IMG/VR virus record: IMGVR_UViG_2529292985_000032
Length of the DNA stretch: 41,694 bases
Strand: one strand, 5' to 3'
From: a virus
Lineage: Duplodnaviria; Heunggongvirae; Uroviricota; Caudoviricetes
Part shown: piece by piece, positions 1 through 41,694 of the stretch
How the letters are laid out: each line of letters opens with the position of its first letter
How positions within the stretch are numbered: position 1 is the stretch's first letter
The notes under the pieces: model-generated
Database searches by the model: none
Seen by the model: only the letters and a program-made list of their open reading frames with translations
What the model was told of the DNA's origin: nothing
Position numbers and translations under genes: made by a program

Positions 1-9127: not shown

Positions 9128-9150
9128 ATTTAAAGGCCGCGAAAGCGGCC
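9126..9150. terminator. Hairpin GGCCGC-GAAA-GCGGCC between convergent genes
   Basis: Perfect 6-bp stem with GAAA tetraloop; T/A-rich run only on the minus-strand side (TTTAAATTT). Confidence 0.4.
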
Positions 9151-9165
9151 TGTGGCATGTCACGC

Positions 9166-9312
9166 TCACGTTATGACAAACCTATGTACCCTGGCTACAC
9201 CAGATAATATCAAAACAACTGCAACAGCAAATTCACCATCACCAATGATACATTTACGGTTCATAACGCCAAGTGCAACAAGCGCAAACAAAACAAGAAT
9301 AAAAGCAATCAT
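9166..9312 (-). CDS. Small hydrophobic protein (48 aa, two hydrophobic segments), not in ORF track
   Basis: ATG 9312 preceded by AAGGGTGAG; translation MIAFILVLFALVALGVMNRKCIIGDGEFAVAVVLILSGVARVHRFVIT; stop at 9166-9168. Confidence 0.4.
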   Translation of the reverse strand: MIAFILVLFALVALGVMNRKCIIGDGEFAVAVVLILSGVARVHRFVIT

Positions 9313-9321
9313 TTCTCACCC

Positions 9322-11106
9322 TTATTGCGGAGTGACATCCTGCGGTCGCCACCAGTATGTCTGGTTAAACTCTTTCTTCGAACGTTGCTCCATTTTACGC
9401 AAATAGCCTGGTGAAAAATACTCCTGCATCTGGTTAAAGATCATATGATCGAGAGCCGCCTTCAAGTACCAGAGATTCGCACCTGGCATCAGCCCCTTCC
9501 CAAGCTTAACCAGATCACCACCAGTCTGCTCATTCTTCCCTTCCACAGCATTTAACGGTATGCCCTGAGCAATCTTCACTACGTCATCAACCAGACCAGC
9601 TACCGGGCCAAACATCGACGCCAGCGCGCCGCTTCCGTACCTCGTGTGATCTGACAATAAAAAGTCACCGTAAAGGCCAAGACCACCACCTTTCAGCAGA
9701 GCACCAAGCCAAAATTTAGCAGCATCTTCTCCTGTCATCTCTCGAGGATTACGACCAGACGCAAGGTCGTTAAGTTGCTGCGACAAAGCGCCAAGAATGG
9801 TCGTACTGGCAATAAACGTCGCAATATATGCCGCACGCCCACCAGCAGACGGCATACCCATAGCGCGTGACCAGTGACGCATAACCACCGAGATAGGGAA
9901 CGATTTAAACAGGAAAACACTTCTCGTTAATTCACCTTTCCATGTTCCACGCTGAATACCAGAACCGGTTATCAGTTGCTCACGTGCTCCCGGTGTAATA
10001 ACAGCCATATCAACTTCTTCAGTTACGGCACCGAGCAGTTTACGCATTGCCTCAAATTTCACCCGTTCAGGCTCACCAAGATGTTTAACTGCTAAATCAG
10101 GGATACGCATAATGCTTTCCGGTGTCAGCATCGTATTATTACCGTTCCCCCAGTCCTCCTGTTGCGCCAGCTTCCATACGCTCCAGTCTGTGTCAGTAAT
10201 CCCTTTGCTTTTCAGGATACGAAAATCAGAGTCATCGAGGCTACGAAGGTCTGGTGTCCGTGACACTACTTCTCCCAGGCTTCCCATCATAGTTACGCCA
10301 TAGGCGCGCTTGTGCGCATCTGACCATGCTGTAAGCCCACTGGCACGCATTACCGCCGTTGCCGCCCAACGAGACACAGACGGCCCCATATTATCCATCG
10401 CCCAGCGGTTAACGCTGCCAAGTAGAGATTCCATCGCCAGACCAGCTCGGCGCGCCCGCGCAAGCTCAGTACGGTTCGTTGGGTCCATAGCTTCAAGCTG
10501 GTTGCGGAATAACTGGTTCATTGGAAGGTTGGTAACCTTCGCAGACAGATACATGGTTCCAAGATCAGAGAACGATGACAGCAACGCGGATCCGAGTCTG
10601 CTGGCAACCAGCCAGTTGCGGATATTGTCAGACCATCGCGCGATGTGCGGATTCGCTACAGGCTGTGTCTTTCCGGAAATAAAGTTGTACAGATTCTCTG
10701 TGTTGTTCGCCAGCCGCTCGACTTTACCGGTTTTACTCGGGTTAGCTGTTGCCGTTTCTGCCTTAACCTGATCAAGAAGGGAGCGGAAAACATGATCGGG
10801 GTTTGGACCATATGTTTCCACCAGTGCAATATCTTTACTGATACCTTCCAGGTGACCGACCATGATTTCCCATAGAGAGCGATCGCCATAAAGTTGCTGA
10901 TATTGCAGATAGGAATCTGCATCTTTGAAATGTATCTGTCGTGATGCATTACCACGGTTAGCACGTGCGCCGGAAATTCGCATTCCGGTATCAGTAAGCT
11001 TATTCAGCCCACCAGTAGCGATCGTGTTATAAGCCTCTCCAAGAAATGCAGACAACTCGGCATCGTTCATCAGTTGTCCATCGGCTCGGATATAATATTT
11101 GCGATC
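9322..11106 (-). pseudogene. C-terminal fragment of a large internal virion protein gene split by IS2
   Basis: Track ORF 9322..11133; its first 9 codons (MSGNIGANP) lie inside the IS2 terminus; native reading frame continues from the N-fragment across the target duplication. Confidence 0.7.
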
Positions 11107-11117
11107 TGGATTTGCCC

Positions 11118-12023
11118 CTATATTTCCAGACATCTGTTATCACTTAACCCATTACAAGCCCGCTGCCGCAGATATTCCCGTGGCGAGCGATAACCCAGCG
11201 CACTATGCGGATGCCATTCGTTATAATGCTCGAACGCCTCTGCAAGGTTCTTTGCTGCCGTTAACCCGTCTGGTTTGGGCATGATACTGATGTAGTCACG
11301 CTTTATCGTTTTCACGAAGCTCTCTGCTATTCCGTTACTCTCCGGACTCCGCACCGCCGTGTTCTTCGGTTCAAGTCCCAACATCCGGGCGAACTGGCGT
11401 GTTTCATTAGCCCGGTAGCATGAACCATTATCCGTCAGCCACTCCACTGGAGACGACGGAAGATCGTTGCCGAAGCGGCGTTCCACCGCTCCCAGCATGA
11501 CGTCCTGTACTGTTTCACTGTTGAAGCCGCCGGTAGTCACCGCCCAGTGCAGTGCCTCACGATCACAGCAGTCCAGCGCGAACGTGACACGCAGTCTCTC
11601 TCCGTTATCACAGCAGAACTCGAACCCGTCAGAGCACCATCGCTGATTGCTTTCTTTCACGGCCACTCTGCCTGTATGTGCCCGTTTCGATGGTGGTACA
11701 GCAGGTTTTCGCTCAAGCAACAGCGCATTCTGGCGCATGATCCGGTAAACACGTTTGGCATTGATCGCAGGCATACCATCAAGTTCTGCCTGTCTGCGAA
11801 GCAGCGCCCATACCCGACGATAACCATACGTGGGCAGCTCTCCGATAACATGGTGTATACGGAGAAGCACATCCGTATCATCAGTGTGACGACTGCGGCG
11901 GCCATCCATCCAGTCATCGGTTCGTCTGAGAATGACGTGCAACTGCGCACGCGACACCCGGAGACAACGGCTGACTAAGCTTACTCCCCATCCCCGGGCA
12001 ATAAGGGCGCGTGCGCTATCCAC
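11118..12023 (-). CDS. insD: IS2 transposase OrfB (InsD), DDE catalytic domain; made as OrfAB fusion by -1 frameshift
   Basis: 301-aa ORF overlapping insC in the -1 frame; integrase-core-like sequence. Confidence 0.85.
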
Positions 12024-12391
12024 TTTTTTGCCCGTCCATATTCAACGGCTTCTTTGAGGAGTTCATTTTCCATCGTTTTCTTGCCGAGCAGGCGCTGGAG
12101 TTCTTTAATCTGCTTCATGGCGGCAGCAAGTTCAGAGGCAGGAACAACCTGTTCTCCGGCGGCCACAGCAGTAAGACTTCCTTCCTGGTATTGCTTACGC
12201 CAGAGAAATAACTGGCTGGCTGCTACACCATGTTGCCGGGCAACGAGGGAGACCGTCATCCCCGGTTCAAAGCTCTGCTGAACAATTGCGATCTTTTCCT
12301 GTGTGGTACGCCGTCTGCGTTTCTCCGGCCCTAAGACATCAATCATCTGTACTCCAATGACTAGTCTAAAAACTAGTATTAAGACTATCAC
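11981..12391 (-). CDS. insC: IS2 transposase OrfA (InsC)
   Basis: 136-aa HTH protein [26 protein letters not shown]... recognised as IS2 InsC. Confidence 0.9.
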
Positions 12392-12437
12392 TTATTTAAG
12401 TGATACTGGTTGTCTGGAGATTCAGGGGGCCAGTCTA

Positions 12438-13132
12438 CGATCCAGCTTACCTATAACATCGCTAACCCACTTATCCTTTGATACCGCCCCAACCTTTTCC
12501 ATAGAATGATGTTGAGGGATCCCCCAGTTTTCGAGATAGCCAATGTCCCCACCAGCATCATTAAACCGGCGGCGCAGTAGCTCTGTCACTTCTCTCCACG
12601 CCTTAGCACCTTTTCTTGCTTTAGCATTGCCAGTATTTTGCCCCCGCATTTCATATACCAGGTCACGTACGCCCGCTTCATCTTCAAACAGACCAAAAAA
12701 GCGAGGATCAACTGCTTCGAATGCCTCCTGCAATTGACTCAATGCATACTCACGGGTGGCTTTTGTTCTGGATTCAACAGAGAGGAAATTCGATTTACCG
12801 TCTGCATTAAAAGCAATAGTACGGTTAAGAGCGCCAAGTTTCCCATCAGCCCCTTGATAGCTATTGATAAATTTATCCAATCTCTGACGTGCGGCTATAG
12901 TGAGGGCCACACGACGTTTCTTTAATGCCGCTTCTCGCTGTAATTCTTCAGATGCCAATTGTGCTGCACGATATAGCCGCTCTGATTCGGAAAGTTGTCT
13001 CCACGACATCGTGTCATCACGAGCAATGGAGCGCATATTTCGATAAATGCGGTCTTCAATGTTCTGTATTTCTCGCGCCGTTAACGTGCGCTGCGCCGCC
13101 TGCTGGACCGCTTGTATACATTCCTGTCTCAT
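12438..13132 (-). pseudogene. N-terminal fragment of the IS2-split internal virion protein gene
   Basis: Track ORF 12422..13132; the last residues (LAP-stop) are IS2-derived; reconstructed intact gene would encode about 830 aa. Confidence 0.7.
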
Positions 13133-13137
13133 TTAAT

Positions 13138-14940
13138 TTAACCTCTCAAGAAACACGCCACAGCGACATCAAACAGGCTGGAATCCTGTATTGCCTGCTC
13201 ACTTTCCCTGTTCGCTTCATCCAGTACTTCACGCGCGCTGCGCGATTGTGGATTACCATCATCATCCAGCACGGTGATTATCATGTCCGGAGATTCAAGC
13301 AGCGAGTCTTCAGCTATACGCAGATCAATATCTCCTGCCGGATCTGCCATCATTTTTTGTTCTGTCTGTTGCAATATCTTACCGGGCTCAAAAGGAGCTA
13401 CTTCGTCTGGCGTCCTGACCTCTGCTGTTTTATAGAATGAAACAGCCTGAGCATTAAGTTCACTTTCTGCCTGCTGTCGCCGTGCCAGTTCTGCTCGAGC
13501 TTCAAAAAACTGACCGCCAGGCTCATGCGGTGCCAACGCGTTACGGGAAAATTCCAGGCGTTCTTGTGCCTGCCGGATTCGTTGGTCAATATCGCGAAGT
13601 CTGGCCTGTTTATCTGATCGAGCACGAGATAAAGCCTTACCGCTACCGGTTGGCTCTTCTGCAAGAATTTGTGCGCGCTGTTCAGTGAGATTTTCAATAA
13701 TTCGTTGGCTATTAGCGATTTCAGACTGGTAAACCTGTCTATCGCCACGCGGCAAAAGCTGCGCGGCCTGTTCTTCAAGCAACCGATTTTCTATAGCGCG
13801 CGCCGTTACTCCATCATCTACAGATGACAGAGCCTCATTAACTGCCTGAGACAGCAGACTCTTGCGCCCAGGAATTTCACTGAAAGATGCAGACTCAACA
13901 ATGCTGGCAACGTCTACAGGTCTCCCCTGGCTAACATCAGACATGGCTTTTCGCAGAGCCTGAATGTGCGAATTACGCGAAAGCACGTTGATCGGAACGC
14001 CGGGAGCAATATCAATTTCAGCATGATGAGCGGCATTCGCCGCCAGTGCAGCATCGATATCAACTGGTGAAAAATTTGGTGCGCTTGTAGGCTCGCCGCG
14101 AGAGTTAATAAATCTGCCGACACCACCAAACACCACCCCAAGAACAGCATCAATAGCAATTGCCTGTCGATCCAACACATCATACTGGTTAGCCATTTCG
14201 CTATAGCCACCATCACGAAGCGTTTTTGCAGTAAGCCCACGCTGTGCCATACCGAACGCAATATTTGTACCTGCGGCATAGGCAATATCTGGCGTTGCAC
14301 GTACTGCTGTTGCTGCGGCGCGTCGCACTGAACTTTCACCCGTCCGCGCAAGCTGAGCCGCCACACCTTCCGCCAGCGCACCACCAGCACGTAACCCGAG
14401 GCTCATAGGGATCAGTGTTCCGGCACCAGCAGTAATACCCTGCACTAATCCCGCTTCCTGCGCCGTCCTGAAATCAACACCCTGTGCTGTCAGCCGTTCA
14501 AACTCAGAAAAACCCTGTAGAGAAGTTACCGCCGCAGCACCTCCGACCGGACCACCGAGCGTTGTACCGACAACAGCCTGCCCGCCCATATCGAACAACC
14601 CATAAAGAACCTGCCCGGCGGTTCCGGTTGTCGCGGCATCAGGCGTCAGCCGCTTAACCTGCTGCTCTGCTAGTTTTCTCTGCTCAGCAATGTATGAAAC
14701 TGAAGTGTCATTGAGCGAGGTGTTTTCGTTAACAAACTGAGCAATCGGGGATACGATTTTATCCATCCCTGCCCATAGCAACTGATCTGGCTTTGCCACC
14801 AGCCCGGAGTACAAACCAGACAATGCCGCTCCTACAGCGTTGTCGAAAAAACCAACATCGCTGTTAAAGCCAGCTGGATTTGATGCTGCTTCGTCAAGCT
14901 GCTGATTCTGGTTTACTGGATTAAGGCCAAAGTAACTCAT
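13138..14940 (-). CDS. Large internal virion (ejection/core) protein
   Basis: 600 aa, Ala/Gly-rich, in the run of large genes between tail tubular genes and tailspike; position-based call. Confidence 0.55.
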   Translation of the reverse strand: MSYFGLNPVNQNQQLDEAASNPAGFNSDVGFFDNAVGAALSGLYSGLVAKPDQLLWAGMDKIVSPIAQFVNENTSLNDTSVSYIAEQRKLAEQQVKRLTPDAATTGTAGQVLYGLFDMGGQAVVGTTLGGPVGGAAAVTSLQGFSEFERLTAQGVDFRTAQEAGLVQGITAGAGTLIPMSLGLRAGGALAEGVAAQLARTGESSVRRAAATAVRATPDIAYAAGTNIAFGMAQRGLTAKTLRDGGYSEMANQYDVLDRQAIAIDAVLGVVFGGVGRFINSRGEPTSAPNFSPVDIDAALAANAAHHAEIDIAPGVPINVLSRNSHIQALRKAMSDVSQGRPVDVASIVESASFSEIPGRKSLLSQAVNEALSSVDDGVTARAIENRLLEEQAAQLLPRGDRQVYQSEIANSQRIIENLTEQRAQILAEEPTGSGKALSRARSDKQARLRDIDQRIRQAQERLEFSRNALAPHEPGGQFFEARAELARRQQAESELNAQAVSFYKTAEVRTPDEVAPFEPGKILQQTEQKMMADPAGDIDLRIAEDSLLESPDMIITVLDDDGNPQSRSAREVLDEANRESEQAIQDSSLFDVAVACFLRG

Positions 14941-17450
14941 TGCGGAATATCTCCGGAGAATCTCTGACGCTTCTGTGTCAGATTAAGAACAACGGGAGAA
15001 CCATCATCTTTCAGCAGATAACCAGTACCAAGTTTCACCAGGTACTGACTATCGCCGTAACTTTGCAAACCATACTGACCAGGCGGTGTTTTTATCCCGG
15101 TGCCGACAACTTGTTCATTCCAAGCCTGATTAACCTGCTTATCGAATTGCTCTGCAGACATTCCCCACGGCAAAAGGACATTCCCCATTCCGTTATAGTC
15201 ATGCACGCCACCTGTAGCTACGTTAACAGCCTGTTTCCAGATATCAGTGTCAATTTCGCCTGATATCACGCCTTTTTTCGCCATCACACCAGCGTAATAG
15301 TCCTTTGCGATCTCGTATGCCATTGATGCCCCCTGAGCATCACCAGCAAATGCATCCTTCACCATGTCAGAAAACTCAAGGCGAAGATCAGCATCTTTAG
15401 GCATCGGAATACCTTTCGCATCATCAGTACCTTTACGAGCCGCCGCGCCAGCAAGAATTGTCTGCGCAGCGGTTTCAGGAGACACGGAAACATCCGGATT
15501 AAACCAGTTTGTTTCTGCCAAAATACCACCAGGCTTGTCCATCAGTATCCCGGCAACGGCAGCAGATGGAGCGTTGGCACTGATCTGCTGTAGTGCTGAC
15601 ATATACACCTGCCCACCACCAGTGCTCTGCCTGATGGTATCGAGATATGCTGCCTGTTGGGAAACTGGAGCATCACGAAAGAAAACACCGATCTGATTGG
15701 CCTCGTCTTTGGAAAAGAACGTCAGTGGAGTGCCATATGACTTAGCAAGGTCACTGATCTGAGCGGCACGCAAGGCAACGCTCTGTCCAAAGTTATCCTT
15801 ATTGCTCATGTCGATAGGCTTTGCCTGTCCGGAGGCAAGAGAGAACTGCACAGGATCCGACTGCCGCTGCTTTATCACCTGATTTGCAGCCGAAACAACG
15901 TTGTCATAAAGAGCTGCGCGAGACGCATAACCCTCTCCTGTCTCACCAGTATCCGGGCGTAATTGCTCAACATATGCGGTAATGCTGCTTGTCGGCATGT
16001 TGCGGAAAGAGCCTATATACTGTCCGGCGATCTGCGTATTTCTGAACTCGGTATATCGCAGGTTTCCTTCTCTGACGCCATAAGCTGCAATAAAATCATC
16101 CTCACCAGGTGGGTTAGGAAATTCAACGCCACGCATATACGCAGCCGTCGCATCGCGAACCTTGCTGTCAATTATCGTTTTATATTCAGCCTGCTGCTGC
16201 CGACGCAGTTGATCCGCCTGTCGCATAAAACTTGCCTGAGCCTCAGGAGATGCCGCATCGAATGCTGCATTACCGGTATAGCGTTTGGTGTTGGTTGGAA
16301 TTGTTGATAAACCAAGTGCTGCACTGACACCAGCAGTTAACTGCTGATCACTGTATGGCTGGCTACCGTTCTCATGATGGATAATGGCTGCACAAAGCGC
16401 CTTCAGGGTATCAGGATTAGATGCATCGAGAGGATCATCAGCAGAAACGCCAAGTTGTTCGCACACTGCTTTGATATACGACATAGTATCATTTTTATCA
16501 GTAGGCGGTGCCCAGCGATTAATTATCTCGCTGACGGTATCAATACCCTGCCTCTGATACGACATCAGGTTTCGCCCTAATGCACGAATCCCGTGTTCAG
16601 GTGTTTCGAATTTAGCAAATCGACCATCATCACCGGTCTGGCCTACCCACGGATTAGTTTTGCTGTATTCGAGATTTCCTGGGTTATTGTTGCGTATGCC
16701 ACGGGCACGCTCGGAAGAGTCACTATCTGCTACAGCACGGCGAGCTCCAGCAGCAGTATCACTTAACTCGCCATTACTTTGGATGAATGCGGTCGCATTG
16801 TTTGCCGACCACTGGGACAATGCGGCATCAGCAACCTTCTCTTTAAACTCGATTTTCTTGGCCTGGATTTGCTCGTCGCTCCAGCCATGCGCAATGCCGT
16901 AATCCTCAATTTGCTGGAAAGTTTGCTTATTAGCCAATACATATGCGGCATTGTCGCCATACAATGCTGCGGCATTTTTACCATTATTCAGCAGCGTCGC
17001 CTGAAACTGACCTTCTTCGTAGGCATTAATTTGCCCTATCTCGTGCCGCCCGGCCTGCGTAGTGAACTGAATGCGCTGCTGCTGCGCCTGCTGCATGAAA
17101 GCATTACGAGTCTGTTCATCCGGCAGCGACATAGCCAGTTGCTCGACCTGGGCATCAAACTGCTGCGTATACTCCTGACCTTTTCCAATAGCATTTTTCC
17201 CTTTCAGGTTAAGCAAACCTGTTTCAGGGTTATTCAGCAGATCGCTGCTTATCTGGCTTAAGCTAAGAGAAGCATCCTGAGCCATAGCAACATTCGCACG
17301 CTGTTTTGCCTGCGCAATAATACCTGCATATTGCTCTGCAACATCGCCAAGTACATCACCGACATTTGGTGTCTGAAACGATGAGAATCCCTGCGTCGAA
17401 ATCCCTCTGCTCTGAACCTGACGGCCCGATGTTGTTGGTACAACTGGCAT
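14937..17450 (-). CDS. Large internal virion (ejection/core) protein
   Basis: 837 aa; translationally coupled to neighbours; position-based call. Confidence 0.55.
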   Translation of the reverse strand: MPVVPTTSGRQVQSRGISTQGFSSFQTPNVGDVLGDVAEQYAGIIAQAKQRANVAMAQDASLSLSQISSDLLNNPETGLLNLKGKNAIGKGQEYTQQFDAQVEQLAMSLPDEQTRNAFMQQAQQQRIQFTTQAGRHEIGQINAYEEGQFQATLLNNGKNAAALYGDNAAYVLANKQTFQQIEDYGIAHGWSDEQIQAKKIEFKEKVADAALSQWSANNATAFIQSNGELSDTAAGARRAVADSDSSERARGIRNNNPGNLEYSKTNPWVGQTGDDGRFAKFETPEHGIRALGRNLMSYQRQGIDTVSEIINRWAPPTDKNDTMSYIKAVCEQLGVSADDPLDASNPDTLKALCAAIIHHENGSQPYSDQQLTAGVSAALGLSTIPTNTKRYTGNAAFDAASPEAQASFMRQADQLRRQQQAEYKTIIDSKVRDATAAYMRGVEFPNPPGEDDFIAAYGVREGNLRYTEFRNTQIAGQYIGSFRNMPTSSITAYVEQLRPDTGETGEGYASRAALYDNVVSAANQVIKQRQSDPVQFSLASGQAKPIDMSNKDNFGQSVALRAAQISDLAKSYGTPLTFFSKDEANQIGVFFRDAPVSQQAAYLDTIRQSTGGGQVYMSALQQISANAPSAAVAGILMDKPGGILAETNWFNPDVSVSPETAAQTILAGAAARKGTDDAKGIPMPKDADLRLEFSDMVKDAFAGDAQGASMAYEIAKDYYAGVMAKKGVISGEIDTDIWKQAVNVATGGVHDYNGMGNVLLPWGMSAEQFDKQVNQAWNEQVVGTGIKTPPGQYGLQSYGDSQYLVKLGTGYLLKDDGSPVVLNLTQKRQRFSGDIPQ

Positions 17451-17462
17451 CTTATTATCCCC

Positions 17463-18002
17463 TTATCGACCGGTTGGAGTGCCAACAGCAGCAGAAATCG
17501 GCGCAGCCTTCTGAGAGAATGGGCTCCACGTTCCTCCGCCCATCTGGTATGCACCGTATGCTTTTAGTGGTGCCGTTAACAAAGTGCTGGTCATCGATGA
17601 TTTAGCAGCCGACTGAGCAGCAGCCCCCTGTGCCTGAGCATTCATTCCCTGAACCTGATACCCATATGCCTCACGCTGAGCATTATTCACTGTCGTTAAC
17701 GCATCAAGAGTGCCGAACTGAGCATTATCCGCAAAAACGTCAAGAGCTGTTCCGCTACTTAATTCCGCACCGGTAGCCCCCATAGTGGCCGCCGCAGTGC
17801 CTGAGCGTTGACGCATTTCACGACGACGCTGATCCGCTTCAATATTCCCACGATTGATTGAATCCTGTGCCTGAGCTTCAGCAATTTCAGTATTCCGATC
17901 AGCTATGGCTGACTGGTATTTTGCCTGCTTGCTCTGGCTGTACATTGACGCGGCTGTGGATGCCACTGTGACGGCAACCAAAGCGATGGCTGGGTTACAC
18001 AT
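17463..18002 (-). CDS. Virion protein of unknown function
   Basis: 179 aa, N-terminal hydrophobic segment, Ala/Gln-rich; inside structural operon. Confidence 0.5.
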   Translation of the reverse strand: MCNPAIALVAVTVASTAASMYSQSKQAKYQSAIADRNTEIAEAQAQDSINRGNIEADQRRREMRQRSGTAAATMGATGAELSSGTALDVFADNAQFGTLDALTTVNNAQREAYGYQVQGMNAQAQGAAAQSAAKSSMTSTLLTAPLKAYGAYQMGGGTWSPFSQKAAPISAAVGTPTGR

Positions 18003-18466
18003 TATTTTCTCTCCATGTGAAATCTGTGGAAATTAAGACCAAGAGCACCATAAGGCGCGGCTTCTTCAAGCCTGAATCCAAGCCAGTGCAGCCATGCTTT
18101 GGCAACATGGTTTCGCTCGTCGACGTAGTTTTCCAGGCGCGGATAAACTGCCAGCATCTGCTGCAATACAGGGCGGCAGTGGCGAAGAAATGTCTTCTGA
18201 TATTTTTCAATACGGCTGGTTCCGACCAGCCAGGGCGTACCATTGCCACCAATCATTGACGCCGGAGATACACCAAACATGGTTACCAGTTCTCCGTTTG
18301 CAAATCCTGACCAGGCCATGGTCGCAGTGCGCAGACCAACACGCAGCGCATCTTCGGTAGTCATCAGCGATACAGCATACAGTTCGTCAATATCAGCCTG
18401 ACGAACATCCGGCAAAATCATCTGAAGATGCTCTTCGGTTGCGGGAATAATTTGAACATCGATCAT
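18002..18466 (-). CDS. Hypothetical structural-module protein
   Basis: 154 aa; start overlaps upstream stop. Confidence 0.5.
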   Translation of the reverse strand: MIDVQIIPATEEHLQMILPDVRQADIDELYAVSLMTTEDALRVGLRTATMAWSGFANGELVTMFGVSPASMIGGNGTPWLVGTSRIEKYQKTFLRHCRPVLQQMLAVYPRLENYVDERNHVAKAWLHWLGFRLEEAAPYGALGLNFHRFHMERK

Positions 18467-20937
18467 CAGAATCCCCCAACAGTAAGGCGAGGAATAACGG
18501 CAAGAACAGACAGCGGCAACGGATCAAGCTGACGGATTTTTACACGTCCGTTTTTGCCCCAGTTACTGTCCAGTTTCACTTCTACTTTTCCGGTAGCGTC
18601 ATCAACAGGATCATCGTAGAACTCGAATTCACGCTGTGGATATTCGTACCATTTACCGCCGGGAGTAGTCGCCCAGATGCCGCGACTGGCATTCACAACC
18701 AGAGTAACGGACGGGATCACCTGTTTTTTGTCCAGCAGCGTTTCCTGTCCGTTAATGTTGATATCCAGTGTTTCGAATTCAGCAGTTATTGGCAGGCCGA
18801 TGTGCACTACAGCCCCTGGTGATTCAAGCGTGACGGCACCTCCGGAAACTACTTTCTGTGGTTCCACGTTCGCATCAGAGAGGATGTTTACGGTCTGACC
18901 TTCAAGATGAGACAAGCCGCCAAATGCCCGGCACGCCATCTGCCAGTTCGTGGTGGCCACATTCCTGAGGGATGGCGGGACGTTCCTGTTAGCACGAACC
19001 ACTACAGCGGTGTTGCTGGTTACAGAAATAATGTCGCAACGTAATTCTTTTGACACTTCATCGCCAGTATCAGGATCAGTTCCGGTATAAGGGAACTGTA
19101 GTTGCGCACCGACATCACTACTGGTGAAGTACGCACCACCAGAAATACTGATTGTATATTCCACGCGGTAATCCCATTCGCCAGAACCACCAGTGATGGT
19201 CATCGTTCTGTCAGACGTATTTCTTCCATCATAGCTAAGGCCAGAATCAACAAAGAAAGCATCTTCATCGCTGGTAAATAAACGGCTGGACAGCCGCTCG
19301 ATGTATCTCACTGTTTGCCCGTTAACGGTTCGGTTAACGACGAAATACACCGCATCTTCATTGCCTTCGCTGATACTGCATGTGCTTTCATATTTTCCGG
19401 TACTGGATTGTGGTGCCCATGCAAAAACCTGCTGATCACGCAAATAGGTCATCACCAGTAATTTACCGTCATCACGAATGCAGAAGGCGCTGGAGTAAGG
19501 GACAATAGAGAAGCACCAGTCAACAATGCTGTGCTTCTGAAAAAGATGATTGGCAAGGATGGTCAGGTCGTTCCCCTGATAGCCGTCAACATCGAATGAG
19601 TAGGCCAAATCACGGACAACACTGCCTTTCTCCTGGACGAACAGAGCAATATTCGCCACGGCAATTGGTGGGACATTGCTCGAGCCATTTGATCCCTGAG
19701 AGCTGAATGCAAATGATGATGGGGTTAACACTTTGTTCTGGTCGCCGGTGATGACGTACTCACCTCCGGAAGTCAGTGCCACCAGCGAACCGACATCAAT
19801 CAGGTGGCGGATCTCATTAACCTGACGCCCGGCATAGGTGTAGATAATTCTGTCGTCATCCTGCGTAGGATTGCTTTTGCCAAAATCCTTATAATCCCCG
19901 GTACGGCTGGCCCAGATAGTCTGAGGGAACGCAGTCGATGCGGCGAAGTAAAGACGTTGTTGATAATAAACAACAGTGCCAGGATAACCATTAACACTGT
20001 TCCAGGTATATTTAGCCCATTTATAGCTGGCATTATCCTCGCCAACTACCTGCGAAGGGATATAGGAAATCACCTCGGCAGTTGCAGTAGTTCCATTTGC
20101 AGCAGTGATACGGGCAATGCCAAAACCACTGTGCAGATATTCCCACTCAATGCCAGTATCATCATCACCGGATCCGCCCCAGCCATCCCATGATGTGCCT
20201 TCTGTATGCGAAGGGCGCAAAGTACCTGTTTTGCCTGCTGTAACGGCGCGATAGTAGTTACTGTCTGCACGGCGAATATCGCCAATCGACGTACTCTTAC
20301 TGGTTTCCCATACCGGCACTGAATCCACTGCAGGCTGTTCCAGATAGAACAATTTTCCTACCTGCTCCGCGCCAAAAATAGAGGCGCTTGCCGTTAACGT
20401 AATTGTCCCGGTGCTGGCGCTGGCATAAACCGTCACTGACTCGTCAATATTGATATCTTCAAATGGCCCGTTCTTCGTTACCACATCAACCAGTTGCCAG
20501 TTGTCATGAGCATATCGGCGCAACTCTTTCGGCGGGTATGCCGGGTGAACCAGCGTAAGCACGTCGGCGCTTTGCGTGAATTTAATTCGGAACAGATCGG
20601 CTTCAGTATATGGCGTGGCAATTTCATAAATAACATTGCTGCTGTTCAGCACCAACGCACCATCTTTGATAACGCGCATGTACTGGTGTCCGAACTCCAG
20701 AGCATAGGTCTGAACCGTCGAGAACTGGAACGGGATCAGGCGGCATTTCCGATTTGGGTATTTGGCGGCACCGACAAAACGCGTACCAGGTCGATTCTCA
20801 ACGCCGCCATACTGCCGCACGATAAAGTTATCGCACTTGCGCAATGCCACCTGGTACTTCGCCATGTCAATACGCCCGTACAACGACGGTCCAATCTCAC
20901 CACCGGCAAAGCTGGGCTGGATCCAACTGATAGCCAT
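18466..20937 (-). CDS. Tail tubular protein B-like (nozzle)
   Basis: 823 aa; size and position after a ~200-aa tubular-A-like gene as in T7-like tail modules; overlapping stop/start. Confidence 0.55.
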   Translation of the reverse strand: MAISWIQPSFAGGEIGPSLYGRIDMAKYQVALRKCDNFIVRQYGGVENRPGTRFVGAAKYPNRKCRLIPFQFSTVQTYALEFGHQYMRVIKDGALVLNSSNVIYEIATPYTEADLFRIKFTQSADVLTLVHPAYPPKELRRYAHDNWQLVDVVTKNGPFEDINIDESVTVYASASTGTITLTASASIFGAEQVGKLFYLEQPAVDSVPVWETSKSTSIGDIRRADSNYYRAVTAGKTGTLRPSHTEGTSWDGWGGSGDDDTGIEWEYLHSGFGIARITAANGTTATAEVISYIPSQVVGEDNASYKWAKYTWNSVNGYPGTVVYYQQRLYFAASTAFPQTIWASRTGDYKDFGKSNPTQDDDRIIYTYAGRQVNEIRHLIDVGSLVALTSGGEYVITGDQNKVLTPSSFAFSSQGSNGSSNVPPIAVANIALFVQEKGSVVRDLAYSFDVDGYQGNDLTILANHLFQKHSIVDWCFSIVPYSSAFCIRDDGKLLVMTYLRDQQVFAWAPQSSTGKYESTCSISEGNEDAVYFVVNRTVNGQTVRYIERLSSRLFTSDEDAFFVDSGLSYDGRNTSDRTMTITGGSGEWDYRVEYTISISGGAYFTSSDVGAQLQFPYTGTDPDTGDEVSKELRCDIISVTSNTAVVVRANRNVPPSLRNVATTNWQMACRAFGGLSHLEGQTVNILSDANVEPQKVVSGGAVTLESPGAVVHIGLPITAEFETLDININGQETLLDKKQVIPSVTLVVNASRGIWATTPGGKWYEYPQREFEFYDDPVDDATGKVEVKLDSNWGKNGRVKIRQLDPLPLSVLAVIPRLTVGGF

Positions 20938-21542
20938 CAGGACAACCTCGCAATGGTAAACTCATCAACCGGTGGCTGTGGTTCCTGTGATTCATTCTGG
21001 CTATGCGAGCCAGCACTAAGAATCACGCGATTGTACATATTGAGGGCAAACGTACCGAGGTCTGCATTCCCAGTCAGCGCCATGTTAATAGCTGCCGCAA
21101 GACGCCAGGCCAACGCCTCCATAAAAATGGCATCAAACATGTTCACATCTGTAACGCGAGAGACATACTTGAGCCATGCCTGAGGCTGGTCTGTGTAGAT
21201 CAACTTTCCTGTTCCGTTGGTGTCTGCACCAACTTCGTACTGAACGCGCATTGCTGCTGTTGGATTGCGTACACCAGGAAGCATAATTTCAGTAATGCGC
21301 AGACAATCGGACGGGTACTGATACGCATATTCCCAGTCAGGCGGTGGATTGCTCGTATCTGCAAGCGACACGCGTTTGGTAGCAAAGTTCCAGTCAAAAT
21401 CAGAAAGCACAGCATCACGGCAGGCCTCAAAGTGCAGCGAACATTCCCCCGCTTCCTTGCTGGCTTCCGTCAGGCTGTTAATGCTGCGGCTATTGCCAAT
21501 ATTGGACAGCGCACGATTGCAGATCTCTACTACAGAGGCCAT
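20937..21542 (-). CDS. Tail tubular protein A-like (adaptor)
   Basis: 201 aa; position and size only. Confidence 0.45.
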   Translation of the reverse strand: MASVVEICNRALSNIGNSRSINSLTEASKEAGECSLHFEACRDAVLSDFDWNFATKRVSLADTSNPPPDWEYAYQYPSDCLRITEIMLPGVRNPTAAMRVQYEVGADTNGTGKLIYTDQPQAWLKYVSRVTDVNMFDAIFMEALAWRLAAAINMALTGNADLGTFALNMYNRVILSAGSHSQNESQEPQPPVDEFTIARLS

Positions 21543-21871
21543 TACTCACCCCCATTGCCGTACAGGGTTTCAGCCGCTGATTTTTCTACATCCCCGGAAA
21601 CAGGAGCGATCGCCATATCAGTGATCTGCAGATCGGCGCTGCGATTAACACCATCGTCAGTTTCTCTGGCAGACAGGCCTCGAATAACAGCCTTTGCAGT
21701 TATCATCACTTCTGTTCCGACGCCCTGAGGTTGCGCCTTCAGCTTATTCAATGTGTCGTTATTAAGAGTGATGCACAGCCCCCACGGGTATTCATCGCGA
21801 GTTCTGGTTTCTCCGCTCTCATCCTGGTAGCTGTCAGTGCCGGTTTTGAGGTTTACGAGTTCCATATACAC
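21542..21871 (-). CDS. Hypothetical head/neck protein
   Basis: 109 aa; start overlaps downstream gene; GGAG upstream. Confidence 0.5.
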   Translation of the reverse strand: MYMELVNLKTGTDSYQDESGETRTRDEYPWGLCITLNNDTLNKLKAQPQGVGTEVMITAKAVIRGLSARETDDGVNRSADLQITDMAIAPVSGDVEKSAAETLYGNGGE

Positions 21872-21915
21872 TCCTGCAATAAAGGGGCCGAAGCCCCTTG
21901 TCTGATTCGCGAGGC

Positions 21916-22269
21916 TTACACGCCCAGTTCTTTACGCTTATCTGCGATCTTCTCGCGGAGCGTTTCGGCTTTGGCGTTATGGTGTGGCTTCTCGTTAAAG
22001 AGCAATTCGTACTCTTCACGGAGCTTATCCAGTTCACCATCATCTGACACATCGTTGATGATTTTGGTGCTGGTTGCTGCCATAGACACCTTTCCTGCTA
22101 CCTTTGCTTTTGCCTGTCTGGCTGCATCGTTAACAGGTTCCAGTGCGCTACCAGGCTCACCTTCGTATTCGATTTCTGCCCCCTCCGGCCACAGTGTGTT
22201 ATGGATATGAGAGAGGCGCAGAACGCGGTATCTTGGTTTCTCACCTGACATCGATATCACCTTAACCAA
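21916..22269 (-). CDS. Hypothetical head-module protein
   Basis: 117 aa; overlapping start with upstream gene. Confidence 0.5.
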   Translation of the reverse strand: MVKVISMSGEKPRYRVLRLSHIHNTLWPEGAEIEYEGEPGSALEPVNDAARQAKAKVAGKVSMAATSTKIINDVSDDGELDKLREEYELLFNEKPHHNAKAETLREKIADKRKELGV

Positions 22270-22699
22270 TTACTTTTGAGCGGATCGGATACGGCGTATT
22301 GGCATCAACATCAAGACTGATACCAGCAGTGAATTCGCCAGCCGTTAGTGGGCCAGTTGCGACGGAGTAGTTAACACGCAGATATCGCTTAACACCGGCA
22401 GGCACCTTTGCAGAAACAATTCGTTTACCTGCTGTCAGGGCGGTCTTTGCCAGTGCGCCACTATCATAAATAGTGGTCCATGAGCTGTTATTCTCACTCG
22501 TCTGCAACTGGATGTTTACAGTTGCATCACCGCTTGCCGCGGCGGCTGTGTTAACCAGCGCCCAAAACTCAAGCGGGTAACCCACGCCGATATCACGATG
22601 TTTTCCGTCAATTGGACCGAGATCGATTACGTCAGTAGAAGCCGCGGTATTCGTAACCGCCTGAGCTTCGGAGAACATCAACAGTTTGTCGGTGATCAT
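22262..22699 (-). CDS. Hypothetical capsid-associated protein (possible decoration protein)
   Basis: 145 aa, directly downstream of major capsid gene. Confidence 0.5.
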   Translation of the reverse strand: MITDKLLMFSEAQAVTNTAASTDVIDLGPIDGKHRDIGVGYPLEFWALVNTAAAASGDATVNIQLQTSENNSSWTTIYDSGALAKTALTAGKRIVSAKVPAGVKRYLRVNYSVATGPLTAGEFTAGISLDVDANTPYPIRSKVIG

Positions 22700-22750
22700 C
22701 TTCTTTCTCCATTAGTGGGTCTGTTACGACCCACAGGTTAATAACAGGCG

Positions 22751-23743
22751 TTACACCACGCGGGCTTCTGTTTCCAGAAGCGCATCAGTTTCACGGATTG
22801 GTACACCACGGAATGAAGTCCACCACTCGCCTTCTGTCTCTTTTACGCTGATCGCCAGAGATGTTTTCTCCAGAGATTGCAGATCAAGAGCCTGCCCTAC
22901 AGTGCGGTTCATGTAGAACACTGGGCGCCCCATGCCACGGTTTGGAATGCGATGCAGTGCTTTAACCATCAACTTCGCAATATTTGCGGCAGAGGAAGGT
23001 TCTGAAAGATTGCTGACATCGATGTTTGCAATGCGAACGACATAACGCCAGTCACGCAGAGCAAGTCCGTTATCCCATTTGTAATGGGTACGGTAGCCTT
23101 CGTACTTGCCGCCATTAGCATCTTCCAGTGTCACTTGGCCTTTATCTTCCATCTGAATGCCAGCCTTCTGCCCTTTCGGGAAGATGCCATGCACGGTGTT
23201 TTCGCCCCACACCACTAACCAGATTGAGGTGTTATCTGTACCCGTGCCACCAGCATCAATGATGTTCTGAGCATTACCCGCAGACAGGCTGGAATAGCGG
23301 GAGGACAGTCCCATAAACTGCTGAGGGTTAACGCTGGAATCACCATAAAACAGCGTCTGCGCCATCTGCTGATTCATCGCTTCAATAAATGCTCGGTCTT
23401 CAGACAGGCGGAATTCGGCGGTATTGCCGTTCAGATCAGCCAGTGACTTATCGACCTCAGCATAGGTTTCCAGCATGCCAACGGAATCGGTGACCTGCAC
23501 TGTGGTTGATTTGCTTGGCTGTACGCCATAGTTCAGCAAACGCCAGGTAGCTGAAGGTAAACCAGAACGAATGGTGGTTCGGTGTCCGGTAGGAAGGTTC
23601 CCTTCGACAAAAGGCATATCCTGAAGGATCGGGTTAGTTTGACCGAGAAGCTCGATAATCTTATCGACTTTCCCGTTTGGATCGACGCGCTTACCCCAGT
23701 CAGCCAGCGTTAGCGCAGTTAAGCCTTTAACAGCCATTGTCAT
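22751..23743 (-). CDS. Major capsid protein (HK97-like fold)
   Basis: 330 aa immediately after the scaffold gene; recognised as epsilon15-type capsid-like sequence. Confidence 0.8.
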   Translation of the reverse strand: MTMAVKGLTALTLADWGKRVDPNGKVDKIIELLGQTNPILQDMPFVEGNLPTGHRTTIRSGLPSATWRLLNYGVQPSKSTTVQVTDSVGMLETYAEVDKSLADLNGNTAEFRLSEDRAFIEAMNQQMAQTLFYGDSSVNPQQFMGLSSRYSSLSAGNAQNIIDAGGTGTDNTSIWLVVWGENTVHGIFPKGQKAGIQMEDKGQVTLEDANGGKYEGYRTHYKWDNGLALRDWRYVVRIANIDVSNLSEPSSAANIAKLMVKALHRIPNRGMGRPVFYMNRTVGQALDLQSLEKTSLAISVKETEGEWWTSFRGVPIRETDALLETEARVV

Positions 23744-23751
23744 TTCCTCTC

Positions 23752-24453
23752 TTATTTGCCATAGAGCACTTCGGCCGCACTACGCTGGCCTTCATTACCA
23801 CCGGTGACCATGCCATCTTCAGACATCGCCTTTCCGATTTTCACGAACGTTTTGACCAGATCAGGGTGATTACCCAGCCCGGTGGCGTTCAGATACTCTT
23901 TGAGTTCAGGTGTCCCGAACTGGTCAAGCGCACGCTGTGCGGCGCTAAGGTTAGAAATCAACTTGTCGCCACCGATTTCTTTGTCAGCTTTTACATCCGC
24001 AGCCCACTGCTCGGTTGTTTTCTGCCAGGCTTCTGCCTGGCGCTGCTGAACACCTGCCAGAATCTTCGGATAAGCATCAACCAGCTTTTGCGCTTGCTCG
24101 TTGGTCAGGTTAAGTTCTCGCGCCACCGGCTCGAATTCCTTCAACGCTTCTGTATCCAGCTCTACGCCTTCAGCAGCCTGAAACTCGTACTTCTCAGGCG
24201 CACCCTCCGGTTTATCGCCGTCCTTTTTTTCACCCTGCTTATCGCTTTCAGGCTTTTTGTCATCAGCAGGTTTATCGCCATCAGCAACAGGTTGTGTCTT
24301 ATCACCTTCCTGTTGTGATGGATCACCAACTGGAGCAGGGTTATCACCTGCAGGCGCTGACGGTTCTGACGCAGCCGGAGCTGCTCCACCATCGACTGGT
24401 TGCTCATTGCAAAGACGGCGATACAGCAAACGCTCAAATAAATTCATGATCAC
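23752..24453 (-). CDS. Scaffolding protein
   Basis: 233 aa, highly acidic and low-complexity (P/E/K/D/A-rich), between portal-side genes and capsid. Confidence 0.65.
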   Translation of the reverse strand: MIMNLFERLLYRRLCNEQPVDGGAAPAASEPSAPAGDNPAPVGDPSQQEGDKTQPVADGDKPADDKKPESDKQGEKKDGDKPEGAPEKYEFQAAEGVELDTEALKEFEPVARELNLTNEQAQKLVDAYPKILAGVQQRQAEAWQKTTEQWAADVKADKEIGGDKLISNLSAAQRALDQFGTPELKEYLNATGLGNHPDLVKTFVKIGKAMSEDGMVTGGNEGQRSAAEVLYGK

Positions 24454-24746
24454 TCCTGTTCACTGGCCTCTTTGGCCATCTTCAAATACTGTTCAGGGCA
24501 ATGCGCCATAACGCGCTGAAACAGTTCCAGCGCCAGATTGCGTTGCCCCTCATTAAATGCCATTGCCATAGCGTCCATCGGTGAGATAGCGGAAAACACA
24601 CGGCCTTTCTCCAGCACCGACCATACAACGCGACGCCCCTGTTCACTGCTCATGACAAAGCGAATGTCATCAATTTCACGCTGCGCCATGTCACGTTGCT
24701 TACGGGCGTTTTCTTCTTTCAGTTGATCGTCTTCGTAATCTGTCAT
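24450..24746 (-). CDS. Hypothetical small acidic head-module protein
   Basis: 98 aa, translationally coupled between portal and scaffold genes. Confidence 0.5.
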   Translation of the reverse strand: MTDYEDDQLKEENARKQRDMAQREIDDIRFVMSSEQGRRVVWSVLEKGRVFSAISPMDAMAMAFNEGQRNLALELFQRVMAHCPEQYLKMAKEASEQE

Positions 24747-26422
24747 TGTGATTGCCCACCCTGACCACTAACTGCATTCGCCATAGCTGACAAAACACTC
24801 GGATCCGAAGTTTTAGCTTCGCTTAGCGTCTTGGCACCCTGTGCCGCCGCCATCCCCATCGCCATCATTTGTTGCTGCTGTTGTTGCTGTGCCCGTTGCT
24901 GGCGAGCCTGCTCAACCTGTTCCTGCGGAACAATGACGGTTGGAGACACTCCGGACATATCAGCGAATGCATCGATCGCCTGATCAACGTTGAGTTTGTC
25001 GAGAGCTTCTGGTTTCGCTTGCGCAAGTTGACCAATGAAGTTGACCGTAGACGCCAGACTGGACAGGCCGATAGACTTCTGCGCCTGAGCCATGACGGAA
25101 ATGTATTCGACCTTCAGGGGCATACCTTCCATCGCGTCAGGCGGTGGCGGCAGCATGTTTTTACGCACCATCATCGAGAAAGCGCGGTCAATGAGAGGAT
25201 TAAGACATTCGTCGTTCAGACGCTCCAGAACCGGCCCCAACATCAGAAGTTTTTCTTCTTTCATTTCGATCACCGCTTCAACAGGCATCGAGCGGGTATT
25301 GATGTTCTGCAACATCATGAACAGATCGACAAAGTAGGCGCTGTTAATGATTTGGCGAGTGTCCTGAATGTCTGCTACCAGATCTGCTGTACTGGGGTTA
25401 ACCAGATAAGCAGGCCTGAAACCATCCTGACCAGTAATCTGATCGATATACGTGATGTCGCCAGGAAGAAGGGAGGCGCGCTGATTCTTGAGGGAAGTCG
25501 GAGCAACCATCGGCGGATTGGTGGCTTTATCAATCAACTGCGACTTGCGCTTCTGGAGAAGCTGCAATGCCTTAACAGGTCCAAGCGCCAGCATACCCGG
25601 GCATGATGATCCATAAACATCTTCGCCGTTAACTTCCCAGCGCGGAGCCATAATTGGAAACTCATCGAATCCGGACTCACGCAACAACTTGTCGTTATCG
25701 CCACCAACCTCGTAATAAACCGATTTGAATGGCTTGTTCTTGCTATCCAGCTTCGATGTATCGCGGTCAATGTTCGGGTAAACCGAATGCATCACTTCAA
25801 TCCACTTCTCGTAGGTGCCGCTTTCCCACATGCTTTTTACGGATTCGCTGACGTTATTTAGCCCGAACTCCTGAACAAGCTGACGAACAGTCATAGAGAA
25901 CTTGCGAAAACAGGTGTCCACACTGCCACGAGGTGAGTTAGCCAGGTAGTAACTGCCTATCGGGAATGGCATTGTGCGAATGATGTCCTCGTCATCCTCC
26001 AGCACTGCCATTGCACCAGTGCTGTATGTGCCGAGGCTTCCGTATAACTGCGGCAGAGACTGATAGAGATTCGACTCATTAAACATATCGTTCATGCGGT
26101 TCTGCACCGCCTCAAGCCACAACTTAACAGGGCCATAATCCATCATTTCAGGATCTGGCGTAGCCAGGCGAAACCACGGACGCGCGGGGCTTGTGATGCC
26201 TGACATCATGCCGCTGGCGAGAGTGCGCGCCGCCATAGTCCCGGTCGAATCAATAATGCGTGTATTGCGTCGATCGTTACGGTTGACCTCAGAAGTCAGA
26301 AAGCGGGAACCACGCGGGTTGATGTAATCACTCAACTCGCGCCAGTGCGGCTCGAACGACTGACGCTCGCTTTCAAGTTGTGCGAACTGTTTGTTCAATC
26401 GCTCTTTAGTTGTTTCCGCCAT
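24743..26422 (-). CDS. Portal protein
   Basis: 559 aa; position after terminase; Q-rich C-terminal tail. Confidence 0.85.
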   Translation of the reverse strand: MAETTKERLNKQFAQLESERQSFEPHWRELSDYINPRGSRFLTSEVNRNDRRNTRIIDSTGTMAARTLASGMMSGITSPARPWFRLATPDPEMMDYGPVKLWLEAVQNRMNDMFNESNLYQSLPQLYGSLGTYSTGAMAVLEDDEDIIRTMPFPIGSYYLANSPRGSVDTCFRKFSMTVRQLVQEFGLNNVSESVKSMWESGTYEKWIEVMHSVYPNIDRDTSKLDSKNKPFKSVYYEVGGDNDKLLRESGFDEFPIMAPRWEVNGEDVYGSSCPGMLALGPVKALQLLQKRKSQLIDKATNPPMVAPTSLKNQRASLLPGDITYIDQITGQDGFRPAYLVNPSTADLVADIQDTRQIINSAYFVDLFMMLQNINTRSMPVEAVIEMKEEKLLMLGPVLERLNDECLNPLIDRAFSMMVRKNMLPPPPDAMEGMPLKVEYISVMAQAQKSIGLSSLASTVNFIGQLAQAKPEALDKLNVDQAIDAFADMSGVSPTVIVPQEQVEQARQQRAQQQQQQQMMAMGMAAAQGAKTLSEAKTSDPSVLSAMANAVSGQGGQSQ

Positions 26423-26436
26423 TTCAATGACTCCGG

Positions 26437-26643
26437 TTACTGACCAAGTAGCGTTTTACCGCTGGTATTAGCGGTTGATGTGTCGCCCTGAGAACCGGTA
26501 AGCAGCGTAGAACTACGACCAGCAGCAGCGCGACGGCGACGAGTTTCTTCGTCGCGGGCATCAACAACGGCGGCATCCTGCTCCTGTGGTGCTGCCTGAA
26601 CTTCTGGTGTTGCAGGCACTGATGGTGAGCTACCCATGCACAT
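26437..26643 (-). CDS. Hypothetical small hydrophilic protein upstream of portal
   Basis: 68 aa, A/S/T/E/R-rich; 14-nt gap to portal start; overlapping 79-aa alternative ORF less protein-like. Confidence 0.4.
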   Translation of the reverse strand: MCMGSSPSVPATPEVQAAPQEQDAAVVDARDEETRRRRAAAGRSSTLLTGSQGDTSTANTSGKTLLGQ

Positions 26644-26711
26644 ATCAATGACTCCGTACGCAATTAAATTATTACCAATTTAACCACATATGATTTATTT
26701 ATCGTAGTCGG

Positions 26712-26748
26712 TTGACATTTAACGCACGAATTATTACCTTTCAGGTAA
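26712..26748 (+). promoter_or_regulatory. Promoter-like TTGACA followed by operator palindrome TTACC-TTTCA-GGTAA (26734-26748)
   Basis: Consensus -35 hexamer at 26712-26717; palindrome overlaps the expected -10 region; upstream of noncoding leader and tRNA. Confidence 0.45.
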
Positions 26749-27070
26749 CCAAAAAGTTCATTCCGGTTACTAACCTGACTGGCTTGTCGTTAAATTGAAC
26801 AGGTGGAGTGAGCTTTTATTTTGAGCAGTACGGCGTATGGCACATGCGCCGATAGCGGCCTGGATACGTTTAAGGGGCACCCTCCCTTGCTCGGGCAAAC
26901 GAACCAGGTAGCCGGAATGTGCAAGTCGAGCGGTTTTATTCCGCGCACGGGGATTCACCATCCCGGCGATTCGGTGTGACGCCTCGGAAGAGACGAGGGT
27001 ACAACGATGAGAGCATTTATGGAGCCGCGACAAAGTGTGGTGCCTTAACAGGCTAAGTGCTCTCAGCGTT

Positions 27071-27147
27071 GTGGCATTAGCTCAGTCGGACAGAGCAACC
27101 GCCTTCTAAGCGGTTGGTCGCAGGTTCGAATCCTGCATGCCACGCCA
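27071..27147 (+). tRNA. tRNA-Arg, anticodon UCU (27105-27107), decodes AGA
   Basis: 77 nt cloverleaf: acceptor GTGGCAT/ATGCCAC, D-arm GCTC/GAGC, anticodon stem ACCGC/GCGGT with loop CTTCTAA, T-arm GCAGG-TTCGAAT-CCTGC, discriminator G and encoded CCA. Confidence 0.9.
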
Positions 27148-27190
27148 GAATCACGCCTAAGGACCGTGATGCCAGAAGTTCCAGTGCTTG

Positions 27191-27233
27191 GCGGTGATGG
27201 TTTCCCTTGAAGGACTATCACCGCACTTTTTAC
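27191..27233 (+). terminator. Terminator-like hairpin downstream of the tRNA
   Basis: GCGGTGAT ... ATCACCGC 8-bp stem with structured loop, followed by ACTTTTTAC. Confidence 0.45.
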
Positions 27234-27309
27234 AGCAGGACGCCATTGCGATGACTTCATGCTGTAAACCCGTACATCCACGGAAGGAAGAACTCATTGC
27301 TTCCAGTTC

Positions 27310-27333
27310 GCCCGGTTCGCCGGGCATTTTTTT
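27310..27333 (+). terminator. Rho-independent terminator just upstream of the 27345 gene
   Basis: GCCCGG-TTCG-CCGGGC then ATTTTTTT; the gene's Shine-Dalgarno follows immediately. Confidence 0.65.
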
Positions 27334-27344
27334 AAGGTGAGATT

Positions 27345-27701
27345 ATGAACGACCAGCAAATCGAAAAAGAAATCGTTGAGAAAGGCAAAACGGCACCGCG
27401 AGTTACGCCTCAATATATCGAAAGCATCATTCTTGAAGAGCATTTCTTTACTGCTTATGACGGCATTCGTGCCGCCAATATGGGCGTTGGCGATTCATGG
27501 ACAGCGCATAACTCTACAGACCTCCTGACTTTCTGCGTACTGGTGCTGAAGAATGGCTTCACCGTCACCGGAGAGAGTGCCTGTGCAAGCCAGGAAAACT
27601 TTGATGCAGAAATTGGTCGGAAGATTGCCCGGCAGAATGCTGTAAACAAAATCTGGATGCTCGAAGGTTACTTGCTGAAGCAGAAGCTAAGCGAGCAATA
27701 A
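27345..27701 (+). CDS. Conserved hypothetical phage accessory protein (118 aa)
   Basis: AAGGTGAG Shine-Dalgarno 4 nt before ATG; terminator downstream; plus-strand unit embedded between terminase and portal. Confidence 0.7.
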   Translation: MNDQQIEKEIVEKGKTAPRVTPQYIESIILEEHFFTAYDGIRAANMGVGDSWTAHNSTDLLTFCVLVLKNGFTVTGESACASQENFDAEIGRKIARQNAVNKIWMLEGYLLKQKLSEQ

Positions 27702-27704
27702 CAC

Positions 27705-27718
27705 CGTGACATGTCACA
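27705..27718. repeat. 14-bp element CGTGACATGTCACA (palindromic core), copy 2
   Basis: Identical 14-mer also at 29970-29983; this copy lies 3 nt after the 27345 gene stop and just downstream of terminase large stop. Confidence 0.8.
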
Positions 27719-27721
27719 AAC

Positions 27722-27750
27722 AGCCAGCCGATGAGCTGGCTTTGTTTTAT
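27722..27750 (+). terminator. Rho-independent terminator
   Basis: AGCCAGC-CGATGA-GCTGGCT followed by TTGTTTTAT. Confidence 0.6.
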
Positions 27751-27791
27751 CCTCGCCAGAGGATATCAGCAGCATTATCCCCTCCAACGGA

Positions 27792-29234
27792 TTAAGCATA
27801 GGGATCGTAATCTGTGATGGCCTTGCCTTGCTGGTTCTGCTGCCCGGGAATTCGCAGACGCTTCGACACAGGGAACGCAAACGTCAGCAGTAGCGCATCG
27901 CCTTTACCCGGCGAACGCCCAAGCCGCTCCTTGATATCTTCCTTCGGTTCGATAACGATTTTACCGTCCACTCGAACTTTGTACTCAGCCGCCGACAGGT
28001 CGTCCGCTGTTTCCTGGTCATCAAGCATGCCACCCAGCCTCAGCCATGTCTTGCATGAGATGAACATCTCCCCACGCTTGTTGAGCATCTGCGGGTCAGT
28101 AGACGCGCCACCGAACGGAACAAGTTGCCATGTACGACCCCAGCCGTCACCGATTGACTTCAGACCAGTTCCGTAACCGAAGTCGATGAACACTGCGTCA
28201 GCCTGGTACTGGTCTTCAAAGTCAGCGATACGCTTCGCCATAATCAGATCGTCAGTGGTCTTGTTGCCAGTCCACAGCACCTTACTGTGCAGCCCCTGCC
28301 GCAGGTATATCACAGCGTCATCAACGCCGGAGTATGCCGGGTCAACGCCGATTATCACCGGAGCATGTGCAACCTGCGCAGCGGTTACCACCCGTTTCAT
28401 TGCCTCGTCAGTAAGGCCAGTAGGGATAAACTGCAATTCAGATGCATCCGGGAATATGCCGCGCACACGGATTTTAACGAAGTCGCTGTCTTCCCCGTAG
28501 TCATCAACCCATTTCTGCAACTGCTGTTTGTTAGTGCCTTCCACCGTCCGGCTGTCAATCTGCGCACACTTCCAGCGGTGTTTGTACTTGCGGAAACATT
28601 CACGGAAACGCCCGGTGTTACGCGTCGGGTTTCCGAACGCCACCCAGATAATCTCAGTGTCTTCGTCCGTTAGCGCACCCTCGGCAACTTCCCACACCAG
28701 ATCCGCAATGTTCGACGCTTCATCGAATACCACGATGATGCGTTTGCGCTCGTTGTGTAGTCCGGCGAATGCCTCAGTGTTGTGCTCAGACCAGGGGATT
28801 GCGTCAGCTCGCCACCGCTTGTCGTGCCCAGGGTCATTGCTGTACATCGCGGTAGCGGTACAGGTAAACCAGTCTTTCGTGATAGCAAGGTTCGACCACT
28901 TGATAATTTCCGGCCAAGTCTTCGTTCGTAGCTGGTTGTCGGTGTTGGCGGTCACCACGACCTTACAATCCTCGCAAGTGGACATGCCCCAGTTGATCAG
29001 CATTGAGATGAATGCGGATTTACCAATACCGTGACCCGAAGCACGTGCCAGCATAAGCGGCTGATAGCGCGTCTCTGGATTCTGCAGGTGATCACGTATC
29101 TCTCGGAACGCATCAGCCTGCCACTGACGTGGACCGGTGGCATGTGCTAATTCAGTCCCCTCTTCCCCCCACGGGAACGCATAGAGGGCATAGCCAAGCG
29201 GATCGTGAGTGAACCCTGCAATATCCTCGATCAA
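27792..29234 (-). CDS. Terminase large subunit
   Basis: 480 aa; ATPase-like N-part and nuclease-like C-part; follows terminase small gene. Confidence 0.9.
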   Translation of the reverse strand: MIEDIAGFTHDPLGYALYAFPWGEEGTELAHATGPRQWQADAFREIRDHLQNPETRYQPLMLARASGHGIGKSAFISMLINWGMSTCEDCKVVVTANTDNQLRTKTWPEIIKWSNLAITKDWFTCTATAMYSNDPGHDKRWRADAIPWSEHNTEAFAGLHNERKRIIVVFDEASNIADLVWEVAEGALTDEDTEIIWVAFGNPTRNTGRFRECFRKYKHRWKCAQIDSRTVEGTNKQQLQKWVDDYGEDSDFVKIRVRGIFPDASELQFIPTGLTDEAMKRVVTAAQVAHAPVIIGVDPAYSGVDDAVIYLRQGLHSKVLWTGNKTTDDLIMAKRIADFEDQYQADAVFIDFGYGTGLKSIGDGWGRTWQLVPFGGASTDPQMLNKRGEMFISCKTWLRLGGMLDDQETADDLSAAEYKVRVDGKIVIEPKEDIKERLGRSPGKGDALLLTFAFPVSKRLRIPGQQNQQGKAITDYDPYA

Positions 29235-29263
29235 CTGCTCTTCAGGAGATAACGCTGTATCTG

Positions 29264-29938
29264 TCAGTGATTACCATCCTGACGTTCTTTGAGTCGCTTC
29301 CTGGCTGCTGCTATGCGATCAGCAATTGTCACATTCACATTAACATCCAGACGTTCTTTGAACGCGTTGACATCAACATGCTTACCAATCAGCTCAAGGT
29401 TCTTCACCTTGTCAGGCCATTTAATTTTTTTGAGGATTGTCTCTATCGAATCCTCGTTCATGTTCATGATGGTCGATGACAGATCAAAGCCACTAAGCGT
29501 AGTGCGCCAAATTTTCGGCCACTCACAGATTGGTTTAAGGCTCCCATCGTCGTTGAGGATGTCGATCACGTCCATCTGGTCGATCTCCACCAGGCGCATG
29601 AGAACGTAATCAGCACTGATGCGCATTCGTTTGTTGCGCTCCTCCATCAACTCGGCAATCCGTTTTTGAATGCGTTCATCGCGCATCATGACACTGGCTT
29701 TAACTGCCGCTGTATTTGGGGAGAATCCTGCGTTAATCGCTGCCTGAGTCTGGTTTTCAGGCGTTTTGATGTATGACTGGCAATAAGCCTCCTGCATTGC
29801 TGTTAGTGGCTTAAATTGCGTTGATTTGCGTTTATAGGTTTTAGGTTCAGCAGGCATCATAACCACCGTGGTAATAGTTACCGTTGTGGTAATAGTATCA
29901 TGCAAAATAAAGCCGCCATAGTTGGCGGCAGTATTCAA
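29264..29938 (-). CDS. Terminase small subunit (start uncertain)
   Basis: Track ORF starts at TTG 29938; more likely start is an ATG near 29857 with GGTGG upstream; conserved helix-turn-helix-like core (LTAMQEAYCQSYIK ... INAGFSP). Confidence 0.7.
   Translation of the reverse strand: MNTAANYGGFILHDTITTTVTITTVVMMPAEPKTYKRKSTQFKPLTAMQEAYCQSYIKTPENQTQAAINAGFSPNTAAVKASVMMRDERIQKRIAELMEERNKRMRISADYVLMRLVEIDQMDVIDILNDDGSLKPICEWPKIWRTTLSGFDLSSTIMNMNEDSIETILKKIKWPDKVKNLELIGKHVDVNAFKERLDVNVNVTIADRIAAARKRLKERQDGNH
29878..29892. promoter_or_regulatory. Operator-like palindrome TTACC-GTTGT-GGTAA immediately upstream of terminase small start
   Basis: Perfect half-sites. Confidence 0.45.
29901..29929 (-). 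terminator. Hairpin terminator in the late leader upstream of terminase small gene
   Basis: Minus-strand reading GCCGCC-AACTAT-GGCGGC followed by TTTATTTTG. Confidence 0.5.
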
Positions 29939-29969
29939 AACCCATCAAATTCATCATGCATAATCTACT

Positions 29970-29983
29970 CGTGACATGTCACA
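29970..29983. repeat. 14-bp element CGTGACATGTCACA, copy 1
   Basis: Overlaps the stop codon of the 29979..30317 gene; identical to 27705-27718. Confidence 0.8.
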
Positions 29984-30317
29984 CTATTAATTTCGTTTCA
30001 TGCCAGCCTTTAGTCACCCAGCATTGCGAGTCACCATTACACGGGCATGAATTAACTGGAACTCTCTCGCCGCACTTACCGCAACGTTTTCTGCTGATCG
30101 ATTTTATACGCCCGCGCACGCGTGCATCATCCTGGCGGATCAGTAACGCTATATACTCACCAAATTCGTAAGGCGCACGCCCGGGGCGACGCGTGGCACA
30201 GTTACGCTCCAGCATTTCAATTTCCTGAGCATCAAGCACAATTTCCAGCTTACGCACACCAGATGCAGCTTGTCTGGCTCTCTGAGCGGCTTTGCGCTCT
30301 GCTGATGATTTAGCCAT
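29979..30317 (-). CDS. Basic protein with C-terminal Cys-rich zinc-ribbon-like region; candidate late-gene regulator (Q position)
   Basis: 112 aa; C-terminal CGKCG ... CPCNGDSQC; sits directly upstream of late leader and terminase; function is positional inference. Confidence 0.4.
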   Translation of the reverse strand: MAKSSAERKAAQRARQAASGVRKLEIVLDAQEIEMLERNCATRRPGRAPYEFGEYIALLIRQDDARVRGRIKSISRKRCGKCGERVPVNSCPCNGDSQCWVTKGWHETKLIV

Positions 30318-30678
30318 TCTGATTTTCCTGCATCATGAGAAATACAATCATGGCGGCGCGGAGTGGGTTGTTGTCTATGGTAATAAATTCACAAAATCTA
30401 TCCGCCTCCCACCAATATTCATTCTTCATTCCAGGATTATTTCTTTCGTATGCACATATGCTGATCTGATGTTTTGCGATTACAGGCCATGAGGCGCTCG
30501 GATCATTGCAGTAGTCAGGTAAAGGGTTTAATGGCTCAAAAGTTGTATCAGCATTTCCGTAATACCATTTGTTGGTGTTATTCCCTGATGTTTCCGGTTT
30601 ACATGCCCAAAGGCCTTTAAAAATTATGTCTCCTACCATTCTGTTAATTTCAAAATCACTTAACTGTGAATAGTCCAT
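30310..30678 (-). CDS. Hypothetical early protein
   Basis: Track ORF 30310..30732; likely start ATG 30676-30678 overlapping upstream stop (TAATG). Confidence 0.55.
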   Translation of the reverse strand: MDYSQLSDFEINRMVGDIIFKGLWACKPETSGNNTNKWYYGNADTTFEPLNPLPDYCNDPSASWPVIAKHQISICAYERNNPGMKNEYWWEADRFCEFITIDNNPLRAAMIVFLMMQENQNG

Positions 30679-31367
30679 TACTTCACCTCCTGCGGCGGTT
30701 CTGGTAGCGGCATCCAATTGATTACATCGCATTCAGGGATGCTGATATCATCACCAAGCCACCCTTGACCTTCAGACCAGCATTGCACGTAATACCCGTA
30801 TTCTGTGTTCACTACGCACCACTGCGCGTCGTCCGGCATTTGCTCACTACAGCTTATCCAATCATCCGGAGTTACCGGAGAGTTGCCCGATAGCTGGTTC
30901 AACTTGTAAGTTTGGCTTACAGGTTCGGCACCATGAAGCATGGCGTCGCTCCGCTCTATGCCATCCAGCGCGATTCGCAGTGCCTGAATTGTGGTAGAGC
31001 TATCGTTTGGGGCTATTCCATATCGCTCGAATACAGCTAAATGGTTGCGCATAATCTCAGGCGTAAGCTCTTTGTAAGCATAAGCAAGAGGCTCTGATGC
31101 ATTATCCGGCACAACCGACGCAGGCGCGGCAGCATAAACAGGAATAACGTCCGCTTGCTCTTTATTGCTTTCATCCGTTAAAGCCCAGAATAATTTCCCG
31201 GCCGGATGTTTGAAAATATAAGCAACTGGTTCTGCTCCCAGTGATGCCAGTGCAATTCGTGCCAGTTCTTCCGCTTCTTCTGCTGGCAGCACAACGTTGC
31301 TACCAGGTCCGTATGTTTCGCGCCACTCCTTGATTGTCATCAGTCGCTCTTTGGTTATAGTGGTCAT
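30678..31367 (-). CDS. Hypothetical early protein, DUF551-like C-terminus
   Basis: 229 aa; C-terminal WMPLPEPP motif of the kind seen in DUF551 phage proteins (recognition, unverified). Confidence 0.55.
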   Translation of the reverse strand: MTTITKERLMTIKEWRETYGPGSNVVLPAEEAEELARIALASLGAEPVAYIFKHPAGKLFWALTDESNKEQADVIPVYAAAPASVVPDNASEPLAYAYKELTPEIMRNHLAVFERYGIAPNDSSTTIQALRIALDGIERSDAMLHGAEPVSQTYKLNQLSGNSPVTPDDWISCSEQMPDDAQWCVVNTEYGYYVQCWSEGQGWLGDDISIPECDVINWMPLPEPPQEVK

Positions 31368-31573
31368 TTGTTAATCCTCAAAACTTTATGCCCGGGCGCA
31401 AAAGCACGCGTTTTGTCTTTGCTTATTCGCCAGCCATCCTTGCGCGCCTCTTTTGCACAGCCAGCCCATGACGTACCTATATACTCACCGAAGTCTGGCG
31501 ACTTATATTTGCCATCTGTACACTGGAGGCAATCACAATAGAGATGCATGGTGTAACTTGCAGCGATAGCCAT
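31364..31573 (-). CDS. Small Cys-rich hypothetical protein
   Basis: Track ORF 31364..31735; likely start ATG 31571-31573 preceded by AAGGAGAG, 1 nt after upstream stop. Confidence 0.5.
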   Translation of the reverse strand: MAIAASYTMHLYCDCLQCTDGKYKSPDFGEYIGTSWAGCAKEARKDGWRISKDKTRAFAPGHKVLRINK

Positions 31574-31574
31574 A

Positions 31575-32348
31575 TCACTCTCCTTTGATGCGAATGCCAG
31601 CGGCGCGCTCGGCTTCACTTTGTTCCCAAAACCACTTGTGAAGCGCCATAAGCTTTTCGTCAATCGGTGCATATTTGCGATTAAAGTAGGCCTGAGCATT
31701 TTTCTCAGATTCGTCCGGCAATTCGCCTGGGCCAAACAGTGTGTTATAAATCCATGCTAGTCCGCTTTTAGCGTCGCCAGTCGATTGCCATTCGATAATG
31801 GCAGCCTGCATGACCAGAATGTTTTTCCCGATTAATAGGTCCAGTTCTTTGTACCGGTTGCGGATGTATGCATTCTCGCTTTGTAATTTTGCGTTGCGCT
31901 TCTCTGATGCTTCAAGTAACGCCTGCTTATTGCGTAGCGCTTCTTCCAGTTCAGCAACATGGCATTCACTATCAATGAGGTTATTCTCTGCGGCTTCCAG
32001 CTCAACTCTCAGCTTCCCTACCGTTAGCGCAATATCCTCGTTCTCCTGGTCGCGGCGTTTGATGTATTGCTGGTTTCTTTCCCGTTCATCCAGCAGTGCC
32101 AGCACGGTAGCCGGATTGGCTGCAGCGATGAATTCAGCATTGGCCTGCTGTTCCATTTGGAAATCTTCATCGAAACCGCTTTCAGGATGCGCTCCTTCAA
32201 TTCTGCAAATGGGAATATATCCAGCAGCCTCGCGATTAATTAGCGCATCATCACCATCAAATCGGCCCTCTCCATATTCGAGCGACCACTCACCACACGT
32301 TGCTTTTTCTGCCGCTTCACGCAGTGCCTGATAATCAATCTTGCTCAC
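31575..32348 (-). CDS. Ead/Ea22-like early protein
   Basis: Track ORF 31575..32423; likely start GTG 32348 with AAGGAGG upstream, overlapping upstream stop (GTGA); coiled-coil middle. Confidence 0.55.
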   Translation of the reverse strand: MSKIDYQALREAAEKATCGEWSLEYGEGRFDGDDALINREAAGYIPICRIEGAHPESGFDEDFQMEQQANAEFIAAANPATVLALLDERERNQQYIKRRDQENEDIALTVGKLRVELEAAENNLIDSECHVAELEEALRNKQALLEASEKRNAKLQSENAYIRNRYKELDLLIGKNILVMQAAIIEWQSTGDAKSGLAWIYNTLFGPGELPDESEKNAQAYFNRKYAPIDEKLMALHKWFWEQSEAERAAGIRIKGE

Positions 32349-32578
32349 TGGTTGCCTCCTTTGCGTAACTGGGCGGCGCTTCTGATCTTTCCACTCTTGA
32401 CCCCAGCGAAAGCCTTTAGCCAAAGCTTACGGTTGAGTGGATCATCTGTTGAATACGGATTGTCAGTTACCTCGAGGCCTATTACGGCGGCGTAGATTCC
32501 CTCCTCGTAAGCGTTGTCGACGTCTCTGGCATTACCATCTGCATCAATTCTTCTGGCAGGCTTAATCTGATTGCTCAT
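32345..32578 (-). CDS. Hypothetical early protein (77 aa)
   Basis: ORF with translational coupling on both sides. Confidence 0.55.
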   Translation of the reverse strand: MSNQIKPARRIDADGNARDVDNAYEEGIYAAVIGLEVTDNPYSTDDPLNRKLWLKAFAGVKSGKIRSAAQLRKGGNQ

Positions 32579-33078
32579 GCTGCACCTCCTTCGCGAAGCT
32601 GAGTGGCGAATTCATTAAGCTCAGCTAACAATTCATCAGCCCACTGAGCCGCTCTGCTTGCGTAGAGCATCTCCACACCCTGAGCCCGCACTTCAGCCAG
32701 GAAGGCGTCGGTGGCTGGGGTTTTTATTTCGTTAAGTGCATCACTGAATCCACCTCTCTCCATACCTAGCTCTGCTTCGTAATCGGCATCGAATGCAGCG
32801 TCTTTGCAGAACTTCTTCAGCTTTGCATTCTCCGCTGCCAGCGCCGAAAACTTCTCGTGTGCCAACTTAACAGCTGCATCAGCCTGCTTAATTGACTCAA
32901 TCGCTCTCTGGTGGTCTTCGGCCAGCGCATTAGCACGCACCAGTTGCACTTCCAATTGCGTTGCCAAATTGCTGATCAGCTTTGCCACACTACGCATATC
33001 AACGGCCCCACATTCTGCTTTCAGTTCCGAAGCCATCTCATGCCCGGCGGAAACTAACCCTTTGATATTACTTTCCAT
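32575..33078 (-). CDS. Hypothetical coiled-coil early protein
   Basis: 167 aa, Ala/Glu/Leu-rich. Confidence 0.55.
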   Translation of the reverse strand: MESNIKGLVSAGHEMASELKAECGAVDMRSVAKLISNLATQLEVQLVRANALAEDHQRAIESIKQADAAVKLAHEKFSALAAENAKLKKFCKDAAFDADYEAELGMERGGFSDALNEIKTPATDAFLAEVRAQGVEMLYASRAAQWADELLAELNEFATQLREGGAA

Positions 33079-33139
33079 CTTTACCCTCGCTTATCCACAT
33101 AACTTATTGATTACATTGATAACTAAAAAGATCGTCGAT

Positions 33140-33484
33140 TCAGAACTCTTCGATATTCCAGCCGCCACCTGCTTTCTTTGGCTTAACCGTTACCCCGATG
33201 ATTCGGAACGGATACTGATCTGCGGCGACTTTGGTTTTCACCCTAGCGTCGTCGGTCCAGAAACCTTTCACTTCATGCAGTTCCATCTCACCAGTGGCGA
33301 GCATCACAGCGAAATCTGGCGTATAGAACGTGTTGTCAGCCAGCCGCAGCTTGATACCCTCGAACCGATACCAGGCGATTTCCCCTGCACGTTTACGCTG
33401 CTCAAGGTGCTGGCAATACGCAGATTCTGTTTTGTTCATCTGGCCTGTTTTGAGTCGACCAAGAGCCTGTATCTGCTTTCTCAT
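33140..33484 (-). CDS. DUF1064-like phage protein
   Basis: 114 aa; family call is recognition-based. Confidence 0.55.
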   Translation of the reverse strand: MRKQIQALGRLKTGQMNKTESAYCQHLEQRKRAGEIAWYRFEGIKLRLADNTFYTPDFAVMLATGEMELHEVKGFWTDDARVKTKVAADQYPFRIIGVTVKPKKAGGGWNIEEF

Positions 33485-33487
33485 GAT

Positions 33488-33502
33488 TTACCCCTGAGGT
33501 AA
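33488..33502. promoter_or_regulatory. Operator-like palindrome TTACC-CCTGA-GGTAA
   Basis: Perfect half-sites; abuts the 33484 start. Confidence 0.45.
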
Positions 33503-33549
33503 TTAAAAACCACATAAGACACGAAATCAATAGATTTTAGAATATCTCA

Positions 33550-33564
33550 TTACCCAGAAGGTAA
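33550..33564. promoter_or_regulatory. Operator-like palindrome TTACC-CAGAA-GGTAA
   Basis: Perfect half-sites; 62 bp from the previous site. Confidence 0.45.
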
Positions 33565-33601
33565 TTATTGAGGCGTAAAAAAATGCGCTATCGCGCTGGT
33601 A

Positions 33602-34402
33602 TTACTTGATAAATCCTGCCGCCTTTCCCCGCCTGTATTCCTCCATCAGCCACTGCGCCGGTGTTATTCCCCCCAGGGTGGCGGCGTTAGGCATGCACCC
33701 GAAACTTCGCCCTGGTGGATGGTAAACGTCTCTCCCTGTTTCCGGAGGCGTACTCATGGGTTCTGGCTTTGCCTGTATGCTGATCACCGGATCGGGTATC
33801 TGCTGTCCGGAAGCCACCTTTTTCGCCCAATCATCGAGCAGCCTGCGCGCGTGTTTCTCAACCTCAATCTCGCTAAGCTGGCGCTGATACATTGCACGGC
33901 GGGTATCACATACGACCCAGTACATAACCGGATGCCGCCACGGGAATCTTTCGGGACCACCAGGATATAAACTTTTTTCCTTGCTGTACCGGTGAAACTC
34001 CGTCATCACATCGTCAATGGTGACGCCAAGAACCATCTTGCTGTCTTTGCACCACTTGATGAATTGCCCTGGCGACGGCCAGAACGGAGAATCACTGGCG
34101 CGGGCGTGGCGCATACCAGCAGAAACCTGTTTACGGGTTCGGATCCCCCCTTCGGCAAACGCAGCAATCCACTGCTGTTTTGCAGCAACTTCCTGCTCTG
34201 GCGTCTTCAGGTTGGTTACCACTGCCGCCGGAAACAGTTGTTTCAACTGTTTGAAAAGGGCATCAACAAGCCTCTCTGCTGACATGTTCACTACGTTGTC
34301 ATTGTTGGTGTACTGATGCTCATAACCTGACATGCGAGAAAGGGCCTCTCCGTCACGGTTTTGTATTGCGGTAAAAACGTTGTTCACAAGAAATCCTCCC
34401 AT
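33602..34402 (-). CDS. Lambda P-like replication protein (helicase loader)
   Basis: 266 aa; segment VSAGMRHARASDSPFWPSPGQFIKWCKD matches the conserved lambda P core (NAGMRVARRQNRPFLPSPGQFVAWCRE) as recalled. Confidence 0.75.
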   Translation of the reverse strand: MGGFLVNNVFTAIQNRDGEALSRMSGYEHQYTNNDNVVNMSAERLVDALFKQLKQLFPAAVVTNLKTPEQEVAAKQQWIAAFAEGGIRTRKQVSAGMRHARASDSPFWPSPGQFIKWCKDSKMVLGVTIDDVMTEFHRYSKEKSLYPGGPERFPWRHPVMYWVVCDTRRAMYQRQLSEIEVEKHARRLLDDWAKKVASGQQIPDPVISIQAKPEPMSTPPETGRDVYHPPGRSFGCMPNAATLGGITPAQWLMEEYRRGKAAGFIK

Positions 34403-35199
34403 GCTTCAGGGCTGTTCCAGTGCGGAACGTTGTTATCAGGTAATGTTGATTGCTTCTGTCTGCTAATCTGCAGCCGCCTTGCCAGCTTCTGCTCCCACTG
34501 TGCCTGATGGTATGCCTTACCCTCAGCCATCCAGTAAATTCTGAACTCTGCAAGTTCCTGTGCCGTTGGCAGACTGTCCAGGTAGATCCCCTGCAATGAG
34601 CTTTTCCGAAGAAAGTCATCTGATGGCTGCCATTGTTCATGCATGACAAATTTGCCTAATTGCCCTGGCCCACCAGGAGGAACAAAGTTATTCATCACGG
34701 CGTTGTTTGCGCCGGGGTCATGAGGCACAGAATTCCCGTTTTTTGTCCTGCTCTCCCTCTCTTGGTTAAATGACTGGTTATATGACTGGTTCTGGATCCC
34801 GTTTTTGGGATCATTCAACATCCCGTTTTTGGGATCATTCAACATCCCGTTTTTGGTTATATTACCGTTTTCGGGAACATTACCGTTTTCGGGTTCATTC
34901 CCCCCTTCCCGGTTGCCTTTAATGTTCCCGTTTTTGGTTATATTAAGAGAGAAAACCCGCACTCTTTTCGTCGCTCCCTTTCTCTCTCCGGTATCTGAAA
35001 TAAGCCCCATTTTCATGAGCGATATAAGCCCGGCCTGCACGGTTTTTTTATTCAGGCAAGTGTCTTTAACGAGGCGTTCTATGCTGGGGTAGCAGAGGTT
35101 ATATTCATCGGCTCTGTCAGCCATCGAGAGCAGTATGAGCTTTAATGATGAGCTACCTGGATCTGTCTCCCAGGCCCAATCTGTTGCATGTCTGCTCAT
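34384..35199 (-). CDS. Lambda O-like replication initiator with internal iteron-encoded repeat linker
   Basis: 271 aa; N-terminal winged-helix-like region, central NGN/KNG peptide repeats encoded by DNA iterons, followed by P-like gene. Confidence 0.7.
   Translation of the reverse strand: MSRHATDWAWETDPGSSSLKLILLSMADRADEYNLCYPSIERLVKDTCLNKKTVQAGLISLMKMGLISDTGERKGATKRVRVFSLNITKNGNIKGNREGGNEPENGNVPENGNITKNGMLNDPKNGMLNDPKNGIQNQSYNQSFNQERESRTKNGNSVPHDPGANNAVMNNFVPPGGPGQLGKFVMHEQWQPSDDFLRKSSLQGIYLDSLPTAQELAEFRIYWMAEGKAYHQAQWEQKLARRLQISRQKQSTLPDNNVPHWNSPEAWEDFL
34797..34945. repeat. Iteron array (probable replication origin) inside the O-like gene
   Basis: Two perfect 24-bp tandem units TCCCGTTTTTGGGATCATTCAACA (34797-34844), further TCCCGTTTTTGG copies at 34845 and 34926, two 18-bp TTACCGTTTTCGGG-type units at 34862-34897. 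Confidence 0.7.
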
Positions 35200-35214
35200 G
35201 ATTAATCTCCGCTA

Positions 35215-35415
35215 TCAGCTTGAATGTTGTGGGGAGGAATTAATCATGATCTGCTTAATCTCTGCCCTGATGCGACGGTTTGATTCCATGGTGCACTCAA
35301 CACAGTGTCCGTTGTAAACCCAGCGTTCACTGTCATGTCCGTGCTTACATGGTTTTCCGGTGTAGTAGCGTTTAAGTCCGCGCTTTGCGGCATCAATACG
35401 TGTAATGATTTCCAT
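35215..35415 (-). CDS. Small zinc-finger-like protein at the cII position
   Basis: Track ORF 35215..35478; likely start ATG 35413-35415; Cys/His cluster CKHGHD ... CVEC. Confidence 0.5.
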   Translation of the reverse strand: MEIITRIDAAKRGLKRYYTGKPCKHGHDSERWVYNGHCVECTMESNRRIRAEIKQIMINSSPQHSS

Positions 35416-35495
35416 GGTAAGCCCTGTTATTAGTATTGGGATTACGGTTATTTTGTGCTGACACAAAAAAAAGATCAACCAGATTTGGTTTTTTA

Positions 35496-35510
35496 TTACC
35501 TTTAAGGTGC
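35496..35510. promoter_or_regulatory. Operator-like palindrome TTACC-TTTAA-GGTGC
   Basis: Left half perfect, right half 3/5. Confidence 0.35.
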
Positions 35511-35520
35511 GAATAGATAT

Positions 35521-35544
35521 GAAAAGACCGCCGGATGGCGGTCT
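35521..35544 (-). terminator. tR1-like terminator between Cro-like gene and downstream operon
   Basis: AGACCGCC-GGAT-GGCGGTCT hairpin; minus-strand downstream sequence TTTCATATC. Confidence 0.5.
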
Positions 35545-35565
35545 ACAGAGGTTTGTGGCTGGATA

Positions 35566-35796
35566 TCATGAGTAGAAGAAGTATGCCAGTTCTGCTTTTG
35601 AGCGCAGCCATTGTCTTGTTTTACAGGCTTTAAAAAGCCCATTCATCAATACTTTACCTGTCATTTTGCGCTTACCTGTTAAGTGAGTCTGGATATAGTG
35701 ACTCGTCGTTCCGGCTTCCTGTGCGAAGGCTTCACGCTCATCCGGAGTAAGTGCAAGCCAGTGCTTTTTGAAATCGAAATGTCCGTTATCGCTCAT
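35566..35796 (-). CDS. Cro-like early regulator (by position)
   Basis: 76-aa ORF divergent from the repressor gene across the operator cluster. Confidence 0.5.
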   Translation of the reverse strand: MSDNGHFDFKKHWLALTPDEREAFAQEAGTTSHYIQTHLTGKRKMTGKVLMNGLFKACKTRQWLRSKAELAYFFYS

Positions 35797-35832
35797 AGCT
35801 ATTGCCTGATATTTATTTCAGATAATAAATAT

Positions 35833-35895
35833 TCACCCATAAGGTAACAAAAATCAAGGATAGTTACCTATGGGGTGCATTTACCTGTTGGGTAA
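35833..35895. promoter_or_regulatory. Immunity-region operator cluster: three tandem 15-bp sites
   Basis: TCACC-CATAA-GGTAA (35833-35847), TTACC-TATGG-GGTGC (35864-35878), TTACC-TGTTG-GGTAA (35881-35895) between divergent Cro-like and repressor genes. Confidence 0.65.
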
Positions 35896-35950
35896 TATTG
35901 CTTTAAATTGAATCATCTACTGATTCATATATGAGGCGATTTTCCAGAAA

Positions 35951-36535
35951 ATGAAAAGTATCCAGGACGTCCGCAGGCAAAATCTCAACGACTTGATCGA
36001 CCGTGAATTCAATGGTGTTCAGACGCGGATGGCAGAAAAACTTGGAACTCAGGCAAATCTGGTAAACCGCTGGGCTCTTGGCAAGAAGGTTATCGGCGAC
36101 CAGGTTGCGCGAAAAATTGAAGCTGCCGCCAATAAACCACGTAACTGGCTTGATATCGATCGCTCGCTTTCTCAGGAGGGTTTTCAGCCTGTTGGACCAA
36201 GCGACATTGGTCAGCTGGCGGCTCACAACCTGGAACGCTGGATGAGTGAAAGCCGCGACCTTTCAACTCAGGGAAAACTTCACCGCGCATCCGGCGTCGC
36301 CCAGGTGACAATCAGCCGCCTGTTAAACAATGAGGTCAGCGTTTCCATTTCCACTCTGGAGAATGTTGCATCTGCATTCGGGCGTCACGGATATGAACTA
36401 CTGATTCACCCGCACGACCCTGCAACTATCAACTATGACCGCTCGCGCTACGCATTGTTACCTGAAACCGAGAAAGCAAAGATCGAAAGTTACATTGAAT
36501 TTGTCATCAACCAGAACGAAAAAAACAAACAATAA
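35951..36535 (+). CDS. Prophage repressor, two helix-turn-helix-like domains, no S24 peptidase domain
   Basis: 194 aa; XRE-type HTH-like segments near residues 20-45 and 115-140; no Ala-Gly/Ser-Lys autocleavage module visible; no obvious SD (leaderless-like). Confidence 0.7.
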   Translation: MKSIQDVRRQNLNDLIDREFNGVQTRMAEKLGTQANLVNRWALGKKVIGDQVARKIEAAANKPRNWLDIDRSLSQEGFQPVGPSDIGQLAAHNLERWMSESRDLSTQGKLHRASGVAQVTISRLLNNEVSVSISTLENVASAFGRHGYELLIHPHDPATINYDRSRYALLPETEKAKIESYIEFVINQNEKNKQ

Positions 36536-36556
36536 AATCATATTTTTCAGTAAGTA

Positions 36557-41694: not shown

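Follow-up and report, generated by a model that had tools for sequence, protein, structure and literature searches.

IS2 and the gene it interrupts

We analysed a window of 41,694 nucleotides (the whole stretch of DNA in IMG/VR virus record IMGVR_UViG_2529292985_000032), which holds a Uetakevirus (phiV10-like) prophage adjoining yfgI in a Shigella/E. coli chromosome. A complete, 1331-bp copy of IS2 lies on the minus strand of this prophage at positions 11107–12437, with its IRL end at 12437 and its IRR end at 11107, and its transposase strand runs in the same direction as the phage gene that it interrupts. The element was identified by its terminal inverted repeats and by its 99.9% identity, over 100% of the length, to E. 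coli copies annotated as 'IS3-like element IS2 family transposase'. The repeats are imperfect (11115–11147 and 12396–12428, 33 nt, 79% complementary), and a 1-nt indel shifts their outermost bases out of register. Both transposition genes are open in translation: orfA (11981–12346, minus strand) encodes an InsC-type protein of 121 aa with an HTH_Tnp_1 domain, and orfB (11118–12023, minus strand) an InsD-type protein of 301 aa with the rve integrase core (rve and rve_3), as also found by gene calling and Pfam search in an identical locus on an independent complete chromosome (L003). The overlap of the two genes contains a single AAAAAAG slippery site for -1 frameshifting, and the copy is intact and apparently active. 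In length, ends, A6G frameshift site and 5-bp duplication, the element agrees with the gene-inactivating insertions made by IS2, which belongs to the IS2 group of the IS3 family, in E. coli and Shigella; the mechanism is identical, and the target alone differs.

On each side, IS2 is bordered by a copy of CGATC, at 11102–11106 next to IRR and at 12438–12442 next to IRL, a match between flanks that would arise by chance about once in 1024 cases. In silico removal of 11107–12442, that is, of IS2 and one copy of the duplication, yields a minus-strand ORF of 2475 nt (13132..9322) with no internal stop, into which IS2 had been inserted after codon 230. The original prediction had located IS2 and the intact duplication exactly to the base and was right that the flanking ORFs join in frame into one gene; its estimate of about 830 codons is corrected here to 824 codons plus the stop. 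Across 600 nt, the restored junction shows 100.0% identity to alleles without an interruption from at least 5 complete E. coli genomes. The locus is present in 317 E. coli genomes, of which 309 match 80% or more of this junction in one piece. These comparisons support a simple transposition, as had been proposed, that neither deleted nor rearranged anything at the target.

The interrupted gene survives as two pieces on the minus strand. The 5' fragment (12422–13132) consists of 230 native codons (13132..12443) and 6 further codons that read through CGATC into the IRL of IS2, ending in GKLDRRLAP and a stop, whereas the 3' fragment (9322–11106) retains codons 231–824 and the native stop. Immediately upstream, at 13138–14940 on the minus strand, lies an intact gene of 600 aa, the ortholog of epsilon15 gp16 (PhiV10p19 in phiV10). 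Downstream, a 48-aa gene homologous to PhiV10p21 (9166–9312, minus strand) is the sole gene exposed to polarity from IS2; beyond it, a terminator-like hairpin (9134–9151, minus strand) marks the end of the late structural operon, at the same place where a terminator is annotated in phiV10.

The interrupted gene as a probable internal core gene

The restored protein is 99.0–99.3% identical over all 824 aa to PhiV10p20 of Escherichia phage phiV10 and to the same protein of related phages, aligns end to end with gp17 of Salmonella phage epsilon15 (28% identity, E 6e-107), and matches PHROG 684, 'virion structural protein', across residues 1–824 (1279 bits). Pfam and NCBIfam searches with the restored protein returned no match, and comparison of its family profile with T7 gp16 by hhalign was not significant (probability 4%, E 0.01 for a single comparison). 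Genes of 201, 823, 154, 179, 837, 600 and 824 aa follow one another in the window in an order that parallels T7 gp11, 12, 13, 14, 15 and 16. The 179-aa product matches Pfam T7_gp14 at 33 bits (cut-off 27), and the split gene, preceded by genes like gp14 and gp15, lies where T7 has gp16. The block corresponds to the gp14-gp15-gp16 ejection block of T7, likewise preceded by gp11-, gp12- and gp13-like genes. The two systems differ in that two genes (600 and 824 aa) take the place of gp16 here and in that the lytic transglycosylase annotation in epsilon15 falls on the gp15 ortholog. The protein sizes of 229, 499 and 708 aa listed for epsilon15 gp11, gp12 and gp13 (PMC8954989, Table 1) were set aside; the epsilon15 record itself contains genes of 605, 2477 and 464 nt.

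Relatives of the split gene and structural modelling extend this comparison. In one homolog of 2126 aa (P0141), the N-terminus of the gp16 ortholog (E 2e-27) is fused to the split-gene family at the C-terminus, and another giant fused homolog of the family (P0193) carries an ART-PolyVal domain. The AF2 model of the restored protein (pLDDT 87.3, pTM 0.88) is all-helical, and the C-terminal segments of the protein are moderately hydrophobic. In BFVD it matched predicted structures that bear the names internal virion protein, internal virion protein D or internal core protein, among them one from Vibrio phage VP2 (E 2.7e-33, TMq 0.78) and others from RSB3, JG068, PSTRCR_120 and Ab05 with E values from 1.6e-8 to 2.4e-5 and a probability of 1.0. 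Searching solved structures, core proteins included, with the AF2 model produced no match. Colinearity with T7 genes 11–16, the gp16-gp17 fusions and the matches of the predicted fold, taken together, indicate that gp16 and gp17 of epsilon15 jointly fill the role of T7 gp16 (internal virion protein D). Accordingly, the description of the split gene as an internal-virion gene is reasonably supported by its orthology to epsilon15 gp17, the T7-like gene order, the fold of the models and a review that assigns the internal core of epsilon15 to gp17 (PMC5850374), although it falls short of proof, as the model matched no solved structure. The 824-aa product is most likely a part of the internal core that is ejected to serve as a conduit for DNA across the cell envelope. 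This assignment is of modest value for annotation, given that these genes are still labelled 'hypothetical' in Uetakevirus genomes.

The same insertion could instead have split a gene for a distal part of the tail tube or tail hub, belonging to the adsorption apparatus, with particles that would be non-infectious all the same; we consider this improbable, though deserving of some weight. Guichard and colleagues (World J Virol, 2013) reportedly proposed gp15 and gp17 of epsilon15 as the tail tube and not the core. Their genetic work on nonsense mutants of epsilon15 is summarised in PMC12391199 as placing gp15 and gp17/16 in the tail packaging/injection device, and the absence of a match among solved core-protein structures fits a tail assignment as well. 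Against it, tail tubular genes resembling T7 gp11 and gp12 (the 201- and 823-aa genes) are already present upstream, the split gene follows a member of the T7_gp14 family, the predicted fold resembles models annotated as internal virion protein D, homologs are fused into giant proteins of the polyvalent type, and the review cited above places gp17 in the core. Since ejected core proteins themselves assemble into a tube, the two views of gp17 may in fact be compatible.

Consequences of the split and state of the prophage

IS2 transposed between codons 230 and 231 of the epsilon15-gp17/PhiV10p20 ortholog, duplicating CGATC, and the 824-aa gene now consists of an N-terminal stub of 236 aa ending inside IS2 and a promoter-distal remainder of 594 codons that lacks a proper start. 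The break divides the conserved residues of the protein, leaving C5, N191, G194, L200 and P206 in the stub and R232, Y235 and G240 in the remainder. Deprived of the whole protein, the prophage would be expected to maintain lysogeny and could still be induced and lyse its host, but would not produce infectious particles. Loss of infectivity through the splitting of a virion gene by IS2 can be soundly inferred, and the complete explanation, in which an internal-core gene is split and the prophage is left inducible but non-infectious, appears to us very probable.

On a rival reading, the split gene remains functional and the prophage infectious. The 236-aa stub might reassemble with a C-terminal product started either at an in-frame ATG within the IRR of IS2 (11133), which would place MSGNIGANP ahead of the 3' fragment, or at an internal Met. 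This finds some encouragement in family members of 628–671 aa, which start near query residue 184–205 and suggest a separable N-terminal module, and in related phages that split this protein or fuse it with its neighbour. The actual break, at residue 230, lies 25–45 residues beyond that natural boundary, in a confidently folded stretch (pLDDT 92–96 over residues 211–240), and parts the invariant or near-invariant N191, G194, L200 and P206 from R232, Y235 and G240. Moreover, no Shine-Dalgarno sequence is evident in the sequence upstream of the IS2 ATG, and 1.3 kb of IS2 separates the stub from the remainder. The ATG and the short homologs give synthesis of a C-terminal product from the split gene a low probability, and reassembly into an infectious prophage is very unlikely. 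A related proposal holds that, because fused forms exist, gp16 and gp17 of the epsilon15 type are a naturally split version of a giant T7-gp16 or 'polyvalent' ejection protein that tolerates being in pieces, and that the IS2-split allele, as the stub and a product begun at the IS2-borne ATG, could consequently still assemble virions and leave the prophage infectious; to this we attach an equally slight probability. A weaker version of the proposal is that IS2 favours the 5' third of the split gene as a target. An origin of this IS2 copy in faulty assembly, through collapse or misplacement of a repeat, is scarcely credible. Such genomes do contain many copies of IS2 (in E. coli, a median of 4 places per genome and up to 41), and two short-read contigs (L004 and L005) end inside it. 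Nevertheless, the independent complete chromosome (L003) reproduces the two junctions exactly, CGATC being present at each, independent short-read assemblies also contain the upstream one, and a misassembly would not generate a perfect target duplication together with restoration of the reading frame.

By blastn, the prophage is 96–98% identical to phiV10 over ~28 kb in conserved order, and the structural, lysis, integration, immunity and replication modules of the two are colinear, with protein genes of full length. They differ in part of the early region, in the tailspike, of which only the N-terminal 222 aa are shared, and in the replacement of the phiV10 oac gene by three acyltransferase/esterase genes. 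The yfgI side of the integration site is inside the window (328–867), the window ends at the int start codon, with the guaA side beyond it, and the nearest relative of the prophage is integrated between guaA and yfgI. Apart from its lesions, the prophage shares 99.6–99.8% identity with an E. coli prophage that has no such interruption.

The original prediction also held that immunity, conversion and lysis genes had been left intact. The immunity and lysis genes are indeed full length, as are the integrase gene and every other virion gene. The conversion module is not: of the three O-antigen-modification genes located next to the tailspike gene, two have become pseudogenes in the window, the GDSL esterase gene having suffered an 11-bp deletion and one acyltransferase gene a nonsense mutation and a frameshift; a TGG-to-TGA change is found at 5657–5659. 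Counting the IS2 insertion, this prophage has at least three lesions that inactivate genes, and the case cautions against describing the remainder as intact when two conversion genes are pseudogenes. Two further candidate defects were rejected: an apparent RecE/RecT 'frameshift' relative to phiV10 reflects two separate genes, as in the prophage of E. coli 154, and what looked like a split in the PhiV10p04 homolog lies across a tRNA-Arg gene. Decayed Shigella prophages offer a parallel, with IS insertion, nonsense mutations and small deletions similarly scattered while the repressor, integrase and lysis genes stay open, but decay here is at an early stage by comparison, with only three lesions over about 40 kb.

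Spread and age of the insertion

The 236-aa hybrid ORF formed by the 5' fragment and IS2 serves as a marker for this particular event. Exact look-up of the hybrid protein identified identical IS2 junctions on at least 18 public contigs, including the complete Shigella dysenteriae chromosome CP026840.1 and contigs from short reads, whereas an exact-junction scan of GTDB species-representative genomes gave no match. The presence of the same insertion on these contigs implies that it predates the divergence, or the resequencing, of the isolates concerned, and it is inherited within a Shigella dysenteriae-related lineage. The proposed recency of the transposition consequently holds in a relative sense: the flanks of IS2 are without decay, but the insertion is common to all of these contigs.

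A literature search found no description of this insertion. Disabling of a prophage gene by IS2 is nonetheless an ordinary and already known kind of event, and the insertion itself is already in public Shigella genomes; its general value is small, consisting of a precise junction marker for the Shigella dysenteriae-related lineage and a record of how one prophage was disabled.

Two other E. coli genomes seemed at first to carry IS2 in the same gene. FDAARGOS_1301 was rejected as such a case, as its IS2 lies downstream of an intact gene. A second, independent insertion in the gene was found in E. coli MFDS1019527 (L002), 228 bp away from the one described here, in the same orientation and with the duplication CGTAC.

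The IS2 insertion and the gene that it interrupts

The element at 11107-12437 is exactly 1331 bp long and, from end to end, 99.9% identical to E. coli sequences labelled 'IS3-like element IS2 family transposase'. IS2 is present in 4854 of 5426 complete E. coli genomes, the median genome having it at 4 sites. Its terminal inverted repeats are imperfect (11115-11147 against 12396-12428, 79% complementary over the gapless part), orfA (11981-12346, minus strand, 121 aa) and orfB (11118-12023, minus strand, 301 aa) both translate as open frames, and the only AAAAAAG slippery site lies within the orfA/orfB overlap; given these features, the copy looks transposition-competent. Copies of the target duplication, CGATC, abut both ends (11102-11106 and 12438-12442). 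When IS2 and one CGATC were excised in silico, the flanking ORFs fused into a single minus-strand frame of 2475 nt and 824 codons with zero internal stops, the insertion point falling after codon 230. The original prediction thus placed the element and its 5-bp duplication correctly and rightly proposed a single restored gene, slightly overstating its size at about 830 codons. The restored 600-nt junction is 100.0% identical to uninterrupted alleles of several E. coli genomes. The locus is present in 317 complete E. coli genomes, and in 309 of these a single piece covers at least 80% of the restored junction. Length, ends, ORFs and the 5-bp duplication are all canonical, making this a textbook case of IS2 entering a structural gene in a known type of prophage.

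Across its full 824 residues the restored protein shares 99.0–99.3% identity with PhiV10p20 and the equivalent proteins of phiV10-group phages, and its match to PHROG 684 ('virion structural protein') also spans the entire length. P0001, a cluster representative that is 96% identical to it, aligns end to end with epsilon15 gp17 (28% identity, E 6e-107). The family comprises 5136 clusters at 50% identity among 1.84 billion representatives; searches of Pfam and NCBIfam with the restored protein matched no model.

A separate IS2 lies in the same gene in one complete E. coli genome, MFDS1019527 (NZ_CP169309.1; 22014-23344 of locus L002). It is oriented identically, is flanked by the duplication CGTAC and lies 228 bp further towards the start of the gene. 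A 2.5-kb gene in a 39-kb prophage could be hit twice by chance, and we therefore do not claim a hot spot. FDAARGOS_1301 was rejected as a second split case because its IS2 lies downstream of an intact gene.

Ejection protein or tail tube

The genes upstream encode, in order, proteins of 201, 823, 154, 179, 837 and 600 aa, followed by the interrupted 824-aa gene, an arrangement that parallels T7 gp11 (196 aa), gp12 (794), gp13 (138), gp14 (196), gp15 (747) and gp16 (1318); the 179-aa protein scores above the Pfam T7_gp14 threshold. In P0141, a homolog of 2126 aa, residues 1–231 align with the N-terminal end of the 600-aa neighbour (13138..14940, minus strand; E 2e-27) and the last ~820 match the family of the interrupted gene, and the fused homolog P0193 (2913 aa) carries an ART-PolyVal ADP-ribosyltransferase domain of the 'polyvalent protein' type. 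These natural fusions imply that the 600-aa and 824-aa proteins behave as one unit in the gp16 position. The sequences suggest that epsilon15 gp16 and gp17 represent a polyvalent ejected protein divided between two genes; their joint correspondence to the internal virion protein in the T7 gp16 position is a mildly useful by-product of this work. Giant proteins of 1700–2900 aa with the interrupted family as C-terminal module were seen in P0141, P0142, P0147, P0193 and P0238.

An AlphaFold2 model of the restored protein, built from an alignment of 66 diverse homologs, is all-helical and confident (pLDDT 87.3, pTM 0.88). Among predicted viral structures it matches a Vibrio phage VP2 'internal virion protein' (E 2.7e-33, TMq 0.78), as well as many models from T7-like, phiKMV-like and other phages that bear the names 'internal virion protein D', 'internal core protein' or 'large polyvalent protein associated domain' (E 1.6e-8 to 2.4e-5, probability 1.0, TMq 0.43–0.52).

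The rival reading makes the restored protein a component of the tail tube, a role that Guichard et al. in 2013 reportedly proposed from epsilon15 genetics. That study, as cited in PMC12391199, assigned gp15, gp16 and gp17 to the tail injection device, and alignment of the family profile to T7 gp16 with hhalign gave no significant match, which also speaks against a firm placement in the gp16 class. On the other side stand the gene order, the natural fusions, the fold matches and a review (PMC5850374) that names gp17, after Jiang et al. 2006, as what makes up the internal core of epsilon15. The best-supported reading, which we consider probable, is that the restored protein is an internal-virion (ejection) protein of the T7 gp16 class; the original assignment to an internal-virion gene is upheld to that degree. 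Loss of the protein has equal consequence under either role.

For epsilon15, Table 1 of a review on ejection proteins (PMC8954989) gives gp11 (229 aa), gp12 (499 aa) and gp13 (708 aa) as gp14-, gp15- and gp16-like, with sizes that disagree with the epsilon15 record (about 201, 825 and 154 aa, respectively); the entry seems to describe another phage.

Consequences and distribution of the split allele

The 5' piece (12422-13132, minus strand) is a 236-aa ORF in which 230 native residues are followed by six that the duplicated target and the IS2 IRL encode, and the 3' piece, codons 231–824, is without the native start. An in-frame ATG in the IS2 IRR at 11133 would add MSGNIGANP ahead of the 3' piece, with no Shine-Dalgarno evident before it in the sequence. 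Reassembly of the pieces is unlikely, since the break falls in a confidently folded region (pLDDT 92–96 around residues 211–240 of the AlphaFold2 model) and parts the invariant or near-invariant N191, G194, L200 and P206 from R232, Y235 and G240. We keep a small probability for residual function because some homologs, of 628–671 aa, begin near residue 184–205. The interrupted gene is the last but one of the late operon, with nothing downstream but a 48-aa gene (9166-9312, minus strand) and a terminator-like hairpin (9151-9134, minus strand), so polarity should be of little consequence.

All remaining virion genes are full length and 98–100% identical to functional relatives, as are the two holins, endolysin, Rz, Rz1, integrase, AlpA-type regulator, repressor, RecE-like, RecT and replication genes, in agreement with the expectation that immunity and lysis genes are intact. 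The split prophage would stay maintained, inducible and able to lyse the cell, and would yield no infectious particles, which is a reasonable expectation.

The exact 236-aa hybrid ORF occurs on at least 18 public contigs, and exact matches to both junctions (34- and 35-mers) occur in CP026840.1, a complete chromosome from assembly GCF_002950155.1, which is listed as Shigella dysenteriae (PMC12679885). Two independent assemblies likewise carry the exact upstream junction, on contigs ending inside or at IS2. Within 1.3 kb, a 1-nt deletion and one GGGAG unit (aligned as GGGGA) separate the window from CP026840.1, which is therefore not the same sequence. The insertion would thus predate the split between the isolates sharing it, and its description as recent holds only in that neither fragment has decayed since; identical junctions elsewhere make it lineage-shared. 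The allele is already in public assemblies, and the event is of an ordinary, known kind. The lineage is Shigella-related, and Shigella is IS-rich and prone to pseudogene formation.

Prophage layout and the conversion module

The window is a reverse-oriented phiV10-like prophage of the genus Uetakevirus, in which the host gene yfgI (328-867) is followed by the lysis cassette (about 1090-2890), the O-antigen-modification module (3200-6300), the tailspike gene (6426-8675, minus strand, 749 aa), the late structural operon (9134-29940), the early, repressor and recombination genes and the integrase, whose start codon coincides with the final base. The closest uninterrupted relative found is a prophage of E. 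coli O22:H8 strain 154, which is flanked by guaA and yfgI and is 99.6–99.8% identical over most of its length.

Judged against this reference, the conversion genes are not all intact, contrary to the original prediction. In the O-antigen-modification module, the GDSL/SGNH esterase pseudogene (3221-3902, plus strand) has an 11-bp deletion after 3632, also present in CP026840.1, and ends at 143 aa against 231 aa in strain 154. An Acyl_transf_3 acyltransferase (5204-6273, plus strand) reads 151 + 139 aa against 339 aa, broken by TGG to TGA at 5657-5659, in common with CP026840.1, and, in the window but not in CP026840.1, by the loss of 1 nt from a T-run near 6069. The third gene, an acyltransferase of 316 aa (3942-4892, minus strand), spans the whole Acyl_transf_3 profile and looks intact; its equivalent in strain 154 is truncated. 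A perfect (GGGAG) x 5.8 repeat (6228-6256) is located at the 3' end of this disrupted gene, ahead of the tailspike gene, with one unit fewer in CP026840.1 and three fewer in strain 154. The disrupted gene is the acyltransferase at 5204-6273; the tract looks slippage-prone and is possibly a phase-variation switch for the acyltransferase.

Similarity between the tailspike and its phiV10 counterpart is confined to the N-terminal 222 residues, and a weak sub-threshold Lipase_GDSL_2 match at residues 288–440 (E 6.6e-4) hints at a receptor-destroying domain of esterase (deacetylase) type. Between the terminase and portal genes, at 27071-27147 (plus strand), the prophage carries a tRNA-Arg gene (anticodon TCT); an apparent frameshift in a PhiV10p04 homolog was rejected because the region overlaps this tRNA. 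The DnaT-like replication gene, 24 nt longer than in strain 154, contains perfect 24-bp repeats (x 2.5) adjoining 12-bp repeats (x 2.4) at 34763-34856, by their pattern an iteron-like origin arrangement. At 37140-38896 (plus strand), two overlapping genes encode the RecE-like nuclease and RecT, in the window as in strain 154, whereas phiV10 has one fused 586-aa RecE-RecT protein annotated.

Follow-up and report, generated by a model that had tools for sequence, protein, structure and literature searches.

Phage tRNAs can compensate for codon usage and can also counter anticodon nucleases, and the tRNA cluster of the virulent phage T4 yields, in addition, species 1 and 2, two stable non-tRNA RNAs of approximately 120–140 nt, which are co-transcribed with the tRNAs and released by tRNA-processing enzymes, and whose function is unknown. 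The large phage RNAs GOLLD and ROOL often adjoin tRNAs, and GOLLD sometimes has tRNAs embedded in it (PMC12286853). Two further kinds of phage RNA bear on the present locus: the put RNA of phage HK022, whose activity requires no tethering via the transcript (PMC9378689), and the prophage sRNAs STnc100 and PasD, the latter found by Hfq RIL-seq (bioRxiv 10.64898/2026.05.13.724894).

The locus described here lies in a stretch of 41,694 nucleotides of Caudoviricetes DNA (IMG/VR record IMGVR_UViG_2529292985_000032), the whole of which we call the window. It holds, at 26831–27233, one composite RNA gene of approximately 400 nt, in which an argU-like tRNA fills a tRNA-like slot behind a structured domain, domain 1; this domain belongs to a pseudoknotted RNA family, so far unannotated, that is widespread in temperate phages of enterobacteria.

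Results

Organization of the locus

The plus-strand unit is placed between the minus-strand portal gene and gp3 (24743–26643) and the large terminase gene (27792–29234), and its features are collected in Table 1. A sequence-only reading of the same DNA had listed an operator, an ORF-free stretch, a tRNA, two hairpins and a 118-aa gene, and each of these, when checked, was present.

Table 1. Features of the composite RNA locus; positions are those of the window.
Feature	Position	Strand	Basis
Putative early promoter (TTGACA / 17 nt / TACCTT) and operator palindrome TTACCTTTCAGGTAA	26712-26748	+	Sequence
5' leader	26749-26830	+	Alignment with relatives
Stretch GTCGTTAAATTGAACAGGTGGAGTGAGCTTT within the 5' leader	26786-26826	+	Aligns with helix-P7 insert and 3' strand of L076 (TTTGTCGTTAAATTTTGAAATGGCGGAGTGCGCTCC)
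Domain 1, ~240-nt pseudoknotted structured RNA	26831-27075	+	Covariation and covariance model R1
Domain 1, helix P1	26831-36/26846-51	+	
Domain 1, pseudoknot PK1	26840-45/26917-22	+	
Domain 1, helix P2	26856-62/26905-14	+	
Domain 1, tentative long-range pairing P3	26925-27/27073-75	+	
Domain 1, helix P4	26950-53/26961-64	+	
Domain 1, pseudoknot PK2	26956-59/26973-76	+	
Domain 1, helix P6	26982-86/26994-98	+	
Domain 1, helix P7	27001-19/27054-72	+	Variable tip 27020-27053
tRNA-Arg(UCU), argU-like	27071-27147	+	ARAGORN; Rfam, 73.3 bits (gathering score 29)
Trailer hairpin AAUCACG-CCUAAGGAC-CGUGAUG	27149-27171	+	Conserved after tRNA and tRNA-like versions
Intrinsic terminator T1, 13-bp stem then ACUUUUU	27191-27233	+	Terminator scan
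Segment between T1 and T2	27234-27309	+	Conserved among Uetakeviruses
Terminator-like hairpin T2, GCCCGG-UUCG-CCGGGC then AUUUUUUU	27310-27333	+	Terminator scan
118-aa gene, Phage_gp49_66 family (PF13876)	27345-27701	+	Pfam, E 2.7e-34
Hairpin AGCCAGC-CGATGA-GCTGGCT, A-run and T-run at its sides	27722-27748		Terminator scan

The unit had been read as opening with a promoter-like TTGACA and an operator. The -35 hexamer (26712–26717) is followed, after a 17-nt spacer, by TACCTT at 26735–26740, a weak -10 element, and a sigma-70 scan of 26400–27900 called no promoter, so that a promoter at 26712–26740 is plausible only, as judged from its sequence. The operator palindrome, TTACCTTTCAGGTAA at 26734–26748, overlaps this putative promoter; the pattern TTACCTNNNAGGTAA, with up to two mismatches, has 14 sites in the window, where 0.92 would be expected, and they are concentrated at 35.5–36.7 kb, the immunity region, with exact copies at 8779, 26734 and 36593. 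The same promoter and palindrome lie 5' of the RNA in epsilon15, Tyrion, PAT1 and the relative L067; in SopranoGao, L015 and L045 the RNA has its own promoter immediately upstream, in 2H10 it lies behind a pL-like promoter with operator-like sites, and in phage P1 it belongs to the C1-controlled ban operon. Every family member with a readable promoter carries the RNA within a repressor-controlled early transcript, and such transcripts come from at least three unrelated phage lineages.

Both of the terminator-like hairpins that had been noticed were called by the terminator scan and show compensatory changes in other Uetakeviruses. The T1 hairpin (27191–27224, then ACTTTTT) has homologues in members from Uetakeviruses and lambdoid phages, 2H10 and L091 among them; these homologues fit the scheme GGCGGT-NNNNG...C-NNNN-ACCGCC-CTTTTTACA and keep their pairing through compensatory changes. 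Many members have the trailer hairpin too, in part as compensatory variants (CACAC/GTGTG in L029, for instance), and, together with T1, it accompanies the RNA family; T1 is likely to be the 3' end of the RNA gene. The T2 stem (27310–27325, then ATTTTTTT), which becomes GCCCAC/GTGGGC in epsilon15 and PAT1, directly adjoins the ribosome-binding site of the 118-aa gene.

A separate small RNA had been suggested between the two terminators, of which we found no sign. The segment is highly conserved in epsilon15, Tyrion, PAT1, a Klebsiella phage and typing phage 9, tRNA-less members included, its candidate stem ACAGCA/UGCUGU is broken in epsilon15, and an Rfam search of 27234–27309 gave no match; it is better read as a gene leader, probably that of the PF13876 gene, closing with T2. 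The gene itself, found where it was expected 3' of the two hairpins and firmly assigned to PF13876, belongs to PHROG 322 (labelled there as of unknown function) and is named 'Gp49 family protein' by PGAP; in L067 it has shrunk to an 8-codon remnant. An identity with DUF2829/Tad2 was ruled out for this gene, and DUF2829 fits only the different gene of the Klebsiella relative. The hairpin that follows is likely to be a bidirectional terminator dividing the plus-strand unit from the convergent terminase gene.

Fold and conservation of domain 1

The approximately 320 nt before the tRNA had been described as GC-rich and lacking a credible ORF, and this proved correct. The stretch 26749–27070 measures 322 nt, with a GC fraction of 0.60 over 26829–27000, and its only ORF is an 87-aa frame on the minus strand with a TTG start. 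Among 30 relatives the longest stop-free frame shifts in both frame and strand, and the lengths modulo 3 are distributed 11/10/9; the region is therefore non-coding, and a protein-coding reading, for which no frame is conserved among the 30 members, was rejected.

The suggestion that this leader might encode a structured RNA was strongly borne out. In an alignment of 30 sequences (A4), 95.9% of the cells at the proposed pairs are paired, compared with 32–43% when the partners are slid; double changes occur at 21 pairs, compared with 7–12 in the controls, and none of 500 shuffles reached the observed values. RNAalifold likewise reported 17–18 domain 1 pairs with compensatory changes. The resulting fold has about six helices and two predicted pseudoknots. 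PK1 and most of P2 are invariant, which places them outside the reach of covariation, and P3 has no double changes in A4; the latter pairing may be a reflection of the acceptor stem and is kept as tentative only. When applied to A4, RNAalifold favoured a pairing GCACAU/AUGUGC over helix P1, but P1 was retained because it covaries (12 G-C against 16 A-U), and GCACAU/AUGUGC is treated as a putative pseudoknot, out of reach of covariation. Single-sequence folding yields a z-score of just -2.0.

Two blocks of domain 1 are near-invariant, TGGCACATG (26838–26846) and GGTAGCCGGAATGTGCAAG (26907–26925), and the second of these, a 19-mer, is nearly invariant also among loci picked by a different motif. 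A covariance model, R1, which spans the 5' 155 positions and not the full length, scores 141.7 bits in the window and 127.7 bits in phage P1, a phage absent from its seed. Within the 41.7-kb window R1 finds a single copy, the next match having an E value of 0.19, and each phage record has one place for the RNA. An Rfam search of the leader, which the sequence-only reading had called for, returned no family either at the gathering score or at E values up to 10. Searches of literature full text with the two invariant motifs, as DNA or as RNA strings, found no mention of them, and searches on phiV10, epsilon15, put and structured phage RNAs brought up no account of the element.

Upstream of domain 1, the stretch 26786–26826 is common to Tyrion, PAT1 and epsilon15 and, to judge from its alignment, may be what is left, in degenerate form, of the variable tip and 3' strand of a further P7-type module.

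Distribution and variation of the family

Of 5426 complete E. coli genomes, 1840 (approximately 34%) carry the RNA, on chromosomes and plasmids and unannotated each time; it also occurs at no fewer than 120 IMG/VR loci and in 24 stretches of 16 named Enterobacterales species; two further matches, in MAG contigs assigned to Bacillota and Oscillospiraceae, are probably mis-binned contigs. Its hosts include phages P1 and P7 and lambdoid, Uetakevirus (epsilon15-like) and Lastavirus phages. Matches to Synechococcus phages were taken as tRNA similarity, and vanish once the query omits the tRNA body.

A census of 130 unique members counted 25 that are tRNA-linked, 25 with an STnc100-like module, three with a T-arm, 34 others and 43 without the 3' strand of helix P7. 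The fold and the near-invariant core are retained in phage P1, the lambdoid phages and a Lastavirus, all without a tRNA 3' of the RNA; in phage P1 the RNA lies immediately 3' of trnI. Epsilon15 has lost most of domain 1 as well as the tRNA, and therefore neither is essential. The window and L034 have a common 5' domain and a different helix-P7 tip; the window and 2H10 have a common tip and differ by approximately 17% elsewhere; and L061 carries a hammerhead motif inside its helix-P7 tip. The family behaves as a modular scaffold into which tRNA, tRNA-like, T-arm and hammerhead cassettes are swapped.

In the relatives, which mostly have no tRNA, the slot occupied by the tRNA holds a cloverleaf-like domain 2 that is related to the prophage sRNA STnc100. 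Sequence comparison shows that the tRNA and domain 2 share the closing-stem ends GUGG...CCAC, and the hairpins and loop–loop pairing of domain 2 covary. Matches to the STnc100 model (RF02076; gathering score 47) reach 45.8 bits in L116 (E 5e-7) and 33.4 bits in phage P1, the gathering score being attained by none of 15 loci, and the window gives no match even at E values up to 10. The presence of a real tRNA and an STnc100-like module in one slot suggests a possible origin for prophage sRNAs of the STnc100/PasD type.

In several phage records a hypothetical protein, such as mEp460_037, is annotated across domain 1, and in phage P1 the genes plp and upl are annotated where related RNA modules, P7-like and STnc100-like, lie; such annotations may be wrong.

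The tRNA and AGA codon usage

The tRNA had been identified as a canonical tRNA-Arg(UCU) reading AGA, and ARAGORN and Rfam both confirm this: the anticodon tct is at position 35 and GCCA is encoded at the 3' end. It has the same D-arm, anticodon loop (CUUCUAA) and T-arm as K-12 argU, while the acceptor and anticodon stems are replaced, the acceptor stem bearing the GUGG junction of the family rather than that of argU. Nucleotides 1–2 of the tRNA lie inside the predicted helix P7 and nucleotides 3–5 in the tentative P3.

AGA accounts for 7.2 per 1000 codons in the ORFs of the window and for 12.2 per 1000 in the AT-rich genes, where it makes up 34% of the Arg codons. For comparison with a host we used the PGAP coding sequences of H86, a prophage whose RNA locus is identical to that of the window; AGA stands at 6.67 per 1000 in the prophage and at 0 of 3052 codons in the hisS–guaA host flank (p = 2e-8), so that the predicted enrichment over the host is real. 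The further proposal, that the tRNA may support translation of the AT-rich island genes, survives this test. The most highly expressed late genes, for capsid, portal and terminase, nevertheless have no AGA codons at all, and codon supply can therefore help only some genes; plausibly, the tRNA relieves an AGA limitation for the AT-rich O-antigen-modification and tail genes.

Discussion

We propose that the locus is a composite early RNA gene from which RNase P would release the tRNA and in which domain 1 would act in trans, an explanation that, taken whole, we consider to have the balance of probability slightly on its side. Transcription from the putative promoter, under the control of the prophage repressor, would begin early after induction or infection, and the transcript would mostly end at T1. 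A cut by RNase P at 27070/27071 would free the tRNA, which could then top up the host's scarce argU tRNA when early, tail and serotype-conversion genes rich in AGA are translated, and the same cut would leave domain 1 as a stable RNA of approximately 240 nt. The folds of domain 1 and of the tRNA would compete, because the end of P7 uses tRNA nucleotides 1–2 (1–5 if P3 forms), and cleavage would be expected to remodel the 3' end of domain 1. The weakest step is the last, that domain 1 may be an early trans-acting RNA effector with a conserved binding partner from host or phage; its near-invariant core points to specific recognition, not to base-pairing with variable targets. A bolder version, in which a new class of modular early phage RNA effectors, RNA-only or host-protein-hijacking, would have domain 1 as its core, is offered tentatively and as the less probable statement. 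It is with similar reserve that we give examples of what such effectors might do: they could bind RNA polymerase, or engage the tRNA-processing or tRNA-targeting machinery, with the cassettes plugging in.

By analogy with described RNAs we favour an early trans-acting RNA, and its main rival is a cis-acting processive antiterminator like HK022 put, in which nascent domain 1 would bind the transcribing RNA polymerase. The polymerase would then be carried past T1, T2 and later terminators into the PF13876 gene here, and into the early-left operon in the lambdoid phages. In three unrelated phage types the RNA lies close to the promoter of an early transcript under repressor control, and in the lambdoid relatives it lies between a pL-like promoter and the early-left genes, in the place of nutL and N, or of putL. 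The first genes downstream in these relatives are of unknown function or encode excisionase, and none is N-like; indeed, nine downstream proteins gave no N-like family and no recurrent partner, the genes being unrelated. A cis role would be natural in the lambdoid position, which counts against a role in trans. At many loci the RNA is separated from the next gene by terminator hairpins, most of which share one T2–gene module and are hence non-independent, and T2 stands against the ribosome-binding site with no space for a promoter. Cleavage by RNase P at the tRNA would not abolish an activity of the put type, tethering being unnecessary. We do not count as evidence two loose resemblances: the P6 loop, GAAGAGA, includes GAAGA, as does lambda nutL boxB, and in some relatives helix P7 has a 3' strand that reads UGCUCUUU, like rrn boxA, where the window has UGCUCUCA.

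However, several observations make this antiterminator role an unlikely one overall. Homology with put and a second copy of the window RNA were both rejected with R1, since the model finds nothing, with filters off, in HK022 24.5–38 kb, which should cover both put sites, and only the one copy in the prophage, leaving none for a rightward operon. Domain 1 has approximately 240 nt and pseudoknots, compared with the approximately 70 nt and two stem-loops of put. T1 is itself conserved within the cassette across contexts, which would be odd beside an antiterminator; L067 has just a convergent terminase gene 3' of the RNA; and the phage P1 copy is without helix P7, with 2.3 kb between it and its promoter.

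It is also conceivable, though we think it improbable, that the unit is a gene for an Hfq-dependent base-pairing prophage sRNA of the STnc100/PasD type, with domain 1 as an extended 5' part. The 3' half of the non-tRNA relatives matches STnc100 with the significance given above for L116, both STnc100 and PasD are prophage sRNAs, and the window retains the trailer and the U-tailed T1. In the window, however, a tRNA takes the place of the STnc100-like module, to which nothing matches at the loosest threshold used; the matches in relatives all fall under the gathering score; and the core of domain 1 is near-invariant and heavily paired, unlike a seed-bearing sRNA.

Still less credence can be given to domain 1 as a ligand-sensing riboswitch or attenuator controlling T1 or T2. 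The complex pseudoknotted fold, the invariant nucleotides and the terminators downstream would suit such a device, but the fold and T1 stand 77–200 nt apart, with the tRNA, a cloverleaf module or another insert between them, there is no conserved class of downstream gene, and no alternative pairing with a terminator was found. That the 320 nt are a mere long 5' leader or processing signal of the tRNA, as had been supposed from their contiguity with it and the shared first nucleotides, and as the tRNA linkage of about a fifth of the sampled members might suggest, is in effect refuted, because this is a self-standing RNA family, most of whose members have no adjoining tRNA, and the tRNA-less ones (phage P1, lambdoids, a Lastavirus) keep the structure with compensatory changes.

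Comparison with known systems

Like the phage tRNAs that compensate for codon usage, the tRNA of the window is a bona fide Arg(UCU) species whose codon is enriched relative to the host flank; it differs from other phage tRNAs in being grafted into the slot of a larger structured RNA. Domain 1 may be likened to species 1 and 2 of phage T4.

As in HK022 put, a structured RNA stands between terminators and an early promoter under repressor control, just 3' of the latter, and in lambdoids no N-like gene comes after it; in contrast to put, the window RNA is non-homologous by R1, three times larger and single-copy, and has its own conserved terminator. The likeness to STnc100 lies in the relatives, where domain 2 aligns with the whole model, including the UGGUG/CACCA closing stem, the internal hairpins and the terminator, and both STnc100/PasD and the present family are prophage-borne in E. 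coli and Salmonella. STnc100 differs in that its Rfam model is without domain 1 and that the contexts described for it are late regions, in phages of the Stx and Fels-1 types.

The Rfam models of GOLLD and ROOL match neither the window (E up to 10) nor six relatives (E up to 0.1). These RNAs and that of the window are nevertheless alike in being phage- or prophage-borne, multi-helix and pseudoknotted, with a conserved core and variable parts, and a GOLLD/ROOL-like association with tRNA appears in the 25 of 130 members in which the family is fused to one. The window RNA is distinguished by its smaller size (approximately 400 nt for the whole gene), by its occurrence in temperate phages of Enterobacterales and by its place in repressor-controlled early transcripts. 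No systems in biology have been studied more than E. coli and phages P1 and lambda, yet roughly one in three complete E. coli genomes holds this unannotated RNA domain of approximately 240 nt. Should the domain prove to be a functional RNA effector, it would provide a genetically tractable model for GOLLD and ROOL, and, should the reading as a new effector class be true, that class would be comparable in kind to these large phage RNAs and immediately open to genetics.

The composite RNA unit and its setting

The window is a prophage of the epsilon15/phiV10 type (Uetakevirus); phiV10, the O157 typing phages 9 and 10, TL-2011b and ZX5 are 97-98% identical to it over 26640-27340, and E. coli WP3-S18-ESBL-09 carries, adjoining guaA, a prophage with an identical RNA locus. 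All of the parts listed in the sequence-only reading, namely a tRNA-Arg(UCU), TTGACA, an operator, two hairpins, a 118-aa gene and about 320 noncoding nt ahead of the tRNA, are present, and no conserved reading frame was found in the 322 nt from operator to tRNA. The hairpins T1 and T2 are kept via compensatory changes in other Uetakeviruses. The segment between them (27234-27309) contains long runs, CGCCATTGCGATGAC and GCTGTAAACCC, that are invariant in Uetakeviruses with or without the tRNA; neither a clear promoter nor a covarying stem was found in it. A hairpin flanked by an A-run and a T-run (27722-27748), between the PF13876 gene and the terminase gene, is likely to be a bidirectional terminator, in which case the gp3-portal-capsid genes would have to be served by a separate promoter around 26650-26750 that points away from the RNA promoter and uses the same operator.

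Features of the RNA unit and its flanks (window coordinates)
Feature	Position	Strand	Remarks
gp3 and portal genes	24743-26643	minus	one flank of the plus-strand unit
Putative -35 TTGACA	26712	+	17-nt spacer, then weak -10 TACCTT
Domain 1	26831 to 27070 or 27075	+	structured RNA
tRNA-Arg(UCU)	27071-27147	+	ARAGORN; Rfam 73.3 bits
T1, hairpin and U-run	27191-27233	+	terminator scan
T2, hairpin and U-run	27310-27333	+	terminator scan
118-aa gene	downstream of T2	+	PF13876, Gp49/gene-66 family protein
Large terminase gene	27792-29234	convergent with the unit	other flank

A conserved structured RNA upstream of the tRNA

A BLAST query with the leader only retrieved copies, about 80% identical and lacking the tRNA, from other phages: directly 3' of the cI repressor gene in the lambdoid phages 2H10, mEp460, cdtI and Stx2c and Stx2a phages, between trnI and ban in phages P1 and P7, and in Enterobacter phage Tyrion, Klebsiella phages and others. 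In the alignments, short near-invariant blocks (TGGCACATG and GGTAGCCGGAATGTGCAAG) are separated by helices whose strands change together, and RNAalifold gave 49 pairs, with compensatory changes in 17-18. Pairs in a hand-written model of six helices and two pseudoknots were counted over 30 diverse sequences, using slid pairing partners and 500 shuffles as controls. The model paired 95.9% of cells (32-43% with partners slid), had 21 pairs changed on both sides (7-12) and gave a covariation score of 0.273 (at most 0.088); for each measure, 0/500 shuffles reached the observed value. Helices P1, P2 (lower part), P2a, P4, P6 and P7 covary, as does one pair of pseudoknot PK2 (CACC/GGUG); pseudoknot PK1 (GCACAU/AUGUGC) stays a proposal of the model because its strands never vary. 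With a covariance model built from the 5' 155 positions only, the window scored 141.7 bits, and phage P1, which lay outside the seed, scored 127.7 bits. An Rfam search found no family matching this RNA (domain 1), and a full-text literature search found its invariant motifs in none of the papers covered; as far as these searches show, it is undescribed.

The tRNA slot and its alternative occupant

The tRNA is absent from most family members, many of which have, 3' of the invariant ...CGUUGUGG, a cloverleaf-like module (domain 2) in the order GUGGUGA; hairpin GCGCA-GGCUGA-UGCGC; variable middle; hairpin GCCGG-AGAUCAGCA-CCGGC; CACCAC-A-ACC. Both hairpins covary, the loop-loop pairing GCUGAU/AUCAGC becomes GCUAAU/AUUAGC in one member, and some versions contain a canonical T-arm (e.g. 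CCCGG-UUCGAUU-CCGGG). In one relative (L116), domain 2, tail and terminator align with the entire Rfam STnc100 model at 45.8 bits (E 5e-7; gathering score 47); a phage P1 copy (1558-1677) scores 33.4 bits, below that threshold. STnc100 and PasD are related sRNAs of prophages (bioRxiv 10.64898/2026.05.13.724894).

The window tRNA has 5' GUGG and 3' CCAC, as at the ends of domain 2, and is followed by a trailer hairpin (AAUCACG...CGUGAU) and T1, both common to tRNA-less members, including the lambdoid ones. It matches K-12 argU exactly in the D-arm, the anticodon loop and the T-arm, with the acceptor and anticodon stems replaced. In relatives, drift of the 3' strand has in places left the GUGG with wobble partners, yet the GUGG itself is retained, which suggests that domain 1 places an extra constraint on it. 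Among 130 unique family members, 25 were tRNA-Arg-linked, 25 STnc100-like, three had a T-arm, 34 were of other kinds and 43 lacked the P7 3' strand. The window thus holds a composite RNA gene, in the slot of which tRNA and domain 2 are equivalent, and the link of domain 1 to both an STnc100 module and a real tRNA is new. Domain 2 of one IMG/VR member (L072) has a variable middle (4600-4646) that matches SSU rRNA models (31-33 bits, E 1e-5 to 2e-6) at positions 237-283 of the bacterial model; this middle either mimics an rRNA helix or is a captured fragment.

Modularity of helix P7

Tips of helix P7 are swapped among otherwise near-identical elements: the window shares the 5' domain with one relative (L034) and differs in the tip, and shares the tip with 2H10 and differs elsewhere. 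The tips frequently hold T-arm-like hairpins, and one (L061, 384-430) contains all of a type I hammerhead core (CUGAAGA, GAAA, GUC, stems I-III); at 28.7 bits this match falls short of the gathering score, 34 (E 8.5e-5 in an 851-nt stretch). P7-like modules occur in tandem at some loci; phage P1 (AF234173) has three such stems with T-arm-like tips at 968-1680 (+), between tRNA-Thr and tciA, and a domain 2 module at 1298-1395. In its record, 968-1680 is assigned to two genes on the minus strand, plp and upl; these may be mis-annotated RNA modules. The window's 5' leader (approximately 26786-26826) looks, from its sequence, like the decayed 3' half of a P7-like module.

Two relatives carry further RNA elements. 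On the minus strand of 2H10, 775-963, upstream of the antirepressor gene, matches C4 antisense RNA (82.8 bits) and isrK (55.4 bits), and is a P1-type immI module within a lambdoid phage. In Tyrion, an int-alpA RNA match (3708-3772; 44 bits, gathering score 35.8) lies directly 3' of a PF13876-like gene.

Distribution and annotation

An exact 19-mer of domain 1 occurs in at least 120 IMG/VR contigs; when loci were chosen by the 5' motif instead, only five true members had even one mismatch in it. Exact matches in one genome per species were found in Escherichia, Citrobacter, Klebsiella, Enterobacter, Kosakonia, Kluyvera, Phytobacter, Buttiauxella and Pseudescherichia, and in Erwinia dacicola, together with two doubtful MAG matches. 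The element is present in 1840/5426 complete E. coli genomes, on chromosomes and plasmids, where the annotation beneath it is 'none' or just the neighbouring tRNA; this prevalence in model organisms makes the finding of high interest. Several phage records, including mEp460 (2943-3311, minus strand) and Tyrion (2711-2872), annotate a hypothetical-protein CDS over domain 1, probably spuriously, because the family has no conserved frame. In epsilon15, domain 1 is reduced to helix P1 and the start of P2 (2549-2612; 31.8 bits), the remainder having been lost together with the tRNA; the record places an 'RNaseIII mRNA processing' site on this remnant.

Probable early, repressor-controlled context and possible codon supply

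The window's putative RNA promoter was not called by a consensus promoter scan. The palindrome TTACCTTTCAGGTAA overlapping its -10 is very probably a repressor operator, because the window has 14 instances of the pattern (0.92 expected), clustered in the immunity region. Further copies of the palindrome (TTACCTNNNAGGTAA) lie at 8779-8793, 33488-33564, 35496-35895 and 36593-36669, and one exact copy adjoins a 749-aa gene (6426-8675), which suggests that repressor control extends beyond the immunity region. The cI terminator of 2H10 is followed by a strong promoter (TTGACA, 16 nt, CATAAT) bearing GTACC-N5-GATAC sites that resemble those between cI and cro; this promoter is pL-like, and the RNA is the first item transcribed from it. 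In phage P1 the element lies within the C1-controlled ban operon, and in several members a promoter is immediately upstream of helix P1. What these settings share is a probably early, repressor-controlled transcript; no recurrent protein family was found downstream of the element.

AGA codons number 7.2 per 1000 in the window's ORFs and 12.2 in its AT-rich genes, and account for 34% of the arginine codons across the low-GC set (including 6426-8675); none was found in the capsid, portal and terminase genes. The suggestion that the tRNA may support translation of AGA-rich prophage genes held up in the comparison with the host that the sequence-only reading called for: 6.67 per 1000 in PGAP genes of the WP3-S18-ESBL-09 prophage, and none in 3052 codons of the flanking host genes hisS-guaA (p = 2e-8). 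The window has an AT-rich island (3221-6136, GC 0.27-0.31); in the AT-rich stretch of the WP3-S18-ESBL-09 prophage, the PGAP annotation lists acyltransferases and a GDSL esterase, probably genes for O-antigen modification. Neither the tRNA nor the codon argument for it is out of the ordinary.

Possible role of domain 1

The evidence above establishes the composite gene, how it folds, where it occurs and that tRNA and domain 2 share a slot; beyond this, we propose that the transcript would be made early under repressor control, cut by RNase P at 27070/71 and ended at T1, the tRNA then supplying AGA decoding to prophage genes. For domain 1, we favour a trans-acting early RNA that would recognise a conserved factor, because the cassette has its own terminator, can stand alone (as in L067), occurs once per genome and behaves as a framework into which RNA modules can be exchanged. 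The main rival, a put-like antiterminator working in cis, would suit the pL-proximal position of the RNA and the terminators downstream of it; we consider it less likely, however, since the element is not homologous to HK022 put (the covariance model found no match in HK022 24.5-38 kb, which should cover both put sites) and a conserved built-in terminator would be a paradox for an antiterminator. As a scaffold with exchangeable RNA modules, the window's RNA family resembles GOLLD and ROOL (PMC12286853), and we rate the finding as belonging with the large, structured, tRNA-associated RNAs of phages.

Follow-up and report, generated by a model that had tools for sequence, protein, structure and literature searches.

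A dispersed 12-bp palindrome at transcription-unit ends of an epsilon15-like prophage, a putative operator of the gp49-family zinc-ribbon protein

In an epsilon15/phiV10-like (Uetakevirus) prophage, a short palindromic motif marks where each of three successive transcription units ends. The window, which is the whole stretch of 41,694 nucleotides analyzed here, contains the 14-mer CGTGACATGTCACA in two exact copies and one variant copy. On balance, we regard this 14-mer as a dispersed cis-element and putative operator of the gp49-family protein, which would act on transcription across unit boundaries. A first-pass annotation had considered a binding site of a zinc-ribbon regulator, a recombination scar and a packaging signal, and the comparative evidence favors the regulator site. 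Prophages of this type are widespread in E. coli and Salmonella. An anonymous repeat has become a testable candidate regulator-site pair, made up of a 12-bp motif, three positions and a 112-aa protein.

Both exact copies lie on the + strand and in the same orientation, at 27705 and 29970, as had been reported (Table 1). The 14-mer had been described as a palindrome over its full length. This is correct for the core, a perfect 12-bp palindrome (GTGAC-AT-GTCAC), but not for the ends, where the asymmetric C...A is replaced in relatives by T...G, C...G or T...A. Since the end bases vary and C...A is not essential, the consensus is YGTGACATGTCACR. The third copy is CGTGACATGCCACA on the - strand with one mismatch, and it has a stop codon on one side and a terminator hairpin on the other. 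The two exact copies do bracket the terS-terL pair, but the picture of an element flanking the terminase genes is incomplete, as three sites mark three unit ends. Every copy in the window follows a stop codon, stands beside an intrinsic terminator and occupies a junction between a conserved gene and variable cargo. The overlap of the upstream copy with the stop of the zinc-ribbon gene is confirmed (TGA at 29979-29981, - strand). The downstream copy, in contrast to its earlier placement just past terL, is 74 nt beyond the terL stop, across a bidirectional terminator, and follows the stop of a convergent + strand gene (PF13876).

The earlier argument that such a pair is unlikely by chance is not supported by the repeat itself, because the window has six other, unrelated direct repeats of 14-17 nt. 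It is supported by the identical palindromic core, by shuffling and by conservation. The window holds ten 12-bp palindromes, about as many as chance would give. Among these, only the motif copies at 27705 and 29970 form an identical pair. Six matches with up to two mismatches are observed against 0.29 expected, and none of 100 shuffles reaches this number. The two-mismatch copy at 24682 is inside a coding region and is non-palindromic in relatives, and it was treated as chance.

Table 1. Motif copies and neighboring features of the window.
Feature	Coordinates	Strand	Remarks
Motif copy 1	29970-29983; core GTGACATGTCAC at 29971-29982	+	overlaps TGA stop of gp49-family gene; terminator 40 nt on in - direction
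Motif copy 2	27705-27718	+	between TAA of convergent cargo gene (3 nt away) and bidirectional terminator ending terS-terL
Motif copy 3	9151-9164		TGTGGCATGTCACG on +; 1 nt after TGA of 48-aa ORF 9166-9312 (-); abuts hairpin 9135-9150
gp49-family gene, 112 aa	29979-30317	-	N-terminal RHH-like fold and C-terminal Cys4 zinc module (model); proposed trans factor for motif
Intrinsic terminator	29912-29929	-	separates early-right operon (last gene gp49) from terS; equivalent stem-loop annotated in epsilon15
Repressor-type operator(s) TTACC-N5-GGTAA	29870-29894	-	between terminator and terS start; homologous site annotated 'repressor' in NC_004775.2
Terminase small subunit gene (terS)	29264-29860	-	PF03592
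Terminase large subunit gene (terL)	27792-29267	-	
Bidirectional terminator hairpin	27722-27741		T-run on + strand side; abuts motif copy 2
Variable convergent cargo region	26650-27701	+	operator 26732-26748; tRNA-Arg(TCT) 27071-27147; Sf6-gene-66/N4-gp49-family ORF 27345-27701
Terminator hairpin GGCCGCGAAAGCGGCC	9135-9150	-	T-run in - direction; ends virion-gene block; epsilon15 terminator annotated at same place
Convergent small anti-repressor-like gene	8777-9127 (gene 8870-9127)	+	operator 8777-8793; LexA box 8831-8850; beside motif copy 3

The motif is not an intrinsic terminator; the adjacent hairpins are. By itself it folds to -2.7 kcal/mol, like its shuffles, and it has no U-tract. The hairpin beside copy 2 is kept through compensatory changes in epsilon15 and in Klebsiella and Enterobacter relatives. 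Rfam searches of the whole window at the gathering threshold and of 26650-27350 in E-value mode returned nothing besides the tRNA. A weak sigma-70-like match (GTGACA-18-CATGAT) begins in copy 1, ahead of the terminator. Epsilon15 does not keep its spacer, and other site-1 variants are without such a promoter. No conserved promoter geometry was found around any of the three sites in the window and its relatives. Beside site 3, Tyrion and 65FD have an annotated anti-repressor at the position that matches the anti-repressor-like gene of the window.

The earlier suggestion to search related phages for the element at terminase boundaries was followed, and the element is present there. Eighty loci were picked by TerL alone, and 79 were scored per site. 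The motif is exact at site 1 in 73 of the 79 and at site 2 in 60; at the latter, eight loci have one mismatch and 11 lack the motif along with the terminator, even though the TerL of these 11 is 98-100% identical. Among named phages, site 1 is exact in epsilon15, Klebsiella phi13.3, 65FD and BUCT711, and site 2 in epsilon15, BUCT554 and Tyrion, while BUCT711 has no site 2. A perfect copy is present at site 3 in epsilon15 (at 19517), Tyrion, 65FD, BUCT711 and many IMG/VR contigs. The core is thus kept at the same three positions in Salmonella, Klebsiella and Enterobacter relatives, whereas the flanks diverge. The terminase region of epsilon15 is only ~81% identical to that of the window, yet each of the three positions holds an exact motif, and the intergenic sequence around it differs across epsilon15, 65FD, Tyrion, BUCT554 and the Klebsiella phages. 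The cargo at site 2 is drawn from at least seven alternative, unrelated genes, all of which end in TAA or TAG followed by 3 nt and the motif. Downstream of site 1, relatives have a terminator, an SOS-controlled promoter or a directly following gene, which starts 9 nt after the site in 19 of the 80 loci. Among the matches listed, a scan of genome contigs for the 14-mer gave mostly chance occurrences in unrelated bacteria, and the Enterobacterales matches alone are informative. Position 1 of the phiV10 record falls inside the motif; this was dismissed as a physical genome end, because the record is simply opened there, at an arbitrary point just past the last gene's stop.

Comparison of genomes shows co-inheritance of the motif with the gp49-family gene in unrelated phages. 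In gp49 homologues of 46-65% identity, including ones that precede different downstream modules, the TGA stop falls within the motif. ZF40 gp22 (67% identity) is followed, 1 nt past its stop and within a nin-like region, by a perfect TGTGACATGTCACA. N15 gp46 and phiKO2 gp45 (35-37% identity) have their stop inside CGTGACTGGTCACG, and the N15 gp46-type site with its TG center is GTGACTGGTCAC. A scan of IMG/VR for the TG-type 14-mer gave 120 loci. A gp49-family member is encoded in 28 of them, and the motif is at the 3' end of the gene in at least 25 of these 28, including homologues of 40% identity. Exactly three GTGAC-N2-GTCAC sites are present in each of epsilon15, 65FD, ZF40, N15, phiKO2 and Vibrio K233, compared with 0.02-0.06 copies in shuffled genomes. 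Save for a single case in the Vibrio phage, sites with spacers of 1, 3 or 4 nt are absent from the genomes compared. When 5-N2-5 palindromes present three or more times per genome were searched for blindly, GTGAC alone was returned in epsilon15, ZF40 and 65FD. In N15 the search returned GTGAC plus a set of dispersed inverted repeats, which the annotation of the related phage phiKO2 lists as putative plasmid-partitioning sites, and the recovery of these repeats validates the search.

The same comparison shows that the center of the motif is lineage-specific and shared by the copies of one genome, with exceptions in 65FD and the Vibrio phage. It is AT in ZF40 and in the epsilon15-like phages, except for CT in one of the three 65FD copies, TG in all three copies of N15 and of phiKO2, and AC or GC in the three Vibrio phage copies. 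Phages that share E. coli as a host differ in this respect, as the center is AT in the present prophage and TG in N15. Several gp49-family members do not have the motif at their stop; these are found in a Yersinia P2-like phage (whose single copy is at a distance of 3.4 kb), in an Aeromonas phage (zero copies) and in the loci L033, L040 and L108. Unrelated phages also carry the motif in dense arrays that resemble iterons, where a gp49-family member was not detected nearby (L413), and the motif is therefore not exclusive to this protein family. Some sites in BUCT711, ZF40 and N15 are inside ORFs, so a purely terminator-linked role cannot be general. One site of N15 and phiKO2 is upstream of the icd-ant operon, and the distance of sites to promoters is not fixed.

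The gp49-family protein looks like a DNA binder in its AF2 model, which has a pLDDT of 91.5 with a deeper alignment (63 with a shallow one). The model combines an N-terminal ribbon-helix-helix (RHH)-like fold, preceded by an extra basic helix, with a C-terminal Cys4 zinc module. Its best structural matches are RHH proteins that bind double-stranded DNA. A Foldseek search of the PDB with the pLDDT 91.5 model gave no significant hit, the best being TTHA0139 (E ~1). The sequence gives no Pfam hit and no significant match to any RHH Pfam family. Alignment with TraR by hhalign gives 77% (E 2e-5) over residues 47-105. HMM hits of the family to TraR and YbiI are weak (E ~0.1), the cysteines are spaced differently, and Pfam zf-dskA_traR gives no match. 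The putative beta-strand reads RKLELVL in the AT lineage and TRRDWVL in the TG lineage. We found no characterized member of the family, and the literature on epsilon15, phiV10, Uetakevirus, gp49 and SPC32H, the epsilon15 genome paper being outside this survey, has nothing on the 12-mer or the protein.

A close parallel is provided by RHH repressors and their operators, such as P22 Arc and Mnt at the ant promoter, CopG, MetJ and the antitoxins ParD, TacA and FitA. The gp49 protein is likewise small, with a predicted beta-alpha-alpha fold. The motif is likewise a short palindrome with half-sites of about 5 bp, few sites per genome and presence where the protein is encoded, and it is associated with anti-repressor loci (site 3 here and the icd-ant site of N15/phiKO2). 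In contrast to these pairs, its sites are at stop codons, at terminators or in ORFs and do not overlap a defined promoter, and gp49 has the additional basic helix and zinc module. A gp49-family dimer would bind the 12-bp site through its RHH-like domain, with each subunit contacting one GTGAC half-site and the beta-ribbon lying over the variable center. The bound protein would then act on RNA polymerase that crosses transcription-unit boundaries in the prophage. It may strengthen or insulate the terminators next to its sites, or it may allow late transcription to pass them. In this way gp49 would control the flow of transcription from the early operon to terS-terL, and from there on into the convergent cargo genes and beyond them. 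The natural center variants AT, TG and AC of N15, phiKO2, ZF40 and the Vibrio phages permit specificity swaps.

The arrangement at site 1 also resembles that of lambda-type Q and its QBE, as the putative regulator gene is the last one before the late region and is followed by the cis-site and by a terminator in the path of late transcription. However, gp49 lacks a Q-family domain, the geometry of promoter and pause site is not fixed, and further motif copies are remote from late promoters. Besides the gp49-family member, a separate gene annotated as Q-like is present in N15, phiKO2 and ZF40. The C-terminal half of gp49, with a helix, a C-x2-C...C zinc knuckle and a second helix, is reminiscent of DksA/TraR factors (F TraR, lambda Orf73), which bind the RNA polymerase secondary channel and have as their hallmark a C4 finger, CxxC-N17-CxxC, after a long helix. 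The gp49-family gene is also found in a nin-like accessory region, like phage TraR-like genes. The cysteine spacing, however, is not that of TraR, and TraR has neither a DNA-binding domain nor a DNA site. It is conceivable, though unlikely, that the family represents a novel type of transcription factor, in which the RHH domain tethers a TraR/DksA-like zinc module to 12-bp sites and modifies or arrests arriving RNA polymerase via the secondary channel. If true, termination or read-through could be controlled site-specifically without a promoter-bound loading step. Still less likely is a phage-encoded MatP-like organizer, for which the motif copies would be marks on phage DNA that resemble matS but are shorter by one bp. 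The matS consensus is reportedly GTGACRNYGTCAC, which is 13 bp long with a 3-nt RNY spacer, compared with the 2-nt spacer of the motif. MatP resembles gp49 at the level of the RHH fold only; it has a four-helix bundle and a coiled coil and no zinc ribbon. Alignment of the gp49 family profile with a MatP sequence by hhalign gave a probability of 0.2%, and MatP was absent from the PDB profile hits.

The operator reading has to be weighed against others. The GTGAC/GTCAC half-sites equal those of the matS consensus, all hosts are Enterobacterales or Vibrio, lineages known to carry MatP, and the motif serves elsewhere as iterons for other proteins. The site could accordingly belong to a host factor such as MatP or to another phage protein, with a coincidental linkage to gp49. 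We judge this improbable, given the 2-nt spacer and the lack of any spacer-3 site in the window, epsilon15, N15 and ZF40. Moreover, the stop-codon overlap with gp49 persists down to 35% identity in four phage architectures, a pattern that would be difficult to account for if the two had no functional link, and the center differs between lineages that infect E. coli. An alternative at the RNA level, which we also consider unlikely, is a transcribed hairpin with a GUGA/UCAC stem and a C-NN-G loop that is bound by a protein, possibly by the zinc-ribbon module, and controls how the following gene is translated, what happens at the stop codon or how stable the mRNA 3' end is. All motif copies are transcribed, and the variable positions would be loop positions. 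Many copies abut a stop codon or sit 0-20 nt before a Shine-Dalgarno sequence or start codon, as at N15 gene 47, Vibrio terS and the site-1 variant of 19/80 loci, and in a Morganella/Proteus copy the central ATG is the start codon. However, the hairpin is weak and no different from shuffles, the stem is invariant without covariation, and the best structural matches of gp49 bind double-stranded DNA. Orientation cannot separate the DNA from the RNA reading because the motif is palindromic. Chance, for which the six unrelated 14-17-mer repeats would speak, is a negligible prospect as the origin of a functionless repeat; it is refuted by the invariance across genera at three positions and by the three copies in each of six genomes.

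A packaging signal, in which the terminase would recognize the copies on both sides of terS-terL as a pac- or cos-related site, is very unlikely. That suggestion is not supported by the comparison, in which the motif is co-inherited with the zinc-ribbon gene and not with terminase type. It accompanies the gp49 family in N15 (lambda-like cos, annotated 12-nt sticky end), in the myovirus ZF40 and in P2-like phages. The third copy is ~18.5 kb from terS, and site 2 is missing from BUCT711 and from relatives with nearly the same TerL. Recombination has more in its favor, although we think it doubtful that boundary homology formed by motif and terminator for swapping cargo modules is the main role or only effect of the motif. 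The earlier idea of a recombination scar is right in that the motif sits exactly at mosaic breakpoints. Homology among related phages breaks at 27699-27722, the unrelated site-2 cargo genes share one ending, sites 1 and 3 are mosaic on one or both sides, and these phages encode RecT/RecE-type recombinases. The idea fails in that the motif is a conserved part of the junction and also occurs inside ORFs elsewhere. Stretches of 12-14 bp are very short for homologous exchange, and any conserved intergenic island is expected at mosaic junctions. The motif is invariant, whereas the adjacent hairpins differ among the three sites and among genera, and its center follows the gp49 lineage, with every copy in a genome changing together. 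Like the boundary or linker sequences of mosaic lambdoid phages, the motif is short, conserved and located at a homology break with variable cargo on one side. In contrast to these linkers, it is palindromic, has three dispersed copies and a lineage-specific center, and is also found at non-junction, non-mosaic places (N15, phiKO2, ZF40, BUCT711).

Known sites of other proteins were compared with the motif. A CRP/FNR-type site was rejected, as the motif has N4 between GTGA and TCAC and not the N6 of the CRP/FNR consensus. The SlmA site, GTGAGTACTCAC, matches at the outer 4+4 positions and differs at the key positions 5 and 8. The dispersed inverted repeats of N15/phiKO2 (GTGCGACC-NN-GGTCGCAC) are likewise 5-N2-5 palindromes, with four copies, some in or next to genes. 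Their half-sites are CGACC, and the GTGAC sites form a separate set in the same genomes. The putative phiKO2 partitioning sites are a different palindrome and were rejected as the identity of the N15-type motif; if they are partition sites, their partner is presumably a ParB-type protein. The cargo exchanged at motif sites includes a tRNA, a gene of the Sf6 gene-66 family and an SOS-controlled anti-repressor. Because these genes are exchanged at the same sites, the motif is relevant both to regulation and to mosaic evolution.

The 14-mer CGTGACATGTCACA, described in the first-pass annotation as an exact repeat, is indeed found at 27705 and 29970. A repeated 14-mer alone is unremarkable: the window has six other, unrelated repeats of 14-17 nt, and to that extent the argument that the pair is unlikely by chance is weakened. 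It holds for the palindrome. The core GTGAC-AT-GTCAC (the motif; general form GTGAC-N2-GTCAC) is a perfect 12-bp palindrome, and among the ten 12-bp palindromes of the window only these two form an identical pair. A third copy (site 3) has one mismatch. At site 1 the motif overlaps the TGA with which the 112-aa ORF ends. Site 2 had been placed just past terL; the bidirectional terminator beside it (27722-27741) also ends terL, but the site itself, seen from terL, lies on the far side of this terminator: in plus-strand order it is 3 nt after the TAA of a convergent cargo gene and 3 nt before the terminator. Site 3 lies 1 nt beyond the stop codon of a late 48-aa ORF and abuts the terminator hairpin 9135-9150. 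Read in the T-run direction of the neighbouring terminator, the order at every site is stop codon, motif, terminator, with a motif-to-hairpin gap of 0-3 nt at sites 2 and 3 and 25-40 nt at site 1. Three consecutive units end at these sites: the early-right operon, whose last gene is gp49 (the 112-aa ORF; gp49 in epsilon15), then terS-terL, and the virion block gp3-gp18. Each unit that follows a site begins with a TTACC-N5-GGTAA operator.

Coordinates of the motif copies, neighbouring genes and operator repeats
Feature	Genome	Position	Strand	Remark
"Zinc-ribbon" ORF, 112 aa (gp49 family)	window	29979-30317	-	
terS	window	29264-29860	-	
terL	window	27792-29267	-	
Cargo region	window	26650-27701	+	with tRNA-Arg and PF13876 gene
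Motif, site 1	window	29970-29983		
Motif, site 2	window	27705-27718		
Motif, site 3	window	9151-9164		
Motif copy	epsilon15	2142		after terL terminator
Motif copy	epsilon15	19517		overlaps TGA of gp18, just before annotated terminator
Motif copy	epsilon15	39612		overlaps TGA of gp49, before annotated terminator
CGTGACTGGTCACG	N15 (L335)	28550, 33237, 39269		
CGTGACTGGTCACG	phiKO2 (L336)	9510, 14390, 20267		
TTACC-N5-GGTAA inverted repeats	window	29870-29894, 26732-26748, 8777-8793		
Further TTACC-N5-GGTAA	window	8728, 26670, 30379, 34860, 35494, 35891, 36653		

The late genes of the window are on the minus strand, and gp3, the portal gene and the remaining virion genes lie beyond the cargo region. 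This variable region between portal and terL contains a tRNA-Arg(TCT) (27071-27147, +). In the ~250 nt upstream of it (26820-27060), neither a convincing ORF nor an Rfam match was seen.

Window 27300-30400 is 95-97% identical to the Uetakevirus phages phiV10, ZX5, PAS61 and TL-2011b, and ~80% identical to epsilon15 and to Klebsiella and Enterobacter relatives. Related phages keep the motif in position: epsilon15, 65FD, Tyrion, BUCT554 and Klebsiella phi13.3. Epsilon15 carries exactly three perfect copies, all at positions homologous to the window sites, and the intergenic sequence around them is unlike that of the window. The epsilon15-like pattern, now and then with single mismatches, recurs in 65FD, Tyrion, BUCT554, BUCT711 and phi13.3; Klebsiella BUCT711 has four sites, two of them within virion ORFs, and no site 2. 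In a sample of 80 IMG/VR loci picked by TerL similarity alone, site 1 was exact in 73 of 79, and site 2 was exact in 60 of 79, had one mismatch in 8 and in 11 was absent along with the terminator. Since the end bases differ among copies (T..G, C..G or T..A; flipped in L114), the unit is YGTGACATGTCACR.

The motif sites are also places where conserved sequence meets variable sequence. No fewer than seven unrelated cargo genes, all convergent, run up to site 2, where each ends in TAA or TAG followed by 3 nt and the motif. Downstream of site 1, some relatives have terminator, operator and terS, others an additional gene behind a LexA-box promoter, and others a gene that begins 9 nt on. Site 3 has variable sequence on both sides. 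With such variable surroundings, the motif has no fixed promoter geometry. An extra gene between the site 1 motif and terS is present in several Klebsiella and Enterobacter relatives (L007, L010, L028, L039, L011, L120, L126), and its promoter is a strong sigma-70-like TTGACT-17-TATACT overlapping a LexA box. In more distant relatives (L251, Morganella; L287, Proteus; L037), a copy TAAGGTGTGACATGTCACG lies in the head-gene cluster, and the next gene uses its central ATG as start codon.

The motif is a selected cis-element. Its chance level is 0.02-0.06 sites per genome in dinucleotide shuffles, and when 5-N2-5 palindromes with three or more copies were sought blindly, GTGAC was the sole result in epsilon15, ZF40 and 65FD; in N15 the results were GTGAC and dispersed inverted repeats, which the phiKO2 record gives as putative partitioning sites. 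The motif also accompanies the gp49-family gene. Scanning IMG/VR for the exact 14-mer placed it at the stop codon of homologues just 46-65% identical, some with wholly different downstream genes. With the protein as query, tblastn against phage genomes turned up members in other phage types. The homologue of Pectobacterium myovirus ZF40 (67% identity) has a perfect TGTGACATGTCACA 1 nt past its stop, in a nin-like region, and the genome holds exactly three copies. In N15 and phiKO2 (35-37% identity) the stop codon falls within CGTGACTGGTCACG. The GTGAC-N2-GTCAC sites number exactly three in each genome, are all of the TG/CA variant and have a conserved placement: at the family gene's stop, within repA, and upstream of the icd-ant (icd-antA-antB anti-repressor) operon. 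None of these is annotated in either record. Vibrio phage K233 (31% identity) also has three sites; their centres are AC/GC, and one site precedes the start of terS by 20 nt. An independent TG-type 14-mer scan gave 120 loci, of which 28 carry a gene for a family member; in at least 25 of the 28 the motif lies at the 3' end of that gene, and homologues from a further lineage, at 40% identity, are among them. The family gene's stop lacks the motif in an Aeromonas phage and in three IMG/VR homologues, and a Yersinia P2-like phage has one copy only, 3.4 kb off. In that phage (vB_YenM_42.18, 8073-11728) the family member adjoins an 873-aa gene annotated as SMC-like, and the sole copy is just past this gene, in a P2 accessory-gene hotspot.

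The gp49 family is small (182 representatives at 50% clustering). The protein belongs to no Pfam family, matches no PDB sequence and carries the PHROGs label "transcriptional regulator". In an AlphaFold model from a diverse alignment (pLDDT 91.5), a basic helix at the N-terminus is followed by an extended segment, then by two helices, a Cys4 knuckle and a C-terminal helix. Alignment of the C-terminal half with TraR is weak (hhalign 77%; HMM E ~0.1 to TraR and YbiI). A putative beta-strand reads RKLELVL in phages whose copies have an AT centre and TRRDWVL in the TG lineage.

A gp49-family protein is the most probable partner of the motif, a reading that we favour with some reserve. In this prophage the predicted complex would act on RNA polymerase at unit boundaries, leading either to insulation or to read-through. 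A terminator-linked role cannot be universal, because other phages have sites within ORFs. Action of the motif at the RNA level is unlikely: many copies adjoin a Shine-Dalgarno sequence or a stop codon, but at -2.7 kcal/mol the hairpin is weak, and its stem lacks covariation. A recombination linker, also improbable, would account for the junction positions and leaves the invariance, copy number and lineage-specific centres unexplained. The earlier suggestion of packaging recognition fails, as the motif goes with gp49 and not with the terminase. A MatP site (matS) fails on its mismatched spacer length, and the family has no sequence relation to MatP. The gp49 protein and the motif would form a candidate regulator-operator pair, with unusual placement and an uncharacterised protein family. 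The motif was not found in the literature searched and is missing from the many annotated features of the epsilon15 RefSeq record.

Unrelated GC-rich viral contigs (L413, 10585-10703; also L027, L046, L113) hold a dense array of six GTGAC-N2-GTCAC copies. Such arrays indicate that the motif sequence is also used by other proteins. The L413 array is within a replication-protein-like 416-aa ORF (9951-11201), by inspection seemingly with a GIY-YIG-like segment, and looks like origin iterons inside an initiator gene.

The TTACC-N5-GGTAA sites homologous to those of the window are annotated as repressor-binding in the epsilon15 RefSeq record, which suggests direct control of the late units by the prophage repressor. 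TATTACC occurs 13 times in the window (3.4 expected), and both plus-strand cargo regions are preceded by an identical 17-mer, TATTACCTTTCAGGTAA. A perfect LexA box, TACTGTATATTCATACAGTT (8831-8850), is just upstream of an 85-aa ORF (8870-9127, +) with weak anti-repressor similarity; Tyrion and 65FD have annotated anti-repressor genes at the equivalent position. This ORF is probably an SOS-controlled anti-repressor, as reportedly encoded by SPC32H.

Just downstream of the tailspike gene is a perfect GGGAG tandem repeat of 5.8 copies (6228-6256). Iteron-like direct repeats at 34763-34940, with a 24-bp unit (ATCCCGTTTTTGGGATCATTCAAC, 2.5 copies) and related CCGTTTT(T/C)GG repeats, are probably the replication origin.

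Follow-up and report, generated by a model that had tools for sequence, protein, structure and literature searches.

The region at positions 35833-36535 of the window (the whole 41,694-nucleotide stretch of DNA that was analysed) is very probably the primary immunity locus of its phage, where a repressor, Rep, takes part in a Rep/Ant/LexA antirepression switch of the type found in SPC32H. As a Uetakevirus prophage of E. coli, the window is of the phiV10 type (phiV10/epsilon15-type), and its lysogeny switch is real but ordinary, in that the mechanism has already been worked out in a related Salmonella phage, SPC32H. The switch type is known structurally (PDB 5D50), the identical repressor has been annotated in phiV10 and tested in ZX5, and most of the equivalent operators are already annotated in the epsilon15 GenBank record. 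The novelty implied by the initial annotation is therefore not sustained, and the finding counts little as a discovery. The immunity region is found in 545 of 5426 complete E. coli genomes (~10%). Matches to Rep occur in 37 phage records and matches to Ant in 35, representing an essentially identical set of phages.

Rep is 100% identical to phiV10 p40 and ZX5 ORF21, and the coordinates initially given for its 194-aa gene and for the divergent cro-like gene are correct (Table 1). By sequence, Rep is an orthologue of SPC32H Rep, to which it is homologous over its full length (phmmer against the PDB, 5D50_A, E 4e-42, residues 1-190 versus 2-197). Identity between the two proteins is ~42%, with values of 54% for the N-terminal domain, 33% for the dimerisation domain, and 45% for the tail. 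Because identity to the characterised protein is only at this level, the oligomeric state and Ant contacts of the window Rep are extrapolated. The AF2 model of Rep is all-helical, with four- to five-helix bundles at residues 4-59 and 86-151 and a tail at 164-193, and the stretches between these domains (73-84 and 157-163) are of low confidence (pLDDT <50). The top Foldseek matches of the model are 5D50 and 5D4Z, and its C-terminal half superimposes on 5D4Z with a TM of 0.81 and an rmsd of 2.5 Å. The model and this superposition agree with the three-part architecture of SPC32H Rep, whose domains are mapped as DBD, MDD, and CAD in PMC9986798; the domain roles are taken from the literature. Rep had been described initially as a dual-HTH repressor, and two HTH-type domains are indeed present structurally, since Pfam HTH_3 matches the protein in two stretches and the AF2 model is in agreement. 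However, DNA binding is assigned to the N-terminal domain only, and the second domain is a dimerisation module, in papers that cite the SPC32H structure. PMC9638917 describes SPC32H Rep as binding DNA as a tetramer, at palindromic sites, and this tetramer as being split by a tetramer of Ant. The SPC32H literature consulted accounts for the inactivation of Rep and not for the way in which Rep represses, and PMC9986798, which cites the SPC32H work, says that repression 'has not been extensively characterized' in its structural mechanism. Overexpression of ZX5 ORF21 abolished free phage and reduced lysis-gene transcripts by >99.9% (PMC9782041).

The putative inactivator of Rep is encoded 27 kb from the repressor gene. 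The window ant is ~85% identical to SPC32H ant (tblastn) and is placed as in that phage, with the tail genes on one side and the tailspike gene on the other. It is preceded by a predicted LexA box that is kept in SPC32H, epsilon15, and BUCT711 (alignment). Exact matches to CTGT-N8-ACAG occur only twice in the window, at 8833 and 22721, and the latter was discounted as a chance match because it has a GC-rich spacer and lies inside a long coding ORF (22262-22699... 22751-23743 region). LexA control of Ant in SPC32H is reported in PMC7380047, citing Kim and Ryu 2013. For prophages of the phiV10 species, induction by a microcin amounted to 21- to 47-fold, and the authors of that study count this microcin among DNA-damaging agents (bioRxiv 10.64898/2026.05.26.727859). 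An Ant homologue with a LexA box upstream would explain induction without autocleavage of Rep. Consequently, induction by DNA damage of the prophages of this immunity type, which ~10% of complete E. coli genomes carry, should depend on the Ant homologue. All annotated records of phiV10-type phages that were found, and also the close E. coli relative L003, label this protein 'hypothetical protein'.

The 154-bp intergenic region between the cro-like gene and rep carries three TTACC-N5-GGTAA sites. The initial annotation reported three 15-bp sites with TTACC/GGTAA half-sites, two of them 2 bp apart, and all three are present, with the 2-bp gap separating O_R2 from O_R3. However, they form one node of a phage-wide operator set and not the whole system. 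Measured from centre to centre, 31 bp separate O_R1 and O_R2, and O_R2 and O_R3 are 17 bp apart. All three sites, their spacing, and the TTGATT that stands between O_R1 and O_R2 are kept in Tyrion, Klebsiella BUCT711, epsilon15, and SPC32H, and likewise in seven further prophages. The position of O_R2 is kept in 12 relatives, and an imperfect O_R1 half-site (TCACC/GGTGA) is found in nearly all relatives examined. The −10 element of PR is presumably located near 35828-35833, and a promoter scan offers an overlapping alternative for PR (TTGTTA-17-TATTAT at 35850-35822).

The product of the cro-like gene matches PHROG 35, 'transcriptional repressor', with an E of 1.5e-11, and has no match in Pfam or among PDB sequences. 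Its AF2 model (single-sequence, pLDDT 78) consists of five helices, for which Foldseek gave weak, non-significant YdaS-type/lambda-repressor-like matches (E >= 1.7, TM about 0.55). The position and size of the gene suit a Cro-type lytic repressor, and the protein is a putative DNA binder that may share the sites of Rep. In Tyrion and BUCT711, one-mismatch operator sites (at 35365 and 6032, respectively) occupy the same gap, beyond the cro-like gene, as the weak fourth site of the window.

Table 1. Features of the immunity locus and of the predicted operator set in the window. c-c, centre to centre.
Feature	Coordinates	Strand	Sequence	Remarks
Operator	2988..3002	.		One mismatch; between lysis cassette and divergent esterase/acyltransferase genes
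Operator by ant	8779..8793	.		Gap between divergent ant and tailspike genes; epsilon15 19895-19911 annotated as repressor site
LexA box	8833..8848	.	CTGTATATTCATACAG	Predicted; exact CTGT-N8-ACAG; 21 nt upstream of ant ATG
ant	8870..9127	+		85-aa antirepressor homologue, putative Rep inactivator; 5D50_E, E 8.5e-46
Operator	26734..26748	.		Between gp3/portal operon and tRNA-Arg gene; epsilon15 2931-2947 annotated
Adjacent operator pair	29860-29874 + 29878-29892	-		One mismatch and exact, respectively; 18 bp c-c; between terminator and terS ATG 29857
Operator pair	33488-33502 + 33550-33564 (33488..33564)	-		Both exact; 62 bp apart; downstream of replication genes
Weak fourth operator-like site	35496-35510		TTACCTTTAAGGTGC	Beyond cro terminator; motif scan
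Intrinsic terminator after cro	35525..35544	-		Terminator/promoter scan
cro-like gene	35566..35796	-		76 aa; homologue of epsilon15 gp39, a small helical protein of HTH type
O_R1	35833..35847	.	TCACCCATAAGGTAA	One mismatch; within spacer/−10 region of putative leftward PR that would drive cro
PR −35 hexamer, TTGATT	35851..35856	-	AAAAATCAA	Between O_R1 and O_R2; sequence invariant in 5 phages; putative promoter assignment
O_R2	35864..35878	.	TTACCTATGGGGTGC	Weak, two mismatches; left half perfect, right half retains GGT only
O_R3	35881..35895	.	TTACCTGTTGGGTAA	Exact match; closest to rep
rep	35951..36535	+		194-aa prophage repressor, predicted to be non-cleavable; 5D50_A match, identity to phiV10 p40/ZX5 ORF21, Pfam, AF2/Foldseek
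Rep N-terminal domain	~residues 1-70			HTH, DNA binding; role from PMC9986798, PMC9638917
Rep second HTH-like domain	~residues 86-152			Dimerisation; role from PMC9986798, PMC9638917
Rep C-terminal tail	~residues 153-194			Tetramerisation/Ant binding; role from PMC9986798, PMC9638917
Intrinsic terminator after rep	36556..36575	+		Scan; annotated in phiV10
O_L2	36593..36607	.	TTACCTTGCAGGTAA	20 bp upstream of PL −35
PL, TTGACA-17-AATTAT	36627..36655	+		Scan, 10/12 matches; TTGAC invariant in 5 phages
O_L1	36655..36669	.	TTACCTCAACGGTAA	Adjoins PL −10, covers start region; 62 bp c-c from O_L2

At up to one mismatch, the window contains 11 copies of the operator (eight exact and three with one mismatch) versus 0.85 +/- 0.90 expected, and none of 100 shuffles reached 11. 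The motif is likewise enriched in relatives, with 18 copies in SPC32H, 15 in Tyrion, and 13 in BUCT711 compared to expectations of 0.48, 0.75, and 0.42. All 11 copies and the two-mismatch site at 35864 are intergenic, which gives at least 12 predicted intergenic operators. For the sites at 29860 and 29878, this placement presupposes that terS uses the ATG at 29857 as its start codon, like its counterparts in epsilon15 and SPC32H, and not the upstream TTG chosen by PGAP. The non-coding share is ~7.4% in the close E. coli relative L003 (PGAP-annotated). PL drives the early-left operon, which runs from 36689 onward and includes RecE/RecT, xis-like genes, and a methylase. The pair at 33488..33564 brackets a conserved promoter-like element, TATTGAT...TTTAAT. 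Pairs spaced by 62 bp are kept at PL and at the promoter after the replication genes in 5 phages, with the exception of the BUCT711 PL (63 bp), and among the additional prophages six of seven have such a pair at PL and five of seven have one at the other promoter. Such conserved pairs provide a clean, testable model for promoter shut-off by a tetrameric repressor of this kind. In epsilon15, seven such sites are annotated as 'repressor / lysogeny'. The counterparts of the 33488..33564 pair in that phage are 35906-35922 (annotated repressor site) and 35969 (our motif scan), and those of the terS pair are 12 (annotated) and 30 (our motif scan). The 2988..3002 site has counterparts at 24704 in epsilon15, 24782 in SPC32H, and 26408 in Tyrion.

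A lambda-CI-like switch, in which RecA would stimulate Rep to cleave itself by means of a cryptic protease or cleavage site, draws on the lambda-like layout of the locus (divergent PR and rep, three O_R sites, and O_L/PL downstream of rep), and this layout is all that speaks for it. The initial annotation held that the 194-aa protein has no S24 module, and the domain search bears this out by returning HTH_3 and no Peptidase_S24. Searches of Rep against Pfam at E<=1 (no PF00717), PHROGs, and PDB sequences, and of its AF2 model with Foldseek, showed no sign of S24 or of any other protease, and neither did 86 homologue clusters. The protein contains neither an Ala-Gly nor a Cys-Gly dipeptide. Its all-helical fold lacks the C-terminal S24 domain, Ser-Lys dyad, and Ala-Gly cleavage site that define the lambda CI/LexA type. 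Furthermore, the domains of SPC32H Rep cover the whole length of Rep, and SPC32H Rep is described in the literature as non-cleaved and inactivated by Ant. We therefore give self-cleavage almost no credence. The initial view that the switch logic is unlike lambda CI autocleavage stands on the same grounds, together with the orthology to SPC32H Rep and the distant Ant homologue with its LexA box. Induction might instead proceed mainly without the small LexA-controlled Ant, with Rep still acting as the repressor, through a Bro-N antirepressor, competition by Cro, or dilution of Rep. The ZX5 paper (PMC9782041) names the Bro-N protein ORF4 as an antirepressor, whose overexpression resulted in fewer prophages. 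ZX5 lysogens also release phage spontaneously, and some relatives encode, besides Ant, a larger protein whose C-terminal domain resembles Ant (Tyrion gp20; PHROG 1760; extra tblastn places). However, Pfam searches of the early-right and accessory ORFs of the window returned no Bro-N antirepressor like that of ZX5, and tblastn of Ant showed no second Ant-like sequence. In addition, the small Ant and its LexA box are conserved across the genus, and prophages of the phiV10 species respond to the microcin classed as DNA-damaging, which makes induction by such other routes improbable.

The reader of the TTACC-N5-GGTAA sites might also be mainly another phage protein, either the Cro-like protein or a gp49-like regulator encoded at 29979-30317. 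Lambda Cro and CI use common operators, and comparable sharing is plausible here. A late regulator would likewise fit the sites that precede late and lysis genes. Against this reading, sites are located on both sides of rep in every relative examined, and the authors of the epsilon15 record ascribe them to the repressor. The Rep recognition-helix stretch N36-L-V-N-R-W41 is invariant among Reps of only 42-78% identity, and its agreement with the invariant TTACC half-site is counted as support for Rep as the reader. Papers citing the SPC32H study have Rep bind palindromic sites. It is thus very unlikely that a protein other than Rep is the main reader.

In the preferred Rep/Ant/LexA switch, the N-terminal HTH of Rep would bind 15-17-bp palindromes of the form (A)TTACC-N5-GGTAA(T). 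By analogy with SPC32H Rep as described in the literature, the second HTH-like domain would dimerise the protein and the C-terminal tail would build the tetramer, which would be the DNA-binding form. Since O_R1 and O_R2 appear to flank the −35 element of PR, their occupation would turn off cro and the replication operon, and O_R3, on the rep side, probably autoregulates rep. The 62-bp pairs bracket PL and the promoter after the replication genes and would most likely each be joined by one tetramer to form a loop. Further operators might act before terS, gp3/portal, the lysis region, and ant. Upon DNA damage, inactivation of LexA would free the LexA box before ant, if LexA control is exerted as in SPC32H. 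The Ant then made would bind Rep and dismantle the tetramer, such that Rep would leave the DNA uncut, as described for SPC32H.

The switch of SPC32H (Kim and Ryu 2013; Kim et al. 2016; PDB 5D50, 5D4Z) belongs to the same genus and shares the gene order, the three-part Rep, the position of Ant, the LexA box before ant, and the operator motif with its genomic places. It differs in the sequence of Rep (only ~42% identical) and in the host, which here is E. coli. In addition, O_R2 is perfect in SPC32H and degenerate in the window, in O_R1 the opposite half-site is the imperfect one, and the window has two O_L sites compared to three in SPC32H and epsilon15. In phiV10 and ZX5 the repressor (p40/ORF21) is the identical protein, for which the phiV10 record gives a putative repressor function and two HTH motifs. 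However, the phiV10 and ZX5 records carry no operator annotation and list the Ant homologue as 'hypothetical protein', and ZX5 has an extra Bro-N antirepressor candidate that is absent from the window. For epsilon15 gp38 (NC_004775), the 17-bp sites ATTACC-N5-GGTAAT are likewise found before terS and gp3, between the tailspike gene and ant, at O_L, and after the replication genes. The differences are that Rep is 42% identical and that the record does not include the three O_R sites, which our motif scan places at 33341, 33358, and 33388.

In lambda CI/Cro, PR and the repressor gene likewise diverge from a group of three operators, PL downstream of the repressor gene has an operator set of its own, and the repressor gene is without an SD. 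Cooperative, oligomer-based repression would, by analogy, also be common to both. Unlike lambda CI, the window Rep is predicted to lack an S24 domain and RecA-mediated cleavage, and its tetramerisation would occur via a p53-like C-terminal tail, if it resembles the protein described in PMC9986798. The strongest site in the window, O_R3, adjoins rep and is not over PR, and operators are also present at late, lysis, and antirepressor loci. The systems of 186 Tum, Gifsy/Fels-2, and P22 immI Ant share the principle of a non-cleavable repressor inactivated by a small protein encoded away from the immunity region. Kim and Ryu are said to have set Ant structurally apart from the Tum-type antirepressors in 2013. 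P22 ant is subject to control by Arc and is not known to be controlled by LexA. According to PMC7380047, P22 ant is controlled by Mnt, whereas the antirepressor genes of 186 and Gifsy are under LexA control, as appears to be the case here. Rco of the Bacillus plasmid pLS20, one of the tetrameric loop-forming repressors, has an N-terminal XRE-type DBD, a C-terminal p53-like tetramerisation domain, and an antirepressor partner (PMC9986798). It differs from Rep in having no middle dimerisation domain and in its host and element, and looping has been shown for Rco but is inferred for the window Rep.

We tentatively propose that a single Rep specificity (NLVNRW plus TTACC-N5-GGTAA) might be frozen in Uetakeviruses whose hosts span at least five genera, where it would gate every phage transcription unit by two fixed geometries. 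One would be the 62-bp promoter-bracketing pair (~six helical turns), acting as a one-tetramer micro-loop, and the other the side-by-side pair with sites 17-18 bp apart. In this proposal, the strongest O_R site would be beside rep and not over PR, and the operator beside ant would couple Rep to its own inactivator. Were there such a frozen specificity, phages that infect different hosts, for example epsilon15 and phiV10, would be predicted to show cross-immunity.

The rep start lacks a Shine-Dalgarno sequence, as the initial annotation stated. The sole purine-rich element upstream of the ATG is GAGG at 35933-35936, which at 14 nt from the start is too far away for a normal SD, and neither the window nor any of 12 relatives has an SD 5-10 nt ahead of the ATG. 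This absence would suit an mRNA that is leaderless like that of lambda cI, with transcription beginning at the A of the AUG, as would a weak −10-like GATTTT (TATTTT in Tyrion) located 7 nt upstream of the ATG. However, this element is poor and is not kept in the epsilon15 or Klebsiella lineages, and a consensus promoter scan of the + strand between O_R3 and the ATG found no match there. A better-conserved TTGAAT-16-TATGAG would instead yield a leader of ~8-10 nt, and a short, A-rich, unstructured leader explains the start equally well, which leaves a leaderless transcript doubtful. The manually chosen promoter candidates for rep (TTGAAT-16-TATGAG, TAATAT overlapping O_R3, and GATTTT) were set aside as poor or not conserved across lineages. 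A 7-codon upstream ORF at 35931-35954 has a TGA that overlaps the rep ATG. Because it has no SD of its own, is absent from Tyrion, and occurs only in the window and in two of the seven added prophages, it was rejected as a coupling device, and the overlap is probably fortuitous.

The 194-aa repressor (Rep) matches over its full length chain A of PDB entry 5D50 (E 4e-42), the 'Repressor' of the Rep-Ant complex from the Salmonella temperate phage SPC32H. It is 100% identical both to p40 of phage phiV10, whose record reads 'two helix-turn-helix motifs; similar to putative repressor epsilon15p38', and to ORF21 of phage ZX5, which on overexpression abolished free phage and reduced transcripts of holin and endolysin by over 99.9% (PMC9782041). 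An AlphaFold model (31 homologues, pLDDT 74) shows two HTH-type helical bundles followed by a helical tail at the C-terminus. Foldseek ranks 5D50 and 5D4Z as its best matches, with the C-terminal half superposing at TM 0.81 and rmsd 2.5 Å.

The initial annotation described a dual-HTH repressor. HTH matches are indeed returned by Pfam, with HTH_3 found twice (best stretch, residues 106-147) and a YdaS-like HTH at residues 21-61, but the second HTH is probably a protein-protein module rather than a second DNA reader. This view follows from the domain roles of SPC32H Rep. One account describes an N-terminal DNA-binding domain, a middle dimerization domain, and a C-terminal domain that tetramerizes the protein and binds the antirepressor (PMC9986798). 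Another describes a tetramer that binds palindromic sites through DNA-binding pairs from different dimers, and that is broken by the tetrameric antirepressor Ant (PMC9638917). The stretch N36-L-V-N-R-W41, located in helix 3 of the N-terminal domain, is invariant among Reps of 42-78% overall identity (the window and comparison genomes L002 and L004-L006), which fits the invariant TTACC half-site. One TTACC half-site and NLVNRW are kept in phages of Escherichia, Salmonella, Enterobacter, and Klebsiella.

An ORF listing agrees with the initial annotation on the cro-like and rep genes, and the three sites proposed for their 154-bp intergenic region are present, including the pair (O_R2 and O_R3) separated by 2 bp. 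This arrangement is kept column for column in an alignment with Tyrion, Klebsiella phage BUCT711, epsilon15, and SPC32H. It is also conserved in seven prophages, drawn from assemblies of other Enterobacterales and one of Pseudomonas. A TTGATT hexamer between O_R1 and O_R2 is invariant in five phages, and the −10 element of PR, the leftward promoter of the cro-like gene, would overlap the outer half of O_R1. O_R1 and O_R2 are 31 bp apart, or three helical turns, and their predicted positions around the PR elements suggest that Rep bound at both would occlude this promoter. O_R3 is the sole perfect site of the three and lies on the rep side, 17 bp from O_R2, a position from which bound Rep may either activate or repress its own gene.

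Coordinates of features in and around the predicted switch, in window numbering
Feature	Coordinates	Details
Host yfgI	328-867	
Operator	2988	one mismatch
Acyltransferase, intact	3942-4892	
Acyl_transf_3 part	5204-5659	profile positions 4-147
Acyl_transf_3 part	5717-6136	profile positions 188-292
Half-site block	8728-8760	TATTACC..AAAAACC.TATATG.AT
Operator	8779	exact
LexA box	8833-8848	CTGTATATTCATACAG; predicted, exact match
ant homologue	8870-9127	85 aa
Operator	26734	exact
tRNA-Arg	27071-27147	anticodon TCT
Gp49-family gene	27345-27701	
terS operator pair	29860-29892	29860, one mismatch; 29878, exact
Terminator before terS	29929-29912	
Post-replication operator pair	33488-33564	33488 and 33550, both exact
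Weak operator-like site	35496-35510	TTACCTTTAAGGTGC
cro-like gene	35566-35796	minus strand
O_R1	35833	TCACCCATAAGGTAA; one mismatch
Hexamer TTGATT	35856-35851	minus strand
O_R2	35864	TTACCTATGGGGTGC; two mismatches
O_R3	35881	TTACCTGTTGGGTAA; exact
Upstream ORF	35931-35954	MRRFSRK
GAGG	35933-35936	
rep	35951-36535	plus strand
O_L operator pair	36593-36669	36593 and 36655, both exact
PL	36627-36655	TTGACA-17-AATTAT
RecE-like nuclease	37140-37961	
RecT	37931-38899	
End of the window at the integrase	40444-41694	

As had been remarked earlier, the rep ATG has no Shine-Dalgarno sequence within reach, the nearest candidate being a GAGG 14 nt away. The same absence is found in every relative compared, which supports non-canonical initiation. 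A leaderless rep mRNA would account for this conserved absence, yet a search for a conserved promoter that places +1 on the AUG found none, and we consider such a transcript rather doubtful. A short A-rich leader on the mRNA is an equally likely arrangement. A seven-codon upstream ORF, whose TGA overlaps the rep start (ATGA), is probably fortuitous because it lacks a Shine-Dalgarno sequence and is patchily distributed, occurring in the window and in two of seven additional prophages but not in Tyrion. The cro-like protein matches PHROG 35 ('transcriptional repressor', E 1.5e-11), with no match in Pfam and none by sequence in PDB. Its single-sequence model has five helices and weakly resembles YdaS and lambda-repressor-like folds (E at least 1.7). 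The putative label 'Cro-like' is reasonable by position.

A search for the motif TTACC-N5-GGTAA with at most one mismatch yields 11 copies in the window against 0.85 expected from 100 shuffles, none of which reaches 11. Together with the two-mismatch O_R2, all 12 predicted sites are intergenic, provided for the 29860/29878 pair that terS starts at the ATG at 29857, the equivalent of which is the annotated start in epsilon15 and SPC32H. Both PGAP and the ORF listing extend terS to a TTG at 29938, a start that would bury these two operators inside the gene. The non-coding share of a closely related, PGAP-annotated prophage is approximately 7%. The motif is likewise enriched in SPC32H (18 versus 0.48 expected), Tyrion (15 versus 0.75), BUCT711 (13 versus 0.42), and epsilon15. 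Equivalent places are occupied in each genome: before terS, before gp3/portal, in the ant/tailspike gap, upstream of the lysis cassette, at O_L and O_R, and downstream of the replication genes. Seven such sites are marked as protein_bind 'repressor / lysogeny' in the epsilon15 GenBank record; the O_R sites are not marked there, and our motif scan places them at 33341, 33358, and 33388. Judged from these sequences, a single operator specificity seems to be common to the genus, in contrast to lambdoid phages; if true, this predicts cross-immunity at the level of DNA binding. Directly downstream of the terminator of cro is a fourth, weak operator-like site, and the equivalent gap contains one-mismatch sites in Tyrion (35365) and BUCT711 (6032).

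At the early-left promoter PL, one predicted operator is located 20 bp upstream of the −35 element and the other abuts the −10. A promoter-like element downstream of the replication genes is built like PL and is also bracketed by predicted operators. Operator centres are 62 bp apart in both pairs in the window, epsilon15, SPC32H, and Tyrion. In BUCT711 this distance is 62 bp for the post-replication operators and 63 bp for those at PL. The 62-bp spacing is also kept in six (PL pair) and five (post-replication pair) of seven additional prophages. This near-constant distance is about six helical turns and would most simply reflect a single Rep tetramer that holds the two operators on one face and loops the promoter in a phase-locked micro-loop. 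The two operators before terS are 18 bp apart and lie between a terminator and the ATG, a gap in which a promoter search detected no sigma-70 promoter. This pair might block read-through or occlude the ribosome-binding site.

The ant homologue, 27 kb from the repressor locus, encodes a protein whose match in 5D50 is the 'Anti-repressor protein' chain (E 8.5e-46); tblastn gives 85% identity to SPC32H ant. As in SPC32H, it is flanked by the tail genes on one side and the divergent tailspike gene on the other. The predicted LexA box, 21 nt upstream of its ATG, aligns with boxes of SPC32H, epsilon15, and BUCT711. The one other exact match, at 22721, was discounted given its GC-rich spacer and its location inside a coding ORF. 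According to a review (PMC7380047) that cites Kim and Ryu (2013), self-cleavage of LexA is followed by synthesis of an antirepressor, which inhibits the repressor through contact between the two proteins. Here, a non-cleavable Rep would similarly be inactivated by the distant, LexA-box-controlled Ant. In gut E. coli, a microcin described by the authors as DNA-damaging induced prophages of the phiV10 species 21- and 47-fold (bioRxiv 10.64898/2026.05.26.727859), which is consistent with SOS control. The Ant homologue is a 'hypothetical protein' in every annotated phiV10-type record found (phiV10, ZX5, PAS61, TL-2011b, and others). The ZX5 paper gives the antirepressor role to another protein, of Bro-N type, which has no counterpart in the window. 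Upstream of the tailspike gene, four phages share a conserved block with a lone ATTACC half-site.

On this comparative evidence, the system is an SPC32H-type Rep/Ant/LexA switch by predicted function and by descent, with all four defining features that sequence can address present. The expectation of a switch logic unlike lambda CI autocleavage is supported by homology to the Rep/Ant system and by the absence of an S24 domain from Rep in a Pfam search, even at E ≤ 1, which argues against a lambda-CI-type repressor. Compared with SPC32H, the system differs in degree: Rep shares only 42% identity, O_R2 is degenerate, and O_L contains two sites instead of three. The immunity switch is already known, because the identical protein has been annotated and tested, the mechanism has been solved for a congener, and most equivalent operators are in the public record, and the finding is therefore of minor significance. 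Of modest interest is how Rep represses, which takes in the fixed 62-bp and 17-18-bp geometries, the position of the strongest O_R site close to rep, the presence of an operator near ant, and a binding specificity common to phages from several genera of host.

The 2-kb stretch that surrounds the immunity region is 97-98% identical to Escherichia phages phiV10, vB_EcoP_ZX5, PAS61, and other Uetakevirus podophages, and is found in 545 of 5426 complete E. coli genomes. The window starts in host DNA, with yfgI at its left end, and its last base coincides with the integrase start codon, indicating a prophage at the guaA locus that was cut before one attachment site; guaA adjoins the element in a 99.8%-identical chromosome. 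Gene layout is lambdoid, with the cro-like, replication (DnaT-like/P), and nin-like genes leftward. Rightward are rep, a terminator, and PL; downstream of PL come RecE/RecT, xis-like, and methylase genes, followed by int. The RecE-like nuclease and RecT occupy two overlapping ORFs here and a single RecE-RecT fusion (PhiV10p37) in the phiV10 record. A phage-borne tRNA-Arg gene is read from the other strand than the structural genes and adjoins a Gp49-family gene; the predicted Rep operator at 26734 is upstream of this tRNA gene. Two adjacent ORFs that each match part of Acyl_transf_3 resemble the pieces of a split or frameshifted O-antigen acyltransferase, and an intact acyltransferase lies next to them.
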